Part shown: one piece after another, positions 1 through 64,000 of the stretch
Numbering within the stretch: the first letter of the stretch is position 1
How the letters are laid out: every line of letters starts with the position of its first letter
Origin: a virus
Length of the DNA: 64,000 nucleotides
Reading direction: 5' to 3' (one strand)
Virus record (IMG/VR): IMGVR_UViG_3300045988_123906
Made by a program: the position numbers and the translations under genes
The notes under the pieces: model-generated
Told to the model about the DNA's origin: nothing
The model's input: the letters and a program-made list of their open reading frames with translations, nothing else
Databases searched by the model: none

Positions 1-20
1 CTTTTTTTTTCATCGTTCAT
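1..20 (-). CDS. possible 5' end of a CDS continuing beyond the left edge (MNDEKK...)
   Basis: ATG at 18..20 on the minus strand with AAGGAGG at 34..40. Only about 6 codons are visible and the SD spacing is long (13 nt). Confidence 0.2.
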
Positions 21-69
21 CGATATGTGATCGCCTCCTTATAAAATATTTTTATTTGCGATGCGTTAT

Positions 70-628
70 TTATATCAGTCTGCGGAATTTGAATGTGAAT
101 GTGGAAGATGTATCTGCGGCCATAGAACCTTTGATTTGAAGTCTTAAACCAACCCCTTCGGAACGGCCAGAACGAATTGTCCTAAGATAAAAATGTTGTC
201 CGTTTGTAGAATGACCAGAACAATGTAAACCTATATCATCTGCATTACCGCTGTTTGTCTCTTCAGCATACCACTGGACAACTCCACAAAATACGTCTCC
301 CCAAATATTGCAATACGGGGTCGTATCGGCACGAAACTGCATAACATAAGTTCCAGATGGCAAATCAGTTGAATGGATACCAGTATTTTGCCAATCCGTT
401 GTGATCGTAAGTGCTGAAGTCTTAAGTGTCACCACATCTGGAATCACTTCACTTGCCATCTTACTCTTAATCCAGCTCCACAATGCACTTAGTGGCTTAC
501 GGTGATACCCGGCGGCACTCGTGTTCATCACAACTTCATCAGAATCTGTGGGGGGGGGTAAGAACCGTATTTAGGTTGGACGGAATGAACTCACTATCGA
601 CACCAATATTCATATTTCCTAAAGCCAT
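70..628 (-). CDS. fibre-tip / receptor-binding-like protein whose frame is split at a C9 tract
   Basis: SD AAGGAGG plus ATG at 628 opens MALGNMNIGVDSEFIPSNLNTVLTPP and stops at TGA 539..541. Removing one C of the 550..558 run (or a +1 slip) joins it to the 153-aa ORF 70..531. The N-terminus is paralogous to the upstream gene (MALGEMNSG). Confidence 0.5.
550..558. repeat. G9 (C9 on the coding strand) homopolymer inside the fibre-tip gene
   Basis: Nine consecutive g read directly on the plus strand. Confidence 0.95.
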
Positions 629-642
629 AATTCATACCTCCT

Positions 643-1038
643 TTAAGCTGTAGCAATCCGAGCCCAATTACCCCAACTATCATCCCCGCCATAGCGGTAA
701 TAAATATTCCCATTACAAAAAGCTATTTCGTAAGAATATCCTCCAGTATAGTCTTTCTAACCACACAGACCAAGTAAAAAACAATATTCGTTTCCACCAG
801 CAGACAAATTGACAGCTGAAGTTCTTTTTATTCCACGAAAAATCATTTTACCATGATAATCATCGTTATTTTTGTCCCCGTAATAATCAGACGGTGCTGT
901 ATTCGAATCTCTGTTATCTCCATCATCAACAATAAAATTATGAAAATGTTTTGATGGATTAAATTCAGATGGTTTATTCTGTACTTCATTCCATTCAGTG
1001 GTCATTTCGTTCCCGCTATTCATTTCTCCTAGCGCCAT
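643..1038 (-). CDS. small fibre-associated protein, 131 codons, in-frame TAG at 757..759
   Basis: SD AAGGAGG lies 8 nt before ATG 1038. The frame stays open past the TAG for 37 codons (KDYTGGYSYEIAF...WGNWARIATA) to TAA 643..645, which abuts the SD of the next gene. Confidence 0.6.
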
Positions 1039-1086
1039 ATAATCCTCCTTATAAAACGAATATTTTAGCAGCGAAAATTGCCACAA

Positions 1087-2793
1087 TCATGCGGTGCGAT
1101 ACCACATATAAGCGACCAAGTATGGCGGCATAGAAGATGCTGAACTAGTGTTTGAAATTAAATTATATCCGGCAGAATTGCGAGTGTCTGTTGTATAATC
1201 ACTGCCAACACCTGTATTTGAAACCATCGCATTGGAATCACCTGTATTTGCACCTTCGACAGTGCCTGCGATACTAGTTCCAGAATATTTTAATCCACGT
1301 AAAACTTCATTATCTATGCCCATAAATCCACCATAAAACAAGTTATATCGCAAACCCCAATTATGTTCATGTGTCGCTTCGCCACCTGTCGCTCCAGCTG
1401 CATAGCTATCTCCAGCTGCTAAAATAAATCTATCTTTGATTCTTTCCTATGTTCCACCAAACAACTCAGCGGGGCTTGTCGGTTTTACACTTTGATAAAT
1501 ACTTCCAACAGGGTGGTCGAGCAGTTTCTGTTCTTCTTTGGCTACCTTGATTGCCGCTGCTATCTTATTATCAACTTGTGCCTTGGTATATCCCTCAACA
1601 ACAGTACCACTGCCGCTATCTGTTTGTCCGCCACCTTGCACGATATAATACTGAGCTGTAATCGCAGCCGTTGGAACTGATACAGCTCTCAGACGCACAT
1701 ATCCATCAAAGGTCTCTGGGTTTGCAAACTGGGCGTATGAAGCTACCTTTGCACTTGCCGGTGTCACGCTGATAGAAATAACATCCTTTGAGGTGATTCC
1801 ATCGATGTCGAGGTCAATATACTTTGAATATCGGTCCACTGTATCGTCAGTAAGCTAACTTGTAGTTGGAATAGTCAGTGTGTGGATATTGATCGTATTT
1901 GCCTTTACTTTCAGCTTCTCGTCGATCTCATTCTGCTGGTAGTATCGCTCATCATGGGTGTGACCATCATCACTTTTCTTTGAGAGCTTTACATTGATTT
2001 CGTCTTCCGTATAATAGCGGTCATCGTGATTATGTTCTGTATTTGCTTTCTTTGCCAGAGCATCGCCAACAGCTTTGGCATCAGCGGCGAAATTCTCTTT
2101 TGTCAGGGTCTTGTCCACCGCAACAGAATCCAGCTTCAACCTGTCCAGCTCAGTGCGTACATTGGTCAGCCCGGTATCAGCCGATTTTGCAATACTCAGC
2201 GCCTCAGAGATCCTTGTGCCGGTCACCTTTGCATCAGCAGCACGTCCAGATACAGTCAGTGTCGCATCCACCACAACCTGCGGCGTAGGCAGGGGATTGC
2301 CGCTATCATCAACCATGCCGCCAGTGATCGCATCAATCTCTTTATTCGTCAATGCAGCCAGCAGTTCATCCGGGTGCGGGGTATCAATCGTGATATCGCC
2401 CGTCTCTCCAGTTGTCACTGTGGTCACACCACCGCCAGCGATTTTGATTTTATCCTGCGCTGTACCGTTCAGGATTAGATTGATATTAACTTCGCCATTG
2501 ACTGCGTTTTTGTCGGCTTCCAGTGTGAATTTTGATGGGTTCAAAAGAATCCAGTCATCGCCACTATAAACATACAAGCTGTCTGGACGCAGGTAGTAAA
2601 TCTTATTAGACAAAGGAGCCAGCGGAAGCGAGCTTACGATCTCCAAGTCTTTGCTGATTTGAATTCGTCTTGTGCCGATATCTCGATAAGTGCTTCCAGT
2701 ATCAGTACATACGATCAGTTGGCCGTCAATCACAGGAGCTTGATCAAGCTGAGACTGTGCGACCTCGCGTAATGATAAATTTGCCATACTCAA
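1087..2793 (-). CDS. tail fibre protein, 568 codons, two in-frame TAG (1855..1857 and 1447..1449)
   Basis: Three same-frame ORFs are separated only by TAG. It has HxH-D[DE]RYY repeats (HNHDDRYY, HTHDERYY). The C-terminal PVGSIY..FGGT[TAG]ERIKDRF..PPYLVAYMWYRTA pattern is typical of Firmicutes phage fibre/baseplate C-termini. Ends in TGA. Confidence 0.7.
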
Positions 2794-2852
2794 CTCCTTT
2801 GCTTAATAAGATTCACCACACAGCGTCATTGCCATGTGGTGAAACAAATCAA

Positions 2853-3947
2853 TTAGCCATCAAGGGATTTCCATGTAATAGCGCCTTCCAGCACCTGTAC
2901 ACGACCATCCATGGTGGTATTCAGACCATCTGCATAAGTCTTTGCACTAGCCAGAGCGTTATCAGCCTTAGTGGTTGCATCATCGGCGGCAGTAGAAATA
3001 GCCTCAGCCTTCGCAGCAGCCAGCTCGTCCTGAGTGGGCTTTGCATTCCAAGCCTTGCGCTCGTCAGCAGTGATATGCTTTACAGCATCCTTGATATGCT
3101 CGTCCAGCTTGTCATTAACGACCTTAACCTTCGCGTCTGCTTCAGCCTTGGTGTAAGCGTCCGGCACTGCAACATACAAACCATCTTCCTCAACGGTGAT
3201 GCTGTTATTGCCTTTGGTAGACACACGAATATTGACAGAGATCTTATTGTCATCAGAGACAGTGACCTCAGCAGTAGGAGTGACCACACCAACATAGATA
3301 TCGATCAGAGCGCCAACAGGGATCTTTACGACCTCGCCAGTGGTGATAGTCAGCTCGATCTCGTGGGTTTTTGTGTTGTAAGTACCAGTCTTCACAACCA
3401 GATCCTTGCCCAGATTGATCACCAGCTCATCGCCGCCAAACACAGGCAGCTTGATGGTACGGGTCTCAGCATCATAGGTGGGATCATGGGTCAGGCCACT
3501 CATCACGGTGGGAACAGGAGCACCGTTCTTTGCCACACTCAGAGTGCCGGTAGCAGGAGAGTAGGTGACATCCGTAACAAACAGACCTTCCTTGCCCTCG
3601 GTTGCGGCGATTTTTGCATTCACATAGTCAGCCACGGCCTTGGTGGTGGGCAGATTGTCATCGCTTGCATCCGCATTGGGAATCTCAGTCACAACGGGAC
3701 GATTCAGCTGTACAAACTCAGTACCATTCCAAATGTGGAAGGTATAGTCAGTCATACGGATATACAGCAGGCCCTGAATCTGTCCGCTTGCAGGCAGAGC
3801 GCTCACCAGCTTGCAGCTCTTGGTGTACTCATCTGTACCCTTGAAAATCTGGCGTGTGTCTGTAATAAAATACAATGTGTTGGCATCTTTGGTAGTCAGC
3901 TTATCATAATTCGCTTTTGTACCGTAGCCAAAATTTACATTAGCCAT
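2853..3947 (-). CDS. tail fibre / structural protein (364 aa)
   Basis: Uninterrupted ORF with SD GTGAGG. The N-terminus ANTLYFITDT..IFKG resembles fibre N-termini. Ends in TAA. Confidence 0.55.
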   Translation of the reverse strand: MANVNFGYGTKANYDKLTTKDANTLYFITDTRQIFKGTDEYTKSCKLVSALPASGQIQGLLYIRMTDYTFHIWNGTEFVQLNRPVVTEIPNADASDDNLPTTKAVADYVNAKIAATEGKEGLFVTDVTYSPATGTLSVAKNGAPVPTVMSGLTHDPTYDAETRTIKLPVFGGDELVINLGKDLVVKTGTYNTKTHEIELTITTGEVVKIPVGALIDIYVGVVTPTAEVTVSDDNKISVNIRVSTKGNNSITVEEDGLYVAVPDAYTKAEADAKVKVVNDKLDEHIKDAVKHITADERKAWNAKPTQDELAAAKAEAISTAADDATTKADNALASAKTYADGLNTTMDGRVQVLEGAITWKSLDG

Positions 3948-3962
3948 CTTTGCCTCACTTTC

Positions 3963-4328
3963 TTAAAATTCTTGCCAAACAAAATTTGTCGGCTCAACGT
4001 AAAAAGGTTCAATAGAAAAAAGCCCCGTGGCTTCGCTTTGTTGAACGATCCACGGAGCATATTTACCATTTTCGTCTTTCACCATAACGGTTTGACCTGC
4101 ATAAGTGTCTTCCGTCTCATTTAATTGCTCGTTTGCTTCAGTAACGCTTGCAAAACAACGATTGCGGGGGCGAATCTTTTGAACGGATAGGTCATCACGC
4201 ACATACATGAACTCCGAAGAATCCTTTGTGATGATCATATCCCTGCCGTCCAACATTCCCAGCGCAATCGCAGCTTCTACATCTTCGGCGTTACCATATC
4301 CAAGCTTGGAATATTTAGCCTGTGCCAT
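3963..4328 (-). CDS. hypothetical structural-module protein (121 aa)
   Basis: ORF with SD AAGGAGG and TAA stop. Confidence 0.6.
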   Translation of the reverse strand: MAQAKYSKLGYGNAEDVEAAIALGMLDGRDMIITKDSSEFMYVRDDLSVQKIRPRNRCFASVTEANEQLNETEDTYAGQTVMVKDENGKYAPWIVQQSEATGLFSIEPFYVEPTNFVWQEF

Positions 4329-4358
4329 CTTTGCCTCCTTATAAAAGAAGCGGATGGC

Positions 4359-4994
4359 TTAGAACGGAACCACCCGCAAACTACCGTCTTCAGTTTCGAC
4401 GCTCTCCTGAGTAATCTTGACTGCACTACCGATGGGCTTACCGTTGGCCAGCAGCTGCAGGGTATGGTCGTCGTTGTAGCTCAGGTCATCAGCCTTACCA
4501 TCCAGAATAGCGTTGTTACGATCACTCAGTGCCTTGATCTGTGCATTCAGTGCGATAATGCGCTGGTCAAGTGTGCCCAGAGCTTCATCAGGAACAATAT
4601 CGCTCCAATTCTGGATGGGAACAACAGTGATCACGCCAGGACCAACTTTGCGCACGTGCTGAACAGTCGTGCCATCTGGGTCCATTGTCACATCAACAAA
4701 TGTCAGCTGGATCTGGATATCGCCCGGCTCATTGGTCAGGTTGGTGTCGATAGGCAGCTTATACTCCAGCTTGTTCTTATAAAGCTCTTCTGATTTCTGC
4801 AGAATTTCTGTCTTATATCGCTTGCTGATTGGCAGAACGTACTCAAGCATCACTGTGAATTCACTCATGTCAACATCCTTGTATGTAGTGTCAGCCAGAA
4901 AATGGAGAGTATCCACCTGCTTACTGCGTTCCATAATGCGTTCCCGCTTGCTTACGGTCAGTGTATTATCCTCATTGATCAAAAAGGTATACAT
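4359..4994 (-). CDS. hypothetical structural-module protein (211 aa)
   Basis: ATG 4994 is preceded by GGAAGGAGG. The ORF-track start at 5054 (TTG) lacks an SD. Ends in TAA. Confidence 0.6.
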   Translation of the reverse strand: MYTFLINEDNTLTVSKRERIMERSKQVDTLHFLADTTYKDVDMSEFTVMLEYVLPISKRYKTEILQKSEELYKNKLEYKLPIDTNLTNEPGDIQIQLTFVDVTMDPDGTTVQHVRKVGPGVITVVPIQNWSDIVPDEALGTLDQRIIALNAQIKALSDRNNAILDGKADDLSYNDDHTLQLLANGKPIGSAVKITQESVETEDGSLRVVPF

Positions 4995-4995
4995 A

Positions 4996-5148
4996 TCACA
5001 CCTCCTTCCTGATGATATACAGATACTCGTCCTTTGAGATTTTGTGCCCGGCAAACAGATTGTCCAGGAGCTTGTCCTGAATCATTCCGCCATTGTACAA
5101 CCGATGCATACTCTCAACGAACTCGCTATACTTCCTCTCGTCACTCAT
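4996..5148 (-). CDS. small protein (50 aa, MSDERKYSEF...), below the ORF-track cutoff
   Basis: SD AAGGAGG, ATGA overlap with the stop of the upstream gene, and its TGA lies 1 nt before the next ATG. Confidence 0.5.
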   Translation of the reverse strand: MSDERKYSEFVESMHRLYNGGMIQDKLLDNLFAGHKISKDEYLYIIRKEV

Positions 5149-5462
5149 AGCAGCCCTCCTTGAATCAAACTCAAAGTGTAAGCATCAATAATAGCCTCAG
5201 GCGTTTTACCACCCAAGGCTTTCAGCTGCTCATATTCATACAGGTCAATTTCCTGCAGTTCCACGGTGTCATACTCTGGGCAGGGGATGAGATAATACCC
5301 ATCCACATGCCAGATATGACTGCCGTCACTGCTGATAATTCCCTGTGCATCATCCTCCACGCAGTTCACCATAATGTCGTGCTTGGGCTGGTACTTTACA
5401 AAGCGCAGGTGGTCAAGAGCATCGATCACCCGGCCATTTTTCAATACCTTATAGTACACTCT
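5145..5462 (-). CDS. hypothetical protein (about 105 aa)
   Basis: ORF 5145..5468. GTG 5462 has better spacing from AAGGAGG than TTG 5468. Ends in TGA. Confidence 0.55.
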   Translation of the reverse strand, partial: RVYYKVLKNGRVIDALDHLRFVKYQPKHDIMVNCVEDDAQGIISSDGSHIWHVDGYYLIPCPEYDTVELQEIDLYEYEQLKALGGKTPEAIIDAYTLSLIQGGLL

Positions 5463-5472
5463 CAACACCTCC

Positions 5473-8400
5473 TTAAACGCTGAACATCAGGCGGATACCC
5501 TGTTCGTTATTTGCAGGGGTAAATCCGTAATATTCGCCAGTCACAGTCACAGACCAGAAATAGCTGCCATACTGAGCGTTCGGGCTTCGCGTCCAATATG
5601 CAGCTGGATTGCCATTCTCGTCATTGCAGATGCGGCTGGTATTATCAGTCATAAAGCTGATCGCCGTACCTTCGTAAATATAAGGCTCGACATTCTGAGA
5701 TGGGAACAGCTCGGCCACAGAGGGCAGATAGAAATAGCTATCCGCAGTTACAACTTCGCTGCTCTTATCGCCAATGGTACTACCAACTTTGACCTGTTTG
5801 ATGATCTGTTGCCAACCAATCGGAAGAGCATTCAGAATACGACCGTCAAGGAATGTACGGATATTCGCATCTGCCCAGCCGCCAGTGTTGGTGGAACCAG
5901 TATTCAGAGCCATTTTCTGACCAAGCAGTCCAGCCTGAATAAAGGTGATAGAACAACGCTTGTTGGAATTGTCGCTCAGGTAATACCGTTTAAAGCCACA
6001 AGCCTCGAAGGTGAAGTCCTCATGTGTCCATGCGGCCAACTTCCGGCAGGCAGCGTCACCCAGGTCGGTATACCAGAGCTTGCCCCAGTAGATTGTACCC
6101 TTTGCGTAACGCTCGTAAGCGCCGTCGTCTGCCTTAGCACAACCAAATACCAGAGTGGCATTTGTCTGTGTAGTGCGAGTACGGTTCAGCTGAATATAGC
6201 CAATCTCAGCAGCAGTAGTATTTGCCGCATAAACGTGAATACCATTTTCGCCCTTAGTATGGCGCAGAACGATCATATCACGAGAACCAAGATGTGCGCC
6301 TGCGGTGGATTCAGTACCCCAGGCAACCTTAGAGCCATTGTTGACCCAGAAGCGGAAACCATTCATGCCGTTGGTCTGGAAGCACTGAGCAATCACAGAG
6401 TTTGCGGCAGAATCTTCGTCGATTCGATAGTCCAGTGCCATAACCCAGCTGCGATCCTCAGACAACAGAGATACGCCGGTATCGACATAATTCTTGCCAG
6501 TAAAGATCTTCGGTTCGTTGAACAGAACTTTCTCTTCTACGTCGCTAAAGGTGAAGTCATTGCCCATCTTGATGGTGATAGCGTCTTTGTCAGAAACAAC
6601 ACTCTGCTCCAGATTCACTTTGGTCATGGCATAGATCTCAACAGGGCGCAGGTCACTCAGCTGCTTGTCTCTGAAGTAGCCGCTGACGTATTCGCATATG
6701 TCGTAAACAGCATTGATATCCTTATCGCCATTGACATAGCCGCCCTTGTCCCAGCCACTGAACAGATAATACTTATAAGCAGTCTCTTCGCTGGTATAGG
6801 TCGGAGTGTCGCCATCATACAGAACCATAGAGCCATACGGAGCAGTTGTCTGCTGTAGAACAGCGCCGCGATTCATATAGCGAACACGATACTGACGCAC
6901 AGATTCATCGTACACAGCAGTAACAGTCTGGTTATCAAAGACAGGAGTAAACTCAGTGTCCCATCCACTGAATGTAAATACCGTACTGATGGTACTCGGG
7001 AAGGTAGGTGTCGGGATAGGATTGTCAGAGCGGGTCACAGGGTCAACTGCACGCTCGCCTTTGTCGATATACTGGATATCCAGAACAGTGCCATCCTTAT
7101 TCACGAACTTCCAAGCGTACTGATTGATCATGGTGTTGTAAGTGATTTCCAAGTCAGGCCAGCGCTCAGTGTACAGCAGCTTCTCACGCTCACGGATGAT
7201 GGGCACATGCACTTTGCCTTCCACAACGGAATTGTCAGTGTTGTAGCCATTTTCATCCAGACCGCTCATTGCATACAGGCGATTCAGCAGGGAAGTATCA
7301 GCCAGTTCCCAATCAATACCGGTAATACGCACACGGTTCAGGTTGGTGCACTTGTCCAGCATATCTTTCAGATCGATGGTTGCACACTTCTCAACGGTCA
7401 GCGTAGTGATATTGGTGTAATCCTCAACCGTCAGGTCAGTCAGATAGTTCAGGTTCTTTGCGGTCAAGCTGGCGATTGCAGGCAGATGAGCGATTTTAAT
7501 CTTGCCTCCGCTTGCAAAGGAGACACCGGTAATACCAGAGCCGTCAGCATAGAACTCGGTCAGGCTGGTGCATCCGGTCAGACCAATAGACTTCTTCAGG
7601 TTCGGCACGTTCTGCAGGTTCAAATGTTCTAGCAGAGTGTTATTACCAACAGCGAAGTCAGTCATGTTCGTATTCTTATAGCCGCTCACACCAGAACCAA
7701 CTTTCAGTTCAGTCAGCTTAACACCATGGCTGAAGTCAACATAGCCGGGATAGAAGCCAGAAATATCACCAATGCTCTGAATAATAGAAGCGTTATAAAT
7801 ATAAACTTCAGTATCATTCATTGCGGTGATGGGGCATTCAATCGTGTAGGTCTGTCCGCGCTTGCCACGCACCTTCACAGGGTTAGAGCCGTACAGAACA
7901 GAGACATAGGTATCAGCGTAGGGTGTGATATGGAATGTGCCGTCCGGTTTCACGCCAGTCCAGTTGGTAGGAGTATAGCCACGAATGGTCATATCATCAC
8001 TGGTTGCAGCAGAACCGGAATACTTAGATGCCATGTATTTTTCCTGATAACGCTGGAACTGCCGACGCTGATGCCGCTTGTTGCCATGCATCATAGGCAG
8101 ATAGCTGGTGGTGTTGATGGTGGGATCTTCGTAGGTGCGGAAGTATTTGCGCCGCATATCCATGATCCAAAGCTTTTCGGGCTTCACATCCTGATAGTTC
8201 TCAAACTTTTTCAAAATACGGGTCGCACTCCATGCCAGCGCATTCTCACGGTTGCGGAACATCGCTGCCATCTCATCGGGGAACAGGTCACGCAGCTTGC
8301 ACCACAGCTTGGAGTCAGCAGCGTTAAACACATTCTTTGTGCCGATAGTATCAGTGTCCTCGTAGCCATAAGTCAGAGTCAGACCACCCTCGTTATCATT

Positions 8401-11400
8401 GCCCATGGCGGTATCGTTATCGTAGTCAAAGCAGAAGTCCCAGTGAACCAAATCGCTGGTGTGTGGGAACACGTTCTTTGCACGGTTATCAACCATGGTG
8501 TGACGCTCAGTAAACAGATAATGGAAAATAGCAGAATCCAGATCGAAGTGATCCTTGAAATGTGCCTTGAATTCCTCATCATCCGCATTCACCACCCAGT
8601 TCTGAGCTGTGATCCACGCCTGTTTACCAGCCTCAATTTCTTCCTCAGTGCAGGCAGGGTTGCTGTAACGGAACTCAAAGGAGTGGTCGCCATCCCAAGT
8701 TTCCTGTGAGAAATCGCCGCTCAGGAAGCGGGTTTGCTCATCGGCGTTGTTGTCGATCTCAACGATAAATTCCTTGTGGTTCTCAGGGTCCATACCCATC
8801 GTATCTTTGTTCTTTTTGGAGTTGCCAATGTCGCCGCAGGCATAGAAGTGCCACTGACCATCGTTAAATACGGTCGCATTGGTGGTATCGGTCTCCTGAA
8901 TAAACACGACACAGGGATAGAACGCCATGGTATCACGCACTTTTGGATTATCCTTCTTAGCCTGACGCACATAGGGGTTGAACTCATTAAAATCGTCTGC
9001 CAGCAGGGCGTTATTTGCATTCTCAGAGGAAGCAACATTGACTTTGATGTTAAAATACTTCTCAGGAACGCTATTTTCGGTCAGTGCATAGGTGTCGCCG
9101 GTAGTGTCATCACCAAACGTAAAGCCGCCCTTGCAGTTGATATCAATGTTTCTGGCAGATGCGCCATAGTGGTCGGAGCTGGTGCCTTGACCCTTGTGAG
9201 AGCCGGTAGCAGTCCAGTTATCCTCCTTAGCACGGCCATTCTTGTAGATCTGCTGGATCGTAGTGTTGGCAACCTCGTTCTTCTTGCCGGTTGTAAAAGT
9301 AGGTGCGGAGATCTTGATAATACGCAGATCGGGGCACTTCTCTGCCAGCAAGTCAGGGGTTAGTTCGCCGCTCGCATCCGTAATGTCGTTACGCATATAG
9401 CGAGAGACCATCTCTTCGGCGTTCTTCGCATCAGCAATAAAGTTGTCCAGAATCTCATCATCCGTCAGGTTCATACCGTAGCTCTTCATGCGGTACACGA
9501 TAACGTCACAATCGTCAGAGCCAATAGTAATGCCAACGGGAGCAGCCTGAGTAAAGCTGTCGCTGGTATCATACAGTTCAACACGGCAGGGGATACCGTC
9601 ACACCACAGAACCATCTCGCGGAACTGTTTGTCCGGCAGAATATTGAACTCGAACTCCAGGAAATCGTCCTCACAGATGGGCAAATCAATACTGTTCTGG
9701 TGGCTGGTCAGCGTAACTTTCTGAGCCTGAATGTTCAGACCAACACCGCCATTCAAACAGGTTACAGCAGTAGCATCATAGTTGCGGACGTTCGTGGTCT
9801 TAAACACCAGCTTAAAATTCTTGCCGCTCTTCTTTGCATCGTCTGCGAAAAGCTTATAGCTGATAGTAGCAGTCGTACCGGCCTTGACACAGAAGTAGGT
9901 GTCGCCATCTTCGTCGATCTGGTAGCCACCGTTCACCCAGTCAAAGTTGTCGCTGACAGTCATCTTGTTGCTGCCGGAACTCCACAGGCGGTTCACATCT
10001 GCATTGCTGCGGCCAGCGGGGTTAAAGTCCAGCATCAGGCCGGTCTTAACGGGCTCAATGGTAATGCCCAGGTCTTCGATCTTTGCGGTGATGCTCTTGA
10101 TGGTAGCGCCGCAAGTAATGGTCAGAGTGTGGGTGCCAATATCAGAAGATTTAAAGCTCCAAGTCTGAGCAGTACGACCAACAGTCAGTGTAGAAGTCTT
10201 AATGCCATCAACTTCCAGCGTAATGCTTGCAGTAGAAGAGGCCGGGTTATAGACAGTGTAAACAATGCCGGTGGTACTATACTGCTTTGCGGTGAACTCC
10301 TTTGTGGCGCAGCTAATGATCGGTGTGTTATTGCCTTCCTCTGCCCACATGATATCTTTGTAAATGGTATTGCTGGTCACAGCTTTGCCATTGATATTTG
10401 CAGTCATAGTTACTTCCAGCAGGTGAGCGCCGTGTCTCTGTGCCGGGATCGCATAGGTCATCTGTCTGCCGGTAACCGCAGTTGTAACACTACCAAGCTT
10501 TTTGCCATCCAGAGTAAAGGAAACGTCCTTATTGATATTTCCGTATGGAGTAAAGCGGAAAGTGACTTCACCACTATAAACCAGAGAATCATCGAAGATA
10601 CTCTCCAGATAAAACTCGACAATATTGATATTCCAAGTCTTTGAACCCATACTGCCAACAGAGTCAGTGACCTGCAATTTGATCTTGTTGTCACCATTGT
10701 GCAGATACTGAGTGATGTCGAAGCTGTTCTTGCCCTGATAAACAGTCGAAGTTGCAACTTTTGTGTTGCCAACATACCATACGCCGGTAGCATCGCCCGT
10801 GTCTTCGCCAGAGTTATCCACAGAGGTAAAGTTGAACTCGACAGTTGCGGTGTCGCCCTTGACAACAGCGATAGAAGACTCGCCAATACGCTCAATTGTG
10901 ATCGTAGAGGTACTGCCACCGCCACCGCCGCCACCTTCAATAATAACAGTGGTCTTGACCGTACCGTTCTCTAACAGGTTCAGTTTGGAATCTTCGTAAG
11001 TGATATCGTACTCGCGACCAGAATTCTCATCGGGCTTAAAGTCTTTCAAGGTTTCCTGAATCTTGGCGATATCCGCATTGGCAAGGTCAACAGAGGTCTG
11101 AATGCCGCCAACCGTATTCTTCAGGCCGCTCACATCACTGGATAGCACGTCAACGGTCGTCTTGTCTGCTTTCTTATCGAGCAGTGCGTCGGTGGCTTCC
11201 TTATTATAATAGGAGGACTTCAAAGTCTCCGGCAGGTCGCCAACACTGTCCTTCAGTTCCTGCACGGCAGCATCATTTGCGGTCTTGTATTCAGTCAGCT
11301 CAGTCTGGACAGGGGTCACAGCAGTGCTGATCTTATTGTCCACAATACCGTTATACATGCTTACCCACTCAGCAGAAGGGTCAGTGTTCAACTTGATCTT

Positions 11401-12288
11401 TGTGATCTCTTCAGCGCCATTCAGGAACGTCATGGTGCGAGTATCGTTGTCATACTGCACATTGAAATTTGCCAGACCATCAACGGCAGCAATCTCGCCA
11501 CGCAGCATCGTAACAAAGCCATCAACCTCGTCCTTCTTATAGAACTGCGCCAGCTTTTCATCCACACTTGCAACTGCATTCTTTGCGTCCTGTGCGCTCT
11601 TCTCAGCAGCGGATGCGGCAACCTGTGCTTCGCCAACCTTCTGACTCATTGTTGCCAGGAACTGGGTATACCAGTCATTGCCACTCGGATCGACCATCTG
11701 CTTGCCGGTCAGCGATTTCAGCACATTCAATCGGCCATTCGGGCGGGTGCGCCACAGATAGCTCTTGGTGGTGCTTGTATTCGGGACATTCACAGCACCG
11801 GATGCCATGATCTCAAACTGCAGCTCGCCATCTTTTGCAGTAGCATCATTTGCTACCAGCCAGTAGAAGCGGATCTTGGTATTGCTGTAGCTCACGTTGA
11901 TAGGGGAAGCGTAATTCTCTTCTCTGTCTGCGTTCAGGTAGTGGATCTGAATCGTCATCTGAAGCAGGTCAATACCGTCGTAGTAACGCGGCATTTCAAA
12001 CGGAATAACCTGCGAGTTGGATTCCTGTGTGATATTGATCTGATTTGCATCCAGCTGAATATCTTTGTTTTTGTCGATGTAAGACCACTGGTCATCAGAG
12101 TAATCAGCAAACCAGGTGTAATTGCCACTACGCTCAAATGTTTCTTCTCCGTTATCATCATACACGGCAATTTGGTCTTCGTCATTTAATTCCAGAGTTG
12201 CGACATCTATATCATCAACAGAAACATTTGCGGGGCTTGCGGCTTTTTTCGCAGCCAACCGCTTAGATTCTCCAAAAGATAGTGCCAT
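5473..12288 (-). CDS. giant multi-domain tail adhesin (2271 aa)
   Basis: Single ORF with an SD. Read from the translation: a CotH-like segment (DNRAKNVF..HWDFCFDYDNDTAMG), leucine-rich repeats (LTELKVG..LEHLNLQNVPNLK..), FSGWD Listeria-Bacteroides-type repeats, and a C-terminal YWTRSP module. Confidence 0.7.
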   Translation of the reverse strand: MALSFGESKRLAAKKAASPANVSVDDIDVATLELNDEDQIAVYDDNGEETFERSGNYTWFADYSDDQWSYIDKNKDIQLDANQINITQESNSQVIPFEMPRYYDGIDLLQMTIQIHYLNADREENYASPINVSYSNTKIRFYWLVANDATAKDGELQFEIMASGAVNVPNTSTTKSYLWRTRPNGRLNVLKSLTGKQMVDPSGNDWYTQFLATMSQKVGEAQVAASAAEKSAQDAKNAVASVDEKLAQFYKKDEVDGFVTMLRGEIAAVDGLANFNVQYDNDTRTMTFLNGAEEITKIKLNTDPSAEWVSMYNGIVDNKISTAVTPVQTELTEYKTANDAAVQELKDSVGDLPETLKSSYYNKEATDALLDKKADKTTVDVLSSDVSGLKNTVGGIQTSVDLANADIAKIQETLKDFKPDENSGREYDITYEDSKLNLLENGTVKTTVIIEGGGGGGGSTSTITIERIGESSIAVVKGDTATVEFNFTSVDNSGEDTGDATGVWYVGNTKVATSTVYQGKNSFDITQYLHNGDNKIKLQVTDSVGSMGSKTWNINIVEFYLESIFDDSLVYSGEVTFRFTPYGNINKDVSFTLDGKKLGSVTTAVTGRQMTYAIPAQRHGAHLLEVTMTANINGKAVTSNTIYKDIMWAEEGNNTPIISCATKEFTAKQYSTTGIVYTVYNPASSTASITLEVDGIKTSTLTVGRTAQTWSFKSSDIGTHTLTITCGATIKSITAKIEDLGITIEPVKTGLMLDFNPAGRSNADVNRLWSSGSNKMTVSDNFDWVNGGYQIDEDGDTYFCVKAGTTATISYKLFADDAKKSGKNFKLVFKTTNVRNYDATAVTCLNGGVGLNIQAQKVTLTSHQNSIDLPICEDDFLEFEFNILPDKQFREMVLWCDGIPCRVELYDTSDSFTQAAPVGITIGSDDCDVIVYRMKSYGMNLTDDEILDNFIADAKNAEEMVSRYMRNDITDASGELTPDLLAEKCPDLRIIKISAPTFTTGKKNEVANTTIQQIYKNGRAKEDNWTATGSHKGQGTSSDHYGASARNIDINCKGGFTFGDDTTGDTYALTENSVPEKYFNIKVNVASSENANNALLADDFNEFNPYVRQAKKDNPKVRDTMAFYPCVVFIQETDTTNATVFNDGQWHFYACGDIGNSKKNKDTMGMDPENHKEFIVEIDNNADEQTRFLSGDFSQETWDGDHSFEFRYSNPACTEEEIEAGKQAWITAQNWVVNADDEEFKAHFKDHFDLDSAIFHYLFTERHTMVDNRAKNVFPHTSDLVHWDFCFDYDNDTAMGNDNEGGLTLTYGYEDTDTIGTKNVFNAADSKLWCKLRDLFPDEMAAMFRNRENALAWSATRILKKFENYQDVKPEKLWIMDMRRKYFRTYEDPTINTTSYLPMMHGNKRHQRRQFQRYQEKYMASKYSGSAATSDDMTIRGYTPTNWTGVKPDGTFHITPYADTYVSVLYGSNPVKVRGKRGQTYTIECPITAMNDTEVYIYNASIIQSIGDISGFYPGYVDFSHGVKLTELKVGSGVSGYKNTNMTDFAVGNNTLLEHLNLQNVPNLKKSIGLTGCTSLTEFYADGSGITGVSFASGGKIKIAHLPAIASLTAKNLNYLTDLTVEDYTNITTLTVEKCATIDLKDMLDKCTNLNRVRITGIDWELADTSLLNRLYAMSGLDENGYNTDNSVVEGKVHVPIIREREKLLYTERWPDLEITYNTMINQYAWKFVNKDGTVLDIQYIDKGERAVDPVTRSDNPIPTPTFPSTISTVFTFSGWDTEFTPVFDNQTVTAVYDESVRQYRVRYMNRGAVLQQTTAPYGSMVLYDGDTPTYTSEETAYKYYLFSGWDKGGYVNGDKDINAVYDICEYVSGYFRDKQLSDLRPVEIYAMTKVNLEQSVVSDKDAITIKMGNDFTFSDVEEKVLFNEPKIFTGKNYVDTGVSLLSEDRSWVMALDYRIDEDSAANSVIAQCFQTNGMNGFRFWVNNGSKVAWGTESTAGAHLGSRDMIVLRHTKGENGIHVYAANTTAAEIGYIQLNRTRTTQTNATLVFGCAKADDGAYERYAKGTIYWGKLWYTDLGDAACRKLAAWTHEDFTFEACGFKRYYLSDNSNKRCSITFIQAGLLGQKMALNTGSTNTGGWADANIRTFLDGRILNALPIGWQQIIKQVKVGSTIGDKSSEVVTADSYFYLPSVAELFPSQNVEPYIYEGTAISFMTDNTSRICNDENGNPAAYWTRSPNAQYGSYFWSVTVTGEYYGFTPANNEQGIRLMFSV

Positions 12289-12303
12289 TTGCTCACTCCT
12301 CTC

Positions 12304-14784
12304 TTATTGTTCATCTGCCGTAGTGGCAGTTAATTCGGGAAAATATTTATCAAACAAATTGTCCTGATAGAACGTATATTTGTTGTTTACGATATAAGTG
12401 TAATAAGGGTAATAGCGGCTCATAGAAAGCGACATTGTGCCTTCACCCAGATTCATAGAAATGCTCTTGATGATCCAATCCACGGGGGTCTTACCGCCCA
12501 GATATTTGGCAGCATACTGGATCTTTTCATTCACGTCGAGCCACGGAACTAGTCGCGTAGTCACACTCAGGCCGTCAGTTAGGCGGGCACGCTTCCATAG
12601 TTCGTATTGGCAAACTTCCATAGCCGCGTCATCCGTGGTGTAATTCTCGTAGTCTCCACCCGATAGAATCTCGGTTCTACGACCGATCTTTTCAATGGAT
12701 AACCGTGCATTGTACAGGTCATCAATATTGTTCGGGTCATTCACACAGATAAAAGCCATATTGTCGCAGTTATCTTCTGCCTTTTGAGCTTCGATCTCTT
12801 TGGTAGCCGGGATTTCGTCCACCAGTTTTGCCATAGCGTGGCTCTGCTGTTGGCCCAAGAAGTAAATGCGGCCAGTATTCGGATTCCACTGAAGAACATA
12901 ATACTTTGTAGCCTTAATACATCCGGGGTCTTGAATGACATCTGAACCATTGGCATCAGTCAAAGAACGATACAGCGTGCTGGTCTTTGTCTCAGAGCCA
13001 ACTTGTTCATTGCCGTCTTTATCCTTGTACTTCCATGTAAATGTCAGCACTACCGTCATTGCGCCGCTTAATACATTACCGTTCTTATCCGTCTTGGCAG
13101 CTTCAACATTTGCAGGAGCCACAAAAGATACTTTCGTTTCACTTTTCCATGTTGATTCGGTTGCGTTCAATACAAGGTTGATTGTTTTATTTGTTCCAGA
13201 CCATCCTTTTACAGTGGCAGCTCCATCCGCTTCAATCGTTGCACCAAACACTTCAACGCAGTTTCGGACAGCGGCATAATCCACTGTGGCCGACTCGCCA
13301 TCGTTGGTCACAAGCTTCTCGAATACTTCTGGGTCAAGCACAGGCGGGTCATCAAATCCACTGGGAATTTCTTTGCATACAAACACATCATCGTCAAAAC
13401 GCATCTCAAACGGATAATACAGGTCACGCAATTCTGAGAGAATATCCCAAACAGTCGAGCCAGTATCATAATCCAAGTCGTGTGGAACAGTGCGGCTCCA
13501 ATAGTCGATAGAATATTTCTTAAACTCCGTCTCGTCTCTCAGTACCGCCCAGATAGCATCACCGATACGAGTGCCTTTCTCTATGCGATGTGTGCCACCA
13601 ACCAGCTGTCCACCCAAGTCTCCGTTGATACGAGAAACTAAGTCAACACAGCTTGCCTGCACAGTGTTTTCTGTTGCGCTATATGTAAAGCCATTGGATG
13701 TAAATGTATAGCACCCTTCGTTGTACCAATAGATTTTTACACCATCAACATAAGAACTGTCAGCTGAATTGGAATAGCTAAGGAACAGGTCGTTATACAG
13801 CTCATTCAGCGCAGTCTTTGTGTCAATCACTTCTGCCTGAATGTCGTGCATGGAATGTCCTACAAACACACTGGTTTTTCCGTAGGTCTCCCTTAATTCG
13901 TCTTCGCTCTAACCGGCAATGGCAGAAACATCCACCTTACCAAGCGTAACTCCGTTCAGAACCATACCTTCAACAGCAGCAATCATTCCATGGACATGCA
14001 TTTTGTTACCATACACGAAACTATCGATGCCTGATTTGTCTACCTCAAGGATATTGGCAGGGGAGAGACCGCCGCTCATTGACTTCGCTTTTGTTGCCAC
14101 AGCATCCAGATAAGCCCAGATATCATCCTCCACAAGCGGTACAAGTCCGTCTTTGGTCTGCAGCATCGGTGTAAATGCGATATAAGGTCCATCTTGACAA
14201 ATTGGGTCATCACTTCCCAAAACTGTAGAGTAATCACCAAGTTTGGTGTACCATTCTTCTGCTTCAGCTGGGTCATCCGGTGGCGTGCCGTCATTGATCT
14301 GGTCAAAGAACGTATGATACTTTGAGATATTGGCTCGTGTCCACACCAGCACATCTCGATTCAGATTGTCGATATTGCCGTATTTTGCATAGCCTCTATT
14401 TGTGATGTCCTGAATCAAATCATCATAATTCGTCGTAGCGAGCTGATAATCCGCATTTTCCCTGATCATCTCGTCAATACTCTTTGAAGCACTGATTTTC
14501 GACATTCCTCTTCCTGACAGACCAATGAATACACGCACATTTTTACTGATCCAATCCTCTTCCGTCAGGTTAGAAATGCCGCTCTTCTTACCCAGATACA
14601 GGGTCACATTAAAGGTTCGCCGCACGTCAGATTCTGAGTCGATAGAAATAGATCCATCAATCACAAGACCTTCCAAACTATCAATTGTAATAAAATCTTT
14701 GTTCAGCATATCAATGCGGCAGTAAATATTAGACGAATGATTGTTCAATAGCGCCAGGTCTGCGTCAGTCGGAAGATATGTCAT
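12304..14784 (-). CDS. baseplate/tail structural protein, 826 codons, in-frame TAG at 13909..13911
   Basis: ORFs 13909..14784 and 12304..13869 are in the same frame with an open linker. Homology to a TMP segment runs across the TAG. Has an SD at 14784 and ends in TAA. Confidence 0.65.
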
Positions 14785-16553
14785 ACGCTGCCTCCTGGCT
14801 GATAATCACTCAGCCCATTGTTATACATGTCGCTCTCACTCTCTGCGTCACCGAGCTCCACAAAGTCGAACTCCAATACGCCCTTGTCGTAATGATCAGA
14901 GCAGGAGATAGACACATTGCCATTGACACCCATTAGCCATCTGCGGCCATCAAACATCTTCAACAGCTTCGCGCTGCCGTTGGTCAGCCATTCGCTCAGT
15001 TCATCACGGAACGCATTGCCGCCATTGATATCAAAGTCTTTCATTGTGTTATCAAAACGGATGCCAACACCAGAGAAGTGGCCGCTATAATAATTGGCTT
15101 CACTGCCAGCAAACAGATACGGATACTTGCTTCCCATCGTTTCAACAACTGTAGCAGAACGTACCTTCTCAACACTGTCGACTTTTGGCTCAAGGAAAAT
15201 ATGGTAGGTCTTATTCCCATCAGTGATCACAGCACCATCAAAGTCACTCACAACGCTGGCCTTCGCATAGCCAAGCTCAATGCCATTTGCAACTGGAGCT
15301 ACGGCGTACTCATAGTCGGTCTTGCGACCAATGGCGTACAGGTCGGTGTAATCAATCATCACATAACCATCGTCAGCGCTGTACATATAAAAATCATTGA
15401 AGTCTTTTGGCTCCAAATCCTGATTCTTTGTTGCCGATACCTCAACACGATAGTATTTCATGTTGTTCAAGAAGGTCTCAGAGAACCACTCCTTGTATTC
15501 GCTGGAACTTCTGAATTCATCGGTCGATGTAAAATCACTTGATGCCTTGATGAACTTGCGGTCAGCAGTATATGCAATCAGACAAAACGCCTTGTCCTCA
15601 GATTTGAACTGAAAAGAAAGAACTCGATTCTTGTCGATATAATCCGAGGTCACTGCCTTATAGTTGCCCATCGGCTGACCAGTCGTTTTATTGATGTGAA
15701 GGTTTGACCAGCCCATCTTCATAATGACATGATTCAGATCGATCTTTTCCTGGTAAAGCGAAGTCCAGATTGCTGCGCCTTTCTTACGTCGCTTGATTCG
15801 CAGGGCATTTGCACCACTGCTTCTTGTCAGGAAATACTGTGCGTGCATACTGATATTTGCCATACGATAGTTATTCTGCACGGTGAATTCTACGTCATTC
15901 ACATACTCTGGATAGTCAGTTCGGAACGCCTGCAAGCCAGTGTCCAGCTGATAACCGCCAACAGATTCTGCCGTCGCTCTTAGATAGTACAGGGTGTGGT
16001 TATCCAGTCCATCGATCTGAAACCCTTTCAAAGAATCACGGTAATAATAGCTCACTGACTTTTTCAGCAGTTCGCGATTCGCATCATAAAGCCAGAATTC
16101 ATAACGGTTTACAGATTCACCCTCCGATACCTTATACTTGTAAGAGAACTCAAAGGAATAAGAAGGGTAGGGAATAGTAGTCACGCCGGAAGAACTCAGG
16201 TCGTTCAGTTTGATTGTCGGTTCCTCATGGCAATAAAACAGCAGCTTGTCCGAGTATTCTGAAAACAGATTCGTGCCTTTCAGTCGGCAGCGAATGATCA
16301 TATAATACGGATCTTTGCGGTTCTCAAACGTGCCTGCCGGAATTGTAAAATATCGTGCCAGACCAGTGCCACCGGCAGGGAATGTACCAAACTTATACAC
16401 GCCTTTTGAAAGCGTATCACCCTGCAAAATACTGCCCGTCGGAGTATCGAAGACGATAAGAGCAATGATATCAATGTCTGCGTATGCGGCAAACTGAAAT
16501 GTATGATCCTTTGTGGCATCAAATGCGCCGATTTTAGATAGAATTGGTTTCAA
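14781..16553 (-). CDS. tail/baseplate structural protein (590 aa)
   Basis: ORF with SD GGAGGTGA and a TTG start. Overlapping stop/start with both neighbours. Confidence 0.6.
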   Translation of the reverse strand: MKPILSKIGAFDATKDHTFQFAAYADIDIIALIVFDTPTGSILQGDTLSKGVYKFGTFPAGGTGLARYFTIPAGTFENRKDPYYMIIRCRLKGTNLFSEYSDKLLFYCHEEPTIKLNDLSSSGVTTIPYPSYSFEFSYKYKVSEGESVNRYEFWLYDANRELLKKSVSYYYRDSLKGFQIDGLDNHTLYYLRATAESVGGYQLDTGLQAFRTDYPEYVNDVEFTVQNNYRMANISMHAQYFLTRSSGANALRIKRRKKGAAIWTSLYQEKIDLNHVIMKMGWSNLHINKTTGQPMGNYKAVTSDYIDKNRVLSFQFKSEDKAFCLIAYTADRKFIKASSDFTSTDEFRSSSEYKEWFSETFLNNMKYYRVEVSATKNQDLEPKDFNDFYMYSADDGYVMIDYTDLYAIGRKTDYEYAVAPVANGIELGYAKASVVSDFDGAVITDGNKTYHIFLEPKVDSVEKVRSATVVETMGSKYPYLFAGSEANYYSGHFSGVGIRFDNTMKDFDINGGNAFRDELSEWLTNGSAKLLKMFDGRRWLMGVNGNVSISCSDHYDKGVLEFDFVELGDAESESDMYNNGLSDYQPGGSV

Positions 16554-17770
16554 GTTATCACCTCCGAATTATCCTTCGATATATAGCAAAGCTCACCATT
16601 GGTATTCACAGCCAGATTCAATGCGGCCAGAAAATTGTCAACAGTGATTTCTGAAATCGTTTTATTGATATCTGATACGTTCGTTTTCAGGGTCGAGATG
16701 TTGGTATTTGCAGCCGAAATCTTGCGTGTCATATCTTGATAGTGATTGGATTCAGCCGTTTTTGCGTAATCAAGGTCTGTCCTTAACGAAGTAATATCAG
16801 AAGCATTTTTCTCAATGTTGCTTTTATTGTCGTATACTTGTTTCTTTGTGGCGGTATAATCTTTGTTTGTGAAACCACCAATATTATTATTAAAGCCATT
16901 CATCGAGCGCCACAGACTAGCTACATCGTCGGCTTCTTTTGTCTCAAGAGCACTTACACGCTCAACCGCTGCGTTTGCAGTTGTGTCATCCGTATACTTT
17001 GTTGCAACAGCCCAGTCGCTAAATGTCTATTTTTCGGTTTCACCTCTTGCAGTAATACAGATATACAATGCACCACCGACACCGCCATAAATCCATAGAT
17101 CATTCACATCGTATGGAGCAGTCGGTGTGTCAGTAAAAACACGGACTTTTTCTGTCGCAAGATCTCGTGCGGATGTTGACATCGACAGTGCATTGATAAC
17201 ACCGGCATCAACAATTTCCATCCAGAAATACTGCTGTTTATCCTGGTCATATACCCAACGATAGCAAATGCCAGTCCTTTTATCATAGTAGATGTCGTTG
17301 ACGTGCGCTTGTTTCTCTTCATCTGTCTTCCAATCTGAAGCAGGATAGTTGTATGTATGCGGATGACCATTTCTGTACCAAGTATTAATGGTATTTTTCA
17401 GCTGATCCTGAACAGTATCTTCTGTCTGCTGGGATTTGTCTTTCATCGACTCAAACTCGGCGTTCAAGCTATCAACACCGGTCACCAGAGATTTCACTGT
17501 CAAAATCTCAACGCTGGTATTACTCTCCGATACGATCAGGTTACGGAAGTTGCCCTGCAATGCAGTCACAACAACCTTCTGGCCCACAATGTAGTCGTGA
17601 TTTGTTACAATGCCGTACTCGCCACCGAATACAGCGATTTTATAGTGCTGGTCTTCTTTTTCTGTAATCACTCCATAGGCGGACACGTCAAATTTTGCGT
17701 TCTTTACGGCGTGTTCGGCGGCAGAAGTCACCACCTCGGCCAGCACATCAGTTACTGATTTATCTGCCAT
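16550..17770 (-). CDS. tail-associated structural protein, 406 codons, in-frame TAG at 17027..17029
   Basis: ATG 17770 follows TAGGAGGAA. ORFs 17027..17788 and 16550..16903 are in the same frame and the 41-codon linker is open. Contains the motif NDIYYDKRTGICYRW..W. Confidence 0.6.
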
Positions 17771-17786
17771 CCTATTCCTCCTAATC

Positions 17787-17830
17787 AAAAATAAAAGCCG
17801 ACCTGCTAGGCTATCCTAGTGGTATCGGCT
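17787..17830 (-). terminator. rho-independent terminator after the tape-measure gene
   Basis: The minus-strand RNA forms AGCCGA...TCGGCU with an inner CUAGG/CCUAG stem, followed by UUUAUUUUU. Confidence 0.6.
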
Positions 17831-17844
17831 GTAAAAACTATTAC

Positions 17845-20800
17845 TTACCGCTTGCTTTGCATTTGAGCAACCTTAGTCGGTAACTTCTGTTTGATTTCAT
17901 TTGCCAGAGCATCAGAGCTGCCAACGGGATTCGTGATAATAATATCGCCAATCGAAGTTGTAACATCTCCACCGCCGCCCTGAACAATCGGCTGAGAACC
18001 GTACTTTGCCATCTGCTTCTGGAACCATGCATCCGGGTTGCCGCCCATCTCGAACAGGCGAGAGGTGATATCAGCAGGAACAACACCATCGCCAGTCTCA
18101 AGGTAAGTGTACCGACCGGAATCCGGCTTACGAACCAGCATCTCAGGACCCTGCTCGTCAACGTTAGCCATGTGCGGGAACTTAGCAGACTTCAGACCAT
18201 TTGCATGGCCAAACAGACTGCCAAAGAAACCGCCAATTGCAGCACCGCCAATTGCACCCAGAGGCCCAAGGAATGAACCAACGGCAGCACCGATACCAGC
18301 ACCAGCAGCGGCTGTCACGCCCTTGCTTGGACCGGTATTCTGCTGTGTGCTCTGTTGTGCTTTTTGACTTGCTTCACTGATTGCGGCAGAAGTATCAGCA
18401 GCCTTCTTACCAACGGCTTCAAATGCATCGCCTGTGGTCGCCAAATCGTTTTTAATCGATGTAACGGCAGCTTCACATCCGGCCTTGATGGCGTTGTAAG
18501 ACTGGTCCATCATCCATGTCAGATTGGTGTTAATGTCCTTTGCGCCAGGCTCAACATTTGCCCATGCGTTATCCGTCTCAGTGGATAGAGAACCGCCATC
18601 GCCAAACGTATTTGTGGCATCAGAGGTGATCTCGTCATAAGCACCGCCAATGGTTTGCTCGGTCATGTCTGCCAGATGAGTTACGCCAGCCTCGTTCATG
18701 CTCCAACTATTGTCAAAGCACGCACGCATATCGTACATCAGCTTCTGGGTGTCTTGGCTGGTGTCAGCCCATGCTTGCTCCATTGTCTTTTGAACATTGG
18801 TGCTCAGGGTTTTTACACCGCCACCAACCTTACTCCAGCTGTGACCGAATGCCTTGGAGATCTCGTTCATGGCCTTATTTGTGCTATCAACAGAAGACTT
18901 ATAAGACGCATTCAGCTTATCCGCAATCTCTTTAGACATGTCGCCGGAAGTGGAAGCAAGGCTGTTCCATCCGCTGGTATAGATCTTTTGCAGCGAATCG
19001 AACATCGTGTTGGTGACATCTTCAACCTGTTCGGCGCTCAGGCCGGTATTCTCATTCAGTGCATCAAAGGTGTTGTTTACCAGCTCATTCATCTTCTCAG
19101 ACATCTTTTTGCTGGTTTTTTCAATATCCTTTGTGTCCAGACCGAGCTCGCCAGCCACAGATTTCCAGCTAGACTCAAAGTTGCTCGTCATAGACGAAAT
19201 TTGGCTCTGAGCCGCCTTCTTTGTGTTGCTGGTGGATTCTGTCACTGTCTTAGAGGAGTTGATCTTACCGACCGTAGACATACGATATACAGTCTTAGTG
19301 GCCATATAAATCATGCTTTGAACGGCAGCAATGATCGGATTATCACTCTTCTTGAAGATATCAGAGAGTCCAGACATGAACTCGTTTGTATCACCAAGGA
19401 TCTCATCATATTCGCTCTCGAAAATTGAGCCAACGCCAGCGGCTGCGGCAGCTGCGGCACCACTCAATTGAGCATTCGGACCTTGGGCACTCATACCGGC
19501 ACCGGCAGCGGCACTACCAGTCACTTCGGCCAAGCCCTTTGCCAGCCAGCCCTCGGGGTTAGCACCAATCGCCATCAGGTTGTCGGTTTCCTTTGCAGGG
19601 ATAACACCGTCACCTTTTTCAAGATAGGTCATGCGTCCCTGATCGGGGTTACGAACAATTAGCTCTTCGCCCTTTTCATCAACGTTTGCAATCTGACCCT
19701 TCTTAACACCACGAGTACCCTTTGCATATTTCTTTGCTTGGAATGCAGGAGTAGGTTCATCAACCTGTGTACTGGAAACATTACTTGCAATTGAAGCAAT
19801 CGTAGCAATCAGAGCAACTGCACCTGCAACAGCTGCGGCGGCAGCAATCCAACCAGCAATAGGAATGGAAGAAAGAGCGGCAGCAATCGCTTGCATCATA
19901 GCGGCCATGGCACTGCCAACGCTCGTCACCAGAGTACCAAGTCCGGCGAAGATAGAAGGGAAGAAGCTTACAACGCCAGACGAGATGGCACTACCGATAG
20001 ACTGTGCGCCAGCCGCAATTGGGCCAAACATACTTCCGATGGTATCAACAATATTTAACAAACCACCATTAGCGACATTGTTTGCTGTTGAGAATCCGTT
20101 CGTAAAGAACCCAATAATATCAGTAAACAGGTTGCCTGTTTTACCAGAAATGGCATCACTTACACTATTGAAAATCCCGCTTATATCCCATAGATTTCCA
20201 TTAGTTGCACTTAAAAGACGATCAAAGAAGTTACTAGATGTTCCTTCAATACTACGTGTACCAACAGATACATCACGACCGATGATTTTTAATTTCGCAC
20301 TATTCCAAGAAATAAGATCATTGAAACTTTTTCTGTTCTTACCAGTGATCAAATTCCAGCCGTCAGAAACCACTTTGGCTGCTCCGTCAAACATCTTCTT
20401 AAAGCCGCCACCAAGATCAAAATCACCGTTTTCGCCAGTGAATATGTTCTTGATTTGGTTGATAAAGCCAAAGACTCCGCCGCCATTACCAGCTCCGCCA
20501 TTAAGGGTGTTCAAGATATTCGCCAGCGTCTCCAAAGTAGAGATCAGATTGGAAATATCAGTGATAACATTCTTGACATTCGTCGCGCCCTGAATGGCCT
20601 GCATATTGTTAAGGACACTACCCTTGAAACCGTCATAGTGACCTTCCATCTGCTCAAAGGTCATGGCCTCGAACTCGGCTGTGTATTTTAGCTTCTTCTG
20701 ATAATCATCCCAGCTGGTGCCAATAAGATTATTGGTTTCCTGAACTTTATCTTTGAGCTTTTCCAGCTTGTCAATTTCATCTTTCTTTTTGTACTCACGC

Positions 20801-23800
20801 TGCTTGTCAGACAGGTTCTGTCCGGCTTCACGAACTGCATTTTCATCTGCTTTCTATACGAAACCTTGACCTCTGCCGCCATATACATGAACAGTCTTAT
20901 TGGCCTTTGCTCGCTCGTACTCGTCCTGAAGTTTTGCCAGTTCGATTGCTCGCTCCTGTGCATCATTTTCTTCATTGAGCGCGTCAATCCGCTTGTCAAT
21001 AACATCGATCCAGGCTTCACCTTGAATCTTGAGGTCATTAGATTTCTTATCATTGGCGTCATCTACAAGACCGAGCAGGGAAGAGAAAAGATCTTTGATG
21101 CTGGAAATCGTCGATTTGAGCTCGTCCAGGACATCTTTAACACCACCAAAATGAAGCTTCATTCGTGTCGCAGAATTCCCTGACGCTTTTTCCATGTCTT
21201 TAGTGGAGTTTGTAACGTCATCATAAGCGGCATTCATTTCGTTTGCAGCGTCAGTTACAGCTCCTTGAACATCGTGCATGCTCTTCCCAGCATACTTACT
21301 TGTCTCCCCAAGATCTTTTTTAATGTTTTCGGCTGATTCACCACCTATAGCTCGAACGTCAGCAGCGACAAGTTCTGCACCGTTTACGACTTGCCCTTGC
21401 ACTGCTGCAATCATGCCATGGACGTTAATTTCATCACCAGCAACATTTTCAAATAGGCCATTTGCGTCAACCTTTAAAATGTTTTCAGCTGTAGCGCCAC
21501 CCTCAAGTTGGGCAGCTTTTTCTACAACATCATTTACATAATTATAGATTTCATCAGCCGTGAGAGGAACAACACCATCTTCTGTCTGAAGCATAGGAGT
21601 GTAGGCAATTTCCTTTTCGCCTTGTCCCTCACCATCGCCAGTCCAGAATGAACTACTTTCTCCAAGAACAGTAGAGTATTCGCCAAGATGTACGTCTTCT
21701 TGTTCAGCAAATTCATGATACTTAGCGAGATTTTCTTCGTTCCATTCGATAACACCACGATGGAAGTTGTCAACATTACCATATTTCTGAACGTCGCTAT
21801 ATTGATTTACAACATCGTTATAATGTTCTTTTGCTTTGGCGTATTTATCGGCGGCCTCAGTAATTTTATCAATATTGTCCAGTCCAGTCACGTCTTTCAA
21901 CATCTGGCTAAACATATCACCCTGGGCTGTACCTTTGTACTGAACAGATGCCGCAGCAAGCTCTGCTGTATACAAATCCTGATATGCATCGGTGTTGAAT
22001 TTTAGCTGATTACCTACTTGTTCAATACATTTCAAATATTGAGGATCAAGATAGAGCAGTTTTTCATACGAATCATAGCTTAGTTGCCCATACGTATTGT
22101 ACTCATCGATGATCTCATTGATTGTCTCAAACCCAGATTTGAATTTATCTGTTTTATTTTTAATATCATCAAGCTGAGTGTTAAGCCCCTTGAGATAATC
22201 AGTGATTTTAATAACACCAGAACTTAATGCGTCAATCGATTTCTGAAGCAAATTCTGAATGGCGACATTCTTGGTTGCAGCTTTCTCATTTTCAAGAAGT
22301 GCAATTGTAGCTTCCTTCAGAGATTCTTCGTTTATCTGGAGATTACCGGATTCATCATAGAGGATGTCTTTAAGCTCACTATGTTCCTGAATCAGATCAA
22401 TAACAGATTCTACGTTATCGCTAGTCAATGCACCAGCAGGGTTATCAGTATTCAGAATGTCGTGAATGGTTCCGAATGCAGATTTCAAGCCAGAAGTTTT
22501 CTCCTGTGCCTTATCAAGAGAGGCACCAACTCCTTCGATTGCGTCACGCAATTCATTCAGAGAGATAGTACCATCTTTAGCATTTTCATCAAGATATTTT
22601 AGAATCTGGGTATACTGAGAGACTTTAGCCTTTGTCTTATCCGAAGAATCGGCGGTTGCAGCAGCTGCTTCTAATTCTTTTTGGATCAGATTGCGATATT
22701 CTGTTGCATTGATCGTTAGCTGATTGCCTTCTTTTTTCAGGAATGCAGTATATTTTGATTCGAGTCCCATCAGAGACTTCATTGTATTCAGGCTGACAGA
22801 ACCCTTCTTGTTATACTCATCCATAGCAGAGGATAGAGTAGACCATGCATCAATAGCAGAAGTTGCCTGTTTGGTGGACTTGGAAGTATCGTTTTTGCCC
22901 CAAATTTTACTTGGGTCCTGTTTGCCTAAGTTGTCTAACAACCCTGATAGTGTATGATAATTCTTCCTGTAAATCTCACCGGCTCGTTTTACTTTGTCGT
23001 AACCAGCCCAACCGTCACTATCTTTCGCTTGTTGTGCAGATTTTTCAGTTGCAGCATCAATAGCAGTATCGGCATCAGAAATAACAGCAGTAACGTCGCC
23101 TAACAAAGCTTCTGCTTTGGCAAGAGTGTTAGTATCTTTGATATTATTTAACGTATCTGCAAGTATGGATGCTTTCGCCAATTGGATATTTGCTTGAGTT
23201 AAAGATTGAGCGGTTTTTGTATTGATTTTCAGTTTGCCATTCTTCAAATCAAGCATATTCAGATACTGCGGCTCAAGTTGACACAGAGACTGTAGTGTAT
23301 CCATCGTGACGTAACCTGTCTTATTGTACTCCTTAACGGCCTGAGCACAAGATTGATAGGCAGACTGCATGTTATCAAGCGCTGTCATAGCATCAGACAA
23401 AGATTTTACCTTGCTTGAATCACGAACGGCAACAAGTCCTACTGTCTCAAGCGCAGAAACAAACTGATCAAAGGTTACGCCTGCTGCTTTTGCTGCATCC
23501 TCGAGAACTTTAATTGCAGCGGCTTGTTCTTTTGTTTGATTAGCCGGAACAAAAGAAAGCTCTCGAATGTCATCTCCGGTTTCAAGACCAGAAGTTTTGA
23601 GAGCGTTAACAGCGCCAACATATGCATTGCCCTTAGAATCAGAATTGCCACGGCGATCCATAGATGTTTTGACACGCTGCATCTTTTCAAGTAAGACATC
23701 GTATGCTGTTGTGCTTATTTTAACATCATCATTTGCATCTGCAAGAGCATTAGTAGCATCTGTGATTGTGTTCGTGCCAGCAATATATTCATCTTTGTAC

Positions 23801-25176
23801 TGATCAAAATTATCAGCGTCGGTGCTATAGTTGCTCATCTGCTCGGAAACAGCAGTGGATAATTCTTCGACCTTGGTTTTCTGGGATTCAAAAGTTTCAT
23901 TCAGAGCATCGAGTTCTTTCTTTTTATTTGCATACTCTTTAGAATCTTTTCCGCTAGAGGCTTCAATTTGGTCAAGTTCAACCTGAAGATCACGACGCTT
24001 TTGAATGGTGTCTTCGAGTGCTGCTGTATACTCCTGGAGAGATTCGGTCTTGGTAACTTTATCAGCTTCTGAGTATGTAAACATTTTTCCAGATGTTGGA
24101 TCAATGTCTTCGGATTGATGGAAATTAACAATGCTATCTTCTGTTTGATCGTTAACAACGGCACTTGTTGTTGCGTTATTAGCGTTATATTGACCTTTTT
24201 GGAGCTTTTCTTTCAACTCGAGTTGTGCCTGAAGCATATCGTTAATTACCTGTAGATGCTCACGTTCTGCAGGATCTACAATATCTTCGATTTTTTCAGC
24301 CCCAGCGTCTTTAATAGAGTTGTTAAGGTCATCAATTTTCGATTTAATGTTATCAATATCAGAGGCAGTTGTATTTGCAGCTTCATGTGCTTCTTCCATC
24401 TCTGCCACTAATTCTTCAGAATGGCTCTTCAGATTTGCAATATATTTTACAATTTCAGTGGCAACAAAAGCTAACGCAGCCGCACCTAAACTCAATAAGA
24501 GTTGCTTGCCAATTTGCATAACAGCATTCCAAGCAATCTGAATATCAGTCAGCGTCATGGTTGCAACGGAATCTGCTTCTACGTTTGCAATAACCCCTTT
24601 AAATGATTCTCCAAACTGATAATTTCCAGAAGTACCAGTTATAATTCCTTGTTTCCGAAGCTGTTCAATATCAATCAACGATTCGTTTTCGTTAATCCAC
24701 TTCTCTATTGCAGGGATTGCATCTGACGTTATCGCAAGGCCATACTGTTTTTCGGCATCCTGTAACCCGCTGACTTTAAGCATACCCTCTACAGCAGCTT
24801 TACTAAATCCGTTTTGTAAGAGCGTTTGTTCAGTCAGAACTCCGCTAAGTTTTTCACCTTCTGCAATCTGCTGAACGAGGTTCTGTATAATTTCTTTTTG
24901 ACCGTCTATAAATTTGGTCATTCCAAATACAGCTTCTTGTTGTTTATCATTTAGAACAGAGATTTGAGCTGCATATTTTTGAAGAGCAGGATCATCTTCT
25001 GTAGCACCAGCTGACTCTAAATCTACCTTTTTGGCATTTCCGATAGTAAAATCACCAAGGGTCATAAATGTTCTGCGCAAAAATCCAGCGTTACCCATAT
25101 TCTGAGAAGCCTTAACTGCTTTTTCAACAGATCCATCAAGATTATTTCCAATATCAATCATTGACTTATTGATTGT
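17845..25176 (-). CDS. tape measure protein, predicted exon 3 (2443 codons), in-frame TAG at 20854..20856
   Basis: ORFs 20854..25161 and 17845..20664 are in the same frame with an open linker. Two C-terminal repeats ANVDE[KQ]G.E[LM][IL]VR.PD.GR.TYLE.GDGV[IV]PA are typical of TMP C-termini. There is no SD before ATG 25161. The frame is open from 25176, which matches the intron guide sequence. Confidence 0.7.
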
Positions 25177-25189
25177 CTTATCTTATAAT
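25161..25189 (+). promoter_or_regulatory. sigma70-type promoter for the plus-strand cargo genes
   Basis: TTGACT (25161..25166), 17 nt spacer, TATAAT (25184..25189), about 45 nt upstream of GTG 25235. Confidence 0.55.
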
Positions 25190-25234
25190 AATTTTAATGG
25201 TCAAATAAAATTATTTGTCAATGAGGTGATATAA

Positions 25235-25849
25235 GTGAAATTTGGTGATATGAAAATAGATGTACCATTTGAAGGAATTGTTGAAAGAAGTGAAGACTTC
25301 GGATTTATAACAAAATACCGTATAGCAATGGAAGGGAAAAGGTTACTTGAAAAACATCCAGAATACAAATATTTAAAAGAAGATCCAACATTAAAAGCCA
25401 AAAACGACTTTTATTGTTCTGTGACCTATGCATACATGGTTGATCAAATTTTAAAAGAAAATCCAGAATTTAACCCATGTTACAAAGAAATGATTTCGAA
25501 AGGCTATGAAATTAACACTGTAGATGGGGTGAAGAAACGTTACCTATATTCAAATTATGATTTTCTTTGGAAATGCGTTGATCTCTTTACAGAGAAGCAG
25601 CATCCTGGAACACTAGCATGGAGAGCAAAAAGAAAAGCTCAAGAGAAACAAGCCAGGGATAGACAGATGTTGGAAATGGAAATTGCCTATGAAGCGAAAC
25701 ATCCTCATGTCATTTGTCCCTACTGCAAGTCCACGAACACTGAAAAGATCAGCACCGTGAGCCGTGCCGTATCTGTGTCTCTCGTGGGCGCTGCCAGTGG
25801 GAAGATAGGAAAACAGTGGCATTGTAATAACTGTAAGAGTGATTTTTAA
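25235..25849 (+). CDS. hypothetical protein with a C-terminal zinc-ribbon (CPYC...CNNC), 204 aa
   Basis: SD GAGGTG lies 6 nt before GTG. Ends in TAA. It is on the opposite strand to all neighbours. Confidence 0.6.
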   Translation: MKFGDMKIDVPFEGIVERSEDFGFITKYRIAMEGKRLLEKHPEYKYLKEDPTLKAKNDFYCSVTYAYMVDQILKENPEFNPCYKEMISKGYEINTVDGVKKRYLYSNYDFLWKCVDLFTEKQHPGTLAWRAKRKAQEKQARDRQMLEMEIAYEAKHPHVICPYCKSTNTEKISTVSRAVSVSLVGAASGKIGKQWHCNNCKSDF

Positions 25850-25923
25850 GCTTGCGGTGCTCTTTACTTTTTGTCTTTTTATGGTAGACTTAAATAGAGA
25901 CTAGGAGAAAGGAGGAGGTTACA

Positions 25924-26121
25924 ATGACTAGAGAAGAGTTTAATAAGATTCTTTCTGAGGAAACAGATAAAGAAATAAAGCATGTTATTGAATCTATTGA
26001 TTTTAGCAATAAGGATCAAGATGAAATTCTGACAGAATCTGTGGCTATCGCAATTGCTGCATCCAATAACATCATCTTATCTGTCTTGGAAAAGGCTGGA
26101 GTGTTAACCTACGAAAATTAA
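25924..26121 (+). CDS. hypothetical small protein (65 aa)
   Basis: SD AAAGGAGGAGG before the ATG. Ends in TAA. Confidence 0.55.
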   Translation: MTREEFNKILSEETDKEIKHVIESIDFSNKDQDEILTESVAIAIAASNNIILSVLEKAGVLTYEN

Positions 26122-26324
26122 CACTTCCAGTTGATTGAATTGCCTGAATTGATCGAAGAAGTTTTTACAAATCGTTCACTTGATTCCATTAGCTTCTTTG
26201 TCTTTTCAGGTAATTTTTCTCTGATTACTTTCGCCAAATCATCAGCGTTTCCAATAGGTTTTCTCTGTTCTTTAATGTAATCAAGAAGGGCAGTGAGTTC
26301 TTTTGCTTCAATTTCAATCTTCAT
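26118..26324 (-). CDS. hypothetical small protein (68 aa)
   Basis: SD AAAGGAG before ATG 26324. Its TAA is convergent with 25924..26121. Confidence 0.5.
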   Translation of the reverse strand: MKIEIEAKELTALLDYIKEQRKPIGNADDLAKVIREKLPEKTKKLMESSERFVKTSSINSGNSINWKC

Positions 26325-26340
26325 AATAATTCTCCTTTAT

Positions 26341-26383
26341 AAATAGCAAAAGCCCGGCCTCCCAGCAGTAGGGAAGTCGGGCT
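26341..26383 (-). terminator. rho-independent terminator (13-bp GC-rich stem)
   Basis: The minus-strand RNA forms AGCCCGACUUCCC-UACUGCU-GGGAGGCCGGGCU followed by UUUGCUAUUU. Confidence 0.6.
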
Positions 26384-26409
26384 TGTTCATTATAATGATT
26401 GCACAGCAG

Positions 26410-26742
26410 TTATTTCAGAAGTTCGGTGATCTCTTCAGCAGTCATACCGCTGGCCAGTGCATTGGCAACAATATCTTCTGCCTTTTTACGATTCAATTCT
26501 GCCGCAATCTTTTCATCGGCATCAGCCTTTTTCTTTTCGAGCTTTGCAATCTCTTTATTGATTTTCTTCAGTTCTACTTCCTTAGCCTTGCGGTCAGCAT
26601 TCAGCGCGGCAATATTCGTGCCGAGTGCTGCGATTTCTTCAGCGAGAGATTCTGCAGCAGTATTTTTCTCGGCGATCTGTGCTGCGTAATCAACGCCATC
26701 GAGAACCTTTGTTTTATTCTTGCTTCCTTTGGGTCTTGCCAT
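26410..26742 (-). CDS. coiled-coil protein (110 aa)
   Basis: ORF with an SD. Lys/Glu/Ala-rich heptad-like sequence. Ends in TAA. Confidence 0.6.
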   Translation of the reverse strand: MARPKGSKNKTKVLDGVDYAAQIAEKNTAAESLAEEIAALGTNIAALNADRKAKEVELKKINKEIAKLEKKKADADEKIAAELNRKKAEDIVANALASGMTAEEITELLK

Positions 26743-26794
26743 AGTAAAAATACCTCCGTATATTTTGGATACGCGATTGTACCTTTATTATAGC

Positions 26795-27319
26795 TTACGT
26801 CGTAAGTAGTGTCAATATAAACTATGTCGAAAGAAGCTGATCTTCTATGTTGTCCATAATATTTTTAACATCAGTCTCATGGTCAAAAGCATCGCCGTAT
26901 TTGATTTCTTCTTGTGATGGAAGCTGAAAACTGAATACAGTATGTCCATTGTAATTACTTATTGAAAAATCTGTACGAGAAAGAATGTTCATCCCAATAA
27001 TAGCATCATAATCACGGTTACTATCTTTTAAAACCGTAAATTCTTCATTAGTAAAAGAAACATCAGAAGACAAAATTAAATTCGCAACAACAGAACTTCT
27101 TATTGCTTCATCTTCACCGAATTTGACCTGATAAATGTTTCCTGTTTCAGGAAAATCTAATCCATCAACAACCCACTGCATAACATAGCTCGCAACAGCT
27201 CCAGTATCAACAAGGGCTCGTACCTTTGCTGCACGATTATTGTGTTCGAGTACAGCAGGTATTATTATTGATTTTTGTACTTCATCATATGTGATAGTAT
27301 ATGTTTTTACTTCCGCCAT
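26795..27319 (-). CDS. retropepsin-like aspartic protease (165 aa to TAG 26822, 174 codons if the TAG is read through to TAA 26795)
   Basis: ALVDTGAVAS (DTG active-site motif) plus IIGMNILS, as in clan AA retropepsin-like proteases. Confidence 0.6.
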
Positions 27320-27326
27320 ATTCTTA

Positions 27327-27560
27327 TCATTCTTTCTTTATTAGATATGATTCAAACGGACCAACATAATCAATTTGCGGAAAGAGCTTTTCGTTTTCTT
27401 TCATACGTTTGTCAAAATATGAATCCATAATAACTTTTTCATCATCAGATAAATTATGCCGTTTCTGGAAATACCGGTGCTGCCACTTTAATCTATGAGG
27501 ATGATCAAAATACTATGCCCAAGCATATCCTTCGCAAATCTTCTTTGTTTCTTTGTCCAT
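27327..27560 (-). CDS. hypothetical protein, 77 codons, in-frame TAG at 27513..27515 (not in the ORF track)
   Basis: AGGAGGAAAGT precedes ATG 27560. MDKETKKICEGYAWA[TAG]YFDHPHRLKW... runs to TGA 27327. Confidence 0.5.
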
Positions 27561-27599
27561 ACTTTCCTCCTGATACTATCACATAATAACTCTTCTGTC

Positions 27600-27997
27600 A
27601 AATTTTATTCTCCACTTTTGACGGCAGGGGAGAGGCCACCTGTAATTTTGCCTATGGCGTTATAGCAATTCCATACGCAGTAGTGATTTGGAGCACCCCA
27701 TAGTGAACCTGCGGCGCTGTTATGCACGTAGTTCCACTCCGACATTATGCTCTCTGAAGCGTCTCTGGCAGTACCTATTATAATAATGTAGGCACACATA
27801 GAGCTTGCCTGCGGATTCCTTTCGGTTCCCGGACGAGAATTACCCAAACTCGCCACAGCTTACGCTGCCATGTTCGTCGGTTTTACTAAATACTCCCTCG
27901 CACTGCAGCACTTAATATAATAAGCGCAGCAGGCTTGTTCCGTGTCACCACCCGGAGTATTGCTGGGCACAATCGTGAAACCCGTCATTTTGGGTTT
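27600..27997 (-). ncRNA. group I intron ribozyme core (5' part of intron 2)
   Basis: The guide GAUUGUGCCCAGC lies at 27962..27974. A Q-like element AAUCCGCAGGCAAGC lies at 27804..27818, able to pair with CUGUGG upstream. An R-like element GCCAGAGACGC lies at 27759..27769. There are several GNRA-capped hairpins. The ORF-track translations here look non-protein-like. Confidence 0.65.
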
Positions 27998-28561
27998 ACC
28001 CAGCTGAGTTATAAAGGTTGCGATACCAGCACCCATTGGAATAGCGCCAGTAAATTTAATCATTGCATCTGCGGCTTTTGTAAGTCCAGTTGCGAGAGAT
28101 ACGACAGCCTTGACAAGACCGGAGTCAAGTACATCGGTAGAAAGTGCTTGGAAAGATGCGTCATACTGAGCAAGACGACCCTGAATAGAATCAAGGTATT
28201 TCTCATTCTCAGCCCATGCGACGTTTGCACTGTTTGCAGCAGATTCCATGGAAGATTCAGCAACGTCAAAATTATTTAGAATAGCACTAACTGCATTTGC
28301 GTTTCTCTTTCCACCAATCATCTCAGTGACATTCGCCTGCGTTACATCGGACAGGCCACTCCATACTTGAGACAGCTCTTTCATGATTTGATATGTGCTC
28401 TTGAAATTTTTGCTATCCAGCATGATGTCAACGCCAGTCAAAGATTTCAGTTCACTACGAAGTTCAGACACAGAATTGGCCATGCCATCAACTTCAATGC
28501 CTGCATTCTCTGCGTCACTTTTAGCAGCACGGAGATACATAGAAAGACTTTTTAAAGTTGT
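27998..28561 (-). CDS. tape measure protein, exon 2 (188 codons)
   Basis: TTLKSLSMYLRAAK...FKSTYQIMKELSQVWSGLS..IGGKRNANAVSAILNNF continues the TP901-type TMP core that starts at the end of exon 1. Confidence 0.7.
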
Positions 28562-29876
28562 CAAGCTGTTACTTTTATGACCATATCGCTATGGCGGGTA
28601 GTCATTTCTGGCTACCTCTCACGTTTCATTTTGTTATATCGTGAGTTCGGACTGGATCTTCACCCTGGAAAGAATAACAGGGGATAGCTGAACCCTATAT
28701 GTTACCATATAAGGTATTACAGTCTCTACGCATTTTTAATCAGTAAAGTCATGCCCAAGCAGTTAGGATGCTAAGCATAATTTTGGTTGTAATTCGTCTT
28801 TCGATAATTCACTGTAAGATAAAACAATATTATCATTTAGAGTTATTTTATCGTTGTCAAGATGATAGTTGAATGAATTGTAATTTTGAAGCCGTCCGTT
28901 TTCATTTATAAATTTCTGTATTAAAGCTTCACACAATTTCGGATTTTTGTTTATGTCGGATTCCCATAGATATAAAATAGGAATATTATATGTTTCCGTT
29001 ATATATGTATGCTTCGCTTTGTCTCTTCGAATAGCTTCTCGTTGCTGCTGATATTTTATGATTGGGTATCGTATTGGACTACAATGCCAATAATCGCCCA
29101 TGACTTCAATAAATAAATTGCAGTCTACCAAATAATTATCAACGGCATAATATTCTACATTGTATTCATTTGTATATTTAATGCCCATGTTATCAAGCAT
29201 TTTATTTAATATAAGTTGAGGTTTGCTTTGAGTTTGAGATATTATACCACTTTCAATTATTCTTGCGGCGCGTTTTCGGGATTCTTCTTTCCATTCAGGT
29301 TGCTGGCTCCAAACTTTTGCATACCATTCTCTTCTACATTTTGATGAACAGAAATGATTGTTTTGGTTTTTTATTTTATATCCATTTTCAAAATATTTCT
29401 CGCCACACCAATCACAAGAAATCAAATCTCCTTCAAATTTTGGATTATTGAAACCGACTCTTGTCTTTTGCTATTCGTTTTGACACTTATCAGAACAAAA
29501 TCGTTGAGTTGATTTTTTTGATAAATACATATCTTTTCCACAAATTTCGCATGGGCGATGCTCGTAAGCAGTCTCATGATGCCATGCAATAGAACATTCA
29601 TTTGAACAGAAATGATGCTTTGTATTATTATAATGATATGCATTCATATATTTCAATTGTCCGCACCATTCACAGTTATACCATACACCGGTTTTACTTC
29701 CTTTTGCTGGAATAACAATCACCTCCATAAAAATAAAAACCACACAACTCCTAACTGTGCGGTTCGATATAACTTTACTGATTAAATCTTTGCTCGGTCT
29801 TGTCCACTTCTGGATTTTGACCGATATAGCTAATTTTTCTAGCTACCTATTACTAGGCAGCGTCGGCATATACTTT
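28562..29876 (-). mobile_element. group I intron 1 (1315 nt) with an endonuclease ORF looped out
   Basis: P1 pairs exon GUCGGU (29877..29882) with GCCGAC (29862..29867), with a G-U wobble at the splice site. P2 is GCUGCCUA-GUAA-UAGGUAGC. A 14-bp helix (29773..29786 with 28735..28748) brackets the ORF. An R-like element GCGUAGAGACUG lies at 28720..28731. The intron ends in G at 28562. Confidence 0.75.
28763..29743 (-). CDS. intron-encoded homing-endonuclease-like protein, 326 codons, in-frame TAG at 29471..29473
   Basis: Three CxxCG...FCSxxC zinc-finger repeats followed by a Vsr/DUF559-like nuclease motif (FIEVMGDYWHC). ORFs 29471..29743 and 28763..29425 are in the same frame across the TAG. 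Confidence 0.65.
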
Positions 29877-32800
29877 ACCGACCGTGTCTGCATCTTGGAT
29901 AACTGCGTTTGCAGCGGTACCAAGCGCAATAGTTTCTTCCAGTGTATTATTAGCAGCCGACATAGCAGCAGAACTACGAGTCAAGATTTCACCAAGGTCT
30001 TTTGCGGTAACAGGTTGCGTATTTGCTACAGCGTCAATTTTATTAACAACGTCCTCTGCCTGATCAGCAAGCAAACCAAAGCTTTGCATTGTCGAAATCA
30101 GATACGAAGACGAAGTGTTAACATCATCAATTCCGTCTCCCACGTTTTTGAGCAGGGTAGAGTAGGTAGCCATATTCTCAGCGTCTTCATCAGAATAACC
30201 GAGGCGCTTCCAATCAGCAGTCGAATTGACGTAATCACTAATCGAAACACCAAGCTTTTGTGCTTGCTCAGACGCGCGGCCCATATACTCTTCAAGAGAT
30301 TTGCCGGCGTATTCACTGACTTTGCGTAGTTCTGTAACAGCTGTATCGATTTCAACTACATTCTGATATACGATCCGCAGAGCGTCTTGCATCTTGTGCA
30401 AAGCGGCCATAGTGATCATGGTGCTCAAATGCTGGCCAAAAAGCTTTTCAAACTTATCAACTAAGGTTTCTGTTTCAAGTCCAAGTTGTTTTGACTCAGC
30501 ACGAAGTTCAGCATGCCTCTTTTTTAGCTCGCCAATTCGTGCAGGTGCATCACTGCTATTTAAAGCATTTAATAACTCATAAAATCCTTTTCCTGTGTCT
30601 GTACCTTGAAGTTTTTTATTTGCATCAAGGTAATCATGGATCGTTGATTTCAAATTTGCAACTTCAGTAGACGCTTTATTAAACGAACGCTCCTGCGAAG
30701 TGGCTGCATTAAAATTTTTGGCTTCTTGTGTTGCTTCACTATATTCGTTATTAAGCGCGTTTAGTGCATCAGTGATAGAATTGATGTTACTAGCTGCTGT
30801 TTTTGTTAAATTACTTGTGGCCCATGTTTTTGCAGCTTGTACAGGATCGGTTCCTTCCTCGACACTGGTAAGTAAGTTGCTTAACTTGTCTTGTTTTTCT
30901 TTTAATTGAGAATAAAAGTTTTTATCTGTTCCGTTATTGCTTTTTACTTTTCCAATCAAAGACTGATTGGAGTTCATAGCTTTGTTCACTGCGGATGCTC
31001 CTGCAATTCGAGCACTAGCTTGTTTTATAGCTTTATTTTCAGCGTCGTTTACAGCATCAACCTTTATCTTTATTTCCTCCCAAAGGGGAATGATTTCTTC
31101 CAGAGTCTTAGCGTATTCATTGGTTTGAGCAGGAAGTTTATTGAGTTTTGCAATCAGTTCATCAATGTTTTTAAAATCAACATCCTTAAGACTGCCATCT
31201 TGTTGCATCTGTCGTGCAATTTCAACACCTTGAGCAATTTTATTACCCTTCTTCTCAAGCCCCTTATAGCCTTTGCGCCACAGGGTATGTTTTGCTTGAA
31301 CAGAATAAGTGTTTTGCTTCAAAGCCAAAAGATCACTTGCATAATTATCATATTCGGCTGGGTTCTTAGATGCAAGTTCTGCAGCTTGTTTTTCGATTTT
31401 TGCGATCTCGTCTTTTAACTCGTTATTGGAACTCTGGGAGACCTCTTCTTTAAGTAAAGCAAATCTCTTACGAATAACATCAACTGCCGAAACAAGATCG
31501 TTTTCTGCTTTTTTAGAAGAATTTATAGCAATCATAACATTCTTCCAATTATCTTCTGCTGCTTTAACTGCATTATTATATTCTTCTGTGCCAGCAGTGG
31601 CTTTTGCAATTTCATCAACGAGTCGCTGTTGTACATGAAGAGCTTCTTGAATAGCTGTAGGGGTTTTATTGGCTGCATTAGCTTCTTCAACAGTACCGTA
31701 AGTCTTTTGTGCTTCTGTCAACTGATCAGTGATCTTTTTGCCACGAGTAGTTTGTGCAACTTTATTTTTATTACTTTCATGGGCCTTTATAATGGAGATC
31801 TGGCGATCGACTTTTTCTTCGACTTCAGCATCTTCTTTTCCCATTTGATCCATTAAATCAGTATATTCTTGGATCGTTAATTTCATCGAATTTAAAGTTG
31901 CATTTTTTTTCTCATCTAATTTATCAATCGCATTTTTTACAGCTATTGCTTCATCAGAATTTTCATCTTCTCCAAGACGTGCTTTCTTTAACTTATATGT
32001 ATTTTGTTCGTTTCTGTATGCACGATAGGCAGAAAGTTTTCCATTATTATATTTATTTCTTTCATCTTGAGCTGTTTGAATACTTTCTTGACTCTCTTTT
32101 ACACTCTTAGAATCTGCATGACGTAACCGAGTATAATCGACTTCTTTATTTGCATAGCGGAATTTTCTGTCAATATACCATTTATCGCTATCTGTATTTG
32201 TGTCGTTTAACAGCTTTACGATTTCATCACGATTTGCTCTTAAATTTTCAAGACACTTTTGAATAGTGCTAACTTCAGCTTCAGAGACATCATCAAGCAA
32301 GTTCTTTGTCTCAGCGATTTTTTTATTGACTGTTATTAAGTCACTAATCAAACCACGGCGAGATGTAGAAGTTTTTCTATTAGTAGAAGCTGTTTTAGTA
32401 GTATCTTTTGGGTTAGAAGATTTTTCGGATGCATCTCGAATAGCATTAGCAATTTCAGCGTTTTTTAGAATCAGATTACCCTTAACATCAATACCGCCTT
32501 CTGGTAACTTGATGTTGTCTTTTGTGACAGTTACTTTGCCATTCATCACTATTGGATCAGGTCGCTCAACATCTTTGTCTTCAAGTTTGATGTGACCTTT
32601 CAACTCAATAAGCTCTTGCTTTTCAATATCGTTTTGCGATTTCTTCCTTTTGCCTTTCGTCTCGGTATCAGTAGTTGTTGTGACAATTTTACCTTTAACT
32701 TCAACCGGGGTCTTTGGAGGAGTTATATCTGCGGCTTCAAGAGTAACATGGCCTTTGATATCTACTGGTGTTTCGGGTGCGACAACATCATCAGCACTCA

Positions 32801-34523
32801 AAATAACCTTACCATCAATTGCAGCCGGTTCACCAGTGACCGCGATATTGGAGGTATCGATTTTAATAGAATTAGATTTATCGATATAATTGTTTGTCAG
32901 TTCAGAAATGCGAGTAAAATCAGCAATTTGATTCTCTAGTGAATGACTTAAATTATCGACTTCCTGCACTACATACTGGAATGCTGGACCGAGTTCAGCT
33001 ATTTCTGATGCATAGCTATCAGTTTTATTAACGATACTTTGCAATGCTTTTTTTGCAGATGTAATTGAATCGACATTTTTTTGCAATTCTTCTGTATTGC
33101 CAAATTGAACAGCATCAGAATTAACTACAACAATACCAGGAATTTGAACCGGATCTTTGACATCAACAGACACATCTGCATCGGTTATAACGACTTTACC
33201 TTGAATAGAAACAGAAGACAACCCTTCTTCGACTCCTGCTGCGCCATCCTTAGAATCTTCTTGCCCTTTGGAATCAGCAGGAATATTTTTTTGACCATTC
33301 GGTAAGACATCAATTAGAGTCTTTAGCTGTTTTACCTTCTCTTCAATATTGTCAACATGTTTATCAACTTCAACAGTAAGGTTGTTTGAAAAATTTTTAG
33401 ACTTACTCTCTAAACCATCCATTGCGGCACTAACTTCACCAATAGATTGAATGATTTTCTTTGTATTCTCATCGAGAACAGATGAATCAATAGGGATGCC
33501 AGCACCAATAGACTCTTGCTCGGATTTTTTTAGCCCATCTATTTCCTTTTTAGAACGATCGATTGATTGTCCGATTAAATCATTAAGATGAGTGAATGTC
33601 GAAGCATAATCTAATAAGTCTTGATAATCTTCCACTGACTTGGAAAAAACAGAATAATCTCCACCTTGACCTCTGAGATTAGAGATATCTTCAAGGCCAC
33701 CTTTTGCATTATCAATAAAATTTTTCAAGATAGAACCTTTGATGTTAAGATTTTTTAATGCACCAGGAGCATTATACAACTCTTCCAATTGAACAATTGC
33801 ATTTTTTATAGAATCATATGTCTTTTCAAAATCTTTGAATGTGTTATTATAAACAGATTCATCCGCTTCGTCCCATGCTTTGGACATCAAAGAAAGAGAG
33901 TTGCTAAGATTGATCAGCGCCTTACTCATTTGATCAATTGAAGTTATATCACTATCTGCTGAAATCTTGCCCGCTTCTTTTAATTTCGGCATTTCGGAAT
34001 AAATATCATTCAACTGTCGATTTAGTGTTTGCGCTTTTTTAATATCCTTTTTTGAGATTTCATTGAAAATACTATCAACCGTTACATCTCGATTTCCACC
34101 ACCAAAAAGTCCATACGTGGCTTTATTAGCAAGTGCAAGATTAGTTTGCATCTCCTTTAGATAATTAGAAAGAGTGCGATTTACACCACGAAGCTGCTCT
34201 TTTAGTTGCTTTGAAAGGTCATTGCCGAATTCTTTAACGTCTAGTTTGACCTTAATTTGTTGAGCGCCATTTTGTGCGGCAGTAATCTCGTCGTTAATCT
34301 GTTGCGTTAAGTTTTTCTTAAGATTTGGTTCGATATCAACACTATAAGGTCCACCTAATCCTTTTTCAATTTCGTCCTGTAAGTTAGATATATCAGGCGT
34401 AATAGGGACAGCAGGTAATTTTTTTATATTGCTGACTTGCGCCCGTACATCTTCTTCAAGTTTCGCCTTATTGATTTGCGGGTCAACCTTAACTTTGATG
34501 CTCAATTCTGGTTCTCTCGCCAT
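29877..34523 (-). CDS. tape measure protein, exon 1 (1549 codons)
   Basis: SD GAAGGAGGAA before ATG 34523. Long coiled-coil sequence ending in the TMP core motif ALGTAANAVIQDADTVG, which continues in exon 2. Confidence 0.75.
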
Positions 34524-34562
34524 GTTTTATTCCTCCTTCTGGAGCAACCAATCTCCGAATCT

Positions 34563-34589
34563 AAAAAAAGCAGGCTTTAATAAGTCTGC
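34563..34589 (-). terminator. rho-independent terminator upstream of the tape-measure start
   Basis: The minus-strand RNA forms GCAGACUU-AUUA-AAGCCUGC followed by UUUUUUU. Confidence 0.55.
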
Positions 34590-34601
34590 TCATCTTTTTG
34601 A

Positions 34602-35075
34602 TTATTTTGTATTGTCGTGATTGATCCGCTGCTCGACCATATTTACGATATCTTTATTGTGTTTATTGATATCTTTCTGAGTATTCGTCATAAACGGACG
34701 CGGTTTCATCCACCTATAGCGCTTGTGTGTCCATGGATTTCGTATGTTGTCACTTTCAAGCAAGCGGGGGAGTCCATCTGGATTATGATATTCTTTATGG
34801 TTTGCAAGGCGAGGACCTTCAACTTGAGTTTCATTATACACGGTCAAAACGCGACCATGTACAACATCTCTGATATTTGAATCATCCAATAATCCGCCAT
34901 TGGTTTCACGACGTTCATATTCAACAGGGGAATAGGTTGCATAAACATCTTGCTCTACATGAGATTTCATCTTATCTTCCACATAATCTTTAACCTCATT
35001 TTTCAGAGCTTTATTTGCCCGTTTCATAATTTCTCGCTGAAGCCCCTCAACGGTATTGAATGATTTCTTCCCCAT
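34602..35075 (-). CDS. hypothetical tail-module protein (157 aa, basic)
   Basis: ORF with SD AAGGAG and TAA stop. Confidence 0.55.
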   Translation of the reverse strand: MGKKSFNTVEGLQREIMKRANKALKNEVKDYVEDKMKSHVEQDVYATYSPVEYERRETNGGLLDDSNIRDVVHGRVLTVYNETQVEGPRLANHKEYHNPDGLPRLLESDNIRNPWTHKRYRWMKPRPFMTNTQKDINKHNKDIVNMVEQRINHDNTK

Positions 35076-35078
35076 AGT

Positions 35079-35627
35079 TTACTCCTTGCTTTCAGCGACT
35101 GCAGAAATAAGCTCTGCCGTATCAATTGAATGGGCACCATCGAGCATTCCTTCAGGAGTTTTAACACTATAGTTATCTTTCTCTACCGGTTTCTTCAGAT
35201 TTTCTTCAGCGATTTTTTCAATCATTTTGTTCATGTCGAACTGATCACCAATGCCGCTCAGTACCTCGGCGGCCAACTGCATCAACTGCTCAAATGGCTG
35301 ATTCTTTGCAGCAGCTTCAAATGCGGCCATATACTGCTGGCGGGCAATCTCGATTTTTTCGCGGCAAGCCTTGTTCAGTGTAGTCAGAATATACTTGCGC
35401 GGAGCCTCGTTCATCAACTTGGTCGTTTCATCAGAGAAAGCCAGTTCACTCATCTGGTCCTGGTCCATCTCACTGGTTTCCAGACCAGTAAACATGATCA
35501 GTGTTGTAATTCGGAAAGCGTAGTCATACAGCGCCGGCTCGTAACGGCCATCGCGCTCAGATAGGCTTACCACGCTGTCAACAAACAAAATTCGTTCAGC
35601 TAAAGTCAGATTATTCTTTGCATCCAT
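35079..35627 (-). CDS. tail assembly chaperone-like acidic protein (182 aa)
   Basis: The call rests on its position just upstream of the TMP gene and its acidic composition only. Confidence 0.4.
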   Translation of the reverse strand: MDAKNNLTLAERILFVDSVVSLSERDGRYEPALYDYAFRITTLIMFTGLETSEMDQDQMSELAFSDETTKLMNEAPRKYILTTLNKACREKIEIARQQYMAAFEAAAKNQPFEQLMQLAAEVLSGIGDQFDMNKMIEKIAEENLKKPVEKDNYSVKTPEGMLDGAHSIDTAELISAVAESKE

Positions 35628-35632
35628 AAGTA

Positions 35633-36160
35633 TTAGTCCTCCTGATTTAATTTATTGTTTTCAAGCTCCATCTTTACAGCAGTCGCAATGCACATCGCGT
35701 CAGCTTCATCAGACGAAACATCTTCTCCATAATAGGTTTTCACATAGTCGATGGCCTGCTGTTTTAATTCTGCGCGCTTTACTCGACCCTGTTTAAATCC
35801 TAATATCTTTCGCCACTCGGATGGCTTAATGATCTCATAGGGAATATTGTTTAGCTCACATACCCCCATAATCGCTCCTTGCAGTTGCGCCAGCTGGATC
35901 AATGTTTTTGGCGAGCTTTGCAGTGCAACATCTTCGATCACTACAAGGTCTGGACGATTGTTCTTGATACGGCTCTGGATCATCTGGCGCATCATTGTTG
36001 AGCGTTCCAAGACATCCTTGGTTTTACTCAGGTCGATCAGCGAGTGGTAAACAGTGTCGCCATCAATGGTACAGACACCCGTCTTGCCGAGAGCCTGGTC
36101 AAAAGCAATGATTTTTATAATAAACACTTCCTTTTTCTTTCTGGATGTGGTAAAATTCAA
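35633..36160 (-). CDS. RuvC-like Holliday junction resolvase
   Basis: KIIAFDQALGKTGVCTIDG...VVIEDVALQ...DEADAMCIA matches the RuvC catalytic-acid layout. The start is uncertain (TTG 36160 or ATT/GTG near 36121..36127). Confidence 0.65.
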   Translation of the reverse strand: MNFTTSRKKKEVFIIKIIAFDQALGKTGVCTIDGDTVYHSLIDLSKTKDVLERSTMMRQMIQSRIKNNRPDLVVIEDVALQSSPKTLIQLAQLQGAIMGVCELNNIPYEIIKPSEWRKILGFKQGRVKRAELKQQAIDYVKTYYGEDVSSDEADAMCIATAVKMELENNKLNQED

Positions 36161-36267
36161 ATTTGAAGAACACCTGCGTATCCCTTTTGGGAATTATTAA
36201 AACGGCGAGAATTAGTAGGGGCTTCCCGAAGTCCAGTAGAGAGACTGCTGGCAGAAAGGAGGCCCAT

Positions 36268-36369
36268 ATGATGATTGACTTCGACACCATGTCTAAGTTC
36301 GTTCAATTCGTAGCTGCTTTGGTGACTATCGCCAAGTTTGCTATGGAAGTAAGCCAGCCCCGGGCATAA
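36268..36369 (+). CDS. 33-aa hydrophobic peptide (MMIDFDTMSKFVQFVAALVTIAKFAMEVSQPRA), toxin/holin-like
   Basis: AAAGGAGG lies 5 nt before the ATG. It has one hydrophobic helix, a TAA stop and then a GCCCCG/CGGGGC hairpin. It is on the opposite strand in the tail tube-RuvC gap. Confidence 0.4.
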   Translation: MMIDFDTMSKFVQFVAALVTIAKFAMEVSQPRA

Positions 36370-36496
36370 GCGGGGCCAATTGTCCGATTATTCACTGAAG
36401 CTCCTATGCAAATTAGAGAGCGGAAAGTCGCAACGTGGGTGTTCTTCTTATTTGTGAGTTTCCTCATATCAACGCGCAATTGCAATAATTGTGCGC

Positions 36497-36529
36497 TCAT
36501 AAAAGGGGCAGAGCCCCGAAAGACTCTGC
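36497..36529 (-). terminator. rho-independent terminator after the tail tube gene
   Basis: The minus-strand RNA forms GGCAGAG-UCUUUCGGGG-CUCUGCC followed by CCUUUUAU. Confidence 0.6.
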
Positions 36530-36548
36530 CTCGTGTAAATGCTATGTA

Positions 36549-37286
36549 TCAGCCCTCGTTAGGGAAGATCAAAGAGAACATGTCGCCATTCTCGTCGGCC
36601 AGAACATCGAAGGTCATGGTCAGAGAAACGGGATCGCCGGTGTTCTGCCAGGACAGCTCGAAGCCGGCCTGAGGAGCAGCCTTGTACCAGATGGGATGTG
36701 CCTCGATGATGTCGTCGCTCTCAGTCTTGTAGGGAATGGAACCCTCGACACGATAAGCCTTGGGGAAGTGACGGCTATCCAGGTGCACAACCTGAGCGGC
36801 TGCCTGCTTTGCGTAGTAATAAACAATGTAAGCAGTATTCTCAGTTGCTTCAGCAACGGTAACCTCAGTGCCGCCCTCAGTAACAGTAGCGGTGACCTCG
36901 GTGCCCAGATCGTCATCAGCCTTAAAGACCTGAATGGCGGTGGTGCCAGCAGCAGTAGAAATGGTCAGCTTACCAGCCTCGGTGCAGGTGACCTTCTCGC
37001 GCTTCAAGAAGTTTGCGGTGGTGCCCAGGTCGTTGCCAGACAGCATCTGGAAGACCTTGACGGGGTAAACCTGTGCCTCGATGGTCAGAGTGCCGGTACG
37101 AGAGCCGTCAAACTGCACGCGGTTAGGTGCGCCCTGGCCGCCGGTTGCGAACACGCGGTCACCCTCAAAAGAGGTAGAAGTGACGTTAGCCCAGTCAACA
37201 TTCAGGAACAGCTTCTTGGTGGAGTAGTCGACCAGCATCAGATCGGCGACCTCGCGGTTGGCGAAATTTGCATTCTTGTTAGCCAT
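36549..37286 (-). CDS. major tail (tube) protein (245 aa)
   Basis: Strong SD, high-GC3 codon usage like the capsid gene, followed by a terminator, and positioned between the neck genes and the TMP. Confidence 0.6.
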   Translation of the reverse strand: MANKNANFANREVADLMLVDYSTKKLFLNVDWANVTSTSFEGDRVFATGGQGAPNRVQFDGSRTGTLTIEAQVYPVKVFQMLSGNDLGTTANFLKREKVTCTEAGKLTISTAAGTTAIQVFKADDDLGTEVTATVTEGGTEVTVAEATENTAYIVYYYAKQAAAQVVHLDSRHFPKAYRVEGSIPYKTESDDIIEAHPIWYKAAPQAGFELSWQNTGDPVSLTMTFDVLADENGDMFSLIFPNEG

Positions 37287-37291
37287 AATTG

Positions 37292-38092
37292 TTATCCTCC
37301 TATAGTTTCGTTTTCTTTGTCAATTCGCTCTATCCATTTTGACGGATCGTATTTTCCGCCCCAAACGGAATAGTTCATTTCGGCGATGTTTAGTTGTTTT
37401 GCGCGTAATAGCTGGGAGAACGTATCTCGTATCTGCCCAACTGTCAGCTCAAAGATGTTTGAATAATTCAAACTTGGATGAAAAGTGCATAAAAGAGAAA
37501 TCATGTTCGGCAGCTCGAAATTCGGGTCTGCCTTTTTTGTTTGTTTGAACTTTTTCTTCTTCTTTTGGAACTTCTCATAAAACAAGCGATCTTTTTCGGT
37601 CTTGAATTTTGGAGCTTCTTCAGGGATGTCGCTTTCGTCGATATCAACCATCTGCAAGCAAATCTTTGTTACGGTTGAATAGTTGTTTCTGTCGATATAG
37701 CCACCGATAGAAAATCCTTTTTTGCCGTTATTTTCTTTGTCGATAAAAATTGCTCGATGCTGCTCGTCCCACTCCAATTCCCCAGAAACAAAAAGACCCA
37801 GGGCCGAAATTAGTTCAGCCCTGGATTCATCTGTCGATGTAAGAATATCAAACATCGCAATATTTGCTTTTTGCTCACTTGTCATTTGCTCCCAGATATC
37901 TGGCATTTTCATCATAGTTGCCGCATCGTGGTAGTATTTTTCTGGGGTATATAAAAATAATGTCAGTGCGTATTGATACTGGGTGTATCCTATCTTCAAA
38001 ATGTCTTTCAGAAAAGGGGAGTGGATTCGCCCAACATCTTTTAGCTGCACGCCATATGGGCTCAGATGATCAAGGTACGATATTTTTCTCAT
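37292..38092 (-). CDS. hypothetical neck/tail protein (266 aa)
   Basis: ORF with SD AGGAGGG. ATGA overlap with the extended upstream gene. Confidence 0.5.
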   Translation of the reverse strand: MRKISYLDHLSPYGVQLKDVGRIHSPFLKDILKIGYTQYQYALTLFLYTPEKYYHDAATMMKMPDIWEQMTSEQKANIAMFDILTSTDESRAELISALGLFVSGELEWDEQHRAIFIDKENNGKKGFSIGGYIDRNNYSTVTKICLQMVDIDESDIPEEAPKFKTEKDRLFYEKFQKKKKKFKQTKKADPNFELPNMISLLCTFHPSLNYSNIFELTVGQIRDTFSQLLRAKQLNIAEMNYSVWGGKYDPSKWIERIDKENETIGG

Positions 38093-38589
38093 CAGCGAGC
38101 CCTCCTAAAAGAGCCAACCTGATAAACAAGTATTCGTCCGTAATAGCATTGCGCTGGCTTATAGATGCTGCTTCCAGCCTATTCAAGCGGTCCAATTCCA
38201 AATTCTTTGTTTCCATTCAGAAGCTTATCAATATCACTGGCCAAAATATCAATGCGTGTCCCAGCCTGTCCTTTCCGATGATATGTCTGCATAAGGTTTT
38301 TACTGCAATATGCAAATACGTAAATGGTCATCATCGTAATAGAATCACCGCTGGTTTGTTCTGGCACGACCTCAACACACAAAAACGTTTTTGAGTTTTC
38401 CTGCGTATCTGGAACATACTCATACTTAAACACGCATCCACCTTCACCCGACCCATTCTTACCAAGCAGAAGAGTTTCGGGATCGTCGATATTATCTGTA
38501 TTGCCCAATAGGACATCAAGGACATTTTCGTCATTGATCAACTTGGAAACGACCCGATTTTTGAATACCCCGATCTCATCGAGATTCAT
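38092..38589 (-). CDS. neck/tail-completion-like protein, 165 codons, in-frame TAG at 38179..38181
   Basis: Read-through adds AGSSIYKPAQCYYGRILVYQVGSFRRAR and ends in an ATGA overlap with the next start. The YYGR.L.Y.V pattern resembles the C-termini of neck proteins. Confidence 0.55.
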
Positions 38590-38590
38590 A

Positions 38591-39607
38591 TCAGATCACC
38601 TCCAATTCGATTTTTTCGGTAAGGCCGGCTGCTTTAACCGTCAGTACCACGACTTGTCCAATCAACTTAGAATCATCCACACAAGTGATCTTGCACTTTG
38701 CACCGGTCGTAGTCGTATTACCGCCTTTGAAACATACTCCCGCAGGAGTACAATCACCGGTAAGCGTCCATTCTGCGCCGTCGTACACTTCGCCATCGAT
38801 TTTTGCAGTAAACAGCTTGCCAAATCCGCCCGTTGGGATGGATGGTTCGCCCGTATACTCTATCGAAAGCACTCTGTCGTCTACGGTGTTATCGTCAGGA
38901 TAGGTGATTTCCACGTTATCGGAAGCATCTTCAGGCACATAATTGCAGATCATTTTCTCTACATTGTCTGTTTCTGCGTTGTAAAGATCCTGTTCAACGT
39001 TAAACGAGAGGAACCCGATCTGGTCATTATCATAGTCAATTCGGCCAGTCATCTGGTCAATCGACGTGATTCGATAGGTCTTTGGTTCTCCATTGACGAT
39101 CTCCAACATCAGCCGTTTTCCAATGTTCAGACGGGCAGAATACTCGTCGAACGGGGTTTGAATGCGGAATTCACGGGTTGAATAACTCATTACCTTATTC
39201 TCACTCAGGTTGGAGTAATACGGCTTTTCCACAGTTGCCCATAGAGATACGATCTTTTTTGTCTGGTCATCCTGCCACACGATTTGTTTCTGGCAGATCT
39301 GAATGCGGCCGCGCACGGTAATCTCATCGTCTGCATCACGTTCTGTAATCAGCCAGTGGCTCTTACCCCAGTACATAATGCTGCCGATCTCAAAATCCTC
39401 ACCAGGTCTTGTGCGGAATATTTTCTGGTTTGTAACAGTAGATGATATAATATTTACCCAGCGGGGTACGTCATCTATCGTTACTTCTTTATAAGAAGGA
39501 TTGACTGGCGCTAAAAAGCGCGTATCATGGAGTGCCTTATTGATCACCCTGTCGCGCTGTGTCTCTCCATCCTGTTTCAGCATGGCTCTATATTGAGATC
39601 TTGTCAT
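38591..39607 (-). CDS. neck/head-tail joining protein with an Ig-like C-terminus (about 338 aa)
   Basis: ATG 39607 has SD AAGGCGGTGGG, whereas ATG 39631 has none. The C-terminal beta-rich TLTGDCTPAG..KITCVDD segment looks Ig-like. Confidence 0.5.
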   Translation of the reverse strand: MTRSQYRAMLKQDGETQRDRVINKALHDTRFLAPVNPSYKEVTIDDVPRWVNIISSTVTNQKIFRTRPGEDFEIGSIMYWGKSHWLITERDADDEITVRGRIQICQKQIVWQDDQTKKIVSLWATVEKPYYSNLSENKVMSYSTREFRIQTPFDEYSARLNIGKRLMLEIVNGEPKTYRITSIDQMTGRIDYDNDQIGFLSFNVEQDLYNAETDNVEKMICNYVPEDASDNVEITYPDDNTVDDRVLSIEYTGEPSIPTGGFGKLFTAKIDGEVYDGAEWTLTGDCTPAGVCFKGGNTTTTGAKCKITCVDDSKLIGQVVVLTVKAAGLTEKIELEVI

Positions 39608-39618
39608 ATCCCACCGCC

Positions 39619-40053
39619 TTACTGTGTCCATTCAGAAACACTGTTTGACTTAAAGGAATACAAGTTCATCTCAGCAGTCAATTTACGCTGCGACTGCGCC
39701 AAAAGGTCTTTCATCTGCTCCAGTAGCTTAGCAGGGGAGAAGAAAGAAAAGTCCTTGGTGCTCATAGCGTTCTTCAAAGCGTCAGAGTTGTAAACATACG
39801 GCTCCAGCCAATGCACAATCATGCTCAACGCCAGAATACTCTGTTCCTTGCGGGTCAGAGTAACATTGAACTGCTGCAGCTCATCATCATAGTCAGTCAG
39901 GTCTTGCACGCAAATGTCAGCAAAATCATCAATGGCGGCCTGAAGCAAGTCGCTCTCTGCATCTGCAAACATCTCGTCAGTATATCCTTCCTTGTCATAA
40001 TCTCGAATGCGCCCACGACAGCGGGCATAGATACTTTCAAAAGTGGTTGCCAT
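39619..40053 (-). CDS. head-tail connector (gp6-like) protein (144 aa)
   Basis: LTRKEQSILALSMIVHWLEPYVYN...KDFSFFSPAKLL resembles the gp6-like adaptor family. Confidence 0.5.
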   Translation of the reverse strand: MATTFESIYARCRGRIRDYDKEGYTDEMFADAESDLLQAAIDDFADICVQDLTDYDDELQQFNVTLTRKEQSILALSMIVHWLEPYVYNSDALKNAMSTKDFSFFSPAKLLEQMKDLLAQSQRKLTAEMNLYSFKSNSVSEWTQ

Positions 40054-40070
40054 GACCCGCCTCCTTTACA

Positions 40071-40586
40071 TCAAATTGTGTCTTCCAACTCAACAGACAG
40101 GGAGTCCTCCAGCGCCTTAATCGCACTGCGGCTGTCCAGCTCACCGGTTTCGATCTTTTTCTTAGCCTCAGATGCAATCGCATCCTTGGTGCCGCCCGGC
40201 AGTGTCGGGACGATCTTCTTAATCTCATCGGCGGGCATTGTAAACACGTCATTGAAGTTGTCGGTGGTCAGACTATTTTTGTAATAGCGCTCAACGCCAA
40301 GCTTCTTGATAATGGCGGGATCATCGATCAAAATCCAATTTTCCTCAAAGAACCGGCGCTGATTACCGCGCATAGAAACCAGCTCGCGATACTCCATTTC
40401 CTGAACATCGCCAAAAGCCTCCCACTCAACGGTATAGCCTGGATTCAAGGTGGACTTATAGATTAGATTACCAGCTGTGCCATTGCGGCACTCCACCATG
40501 GTCTCGTTTGTAATTTCGACTACGGGCTCGGTCGCTACTGGAGCAGCAGCTTTCGCGGCTGTAGTCTTAGTTGTACGTCTTGCCAT
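40071..40586 (-). CDS. hypothetical head-module protein (171 aa)
   Basis: ORF with SD TAGGAGGAA and TGA stop. Confidence 0.55.
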   Translation of the reverse strand: MARRTTKTTAAKAAAPVATEPVVEITNETMVECRNGTAGNLIYKSTLNPGYTVEWEAFGDVQEMEYRELVSMRGNQRRFFEENWILIDDPAIIKKLGVERYYKNSLTTDNFNDVFTMPADEIKKIVPTLPGGTKDAIASEAKKKIETGELDSRSAIKALEDSLSVELEDTI

Positions 40587-40655
40587 TCGTTCCTCCTATT
40601 TAATAAAAGAAGCGGCAGGGTTGTTGCCCCACCGCTATTCAACTCAAATTATCGA

Positions 40656-41651
40656 TCAGGCCATCTTATATGCGCCGAAGTCACGATCAAACACAATGGC
40701 AATGCCGGTGCGCTTCATCATCAGGAACTCCTGGCTCATATCGGCGTTGTTCATCGAGGTGCCCATCAGCATAGTGACATCACCCTCGGTAACGCGCTTA
40801 ATGGGCTTGGTGTCGCCAGCAAACACGTACAGGGTCTTGTCATCCAGGATGAAATCGGTGGTGCCGGTGGCGTGACGCTGCTTCACAGCAATCAGCTCAG
40901 TACCATTGAAGCGGCCAAAGTGACCCATTGCGTACATATCTTCCTTGGCGGAATCAGACACAACGGCAGTCTTGATCTGACGCAGAGCCTTACGGGTGCC
41001 AACAATCACAGCGGTCTCGCCAGTAGAAGCCTCAACGTGCTCGATCAGGTCCAGCAGCTTGTCCTCGTCAAAAGAGCCGGTCTCAATGTAGGGAGCATTC
41101 AGCTTGCTGAACATGCCAACGAATGCAGCATATGCAGAATCCAGCTCATCCTTGGTGAAGGACTTGGAAACGATATCAACAAACTTGTTAAAGTCGATAC
41201 GGCCAGCCAGAACACGGTTCAGCTCCTCGTAGATCTTAATAGCGTGCAGCTGAGTATTGACGGTGATGTCAGTACCAGCTTCCAGACGCTGACGGCGCAC
41301 GCCCTGAGTACCCTCGGCGATATCGGCAACAGCAAACAGGCACTCGCGCTCGATGTGGAACTTGGGAGTGTCGCCCAGAGCCAGGTTGCGATCCTCGACC
41401 ATGTTCATAAAGAACTCGTCGCCCTTCAGACCTTCCTCAGAAATAACATTGACCAGCTCCTCAACAATAGCGAACACCTTGGAGCAGCTGCCATCACGCA
41501 GAGCCTTAATGTCCAGCTTGGTGGAACCGCCATTTGCCTCAACCAGAGCCTTGCGCAGAGCCTCCTGGGTGTCGTTCACAGAATAATCACCAGCAACGTG
41601 GCCCTTGTAGCCATCGAGAGCCAGCTTGACCAGATTAGAATCAATAGCCAT
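40656..41651 (-). CDS. major capsid protein (331 aa)
   Basis: Positioned after the scaffold and decoration genes. Strong SD, high-GC3 codon usage and capsid-like sequence. Confidence 0.7.
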   Translation of the reverse strand: MAIDSNLVKLALDGYKGHVAGDYSVNDTQEALRKALVEANGGSTKLDIKALRDGSCSKVFAIVEELVNVISEEGLKGDEFFMNMVEDRNLALGDTPKFHIERECLFAVADIAEGTQGVRRQRLEAGTDITVNTQLHAIKIYEELNRVLAGRIDFNKFVDIVSKSFTKDELDSAYAAFVGMFSKLNAPYIETGSFDEDKLLDLIEHVEASTGETAVIVGTRKALRQIKTAVVSDSAKEDMYAMGHFGRFNGTELIAVKQRHATGTTDFILDDKTLYVFAGDTKPIKRVTEGDVTMLMGTSMNNADMSQEFLMMKRTGIAIVFDRDFGAYKMA

Positions 41652-41728
41652 GGTATAAACCTCCTATAATAAAAATGGCCGCCCGCTTTAAACGGACGGC
41701 TTTATGTTGATTTCTTAAAACTTCGGAA

Positions 41729-42241
41729 TCACTTCAGGGTGATCATGTAGTAGGTATAGCGACCATCGCCAAAACCAACAGTCTCAACGAAGTCAATGCA
41801 GCCAAAGGTCTTGTCATCAGCAGCTTCCTGAATCTTGATCTTGGTGTCATCGGCAGCAAAACCGACATACTTGCCCTTTGCGGGGGTGCCGTTAAATGCC
41901 TCGGCAGTAGCAGAGAAGCCACCCTTAGAAACATTCAGAGCATAAACACGCACGGGCTTGCCAGCCTCGTTGACCCACTCGGGCAGATAGTGTGCCACGG
42001 TCTGATCATAGAACAGCTCAACGCCAGCGGTCAGATACAGGTCAGCAACGGTGGAAGTTGCGGTGGGAGCGGTAGCCTTATAGACCTCGCGACCCAGCTT
42101 CTCGCCCAGAACAACCAGCTGAGCGTTATCGATCTCAGCAGCATCGGACTTCTTGTAGAAAATAGCACTCTCCAGCTGAGCACCATCCAGGGTGCCACCC
42201 AGCTTGTCAATGCGCACAACAGCATGCTTATTATTAGCCAT
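41729..42241 (-). CDS. head decoration-like protein (170 aa)
   Basis: Lies between the scaffold and major capsid genes, as in SPP1-like head modules. Confidence 0.4.
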   Translation of the reverse strand: MANNKHAVVRIDKLGGTLDGAQLESAIFYKKSDAAEIDNAQLVVLGEKLGREVYKATAPTATSTVADLYLTAGVELFYDQTVAHYLPEWVNEAGKPVRVYALNVSKGGFSATAEAFNGTPAKGKYVGFAADDTKIKIQEAADDKTFGCIDFVETVGFGDGRYTYYMITLK

Positions 42242-42269
42242 AATTATGTACCTCCTAATTTTTGGTAAA

Positions 42270-43898
42270 TTACTTATTGCCGAGATAGTGTTCGATCAGA
42301 CCACCATACGCGACATCTGAACCGTTCTGGGTGCCACCCACGCCAAAGCGGACAGTTCCTTTGTTGTTTTTATTGGGAACATAAGAAAACTCAGCACTCT
42401 TACGGCCAACCAGCGCATAGCACTTAGTCTCCAGATCGGAGTAGCTGATCTCCTTGTTCTCTTTCAGTGCGATATACTCAGCATCTGCGCCAAGCTTCTC
42501 GTCAAAGGTGGCAAACAGAGCGTTGCGCTTTGCTTCCATCTCAGCGGCTTTTGCGTCAGCTTCAGCCTGCTGATATGCTTCTAGCTTTGGTTTGATCTCG
42601 CTAACTTCATTGGCCGCTTTAGTAAAGCTGTCAGACAGTTCAACAAGTTTGTCAGTCAAAGTAGAAAACATAGTGATTAGGCCAGGCATTACGTCGCCAT
42701 TATCCCAGTCCTCATAAATAACTTTTTTGCGTTTAATATTCTCGTACTCCAGAACAACATTGTCACCGTTCATAGAGTAGGGAATACCCATCAGTTGATA
42801 TGTGCCAGAATCGGTTACAATAACTTCGCTGCCCTGAATATCAGTAAGCCAATACTTAGGAATCATGCATTCATTGTCCCAACGAGAAGGAACCTGAACC
42901 TTAAGCAGCGCATTATAAACTTCATCACGAAGCTGATTAGCGGTCAAAGTAAATTCGCTGGACGTAGCGGGTTCGTCTTCTTCGGCTGGCGCAGTATTCT
43001 CAGCGGGAACCTCAGTTGTTGCATTTTCTGCACCTTCTTCAGGTGCGGCGTTTTCGGCAGGAGCAGCCTCAGATTCGGTCTTTGTCGCAGTATTCTCTGC
43101 GGCGGGAGTCTCAATCTCAGGATTCTCCACAGCGCCTTCTGCCACGGCATTTTCAGTCATAGCAGGATTCTTTTCATTTTCATTCATTGGCGTTGTATCT
43201 CCTTTCTCCTCATCGGATGGATTATCATTTTGCGCAGTATAGTTCTGCTGAATTGCTTGATACTCATAGAGCCGATCGCGGATCTGAGCAGTAATATCTT
43301 CAACAGAAAAATTGGCAGTAACGCAGCTGCCTGTCATAGCGGGCTTGATACTCGGATCAGTCGTAGACAGAATGCAGCAACCGTCAAATTTAAAAGACCC
43401 CACAGGAACGTTGCCGTTCTTATCTGCGGGGCCACAAGCCATATCGGTCAGCTCAACACTGTGATTCTTCGTACCATCACGGGTGAAAATATCTACAGGA
43501 TCGCTAAATTTTGTCCAAATCAAACCATCAACACGCAAATACTCCCGTTCAATACCGGTGCCGTCATCCTTAACGATCCAGCGAGGATTACAAGATTCAG
43601 GGATAACACCATAAGCTTGACCAGCATAGACGTACTTCACGTCTTTGTCGGTGATCCGCAGTTCATGTTCATGTCCTTTAAAGTCCTTGTCTTCCTCGTC
43701 AAGTTCATCTACAACGTAGCCCAGGATCGGCGTATTACGGATTGTCGGTACTGCTTTGTTGATCGCGTCTTTTGTGAAACTTGTCTTATTGAGGTTTGCT
43801 CCAGTGTGCATTACATCAATGCTGACATCAATGAAGCGAAAATCAGAAGATTCGTATTCGCCCTTCTTAATAAAAGAAACCGGATATTGTTGATTCAT
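42270..43898 (-). CDS. scaffolding protein, possible protease-scaffold fusion (542 aa)
   Basis: Acidic, low-complexity middle region and a coiled-coil C-terminus. Located directly downstream of the portal region. Confidence 0.5.
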   Translation of the reverse strand: MNQQYPVSFIKKGEYESSDFRFIDVSIDVMHTGANLNKTSFTKDAINKAVPTIRNTPILGYVVDELDEEDKDFKGHEHELRITDKDVKYVYAGQAYGVIPESCNPRWIVKDDGTGIEREYLRVDGLIWTKFSDPVDIFTRDGTKNHSVELTDMACGPADKNGNVPVGSFKFDGCCILSTTDPSIKPAMTGSCVTANFSVEDITAQIRDRLYEYQAIQQNYTAQNDNPSDEEKGDTTPMNENEKNPAMTENAVAEGAVENPEIETPAAENTATKTESEAAPAENAAPEEGAENATTEVPAENTAPAEEDEPATSSEFTLTANQLRDEVYNALLKVQVPSRWDNECMIPKYWLTDIQGSEVIVTDSGTYQLMGIPYSMNGDNVVLEYENIKRKKVIYEDWDNGDVMPGLITMFSTLTDKLVELSDSFTKAANEVSEIKPKLEAYQQAEADAKAAEMEAKRNALFATFDEKLGADAEYIALKENKEISYSDLETKCYALVGRKSAEFSYVPNKNNKGTVRFGVGGTQNGSDVAYGGLIEHYLGNK

Positions 43899-44110
43899 TC
43901 TGTTTTCACCTCCTCGTCAGCAAAATAAAAGCCCTGGCGAATCGCAACCTGCAACTCAGCCAGAGCATTTTCAAACACAGAATCGTATACAAAAACATAC
44001 TTGTTTGTTGGGTCTATTCGTAGCATCAGAGCGCCACGGTCGGTCAGGAACTTTGCCATCCCGGCGGAGTGTGCTCCGTGTACGATAACTTCATAAATCT
44101 CCTGACTCAT
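43895..44110 (-). CDS. hypothetical small protein (71 aa)
   Basis: SD AGGAGG. ATGA overlap with the scaffold gene. Confidence 0.5.
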   Translation of the reverse strand: MSQEIYEVIVHGAHSAGMAKFLTDRGALMLRIDPTNKYVFVYDSVFENALAELQVAIRQGFYFADEEVKTE

Positions 44111-44111
44111 C

Positions 44112-45635
44112 TTATGCCTCCTGTCTATCGGCGCTTACATTGCCAGCATCAGACAGGCCCTCGCCCTTACTTGCATTTGTTGGGCGGCCACCTTCATCCC
44201 CGGCGGAACCGGACTGAGTATTGGAGCTCTTGAGCGGTGTTTCACCAGCACTAAGTCCCAGGATTTCATTTTCAAGATAAGTCATGTTCTCATAATCGCT
44301 ACCCGCATAACCAGTAGTTGCAAGAGCGGCGGTTCGAGTCGGCATACCATAGGTGGCATCCTTGAGATATCTTTCATGCATCTCAGTCACGTTATAATGA
44401 GTGACTGGTAGGAAGTTTAGGCGGAACTTATAAGAACTGGAAACGCTCTTCAGCTTGCGATTGATCCAGCGCTCCAACTGTCGCATCACCGCAAACACGA
44501 TCTCCTGGTCATTCACGGTACACAGCTGCAGGGTAGTAGCAGAAGGATCTTCGCCACCGCCGAACAGATTCTTATTCACGCCAGCGCCTGTAAAGAATGT
44601 GGCCTCAGCATTTGCGACCTCTTTAGAGTCACTGTTCACGCCGCTCTTTTCAAAGTTCCAGCTACTGATCTTCATGGGAGTAAGAATTGCGCCAATATTC
44701 GGCGGAAGTACATTACTCATCATGTCATAGAACTCTTTTGCTGTATCATAGTCGATCAGGAAAGAGCCGTCAGCATCATTCACTGGAATCTCCATTGCCA
44801 GCGCCTTATAGTTATTGGTCTCACTTGCGTTTTTACTGATGGCACGGTAGTCTTCAATATCGGCAAGCGCACTAAACAAACTCACAAATGGGGGAATGGG
44901 GATATAATCGTGCTCGTTTACTTTGATGCAGATGGATTTGGAACTGTCCAGCTCTTGCCACTTGTAGTTCTGCGAGTCAGCCTTATATTGGTTATACATC
45001 GTCTCAAACTCTGGCGGATAGTTGGGCAGCTTGTCTTTGTTGGAATCAAAATAAGAAAAATCAAAAGCAAAATTATAAACGCCGTCTTCAATGCTGCTTA
45101 TTTTACAATAGTCGGCATCAAGATTTTGGAAAGCAAAACTGTCATTTGTCTCCCACGCATAGCCATAGTAAACATCATCGCGGAATGCAATTGTCAGTAT
45201 CTTCGTAGCTTCGTGCGGGATATTCATCAGCTCAACTGCTGTTACAGCGGAATAATATGCTTTCTTAAATTTATTGGCGTTAATTGTCTTAGAGCGATCA
45301 AGTCCATACGGAGAGATCGTGTAAGAGTATGTAGACATATTCGCAAAATACTGAATCAGTCGGCGATAGTAATTTGAAATATTGAATAGATATTTACTCA
45401 TATTTCGTAGCTGCTTCTCATAGTTGGCTGGGTTGCCAAGATAGGTTACGATCTGATTTTTCGTATATTTTGTATATGTTGGATTTGTGTCGGTACTCGA
45501 TGCTAGATTACGGATACCGATATGTGACAGGTTCGCATAAACGCCATTGACAAGATCCTGATATGTTACATAAGAGGTCTTACCATCTTTGGCATTTGTT
45601 ACGCGGACCTTTTTCTGCATTTTATCTTCAGCCAT
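44112..45635 (-). CDS. portal protein (507 aa)
   Basis: Called from its size and its position immediately after terL. SD GGGAGG. Confidence 0.65.
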   Translation of the reverse strand: MAEDKMQKKVRVTNAKDGKTSYVTYQDLVNGVYANLSHIGIRNLASSTDTNPTYTKYTKNQIVTYLGNPANYEKQLRNMSKYLFNISNYYRRLIQYFANMSTYSYTISPYGLDRSKTINANKFKKAYYSAVTAVELMNIPHEATKILTIAFRDDVYYGYAWETNDSFAFQNLDADYCKISSIEDGVYNFAFDFSYFDSNKDKLPNYPPEFETMYNQYKADSQNYKWQELDSSKSICIKVNEHDYIPIPPFVSLFSALADIEDYRAISKNASETNNYKALAMEIPVNDADGSFLIDYDTAKEFYDMMSNVLPPNIGAILTPMKISSWNFEKSGVNSDSKEVANAEATFFTGAGVNKNLFGGGEDPSATTLQLCTVNDQEIVFAVMRQLERWINRKLKSVSSSYKFRLNFLPVTHYNVTEMHERYLKDATYGMPTRTAALATTGYAGSDYENMTYLENEILGLSAGETPLKSSNTQSGSAGDEGGRPTNASKGEGLSDAGNVSADRQEA

Positions 45636-47392
45636 TACAGTCCTCCCTTCTTTAATACAGGCGCTCTAAAGTTAAACGTGAGCGAAGTTGGCTTTTTATT
45701 CTTCTTCTCCATGCTTCGTTCAACTTGCTGCGCAATGTAATAGTTGTAAGACAGGGAAGAGTAGCGGTCTTTACGGCAGCCGGATTTCTCCTTGACTTTG
45801 ATAACGTTATTCACGGTTTCGTAGCCCAGATTTACAAGCTCGTTTACAGCAAGTCCGGTATTGATATATGGCATCTGTAGTGCGGCTCGTTCAGTAGGCG
45901 ACATTTTATCATAGCCTTTATAGATTTTGCGCAACTGGTCTTCACATCCGTACTCACTCTGAAGCAGATGGATACGTCCTTGCTGGAAACCGCTGCGTAA
46001 TCCAATGGCTACATCGCTATTAAACTGGGAGCTGCCCATAATAGCCTAGATGACCTTGCGAGCATTTTTGTCAGCACAGCGAGATGCGATTTCTTGATTG
46101 TTACAGCAGCTAATCGCAGGATACGTTTCGCCTGTTTCTGGGTCATACATATCGCGCATTAACAGGTCGACCAGAGGTAATCCAACGCCTCTACAGTCAA
46201 CCCCGATATAATCACAGTTGAAGTAATCGAAATACCGTCGCAGTTTTAGTGCCTGGTCTTGCGCACTCATACCCTCAACGTTCTCTGAATAGACAAAGTT
46301 GCTGGTATAGCGCCCTGATTTATTCGGCAGCATACAGTTCAAGAATATACTGGTTGCGTCGTTGTCGTTTTTGCGACTGCTCATCAATGCAATATCGGCA
46401 GTAAGAATTCGCACTTCACCATTTTTCTTTTTCGGCACATCCATAGCAGCTTGATTAAGTAAAAGATTCGGTGCGTAGAACGCCTTTTCAATGACGCGCG
46501 TTTTGTTGATGTCATCAAATTGAAATAAGCCGCCTTCGGTAGCACCAAGCCACTTACATTCGTTCTCCATTGCAAATGTCAAATCAGAAAAACTGGATTC
46601 ACTCATTTCATCTTCTACAGCCTCCTTCAACAGCAAGCCGCTCTTGATTGACATTTGATACGGGAAGGATACGCAGAAATATTTTTTATTAAAGTCGATC
46701 ATATTTACGAAGTAGTCCTGACATTTTTCATAGCTCCAATGGTTTTGGAACCAAGCAGAACTTAGATAGAATTCTTTATTTCGCTCTGCAAGATGTGCAT
46801 ATTGTGGCTTGTCCAAATATCCAGGATGACGAACAATATTCAGGAACTTCTTCAAAATCAAATCAATAACATCTTTAGATAGTAATCTATATTCATCACA
46901 GATAAGAAGTGTAGCTCGACTACCACGACTGCTATCTGTTGCAGTGACAACTTTGATATAGCTACCGTTCCTAAATATAATTTCTGCCTTTTGATTATTG
47001 ATATCGACCTTTTTGATTTCAGATCGTAGAAGGGGACTATTGGGGTAGATCTCCTTCATTATCTTTTCATCCAAAATACTGATAGATTGGCTTCTTACCT
47101 TACAGGCAATACAAACCTTGGAACCAGGCCATAGAATACATGTAATCACACAGAAAACTGCGGTTAGAAATGACTTACCAAGGCCACGAGCAGCAATGAA
47201 GCAGAAGCCGGTACATCTTACCATCAAAAACAATAGTAGCTCTTGGAATGGCTTCAATGTCAGGTTTAAATAGTCTTTTGCAAACCGCTGAGGATTCGCC
47301 CTATAAAATGACGCCCTCAGGGCAACTGCGTTCATTATTTTTTCTGATTTTGTATTCGCTACTTCCTTATCTGTTAATTTCTCTTTACTCAT
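45635..47392 (-). CDS. terL: terminase large subunit, 585 codons, in-frame TAG at 46046..46048
   Basis: Walker A ARGLGKS and Walker B LLICDEY. ORFs 46046..47392 and 45635..46039 are in the same frame, separated by TAG plus 2 codons. The downstream piece supplies the nuclease-side C-terminus (KDRYSSLSYNYY). Confidence 0.85.
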
Positions 47393-48387
47393 GCGGAACC
47401 ACCGCCTTCGCCAATACCGAAAATAGTTTCGCGGAGGCTAGTATCTGTGGCATCGTCCTCATTTGTCTCTGGTTTATGAGCAGTATATCGTTCAAACTCT
47501 TCGTCAAATTCGTCTTGATATGGATTCTTTAAGTTGAACATCTTAAGCAACGTGCCCAACACCCATACTCTGAAATACTTACCGATACCATCAACGTCCT
47601 GCCACTCTGGCGACGGCTCTGGAATCGGTTCTTCCTCTTCCTATTTCTGAATCAGCGTGCCAAAAGTATTCGTCTCAGCCAGTGCGTTATCGTTCGTCTG
47701 GTTCGGCTTGATTTGGGCAGAACCCATTAGGTTTTGTAGGTTATCGTTTGCCTCTTTGATCTTTTTGGTATCACCAGTGGCATCAGCCTTATCGCAATTA
47801 AGTTCTGCCTTTGCAATGCGTTTGAACAGAATTTCTTGTGCGGCCGTCTTACATTCATGTCTAGTGATAAGATTTTGATAGTGCTCATCAAGGAATAAAT
47901 AATCTTTTTCATCCAGACCAGTACCCCAGAATTTTCTCATCTTCAGAGTGACCTTTGTCCCCTTTGTATCACCGGCAGCCAAAGCGTCTTTTTTCTTCTG
48001 GTCGATCACATCGTCATAAGATTTATCTGCATACTGACGTATATTAAGCCGTCCCATATAGGTGTTAATTTTTAAAGCAGATGCCACAGAATGTTCTGAA
48101 GCGTCAAGCAATTTATCATTTACATAGGTATCGAACATCATAGCCAGACGGTCAATCGCTTCATCTTCATCGTTATACTTCTTAACATAAAACTCAAACA
48201 TCTTCTCACGGCACTCATTGCACCACGGGAGGTATCCGTCGTTACCAATAAACCATTGACTCTTCGTTTTTGAGAAATTACCTTTGCGCACGTCATAGAT
48301 TTTTCCGCAACACATACATTTACCACCACTCCAAGAGGGCGGAACCTTGATACGAGGCGGTTTCTTATCTGCGGCAACTCTGGCCAT
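47389..48387 (-). CDS. terminase small subunit-like protein, 332 codons, in-frame TAG at 47641..47643
   Basis: SD GGTGGTGA before ATG 48387. Read-through adds 83 acidic codons and ends in an ATGA overlap with terL, which has no SD of its own. Confidence 0.55.
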
Positions 48388-48628
48388 AGCCAATCACCAC
48401 CGTTCCATCGTCCATCATATCATCGAAGCGATATTTGATCTGATCCTATAGTTTTAAAACTTCATTCAGTTTTTTCGTCTTGCGGAATTTTGTATATACA
48501 GAGCCGGTTACCGGGTGCTCTCCAATCTCTTCGTAAAAAATTCCCATAGCGCGAACAAACAGCGCTGTCCGTCTGGAATAGCAGTAGAAGTAATCGCCTC
48601 CTAAATCTTTGTGATATTTTTCTTCCAT
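48365..48628 (-). CDS. hypothetical small protein (60 aa to TAG 48446, 87 codons if read through to TAA 48365)
   Basis: ORF 48446..48628. The extension would overlap the TerS-like start, so it is ambiguous. Confidence 0.4.
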
Positions 48629-48664
48629 CTCTAATTTGGAACCCTCCTTTTTAACTTATTTTTG

Positions 48665-48741
48665 TGGGTACAGGTATGCGAGTTGAACGCATCCAAACAC
48701 AGCTTATGAGGCTGGTCAGCACACCGGCGCTGTCACCTGCG
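48665..48741 (-). tRNA. tRNA-like element, anticodon CAU (Met/Ile2 type)
   Basis: Hand-folded cloverleaf. Acceptor CGCAGGU/ACCUGUA with a C1-A72 mismatch. D stem CAGC/GCUG with GG in the loop. Anticodon loop CUCAUAA. T arm AUGCG-UUCAACU-CGCAU. 3' CCCA. G8 and G14 are non-canonical. Confidence 0.4.
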
Positions 48742-48745
48742 ACAT

Positions 48746-48778
48746 ATAAAAATGCCCCAGGCCGTAGCCCAGGGCATC
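48746..48778 (-). terminator. rho-independent terminator after the phosphoesterase gene
   Basis: The minus-strand RNA forms GAUGCCCUGGG-CUACGG-CCUGGGGCAU followed by UUUUAUAU. Confidence 0.6.
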
Positions 48779-48788
48779 AAAATCTCTA

Positions 48789-49973
48789 TTAAATTACTAT
48801 CTTTGCTGGCTTCTCCAGCTTGACATCGTACAGACATTCTAGGCCGCTGTCATCGATTACAGCCACTGCCTGTTGCGGCACATCATTCTTGCGCAGTCCA
48901 ATTGCGTAGGAATCGCTGCCACAAACGCAGCCGCTCTCAATAACCTTCGCACCATGCACCGTTGTCATGCCGTTTGTGTGGCGGTGACCAAGGAACGCCA
49001 TGTCAATTGGCTGCTTCACCATCAGTGTCAGGTGCTCAACGACGTTAGCAGGGGAGTCTTTATCTCCATGTGCGTACATCACAAGACTATTCCTAGCTTT
49101 AAAGCCACCAAAGGTCGGATCGAGCTTCTCTGTTTTAATATCAATGCCAGCCAGATTTTGCAGCCGTGCCTTCATATAGAACGGGATCAGTGCCTCAAGT
49201 TCATCGCCTGCTACCTGATCCTCTTTGCTGGGGAATACTCGTGAATGATTGCCACTCACAGAATACACGTCAATATGCTGGCATACCTCGTACAGTGTAG
49301 CAACAAAATTACTTACCAGCTCTGCAGCCGTCATAACCTGCTCAATGCTGTTTTCATTGTTCTGCACGCGGGTATTAACATGGATATGCCCATTGATCAG
49401 GTCGCCCAACAGCAGCACATGAATCTTTTCGGCTGTATGTCGCGCTACGATATTGAACACCTGTGCAGCATAACTCTCAAGCCTAGCTTTCAAGATATCT
49501 TTGTTGAACTTATTCCACGCCGAATCAATACCCGCGCCAGCATGTAAATCAGACAAACACACAATCACATCGTGACCGCTGTCTTCGTATTGCACAACAT
49601 TCAGAAAGTTGTCAGGGTTATACGGAGCAACGTTCTTCAGAATCAATTCCTTAACGGATTCGGCACGGGCAACATCGCGATACACTTTGTTTGCTGCATT
49701 GCGTTCATCTTGTAATTTGATCTTTTCAATCTTCAGTCGCTGTAGTTCATCCTGGATTGTTTCTTCGTTGGCGTGATCAATAGCGTAGTCATAACCATCT
49801 TTCCACGACTTATAGGTCTTGCGGTATCTGCATTCGCCATAGTCTGAGCCGGTTGCTTCATTCAGCAGTTCTGCTGCCTGATTCTAAGTCAGCTTACGTT
49901 CGCTGCATGCCTCACCAATCCGCATCATATATTCATCAAAGGTCTCGCCGTCCGCTTTCTTAAATTCGTCCAT
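48789..49973 (-). CDS. metallophosphoesterase, 394 codons, in-frame TAG at 49884..49886
   Basis: Calcineurin-type motifs LSDLHAG, GDLINGH, GNHS and GHRH. SD GAGGTGG before ATG 49973. The N-terminal 96 codons are open across the TAG. Confidence 0.7.
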
Positions 49974-49981
49974 GCGCCACC

Positions 49982-50179
49982 TCAGATCTCAAAATTGGTG
50001 TTGGTACGCTGGGTGCGGTTCAGTTCGCGTAGCGCCTCTTCTGCCTCGGGATTGCCAGGCAGCTGAGTCAGCACAGACTTGATTTCCTCCGCATACCAGT
50101 GATGAACGGTACGAGTGATATGGACACCGGGAATAACCTTACGCAGATACTCTGCCTCACGCTTAGTAATTTCAACCAT
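49982..50179 (-). CDS. hypothetical small protein (65 aa)
   Basis: ORF with an SD-like AAGGAG and TGA stop. Confidence 0.5.
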   Translation of the reverse strand: MVEITKREAEYLRKVIPGVHITRTVHHWYAEEIKSVLTQLPGNPEAEEALRELNRTQRTNTNFEI

Positions 50180-50255
50180 TATAATAAATCTCCTTTGTAA
50201 TTTATAATCGAAAGGGAAATATACAACACCCTTTCATATATTAAGAACTTAAAGT

Positions 50256-51068
50256 TCATTTCGGTCGTTTGTTTCGATTCGCATTCTTTTTCGCTAGACG
50301 TGCCTGTTCTTTCTTTGCCGCACATCCTTTGCAATATCTGCTGGCATTTGGCTTTTCTGAGTGATACTGTTCGCCACACACGATGCAATAACATTCCTTC
50401 GGGTCAAACAACTCTCGCACTATGGCGCTTAGATTCAGCCGATTGTTTTCAAGCATCACATTGAACGTGTACGCAATCGTGTCATTCTTATCAAGGGCAA
50501 AATTTGGGTACTGGTATAAGCATCCAATGTCGTCAGTGCCGGTTCTGTTCAGCAGGTGATAGTCGTCAGAGATCTCTTTCATGCCCCGCACTGTATTATA
50601 GCCGTCGTCCTAGTTCTTCCCAGCGCAATACATGATCTCTGTCTGCTCTTCAAAGCAGCCACCAAAACGTTTCATCTTAAACTCAGTATCCAAGGCAAAG
50701 GTATCACTTCCATACAGTCGGCAGAAGAATATTACCCCAAACAGAACACGTAATTGTGCGTAGTTGATATGATACTTTTGGCGCGCCTCTGTGATATAGT
50801 CCAGATCTTTCTGATAAAGCACAACTTGATGTACGTCAAGTATGGGCGCGTTATTTTTACGGCCTCTGCTGAACGTCTGGATCAAGTGGCTACGGTCATA
50901 GCTGACAGACTCAGGATTTTTCATCCGCTCATAATAAATGGTGGCGCATTCAATAGGGGAGAGGGAGGTTCGCTTCAGCAGATTTCGCAGCATCAGATTT
51001 GACTCGTGATAGTCCTGCCAATGATCGAGCAGCATATTCTCATTACAGTAGAAAGTTGTATATGCCAT
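50256..51068 (-). CDS. hypothetical protein, 270 codons, in-frame TAG at 50610..50612, C-terminal CxxC..CxxC and basic tail
   Basis: ORFs 50610..51068 and 50256..50591 are in the same frame with an open 6-codon linker. Confidence 0.55.
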
Positions 51069-51077
51069 TTAACCTCC

Positions 51078-51362
51078 TTACTCGATTGGTATAATTTCGC
51101 CATCAATATAGCGGCAAAGTTGTCCATGTGCATTATAGTATGGAGACATATATCCACTATGTAGCCAATAATATATAACTCTTGTATTCTCATCATAGAT
51201 AAGTTTCGTATTAGAAATACTATACAAAGAACTTCCATTATAAACAGCTTTATCGCCTACATTGTTTTTACGCGGAATAGATGCCCAAATTCCAATACCT
51301 AAACATAAACATATTATAGCTATCAAAGTAATTATTGTTATTTTAAAACACCGATAACTCAT
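51078..51362 (-). CDS. small membrane protein (94 aa)
   Basis: N-terminal transmembrane helix ITIITLIAIICLCLGIGIW. ATGA overlap with the upstream gene. Confidence 0.55.
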   Translation of the reverse strand: MSYRCFKITIITLIAIICLCLGIGIWASIPRKNNVGDKAVYNGSSLYSISNTKLIYDENTRVIYYWLHSGYMSPYYNAHGQLCRYIDGEIIPIE

Positions 51363-51607
51363 TCTGTTTCATCCTTCTCATCAACTGCTTCGTGAACATA
51401 ATTTGAAATACGCTCGAATTCGGTATAATCAAAATACATCTCGCCACAATCACCGCATACCATCGCCGTGATATCCGGCACATGAACCATCTGATTTTTA
51501 TAAGTAAATTCGTGCTCCAGTCCAGTCTGCTTTGTCAACAAGCCGCCACATGTAGGACACTTGGTTATTTTCTGCAGTTTCTTTATTTTCTTCTCAAACC
51601 AACCCAT
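51359..51607 (-). CDS. YgiT/MqsA-type zinc-finger protein (82 aa)
   Basis: CPTCGG...CGDCGEMYFD spacing matches YgiT-type zinc-finger domains. Confidence 0.5.
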   Translation of the reverse strand: MGWFEKKIKKLQKITKCPTCGGLLTKQTGLEHEFTYKNQMVHVPDITAMVCGDCGEMYFDYTEFERISNYVHEAVDEKDETE

Positions 51608-51608
51608 A

Positions 51609-54152
51609 TTATTTCACCATCGCTTCATATATTTTCGGTTCAGCCAGACTATATCGCTGGCCAAGATATTCGTACTCGCCGTTCGGATCGTGAACTGGCA
51701 GCTGAACAGGAACCGGCTTGATATTTTCGACCACACCAGCGCCGGCCATGTGCCACAAGAACTTCTTGAATTTATTGGGATACTTCTCATAGCAAAGCAC
51801 TACAAGAATATTCGCCAGCTCTCTCACATCAGGACACACCAGCTTGCACTTGTTACGGTAGACATTGTAGATCGCCTGCCAGTTCGTTTCATATGTCTTG
51901 GCCTCTTCTTTGGTAATACGCGACTCAATGTCCTTATGATATAATTGCCAGTTGCGGCATTTCTTTTCGAACTCAAGTTGTTCCTTACGGCATTTGTTGA
52001 AGTCCAAGAAAATGGCCTCGATCTCGTCAAAGACTGCCTGGTCATAGGAGACCTCTGGGTCGTACATGATATGCCAATCAAAGCTGCCTGCGGGCTCTTT
52101 GCGCCACCGTACACCGCGCTCCCAACGCTCCAGACTCATGCAAAGCAGGTTCATATTGCTATGTGCCTTGCTGAGATTATGTAAACGTGCGTAGTAAGGA
52201 CCTGCATACTTCATAAAGTAGGGTAGGGGACGACCATAAGCTGCTACATTACGCGGGATCGGATACAGAACACCGGTTTTAGCATAATCGATAGCTTTTC
52301 CGTTGCAGATGCTCAAAAGCGAAATATTATCGTGATAAAGCTTCTTGGTCTTTTCCATGGTCGGAACCTTATTATGGTATGCAGTTGCGTAATTTGAAAT
52401 CTCGCCAATAGAACTCTTCAATCCGCGAATGGTGCAGGCGACTTTGTTCTTCACAATATCACATTCTGCTAACGCAGTGATCTTATCTTCAACATCGAGT
52501 GTAATAGGGATATTATCAGGAACACCACTCATCATCAGTGGATTATCGATGATTAGAACCAGGTCGCCGTCAAAATCAGAACCATTGAGTCTGGAAGCCA
52601 CGATGGATTTGATATTTACCATAGCAACATTCTGAAGATGGCTGCAGTATTTGCGGGTGTATTCGTTGTCTACAGCCTTGGCCTTTACATGCTCGGCAAC
52701 AGAAATATGGGGATTGCGCTCAATTAAGCGGTTTCCCTCCATCACACCACGACGATCAAAGCTGTAGAATTCACCGTCTTCAAGGCAGCCAGTCACAGGA
52801 AGGCCACCAATATGCTGTAACAGTGCAATAAGGTCAGGGGCCCAGAACTTAAAAGTAGCATTCATCCAAAGCCGACCGCACTTCATCTCATTGCGATATT
52901 TATCAAGCAGCGAGTGAATATAATCTTTGATTGCCGGCTCTTTTACCATCACTGGGTTGCGCAGGGCAGCAGCCATGTAATGATTCATTGGGTCGTTGTT
53001 CTCAGCAAGTAAACCAAGGAAGCAGTATGTATAAATCGGGTCGCCTTTGACAATATTCTGATACCAGGTAATGCTGTCATCAGCTAGATGCTTAAAAGAC
53101 TCATTGTCGAGCTGTAGATCTTGAATAACCTGATAGTTACTACGGGTGGAAAGCGGTTCTTGTTCAAGCGTAAAGTTCCATTTAGCCACACCAAGGCAGT
53201 TATCGTACTTCTTGAAAAGTTCCCAGTATCTCTCCCAGTCAGAATAGGTACCAGTTTTCTTGAAATATTTGAGACCCTTGTACATTGAAGCAGTAATAAT
53301 AATCATTGGTTCGCTGCCAGGTGTTACATCATATTCCATGCCCCAGATGTCCTTGATTTTTGTAACGCCGTTCTCTTCAAAAAAACGCTCGTAATCAATC
53401 TCGTGTAAACAACCCTTGATATATGGAGCACGCAGAATCAAACTGTTCATCCGTTCAGAAGTGCCGATACGCTTTTCAAATTCGCGCATGATACTTGGGT
53501 GGCAGATTCCAGCACCATCAAATGCGTTGATATCAATGTCGACTGTTTTTGTGGCGATATCTTTCTGAGTCCAAGTACGTTCTTTACCTGTTTTGCGGTC
53601 ATTAAACGTCACAGTCTTGTCTACCAGATACTCGATCCACTGATTTTTGATCGTTGTCATATAGTCTGGAACAACAATCATTTTGGGGTACCAGTTCTCC
53701 AGGCAGTGGCAGCTGCTCAGCATCAAACCACGATAAGCATAATACTTACTCAGGACGGTTGGTGTTTCAGAAAAATCTAGTTCCATGCTTACACGGCGGT
53801 CGAGTTCAGGGTAGATATGTCGCTCAACAAAACTTAACATGCTCTGACGGACCATACTTGCACTACGTTCACAGAACAGATATTTTTGGCCATTAAATTT
53901 GAATCCATGCTCTACTAAATGATCGATAGCATCAGGGTGGTTCTGGCCGCCTGTTGCATCAACAAAGATAATAAAGCGCTGGAATTTATTCTAATCATCG
54001 GAAATGAGCCGAATCTGTCTAAACAGCATATCGTCACCCTGCAAGACCTTATACTGCTCCATCTCTTCTGGTGTCAGTTTGAAATTATAGTTATGAGAAA
54101 CGATATAATTCAAGTTAAATTTTAGTACGCTATATAATGGTGGACTAAACAA
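51609..54152 (-). CDS. YonO-like single-subunit RNA polymerase (two-barrel family), 847 codons, in-frame TAG at 53991..53993
   Basis: ERNPHISVAEH...RLNGSDFDGDLV matches the RNAP beta-prime NADFDGD metal-binding loop context. GAGGAG SD and a TTG start at 54152. The N-terminal 99 codons are open across the TAG. Confidence 0.65.
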
Positions 54153-54165
54153 ATAATATCACTCC

Positions 54166-54528
54166 TCAATGAATCAAATTATTCCAGTGGTCGTTAAAGT
54201 GGTCATCGCCGTCATCTTCACCATCGCCGCCACCCATATCATCGTCGCCATACATGATCTCATCGTAGGCCGCCAGACACTTACTGATAAACACAACTAA
54301 AATGGGCGTAACCACCAGGGCAGTAAAGAGCACACGTCCTAGAATCTGATATGTAAGCACAAATACAACAAGCATTTCTGCGATAGTAAACATCCAATCA
54401 ACAAAGTCAACGGAACTTAAAACACCAGCGATAAGTACCATCAGCGGAATAGAGTTAACGCGGATCTCCTGAATATCGTCTCGCTCTGTATCGTTCTCTC
54501 TGCCCGGCTTCTTAGGCTCTTTGTCCAT
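54166..54528 (-). CDS. membrane protein with an acidic C-terminus (120 aa)
   Basis: TAAGGAGGT before ATG 54528. Hydrophobic segments followed by a DDDMGGGDGEDDGDD tail. Confidence 0.55.
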   Translation of the reverse strand: MDKEPKKPGRENDTERDDIQEIRVNSIPLMVLIAGVLSSVDFVDWMFTIAEMLVVFVLTYQILGRVLFTALVVTPILVVFISKCLAAYDEIMYGDDDMGGGDGEDDGDDHFNDHWNNLIH

Positions 54529-54544
54529 ACTATTGTGTACCTCC

Positions 54545-54727
54545 TTAGTCCTCGTCGTCGTCGTCCCACATTGTGCGCCGCTTCCGCCGCTCTGATTGCC
54601 GCTGGCGTTCGCCGCTTTCCTGAGCCTTCTCAACTTCCTGCAAAAACTGATTCTCGATCATACGCTGTTTGCGGGCGTTACGCATATAGCTGCTCTTAGA
54701 TACCTTATCACGCTTGCGATCACTCAT
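54545..54727 (-). CDS. small highly basic protein with a DDDDED tail (60 aa)
   Basis: GAGGAGGA before ATG 54727. Ends in TAA. Confidence 0.5.
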   Translation of the reverse strand: MSDRKRDKVSKSSYMRNARKQRMIENQFLQEVEKAQESGERQRQSERRKRRTMWDDDDED

Positions 54728-54995
54728 CGTCGCCGTCCTCCTCATCATAACCATAATCATCTGGGCAGTACATCTCATGGAACAAATATCGTGTCAAAGA
54801 AGGGGACATAGGTGTACCATCTTCCATCCACAACGTATCATAAAGCGATGCATTGCCGATCAGTTCCTGCTATTCTGCATATACCTGAATCGCGTCAAGG
54901 ATATCCTCGTAAGTTACATCATAATCGCGCACAGCATCAGCTACGGCAAATCCAATATTATAAATATCCTGTTTTGAAAAGTCGTTTTCTTTCAT
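54720..54995 (-). CDS. hypothetical protein, 91 codons, in-frame TAG at 54870..54872 (not in the ORF track)
   Basis: TAAGGAGGAA before ATG 54995. MKENDFSKQD...QVYAE[TAG]QELIGNAS... runs to TGA 54720. Confidence 0.5.
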
Positions 54996-55006
54996 ATAGT
55001 TCCTCC

Positions 55007-55276
55007 TTATATCAGCGGCTCACAAATACATGGTCCTGTCAGTAAATCTATTTTATGTTCAAGTTCTGCGATCCGAGCTTGTAATTGATCAATCGCAGTT
55101 TGATACGAGGTTGTTGTTGCTCTTATAGTATCTATACGTTCTACTGCAAAATGCGACAGAGTATTTGCTTCATCGACTTTGATAATCGCATGGTTTACTG
55201 TATCGTGCATAGAAAATAAATGATTATCTATTTCTTCAACTCTTACAGTTAGCTCTTGTTCATCCAATATTTTCAT
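55007..55276 (-). CDS. CxC-tail family member a (89 aa, coiled coil, ends PCICEPLI)
   Basis: ORF with SD AGGAG and the conserved C-terminal tail. Confidence 0.6.
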   Translation of the reverse strand: MKILDEQELTVRVEEIDNHLFSMHDTVNHAIIKVDEANTLSHFAVERIDTIRATTTSYQTAIDQLQARIAELEHKIDLLTGPCICEPLI

Positions 55277-55281
55277 CTCCT

Positions 55282-55596
55282 TTACAATAGACTTTCACAA
55301 TAATATTCACTATTTGTATTGATATCTCCATTTATCAGTTTAAGATATCGTCTGTACATCTGTTCAGCATAAGGCCCAGCAATTTCGAATTCAAATCCGT
55401 TATTTAATAAGAAAAGTCTTACTTTCCTTTTAACTACAAACGTTTCATCTGGTTCTCCATAGCGGCAAACCGTCATATCGTCTTCGTCTATTTGAAATCT
55501 GAAATTATCAAATTCTATTTTACAATCATTTTCAATTTCGATATGTAATTGTAGGGCTGCTTGTTGTTGTACTTCTTCACTGATATATTTTTTCAT
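55282..55596 (-). CDS. CxC-tail family member b (104 aa, ends YYCESLL)
   Basis: ORF whose start ATG lies inside the tail codons of the upstream member. Confidence 0.6.
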   Translation of the reverse strand: MKKYISEEVQQQAALQLHIEIENDCKIEFDNFRFQIDEDDMTVCRYGEPDETFVVKRKVRLFLLNNGFEFEIAGPYAEQMYRRYLKLINGDINTNSEYYCESLL

Positions 55597-55886
55597 AATA
55601 GACTCTCACAGTAACACTCATTGTGAATAGATACATTGTATTCTTCTTTTGGAAAATTTTTCGATATATAGTCTTTGATAAGCTTTTGTAAAGTTTCATC
55701 AGTAACTATGGTGTTATAATCAACCCATTTGTCGAATTGAATAGTGTGATGTGAATTGCCATGATTTACAGTGTCTATGGTCGATCCATTTTCAAATTGA
55801 ATTCGTACAGGCTGCTTCCAATCTGATGGATATATGTATATCTTATCATCGGGTATCAATAATTGATTGTTCATATCGTGCCTCAT
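55593..55886 (-). CDS. CxC-tail family member c (97 aa, ends ECYCESLL)
   Basis: ATG 55886 forms an ATGA overlap with the upstream stop. Confidence 0.6.
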   Translation of the reverse strand: MRHDMNNQLLIPDDKIYIYPSDWKQPVRIQFENGSTIDTVNHGNSHHTIQFDKWVDYNTIVTDETLQKLIKDYISKNFPKEEYNVSIHNECYCESLL

Positions 55887-56209
55887 AATAGTGATTCGCA
55901 GACACACTCGTTTTCTGCCTCGACAACATTAGGAATTGCAATCGTCCACAGTGTGTCGTGTCCCATTCCATAGTATTTTACTTCCGCTTGAACTTCACGC
56001 TGGTTACCATTTGCGTCAATGTAAGATACGATTTCGTTTGTGGTTCGCAGTGGTTTATCGCTTGGCAGAGCCCATGTGAATCCATCTTTCGCCCAGTCAA
56101 AAGTAAACTCGCCACTGTTGATATCATCGGGATATCTGTACTTACACCATCGCAACGTGCGATCATCATGCAGCGTATCAAATCTATTCATTGTTGGCAC
56201 CTCTGTCAT
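55883..56209 (-). CDS. CxC-tail family member d (108 aa, ends ECVCESLL)
   Basis: ORF with an ATGA overlap. Confidence 0.6.
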   Translation of the reverse strand: MTEVPTMNRFDTLHDDRTLRWCKYRYPDDINSGEFTFDWAKDGFTWALPSDKPLRTTNEIVSYIDANGNQREVQAEVKYYGMGHDTLWTIAIPNVVEAENECVCESLL

Positions 56210-56670
56210 ACCAAGCTGTCACACACGCATTCATCCCGCTGCACTTCTTTAGGCGCAGTTGGCGGTGTAAACTCAACCTCGCTCGGATCGTATGTCATCA
56301 AAGAACAGGCATCGATTCGCACATTCGGGAAGCACATGAACTTAAAGCATCGGTCAATATCATCAACAACAAGTGGCTTATCCTCTAAGTGCAATCCACG
56401 ATAATTATCGGGAGGACAAGTAGTTGTTATCACGTGAATACTGTATTCTCCGCGAGCTCTGCTTTGTAAATCCACTATAAGGCATTGATGATCAACCCTA
56501 TACCCCTAATATTGAATATCAAGGTTCCTTGCGATTTCCTTGATATAGTCCTGTGCACATAATATAGCCGTCCCGCCCATCGGCACCAAGATGTTACAGT
56601 TGTTCTTAACAGCGTATTCGCAGATCGCATATGTACGTCCACCGCCTCGTGGCGCTAATATTCTTTCCAT
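56206..56670 (-). CDS. CxC-tail family member e, 154 codons, in-frame TAG at 56506..56508 (ends ECVCDSLV)
   Basis: AAGGAGGG before ATG 56670. The frame is open across the TAG into ORF 56206..56475. Confidence 0.55.
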
Positions 56671-56682
56671 ATTTCACCCTCC

Positions 56683-57255
56683 TTACAATAGCGGTCTGCA
56701 CACACATTCGCACTGTTGATCAGCCAGAGCATCACGGATTACATCGTCCAGACATTCTGGTGTGATGGAGAACTGCTGGAACAAGTCAAACTGATTGTTG
56801 TTCATCAAATAGTTCATGGTGATCCGCCGCATTTTGTTCTCTGAAATATACTTCGCATCCTCTTCACCATACAGCCGCACGATCTCCTTGAAAAATTCAA
56901 AAGTATCGGTCAGCGCCAGCCTATCGTCAAAATAGAATGTCGTATATTGTGCGCCGAATTTATCTTTATTGAATATATTCCAAAAATCTTCGGGTGATTT
57001 ACAGATTGCGGTCTCCTTGCGATGCTTTTGCACAGTATCCATGCGTTCATACCAGTCACACACTGTGTCATAGATCGATGGCCTTACGAATAAAACGCGC
57101 ATTATTTCTTCTCCTTCAAAAACTGTTTTTGAGTTATGATATTGCGCTCCATATTTCAACGTCCTGAGTTGGTTCCTTTTCTTATGGAGTCTAGCACCAG
57201 ATGCATTTGCTAAGGCTCTATATGTGTTAATCAAATTATTTATTCTGTCTGTCAT
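56683..57255 (-). CDS. CxC-tail family member f (190 aa, ends CECVCRPLL)
   Basis: ATG 57255 forms an ATGA overlap with the upstream stop. Confidence 0.6.
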   Translation of the reverse strand: MTDRINNLINTYRALANASGARLHKKRNQLRTLKYGAQYHNSKTVFEGEEIMRVLFVRPSIYDTVCDWYERMDTVQKHRKETAICKSPEDFWNIFNKDKFGAQYTTFYFDDRLALTDTFEFFKEIVRLYGEEDAKYISENKMRRITMNYLMNNNQFDLFQQFSITPECLDDVIRDALADQQCECVCRPLL

Positions 57256-57488
57256 AATAAGCTCTCGCATATACATTCGTTTTCTGATTCTGGATAGTAG
57301 GGGATTGGATAACTGTATTGAGCCGCACGTCGATCTTCAGAGCAATTTCCTGGACGAAGTATATGTCGCGGATGAAAAGATAAGTCATGACCAAGCTCCC
57401 AGCGAAATCCTTGATAATCGAACCAGGTAGTATCTTGATTTTTGCTTAGAGTATCATAGAGATTGTTCATCACTTTATCGATTGTCAT
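57252..57488 (-). CDS. CxC-tail family member g (78 aa, ends ECICESLL)
   Basis: ORF with an ATGA overlap with the upstream small gene. Confidence 0.6.
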   Translation of the reverse strand: MTIDKVMNNLYDTLSKNQDTTWFDYQGFRWELGHDLSFHPRHILRPGNCSEDRRAAQYSYPIPYYPESENECICESLL

Positions 57489-57589
57489 ATACTGTACCCT
57501 TTGTTACTCATACGACCTTCGGTATCATCAGGTTTGCGCCGCGCTCTTTTACGAACTTGTCGATGAAATACTGCTGACCCTTCTGTCAT
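57485..57589 (-). CDS. 34-aa basic peptide (MTEGSAVFHRQVRKRARRK...)
   Basis: SD TAGGAGAA. ATGA overlaps at both ends. Below the ORF-track cutoff. Confidence 0.35.
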   Translation of the reverse strand: MTEGSAVFHRQVRKRARRKPDDTEGRMSNKGYSI

Positions 57590-57759
57590 GTTTGTTCTCC
57601 TATGTATTTCTTGAATAACTCTACTATTTGTTCGAATTCCGCTTCTTTGTAACGGTCATACAAAGCTTTCGCCAAACCGTCAATCGCTTCATAGTTCCAG
57701 TCGCCAGTAGGAGAGATGTAATCCATTAGTCGTAAGCCGTCTATTCTTACTTTTATCAT
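57586..57759 (-). CDS. hypothetical small protein (57 aa)
   Basis: AAGGGGTG before ATG 57759. Ends in TGA. Below the ORF-track cutoff. Confidence 0.45.
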   Translation of the reverse strand: MIKVRIDGLRLMDYISPTGDWNYEAIDGLAKALYDRYKEAEFEQIVELFKKYIGEQT

Positions 57760-57772
57760 TCTGCTGCACCCC

Positions 57773-59164
57773 TTAGTCTAACAGGTCAGCCAGTTGTGCT
57801 GTCTCGCTGCGTTCCGTCTTGTTCAGGTAGACATATCCAAAGTGCGGGTTACCAGCCAGACACTGAATTGCTTTACGCATTCCGCTGTTATTTTCAAACA
57901 CGGCCTCGTCAGTCTGCTTCAGGTCACCATCAAGCCACAGCATAGATCCCTCACCAACACGGCCGAGTAACAGCTGTACATGCTCTTTGGTCAGATTCTC
58001 AGCCTCTGAAACCATAATAATTGCATTCTTGTAGTCGCGGCCACGAATAAATCCAAGGTGAGCTACTTCTACCTGCCCATTATTGATCCAGTATTCCAAA
58101 CCAGCCTTGCCGCCCAAGTGATCAGCCAGAGGGCCAGCAAAAGAAGCAGCGCCGAGCTTCTCTAGTAGGGTACCGGGTAGTGCGCCCAGCTCCTTGGTAT
58201 TCTTGACTTCGATGTTATTGCGAATCCAGATCAGCTTCTCAACTTTGTGCTTCTCGATCATATCAATAGCAGAGGACACCATAAGCATTGTCTTGCCGCT
58301 GCCGAATGTTCCAGCCAGCATTTTAACGGTAATATCGTCGTTCTGCAGCATATCAAATGCGAGCTTCTGTTGATCATTGAGTGGTTTTACGTCGCCAGTG
58401 AAGCGATTACTGATCTTTTTGTATTTGAGTGGTACATATTTCTTGCCATTCCATCGTAGCCAGCCTACCGCATTACCTGCCGGCATATCATCGTCTACTG
58501 TGTCTGGATCACGAACAATCAGATAGCCATTCACTGGAGTGTCAAACAGATTCTGATATGTATAGCCTTCATCGTGGGTCTGATATGCCATCGCCATGGC
58601 TTCCTCGCCGCCTTCATCAAGAGTGACTTCGGTCTAGCCAGTGTAGTTATTGTTGGCGCTTACTGCTGCATCGGGATAGGTGAATTCGATCGGCAGGTAA
58701 AGAATGCCGCTGGCAATATTGGCGCAACTTAGGTCGCTGGTAACGAACTTGAAAGAATCAATGTTGGCCTGGATCTGTCGCTGTGCTTCCGGGAGCCCGG
58801 CTTCAATCGCGTCATCCAGGTTGCGCTGCATCTCGTCCAGATACCAGCGGGCGGTTGCCATGATTGTCGCGTCGTTGTTGTCACTAATCGGTTTGCCATC
58901 CAGAATATAGAACAGGGAAGACATTGGGACTGCCACTACCATAAAGGTGTTGTCGTCGTGATGCTCGGCCAGCAGGCGGGTTACAGTACGGGCCTTATAG
59001 CGGATCTCTTCGCTCTTCTTGCCGCTTGTTTTGATCTCTTCCAGCTCATGCAGTGTCATATCGGCAATCAGAAACGGCTCTGTTGCACCAGAGGCTGTTG
59101 CACTGGCAGGTTCGAAAGCGGCGGCTCCCAAATCAAGAAGCGCGGAGGTGTCATAAAACTTCAT
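57773..59164 (-). CDS. phoH: PhoH2-like PIN-PhoH ATPase, 463 codons, in-frame TAG at 58634..58636
   Basis: The N-terminus is PIN-like (FYDTSALLDL). The C-terminus is PhoH-like (Walker A GTFGSGKT, GALPG, FIRGRD, Walker B IIMVSEAEN). The two ORFs are in the same frame with an open 12-codon linker. Confidence 0.75.
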
Positions 59165-59225
59165 TAACGGGTTATCCTCCTTTAATAATGATATTGTAAA
59201 GTGTGATTGACTACTGAAAAGATAA

Positions 59226-59258
59226 GCTCGCAGCTGTGGAGAGAACTGCGGGCTTTTT
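59226..59258. other. GC-rich hairpin with flanking T/A runs in the phoH leader
   Basis: GCTCGCAG...CTGCGGGC followed by TTTTT on the plus strand. On the minus strand it lies between the promoter and the SD. Confidence 0.4.
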
Positions 59259-59269
59259 CTTTATACCTT

Positions 59270-59298
59270 ATTATACACCAATGACGTGGTAAAAGCAA
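59270..59298 (-). promoter_or_regulatory. sigma70-type promoter for the minus-strand early operon
   Basis: On the minus strand: TTGCTT (59293..59298), 17 nt spacer, TATAAT (59270..59275). Confidence 0.5.
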
Positions 59299-59337
59299 TA
59301 GTTTTGTGCAAAATACCGGAATAAAATAATCTGTTGT

Positions 59338-59403
59338 AAAAATAAATAAAATATAGTAAAAATGGCAGAAAAATTATTAAAATTAAGCAAAAATGAGCAA
59401 AAA
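59338..59403. repeat. seven phased A4-5 tracts with a period of about 10 bp
   Basis: A-runs start at 59338, 59348, 59358, 59369, 59379, 59389 and 59399. Confidence 0.8.
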
Positions 59404-59469
59404 TAATGCATTTTAAGCGTTTCTGCGGCGCTTTTGGGGCGCTGTTACGCGGCGATCAAGATACAACTG

Positions 59470-59760
59470 CGTGAAGATTGGGGTGAAAAACATTATTGAC
59501 GCGGAGCGTTTTATAACGATAATACGTTGTTTACCGGAGACAAAATCGGGGGTTAAATATGGGCGTTTTACGGGTGCGCAGATAGGGGAGATGACGGAAG
59601 ATTATGGGGTGATCAACAGGTGATTTTGGGTGCTGGTGACTGCGAATGAGGGGCGAATGTGGATGGATGATTGTTGCGTGGAGGAGGTGAGTGAGAGGCG
59701 GGTGAGGTGCGAAAACCGGGTGATTTGGTACGGGCTGGGGAGATGGAATAACTGGTACGC
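59470..59760. repeat. C-depleted, G-rich noncoding block with repeated GGGTGA motifs
   Basis: GGGGTGAAAAAC, GGGGTGATCAAC, AGGTGATTTTGG, GGGTGAGGTGCG and GGGTGATTTGG. There are very few C on the plus strand from about 59570 to 59758. Confidence 0.6.
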
Positions 59761-60435
59761 ACGACCCAAACTCGACCCCTTTTCCAATTTTTAACATCCC
59801 CCCGGTATGGCCCGAAAAGTCTAGGACTCATGCGGGTTTTCGGTGAATGCTACCTTCCGTTATTAGGTAGTATTCGAGTGCTGGAAATCTGGAATTTTCT
59901 TTTATACCTTATCTATATATAGGGGAAATCCTTGCATGGATGTTTCGTGCAAAAAATTTAATATGCTATTATGTAGTCACTCCAAGGGGCTACGGAAACA
60001 AGGCCCCGGGGAGTAGTCGCACCTTGAAAATTGCAAAGTTTGGATTTTCCCATGTGGGCGGTTTATACCGTGCCGGGTTTTCCGGTCAAGTGGTTATCCC
60101 TTGCCATTCCAAAACATGGGTCTCCTATCTGAGCAATTAGTGCGCCCAAACCCCCGATGGCCAAACATTACTGGCATAATTCCCAAGAACGTGGGAGAAG
60201 TTGCGGGGATGGTGTACCTTGACAACAGAATACAGGCAGTTCCGAGAACAACACAATAGGAATTGTTGCAACAAGGTCAGAGCTACTGTTGTAGAGCATG
60301 GAAAACGCCAAGGTCAGAGCTGGCGACAATTAACAAGCTCCAGAGAAATAAGTGTTTGATGGGTTTGGAACCCTAGAGGAGAAAGAAACCTTACTTGGTT
60401 ACAATTGTAGCCATTTTACATAAAGCCGGGCGCTT

Positions 60436-60465
60436 GGTAGTACCGGGGGAGACGTAACTACCACC
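60436..60465 (+). promoter_or_regulatory. conserved leader motif copy A (GGTAGTACCGGGGGAGACGTAACTACCACC)
   Basis: Shares CC-GGG-N-A-GACGT-AAC-TA-CC-AC with the copies at 62082 and 63168. The stem GGTAGT/ACTACC shows compensatory changes relative to copy C. Confidence 0.4.
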
Positions 60466-60521
60466 AACGGCAAAACGCCGTGTCCGATATACACCAACTG
60501 AGAAAACAAGAGGTAATAACT

Positions 60522-61373
60522 ATGCTGAAAGTTTATGCTGACTACGATGCAATCGCCAAGGCTGGCAAGCTGAACGAGCTGACCATCCCCGAGCTGGTGA
60601 AGTTCCTGAACGAGCAGAAAACTGTTCTGACCGCTGAGCAGTCTCAGAACGTCACCACCACGCTCAACAAGGCTGTTGAGAACAACAACAAGGCCGCTTG
60701 CGACAACAAGTGCGCTGAGTTCTGCGCCATGGAACGTTCTGAAATGTGGCGTTCCTACGCTCCGAACCCCTACTACATGGGTATCAAGATTACCACTGAC
60801 CCCAAGAGCGGTACTCTGTCCACCCAAGATGCCAAGATGCTCATCAAGTTCAAGGCACTGGAGAAGTATTACCAGACCCTGAACGCTGTCGAGACCAACG
60901 ACAAAGGGGAGCCTATGCCCAACAAGAGCGTAACTCTCTGCCGTGATGGTCACTATGAGAAACTGGTTATGCTGTTCAACGGTATGCTTTCTGAAGAGAC
61001 CGCAAGCGAGCTTGGTGCTGACAAACTGACCCGTAGCGCCAAGGTGGAAGAAACCCTCAAAGATATGGGGCTGGATTGCTTTGTCGGTCATGTCAACAAG
61101 GGCAAGCGCCTTGCTCAGCTCCAGGCTATCTGGAACGCCATGCTTCCTGAAGAGCTGGCAGCGGCCTGCACTGCGCTGTCCTGCGATATTAAGTATCTCA
61201 AGATTGCGGCCAATCGGGCAAAACAGGGCTCTGTCAAGGGTCTCGGTGATAAGGCCATGATTGACGAGATTGTTGTCACTATCTCCAAGGGCCTCTCTTT
61301 CGATGGCAAGACACGTTCTTCCAAGTACGACTTTGCAAGCAAGAGCAAGTTCTTTGCCAAAGCCGAGCAGTAA
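60522..61373 (+). CDS. hypothetical protein (283 aa), high-GC3 codon usage
   Basis: AAGAGGT before ATG 60522. Ends in TAA. The antisense ORF 60399..61478 has no SD. Confidence 0.6.
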   Translation: MLKVYADYDAIAKAGKLNELTIPELVKFLNEQKTVLTAEQSQNVTTTLNKAVENNNKAACDNKCAEFCAMERSEMWRSYAPNPYYMGIKITTDPKSGTLSTQDAKMLIKFKALEKYYQTLNAVETNDKGEPMPNKSVTLCRDGHYEKLVMLFNGMLSEETASELGADKLTRSAKVEETLKDMGLDCFVGHVNKGKRLAQLQAIWNAMLPEELAAACTALSCDIKYLKIAANRAKQGSVKGLGDKAMIDEIVVTISKGLSFDGKTRSSKYDFASKSKFFAKAEQ

Positions 61374-61496
61374 CACGCAATAGTCGGATACCCTTTCGGG
61401 GTCGCACCGTTCAAAGCGGCCCCTTTCCAGCTCCGCAATAGGGGCGTAGCGCCTTAGAGTGTGGCGCATTGTAGACACTCAGAAAAGAGGTTCACT

Positions 61497-62069
61497 ATGG
61501 ATTGTCCTTACATCATTCGTGAGAACATTGGCTTCGGCCGTGTTCGTGAGCATGGTTACTATCAGCTCGATGAGATGGCCTATGACCTGACCCACGACTT
61601 TGCAAACGCAGATGTCGAGGTCATCACTCGCACTCTGTACAACGTCACCATGGAGAGCGGCGAAGAGCTTTCCCAACTGGATGACGACACGGTGTTCAAG
61701 ATGTTGAGTGCCGGTCTGCCTGTCAAGTACATTGAGAACGCAAGGGATGGGTACATCATGTACTCTCGTCCTGAGAGCAAGCCAGCTGTCGAGGTTAAGA
61801 GAGTCGGCGGTATCACTCGTGCAAGCGCAAGTCGTGAACAGTACGATGATGCAATCATTATCCCCATGGCAAAAGAGTGGGCGGTTCTTGACCGTGCAGA
61901 CATTGGCGACCATTACCGCGTTATGGAATTCAAAGACAACGCCATCAATATGTTTGAACAGAAGACCGAACGTAAATGGTGCAATCGTCCGTTCTATGAT
62001 GAAGTCCGCCTGTATCACAATGGGATGCTTGTGCGGCTTTCTGTAAACGGACACGAGTTCATTTTTTAA
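61497..62069 (+). CDS. hypothetical protein (190 aa)
   Basis: AAAGAGG before ATG 61497. Ends in TAA. Confidence 0.6.
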   Translation: MDCPYIIRENIGFGRVREHGYYQLDEMAYDLTHDFANADVEVITRTLYNVTMESGEELSQLDDDTVFKMLSAGLPVKYIENARDGYIMYSRPESKPAVEVKRVGGITRASASREQYDDAIIIPMAKEWAVLDRADIGDHYRVMEFKDNAINMFEQKTERKWCNRPFYDEVRLYHNGMLVRLSVNGHEFIF

Positions 62070-62081
62070 CATCGTCGTTTT

Positions 62082-62112
62082 CGTCCCGGGCATGACGTTA
62101 AACTACCTACCC
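62082..62112 (+). promoter_or_regulatory. conserved leader motif copy B (CGTCCCGGGCATGACGTTAAACTACCTACCC)
   Basis: See copy A. It lies about 80 nt before ATG 62190. Confidence 0.35.
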
Positions 62113-62189
62113 CTACAATCGGAACGCCTTGACGTGGCGCAGGGGCTTTAAACTAAGAGTCCGAAAGAAAGAGAAAGGAGCTATCTTTG

Positions 62190-62783
62190 ATGTACAAGGA
62201 CAAAAACGGAATAGTCATTCAGTGTGTCAACCGCAAGGGTATGACGTACAACGGATGCAAAGTGCCGTACATGGGATTGTATGGCACTTTTGGCCACTAT
62301 GAATTTGTCGCAGAGCCGCGTTTTAACCCTCAGACGAAAGAAATGCGACTCAAGCATCGTGATATGAAAACGAAAACCAGATGGGACGATATGCCCAGCA
62401 AGGAAATCGTTTCGCATATCATCGATGCAGCACGAGTCAAGTGTGTCAAACTTTACAAGTGGGAAACCAAAATGGTAAACCCAGACCGGGATGAAATGAA
62501 AAAAGATTTCGAGATTTGGCGCAAAGAAGCATCCAATCCCGACTGCATTCGTCGTAAAAAATTCAAAATGAAATACCGTCAATCGTCCATGAGTGGTCAT
62601 GGATATTCTGAACTTAGCTGTACTCTTTATGGTGAATCCATTGAGATGAACGGAAAGCAGAAAAAATTGAATCGCTCTATGCAGACATATATGGACGGTA
62701 CCGGAATGGGTTCACGTTTCGATAATAGTGACCGTAGACCACTTGAACCGCAATTTCCAGTTAAATCTGGTAAACGCAAGTAA
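62190..62783 (+). CDS. hypothetical protein (197 aa)
   Basis: GAAAGGAG before ATG 62190. Ends in TAA. Confidence 0.6.
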   Translation: MYKDKNGIVIQCVNRKGMTYNGCKVPYMGLYGTFGHYEFVAEPRFNPQTKEMRLKHRDMKTKTRWDDMPSKEIVSHIIDAARVKCVKLYKWETKMVNPDRDEMKKDFEIWRKEASNPDCIRRKKFKMKYRQSSMSGHGYSELSCTLYGESIEMNGKQKKLNRSMQTYMDGTGMGSRFDNSDRRPLEPQFPVKSGKRK

Positions 62784-63035
62784 TTATTTATTGTTCCTAT
62801 GATTCCATTGTCCATCTGGGCCAATTTTGGAATCAGAATTTAAGCCAAGATTTGAATTCAAACAAGCTATTTTGTCTGAATTTTTAAGTTCTTTCTTTGA
62901 AAATTTTGTTTTGATAAAGATACCCTCACGCTTGTTTAGGGCACGTCTTTTTCGGCACAAATGTTTATAACAAAGTCCATCCTGAAAAACAGGTTCATTA
63001 CATTTTGGCTTAGAACAAGTTAATTTTGGCTTCAA
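62784..63035 (-). CDS. small AT-rich zinc-finger protein, homing-endonuclease-remnant-like (83 aa)
   Basis: AGGAGG lies 8 nt before TTG 63035. CSKPKCNEPVFQDGLCYKH resembles the zinc loop of phage HNH/His-Me endonucleases. No nuclease domain is present. Confidence 0.45.
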   Translation of the reverse strand: MKPKLTCSKPKCNEPVFQDGLCYKHLCRKRRALNKREGIFIKTKFSKKELKNSDKIACLNSNLGLNSDSKIGPDGQWNHRNNK

Positions 63036-63167
63036 AGTTATCGCCTCCTATTGGTATTATAAACGAAAACAATTCTATAATCAATTAGCGTACTCGTCAC
63101 ACCAAAAATGTGGCGTTTTCTTTTTACCTCTTTTCTCTGCTCCGCAAGGAGCGATACTGGGCGATTT

Positions 63168-63202
63168 ACGGTACCAGGGCAGACGTAACCGTAACCACAA
63201 CC
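63168..63202 (+). promoter_or_regulatory. conserved leader motif copy C (ACGGTACCAGGGCAGACGTAACCGTAACCACAACC)
   Basis: See copy A. It lies about 30 nt before the SD of 63231. Confidence 0.4.
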
Positions 63203-63230
63203 AAACAAAAATTGAAAGGAGCTTAGCAAA

Positions 63231-63419
63231 ATGAAATTCGTCAGAATCAACGGCGAAAACCACGCCGGTTACGCTCTGCTTGATATCGTCGAGCACAAAA
63301 CCACGAGCATGACTGTTGCAGAGCTGATGGAAGCTCTGTCCAAGTGCAGCCCGGACGCATACGTTACGTTCGGCAATAATTACGATGATTATGTCATCGA
63401 AACCGTAAACCAGATTTGA
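63231..63419 (+). CDS. hypothetical small protein (62 aa)
   Basis: GAAAGGAG before the ATG. Ends in TGA. Confidence 0.6.
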   Translation: MKFVRINGENHAGYALLDIVEHKTTSMTVAELMEALSKCSPDAYVTFGNNYDDYVIETVNQI

Positions 63420-63444
63420 GTATCAAACGAAAAGGAGAATCATC

Positions 63445-63561
63445 ATGGATTACTTTAGCACTGAATTCATTTTCGCTTGCGGCATCATCGTTGGCATTGC
63501 TTTGGCAATCGTAGCGCAGTCTATCTGGCATGATTTCCGCCGGGCAGCACGGCACCACTAA
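63445..63561 (+). CDS. 38-aa single-pass membrane peptide (MDYFSTEFIFACGIIVGIALAIVAQSIW...)
   Basis: AAAGGAGAA before ATG 63445. Ends in TAA. Below the ORF-track cutoff. Confidence 0.45.
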   Translation: MDYFSTEFIFACGIIVGIALAIVAQSIWHDFRRAARHH

Positions 63562-63643
63562 GCGCCGCTGTCACTAAGCGATGCAGTCGTAGTAAGCGTC
63601 GCTGTTCGAATCTAAACCACAAAAAAGAAAGAGGTATATCGTT

Positions 63644-64000
63644 ATGAAATCCATTTTGAAATCGCTGAAGTCCATGGCAGTGACAATCGCCGCTGTCTTT
63701 CTGATGGCCGCAATCTTTGCTCTGCCTGTTCCCACTACAAGCGCCGCAACTCCGCGTGATGTGGGTCTCCGTGGGCGCTACGTCCTCAGCGCAACCGTCT
63801 CTCAGCAGAATCTCCTTCATACGATGGATTCGAAAGGGATTTATCGGGATGTTCTGTACTGTTTCTTTGACGACGAAAACGGTGATGCCTGGTGTTATGC
63901 CTACGAATGCGCCGACGAAACTGTTGTTGTTCCTCCCATGAATCAGAGTGTTACGCTCATCATGAATTCGAATGGCACTCCTGATGATATCTTCGATGAT
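63644..64000 (+). CDS. secreted protein with a signal peptide, truncated by the window edge
   Basis: AAAGAGG before ATG 63644. MKSILKSLKSMAVTIAAVFLMAAIFALPVPTTSA looks like a signal peptide. The frame is open to the window end. Confidence 0.5.
   Translation, partial: MKSILKSLKSMAVTIAAVFLMAAIFALPVPTTSAATPRDVGLRGRYVLSATVSQQNLLHTMDSKGIYRDVLYCFFDDENGDAWCYAYECADETVVVPPMNQSVTLIMNSNGTPDDIFDD

Follow-up and report, generated by a model that had tools for sequence, protein, structure and literature searches.

Unrelated array proteins of human-gut phages share a cysteine-containing C-terminal tail that is probably a docking tag

Short terminal address tags are rare and useful, and both the capsid targeting sequence (CTS) of phage T4 and the cargo-loading peptides of encapsulins became tools for packaging foreign proteins. 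In T4, diverse internal defence proteins have only the capsid targeting sequence in common (PMC3012670). The gene array described here is similar in that polymorphic, fast-turnover and unrelated small proteins (IPI, IPII, IPIII and Alt in T4; at least 16 body families of variable content here) have one terminal peptide in common, an address peptide of about ten residues in T4, which lies outside the fold. The CTS is N-terminal (MKTYQEFIAE-like), unrelated in sequence and cleaved by the prohead protease, and encapsidation of its bearers is proven, whereas the tail considered here, a candidate tag, is C-terminal, on proteins with unrelated N-termini, and combines an invariant Cys with dialects that are specific to each genome. 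The encapsulin cargo-loading peptide binds inside an HK97-fold shell and is both necessary and sufficient for loading (PMC7355545). It is likewise a short C-terminal peptide common to unrelated proteins; however, its consensus is rich in Gly, Ser and Leu and contains no Cys, and its cargo genes adjoin the shell gene, whereas the array tail has the form Phi-x-C-x-S-L-L, the capsid gene lies 13-16 kb away and a cargo role is hypothetical.

Several other C-terminal signals bear comparison. The XB tail of SspB, the LAA end of ssrA and the LCN end of SpoIIAB are tethering tails or degrons of AAA+ proteases. Like the array tail they are short C-terminal stretches, disordered and hydrophobic in the last residues, and they deliver unrelated proteins to one machine, but we know of none that has C-x-S-L-L, stands on a phage gene array or comes in dialects. 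HPV E6 and influenza NS1 dock on the host PDZ domain family via [ST]-x-Phi-COOH, and bacterial PDZ proteins are mostly extracytoplasmic. The S-L-L-COOH end of the array tails fits the class I pattern and most tails end in [ST]-x-[LIV]-COOH, but Pro, Val or Ile replaces Ser in many of them (Pro at -3, the PDZ P-2 position, in 57 of the 120 tails of the family fam0; Val or Ile in a dialect termed C), the PDZ core motif does not extend to the invariant Cys and a PDZ partner was not found. In AimP, Phr and PapR the last 5-8 residues of the precursor are functional and the 'pherotypes' co-evolve with their receptor, and arbitrium occurs in SPbeta-like phages. These RRNPP and arbitrium systems have in common with the array a short C-terminal unit and phage- or strain-specific variants; unlike it, each of them has a single precursor, about 40 aa long and equipped with a signal peptide, whereas an array encodes 3-8 folded proteins (80-200 aa) that have none, and no TPR-type receptor was found. 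A literature search on the motif strings gave nothing relevant, and no described equivalent was found.

The window, that is, the whole 64-kb stretch of DNA analysed, contains seven adjacent minus-strand genes (55007-57488) that all close with C-x-[SP]-L-[LIV]-stop, and no other ORF in the window ends in this motif. The initial annotation had reported the seven ORFs with their tails, and all of them were found:

57252..57488, minus strand: g7, 78 aa, ending ...ENECICESLL; tail codons and stop at 57252-57278
56683..57276, minus strand: g6 (fam0), ending ...CECVCRPLL-TAA; tail at 56683-56709
56206..56670, minus strand: g5 (fam1), about 155 aa, ending ...DECVCDSLV; tail at 56206-56232
55883..56209, minus strand: g4, ending ...ENECVCESLL; tail at 55883-55909
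55593..55886, minus strand: g3, ending ...NECYCESLL; tail at 55593-55619
55282..55596, minus strand: g2 (fam2), 104 aa, ending ...SEYYCESLL-TAA; tail at 55282-55308
55007..55276, minus strand: g1, coiled-coil protein, ending ...GPCICEPLI-TAA; tail at 55007-55033

The bodies are unrelated, as had been described: once the tails are trimmed off, no two of the seven are similar (the best BLASTP match, over 21 residues, has E = 0.028), and searches of Pfam, PHROG, NCBIfam and PADLOC returned zero family matches. The g6 protein belongs to fam0, the universal array member, and its AlphaFold model predicts a confident alpha/beta core followed by a disordered tail. A Foldseek search of the PDB with this model found nothing better than weak flavodoxin/CheY-like similarity (best E ~0.01, TM ~0.3). 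The family of g7 (fam6) was found in 42 related loci. The g5 protein is small and P-loop-like (PRGGGRT ... VVDDID), and its gene is broken in this lineage by an in-frame TAG (56506-56508) where relatives have a Tyr codon; a stop codon splits fam1 in 21 genomes. The tail-less 54-aa ORF between g5 and g6 (56506-56670) is the cut-off N-terminal part of the g5 gene, and the seven tailed genes are therefore consecutive, as claimed. Descent of fam1 from terminase was considered and rejected, the hhalign alignment being topologically sensible and not significant (probability 1%), and an 'ENEC' match to terminase, four residues only, was put down to chance.

Five ATGA overlaps had been counted at the gene junctions; the number is four (g3, g4, g5 and g7), of which two are likely real starts, namely those of g2, which overlaps the g3 stop, and g6, which overlaps the g7 stop at a TTATGA junction. 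The likely start of g6 is the ATG at 57255 (MTDRINN..., 190 aa), that of g4 the ATG at 56191 (MNRFD...) and that of g3 the ATG at 55874 (MNNQ...); in a relative, a gene caller chose for both g3 and g4 an ATG further downstream, which has the better Shine-Dalgarno sequence. TAA ends g1, g2 and g6, and the array's final gene, g1, is followed by a separate GGAGG site and then the next gene.

The operon has the order PIN-PhoH-array-RNA polymerase-YonG-terminase-portal and continues into the capsid genes. The features around the array are:

59220-59193: sigma-70-like site at the operon head
58634-59164, minus strand: PIN-domain protein, one of the first genes of the array's operon (block 57773..59164)
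57773-58597, minus strand: PhoH-like ATPase, also among the first genes of this operon
54870-54995, minus strand: f39 remnant, a conserved tail-less gene downstream of the array (block 54166..54995)
54545-54778, minus strand: f1, small charged protein, conserved and tail-less, downstream of the array
54166-54528, minus strand: f2, 120-aa membrane protein, conserved and tail-less, downstream of the array
51609..53855, minus strand: YonO-like single-subunit RNA polymerase (Pfam RdRP, DFDGD motif)
40071..44110, minus strand: head block, with a 71-aa ORF, a YonD-like 542-aa protein, a 170-aa scaffold-like protein, capsid protein and a 171-aa protein
40656-41651, minus strand: YonB-type capsid protein, within the head block, 13-16 kb from the array

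Transcription of the array probably begins at the host-type promoter at the operon start. No prohead protease was recognised in the head block. Stop-codon recoding was dismissed, the long ORFs being intact under the standard code and the window having no tRNAs.

For comparison, 75 related genomes of uncultured human-gut phages were gathered with the YonO-like RNA polymerase as anchor. All 75 have 4-8 tailed genes, whose content and shuffled order vary between genomes, and the final gene of every array is tailed too. The motif also holds in homologues retrieved by body homology alone, of which 118 of 120 (fam0) and 118 of 120 (fam1) are tailed; absence from homologues had been named at the outset as a refuting outcome, which these counts do not bear out. 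The invariant core consists of Cys(-5), Leu(-2) and [LIV](-1); Ser is usual at -3, with whole dialects swapping it for Pro, Thr, Val or Ile, and position -4 is charged (E, R, K or H). Cys stands at -5 in 118/120 and 120/120 homologues. The consensus first proposed, with a CxC and acidic or amide residues around it, holds in its C-x-[SP]-L-[LIV] core, but its first Cys is dispensable (Tyr in g2, Phe or Leu elsewhere); the invariance of one Cys only weakens the reading as a metal or redox site of CxC type. On the genome's other arm, about 25 small ORFs have no common tail, and in 2.43 Mb of related loci outside the arrays the motif ends 4 six-frame ORFs, by chance.

The motif is under protein-level selection. 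Among orthologues, differences at Cys(-5) are synonymous in 199 cases and non-synonymous in 4, at Leu(-2) in 295 and 1, and at Ser(-3) in 338 and 84, and the non-synonymous/synonymous ratio of the bodies is 1.10. The tails use all six Leu codons and both Ser codon families. The synonymous differences at Ser, Leu and Cys that had been noted in the window are correct, and the heavy synonymous turnover under fixed amino acids bears out conservation of the protein and no DNA repeat. An explanation of the tail as the by-product of a ribosome-binding or translational-coupling signal, or of a cassette recombination junction, is largely refuted and highly improbable. It could appeal to the shuffling of array gene order and to the ATGA junctions, where codons -4/-3 (AGGAGT/AGGAGC in 43 of 47 B tails, GAGAGY in 38 of 67 A tails; A and B being the two main dialects) are the Shine-Dalgarno sequence 6-8 nt upstream of the next start. 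However, these codons are Shine-Dalgarno-like only at overlaps with the next gene: TAA closes about half of the tails, which have a separate Shine-Dalgarno sequence (GGAGG) further on, and which use non-Shine-Dalgarno codons (AAATCG, CACAGT, GAGCCG) yet keep C-x-S/P-L-L. Ser codons moreover switch between the AGY and TCN families, and array-terminal genes are tailed as well. The overlapping nucleotide signal that had been raised as an alternative is real at overlapping junctions but secondary, the peptide being equally kept where genes do not overlap.

The residues upstream of the core form genome-specific dialects, such as ECxCESLL (A) and [KR]PFxC[RK]SLL (B). Of the 75 genomes, 74 are purely A or purely B and one (L050) is mixed, and the tails of fam0, fam1 and fam2 follow the dialect, A or B, of the genome they are in. 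Further dialects, each common to unrelated neighbours, occur in L263 (dialect E), L266 (dialect C) and L267 (dialect D), the last with two similar tails that differ at synonymous sites. The tail can also be missing. In lineage L264 both fam1 and fam0 are tail-less and there is no tailed gene at all; in L263 fam0 lacks the tail beside four tailed neighbours; distant fam0 homologues lack it; and the family f47 occurs in both states, a CAA-to-TAA change directly before the tail having deleted it from one member in L007. The tail is thus modular, being gained, lost or truncated independently of the body, and it changes in concert across the unrelated genes of one genome and is present or absent as a system. 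Genomes that are otherwise similar have exchanged the array as a whole, and the exchange stops sharply at the array end; one crossover within fam1 suffices to explain the a3 recombinants, and tight linkage within the 2.5-kb block can partly account for dialect purity.

The protein-level selection, the modular tail, the concerted dialects, the system-level absence in L264 and the lack of a tail on the other-arm ORFs support the view that the tail is a docking tag read by a common partner, which we regard as likely; a targeting or packaging tag is favoured among the functions initially suggested, and the host-takeover role suggested with them is putative. The tail would be a short linear motif that a flexible linker presents at the very C-terminus, and its free ...Phi-x-C-x-S-L-L end would be recognised by one common receptor; we infer that such a single receptor exists. 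Alternate tail residues may lie on one face, as in beta-strand addition. Any protein entering the cassette array would reach the same destination, and co-evolution of the receptor with residues -6 to -9 would give rise to the genome-specific dialects. The absolute invariance of Cys hints at a chemistry, metal binding or a covalent bond, that pure docking does not need. The eight-residue tag marks a class of otherwise unannotatable 'dark-matter' proteins in a recurrent human gut clade, and offers a handle on their common partner and a simple rule for spotting new members; the dialects, the tail-less lineage and the point-mutant truncations amount to a natural experiment in peptide-receptor co-evolution.

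As the receptor, the phage head is favoured because of the T4 and encapsulin precedents, because the array operon runs into head genes, and because A and B genomes never have the same capsid, 171-aa, 542-aa or 71-aa alleles; by this analogy the head may be the partner, which taken alone is a doubtful proposition, and the explanation as a whole, a C-terminal docking tag with the head favoured, is put forward tentatively. Accessory proteins would be loaded into the procapsid and delivered with the DNA. In an extended form that is possible but rather unlikely, SPbeta-like gut phages would use a dialect-coded, Cys-containing C-terminal cargo tag to bring swappable and plausibly anti-defence accessory proteins into the capsid for co-injection, and tag and receptor pocket would evolve together, which would require a match between array and head genes. 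The host-type promoter at the operon head would suit an early function, which counts against a head receptor. If the partner is the capsid, the system would be a new protein-with-DNA delivery route for temperate phages of Bacillota and a C-terminal counterpart of the T4 CTS.

Co-variation with the dialects was used to look for the receptor gene. A and B genomes have near-identical alleles of the RNA polymerase (99.8%), terminase, scaffold-like and connector genes in common, and the only non-array genes never common to both are those of the capsid, 171-aa, 542-aa and 71-aa proteins and f1 (86%, 85%, 86%, 83% and 83% identity, respectively, in the closest A-B pair). Within 22 kb, a strict split by dialect is seen only in the array-adjacent f1 and part of the head block. 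The capsid, 171-aa, 542-aa and 71-aa head-block proteins are candidate receptors. PhoH, PIN and the RNA polymerase were rejected, their alleles being common to both dialects or B-like in A genomes, and f39, f1 and f2 are unlikely to be dedicated receptors because all three persist in the tail-less lineage L264. Most other structural genes likewise follow the array lineage (ARI 0.8-0.9), and the link between dialect and head genes may be mere lineage history; the 15 fixed capsid differences are about the number expected for one private branch, and dialect A coexists with three capsid types that are mutually only 79-87% identical. A tape-measure-anchored collection contained too few B genomes to widen the scan.

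Binding to a host hub, or a degron role, is nearly as likely as a receptor in the head. The tail may dock on a host hub (ClpXP, ClpCP, FtsH, the sliding clamp or a PDZ-like reader) or be a degron, with dialects that track host variants, and the array proteins would then be adaptors or inhibitors of the hub or be destroyed on schedule; we hold this to be a possibility of modest weight. A free hydrophobic C-terminus on a linker predicted to be disordered and probable expression from a host-type promoter would suit it, as would the strict dialect split of only f1 and part of the head block within 22 kb and the persistence of f39, f1 and f2 in the tail-less lineage. The S-L-L-COOH end moreover matches the [ST]-x-Phi-COOH consensus of class I PDZ ligands and has a loose likeness to ends that bind the clamp, QxSLL for example. 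However, A and B genomes have near-identical RNA polymerase, terminase and connector genes and therefore probably similar hosts, yet their dialects differ. The tail also lacks the Gln of clamp motifs (the first position of the QL[SD]LF pentapeptide is Cys here, never Gln) and, with SLL, PLL, SLV, PLI and similar ends, differs from ssrA-type degrons, which close with LAA; about half of the fam0 tails have Pro at P-2, and an invariant Cys is atypical of known bacterial degrons.

Two further explanations were weighed. In one, which we consider unlikely, the tails would bind each other or a universal member (fam0 or fam1), perhaps through a Cys-bridged metal, to form one hetero-oligomer. Movement of the array as a unit and the invariant Cys are consistent with such self-assembly, and array-wide dialects would need to match only within the array, with no external co-varying gene required; but eight disordered residues with a single invariant Cys offer little on which specific oligomerisation could be built, arrays are free in size (3 to 8 genes), composition and order, and the split fam1 genes and the tail-less fam0 of L263 make a universal member unlikely as hub. 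Somewhat less likely still is a modification site, at which a dedicated enzyme would modify or cross-link Cys(-5), with or without Ser(-3) (thioether, acyl, glycosyl or RiPP-like). SPbeta-type phages encode the S-glycosylated peptide sublancin, a precedent, and the absolutely conserved Cys stands two residues from a nearly conserved Ser. Against this, entire dialects have Pro, Thr, Val or Ile in place of Ser, radical SAM, LanC, YcaO, glycosyltransferase and peptidase matches were absent from the window and 10 kb past each end, and the proteins (78-197 aa, with bodies modelled as folded) are not RiPP precursor peptides, no enzyme family being found in their neighbourhoods. The lipidation-like signal suggested earlier is unsupported, with Cys at -5 and a charged residue at -4, the Cys position of a CaaX box, and no modifying enzyme found. 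A split-intein N-fragment (register misfit; no first Cys in the B dialect) and T4 gp21-type cleavage at Phi-x-E (no Glu in the B dialect) were also discarded.

A fam0 profile search of 1.84 billion representative proteins returned 20 proteins only, nearly all from this clade, and matches to the A-dialect DNA pattern in IMG/VR are confined to it. Among cultured relatives, Thomasclavelia phage TR-TP2 has the nearest RNA polymerase (41% identity); it has no such array, and none lies between PhoH and terminase in Brevibacillus phage Sundance. As to the host, an RNA polymerase scan of GTDB genomes gave zero matches, and the only matches to a FolD-like gene that lies beyond the integrase were in metagenome bins under the labels Faecalibacterium and Bacteroidales, which are probably phage contigs. 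One array protein is indexed in 278 blocks of the assembly collection.

The array consists of seven small ORFs, all confirmed on the minus strand with the endings that had been read in the initial annotation.

Array genes and their C-terminal ends
55007-55276, minus strand, g1, ends PCICEPLI
55282-55596, minus strand, g2, ends YYCESLL
55593-55886, minus strand, g3, ends ECYCESLL
55883-56209, minus strand, g4, ends ECVCESLL
56206-56475, minus strand, g5 (tailed C-terminal part), ends ECVCDSLV
56683-57276, minus strand, g6, ends CECVCRPLL
57252-57488, minus strand, g7, ends ECICESLL

The claim of unrelated bodies also stood, as the seven proteins minus their tails have no pairwise similarity; no family match was obtained for them in Pfam, PHROG, NCBIfam or PADLOC. 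The C-x-[SP]-L-[LIV] end is absent from all other ORFs of the 64-kb window, and chance matches to the tail motif were limited to four six-frame ORFs in 2.43 Mb of related loci outside the arrays. The tail had been described as CxC, of which the conserved Cys-containing end holds and the invariance of the first Cys does not, this residue being variable. Four ATGA junctions were found rather than five, and the ATGA start is likely used only by g2 and g6. The 54-aa tail-less ORF that lies between g5 and g6 belongs to g5 (family fam1, g5-like) as its N-terminal part, split off by an in-frame TAG (56506-56508, minus strand), which is a Tyr codon in other relatives (DIQY-Y-GYRVDHQC). The same TAG is present in 21 closely related loci, and represents amber suppression or else a nonsense mutation that became fixed, with restart at the GTG. 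No tRNA genes are encoded in the window.

A total of 75 related loci were taken from IMG/VR with the RNA polymerase as anchor, and the array was found at the same place in all of them. These loci contain 503 tailed ORFs (4-8 per genome), belonging to at least 16 mutually unrelated body families whose order and content are shuffled. In an unbiased count, with families defined from body homology alone, the core motif was present on 442 of 454 ORFs (14 families), and the 12 ORFs without it all came from one family, which occurs both with and without the tail. The initial annotation held that its reading would fail if the motif were absent from homologues in related phages; independent homology searches of 5.8 billion proteins recovered the tail on 118 of 120 homologues of fam0 (the g6-like family) and on 118 of 120 of fam1. 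Matches in a search with the tail DNA pattern were confined to contigs of this clade. No array of this type was found in the nearest cultured relatives, nor any common terminal motif among the ~25 small ORFs of the other genome arm. In Thomasclavelia phage TR-TP2, gp126 (L258 6639-7088), encoded upstream of the RNA polymerase homologue, has the C-terminal end ...NEDCPSLVS, which is tail-like plus one residue; this single case may be chance or a relic.

The residues before the invariant core vary between genomes and agree inside each genome, and on this basis the tails can be categorized into dialects.

Tail dialects
Dialect A: [NDS]-E-C-Phi-C-E-S-L-L, 52 loci
Dialect B: [KR]-[PS]-[FL]-x-C-[RKH]-S-L-L, 23 loci
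Dialect C: xC[RK][VI]LL, two adjacent genes of locus L266
Dialect D: [KR]LCYCRSL[LI] twice and QPLHCESLL, locus L267
Dialect E: ECxCETL[LI], four genes of locus L263

Pure A or pure B was observed in 74 of the 75 genomes. The families fam0, fam1 and fam2 (g2-like) are found in both dialects, each bearing the dialect of its genome. Several synonymous differences separate the two near-identical tails of L267, which are therefore not explained by recent gene conversion. In the related lineage L264, fam1 and fam0 end before the tail and tailed genes are absent; this lineage retains the downstream neighbours and the RNA polymerase in conserved form. A single C-to-T change (CAA to TAA; L007 ~6715 vs. 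L001 ~6718) just before an intact tail-coding sequence in the array family f47 constitutes a natural tail-deletion allele, by which one array protein loses its tail. The concerted dialects, the absence in L264 and the truncation in L007 indicate a modular tail, which changes in concert and which lineages possess or lack as a whole system.

Substitutions in the tail were counted per position, numbered back from the last residue (-1), over 1,606 orthologous pairs.

Synonymous and non-synonymous differences at tail positions
Cys(-5): 199 synonymous, 4 non-synonymous
Ser(-3): 338 synonymous, 84 non-synonymous
Leu(-2): 295 synonymous, 1 non-synonymous
[LIV](-1): 298 synonymous, 130 non-synonymous

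The non-synonymous/synonymous ratio of the 30 codons before the tail is 1.10, and the tails draw on all six Leu codons, on both Ser families and on both Cys codons. A nucleotide overlay is real at the ATGA overlaps: of the TGA tails of this kind, 43 of 47 in dialect B spell AGGAGY at codons -4/-3 and 38 of 67 in dialect A spell GAGAGY there, which provides a Shine-Dalgarno sequence ahead of the next start. However, roughly half of the tails have a TAA stop followed by a separate GGAGG, and these keep the peptide with non-Shine-Dalgarno codons (AAATCG, CACAGT, GAGCCG). Selection therefore acts on the motif as a peptide, and its origin as a by-product of a nucleotide signal is essentially excluded. 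Dual coding accounts in part for the variable residue at -4 and for which Ser codon is used. The synonymous excess, the codon variety and the TAA-junction tails thus bear out conservation at the protein level, as initially claimed, and not a DNA repeat.

In the AlphaFold model of g6, built on an alignment of 28 sequences, residues 59-188 form a confident alpha/beta core (pLDDT ~90), and the nine C-terminal residues lack structure and have low confidence; Foldseek searches of the PDB with this model gave no significant relatives. Short linkers with many Pro, Thr, Asn and Glu residues precede the tails. Conserved tail positions alternate (hydrophobic or Cys at -7, Cys at -5, Ser at -3, Leu at -1), a pattern that would be expected of a peptide adding to its partner as a beta-strand. 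The tail is probably a short linear motif at the C-terminus that serves as a tag for docking on, or addressing to, a common partner. A head component is tentatively favoured as this partner, based on the precedent of the T4 capsid targeting sequence together with the logic of encapsulin cargo peptides, on the place of the array in the morphogenesis operon, and on the dialect linkage of head genes. In T4, the terminal peptide alone is common to a polymorphic set of unrelated small phage proteins (PMC3012670), and encapsulin cargo peptides are C-terminal tags that bind inside an HK97-fold shell (PMC7355545). The tail resembles the former as a lone terminal peptide on unrelated small phage proteins and shares the logic of the latter at the C-terminus, shell binding of the tail being a proposal. 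The T4 sequence is, to our knowledge, the only precedent for such a phage protein set.

The possibility that the partner is a host hub, or that the tail is a degron, is nearly as likely as the head component, and equally tentative. Self-assembly of the array proteins through the tail appears unlikely, and modification of the tail Cys somewhat more so. The defining sequence features of a T4 capsid targeting sequence or encapsulin loading peptide proper, a clamp-binding motif, a CaaX box and an ssrA-type degron are lacking in the tail. Neither the motif nor any C-terminal tag common to a phage gene array was found described in the literature; the terminal address peptide is already known as a concept, and the motif would be a variant of it without a described counterpart and with a putative function.

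Several candidates for a dialect-specific partner were rejected because their alleles are common to A and B, namely RNA polymerase (99.8% identical between some A and B genomes), PhoH (96%), and the terminase, scaffold-like and connector proteins (94-100%). Apart from the small protein f1 beside the array (closest A-B pair 83%), for which proximity can account for linkage, the only non-array genes never common to A and B are those of the YonB-type capsid protein (closest pair 86%, 15 fixed differences), the 171-aa protein after it (85%, 16 fixed differences), the YonD-like 542-aa protein (86%) and a 71-aa ORF (83%). Four A genomes have a backbone that is otherwise B-like, and in them it is exactly this head block that also departs from B, as a capsid-bound tag would predict. 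This co-variation is weak evidence for such a tag, since most structural genes correlate with array lineage, one private branch would give about as many fixed differences, dialect A is found with three capsid types, and one crossover inside fam1 explains the four genomes, which are B-like from PhoH to the fam1 body and A-like from the fam1 tail rightward. The conserved tail-less genes f39, f1 and f2, directly downstream of the array, co-vary with it by linkage, but persist in the tail-less lineage. The capsid protein and the following 171-aa protein form a tightly co-inherited pair (window 40071-41651; L141-L214). The 170-aa scaffold-like gene just upstream of the capsid (41729-42241) is 98-99% identical between lineages with 17% capsid difference, which indicates very local recombination inside the head module.

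The window is a phage genome segment with almost all genes on the minus strand.

Gene order in the window
59200-60400, divergent intergenic region (~1.2 kb) between two divergently transcribed arms
PIN-domain protein and PhoH
Array, then three small conserved genes
YonO-like single-subunit RNA polymerase (Pfam RdRP)
YonG-like protein
Terminase, portal, YonD-like 542-aa protein and 170-aa scaffold-like protein
YonB-type capsid protein, then tail genes

The intergenic region, without a convincing ORF and with promoter-like and terminator-like sites, is probably a regulatory or origin region. A tyrosine integrase, an HTH protein and a FolD-like gene come after the lysis genes (L259 16894-19758; past the window's left end), and the integrase just outside this end indicates a temperate phage. 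The FolD-like gene may be phage-borne, since its matches are limited to metagenome bins. Among cultured phages, SPbeta-like and Sundance-like siphoviruses of Bacillota are the closest relatives, and the nearest by RNA polymerase is TR-TP2.

The fam1 protein (56206-56670; alignment A2) resembles a miniature P-loop NTPase, with an invariant Walker A-like PRGGGRT (Arg replacing Lys) and a Walker B-like KPVVIDDID; its alignment with the phage's own terminase (hhalign) has the correct motif order and is not significant (probability 1%, E = 0.048). An I-x-F-x-N-G-S-x-I segment common to g3 (55593-55886) and the N-terminal extensions of fam0 homologues P0110-P0120 resembles the terminase strand IIFRNGSYIKVV (window 46046-47392; best local match E = 0.017). 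This resemblance of the segment may hint that some array bodies are derived from terminase fragments. Adjoining the array downstream is a 120-aa predicted membrane protein (54166-54528) with a very acidic, His-containing C-terminus (DDDMGGGDGEDDGDDHFNDHWNNLIH), conserved in every relative, the tail-less lineage among them. Some relatives (L137 13100-16480; L020, L048) have a split YonO-like RNA polymerase gene, or additional ORFs of 275 and 323 aa ahead of it, which suggests an insertion (e.g., an intron or homing element) or a frameshift.
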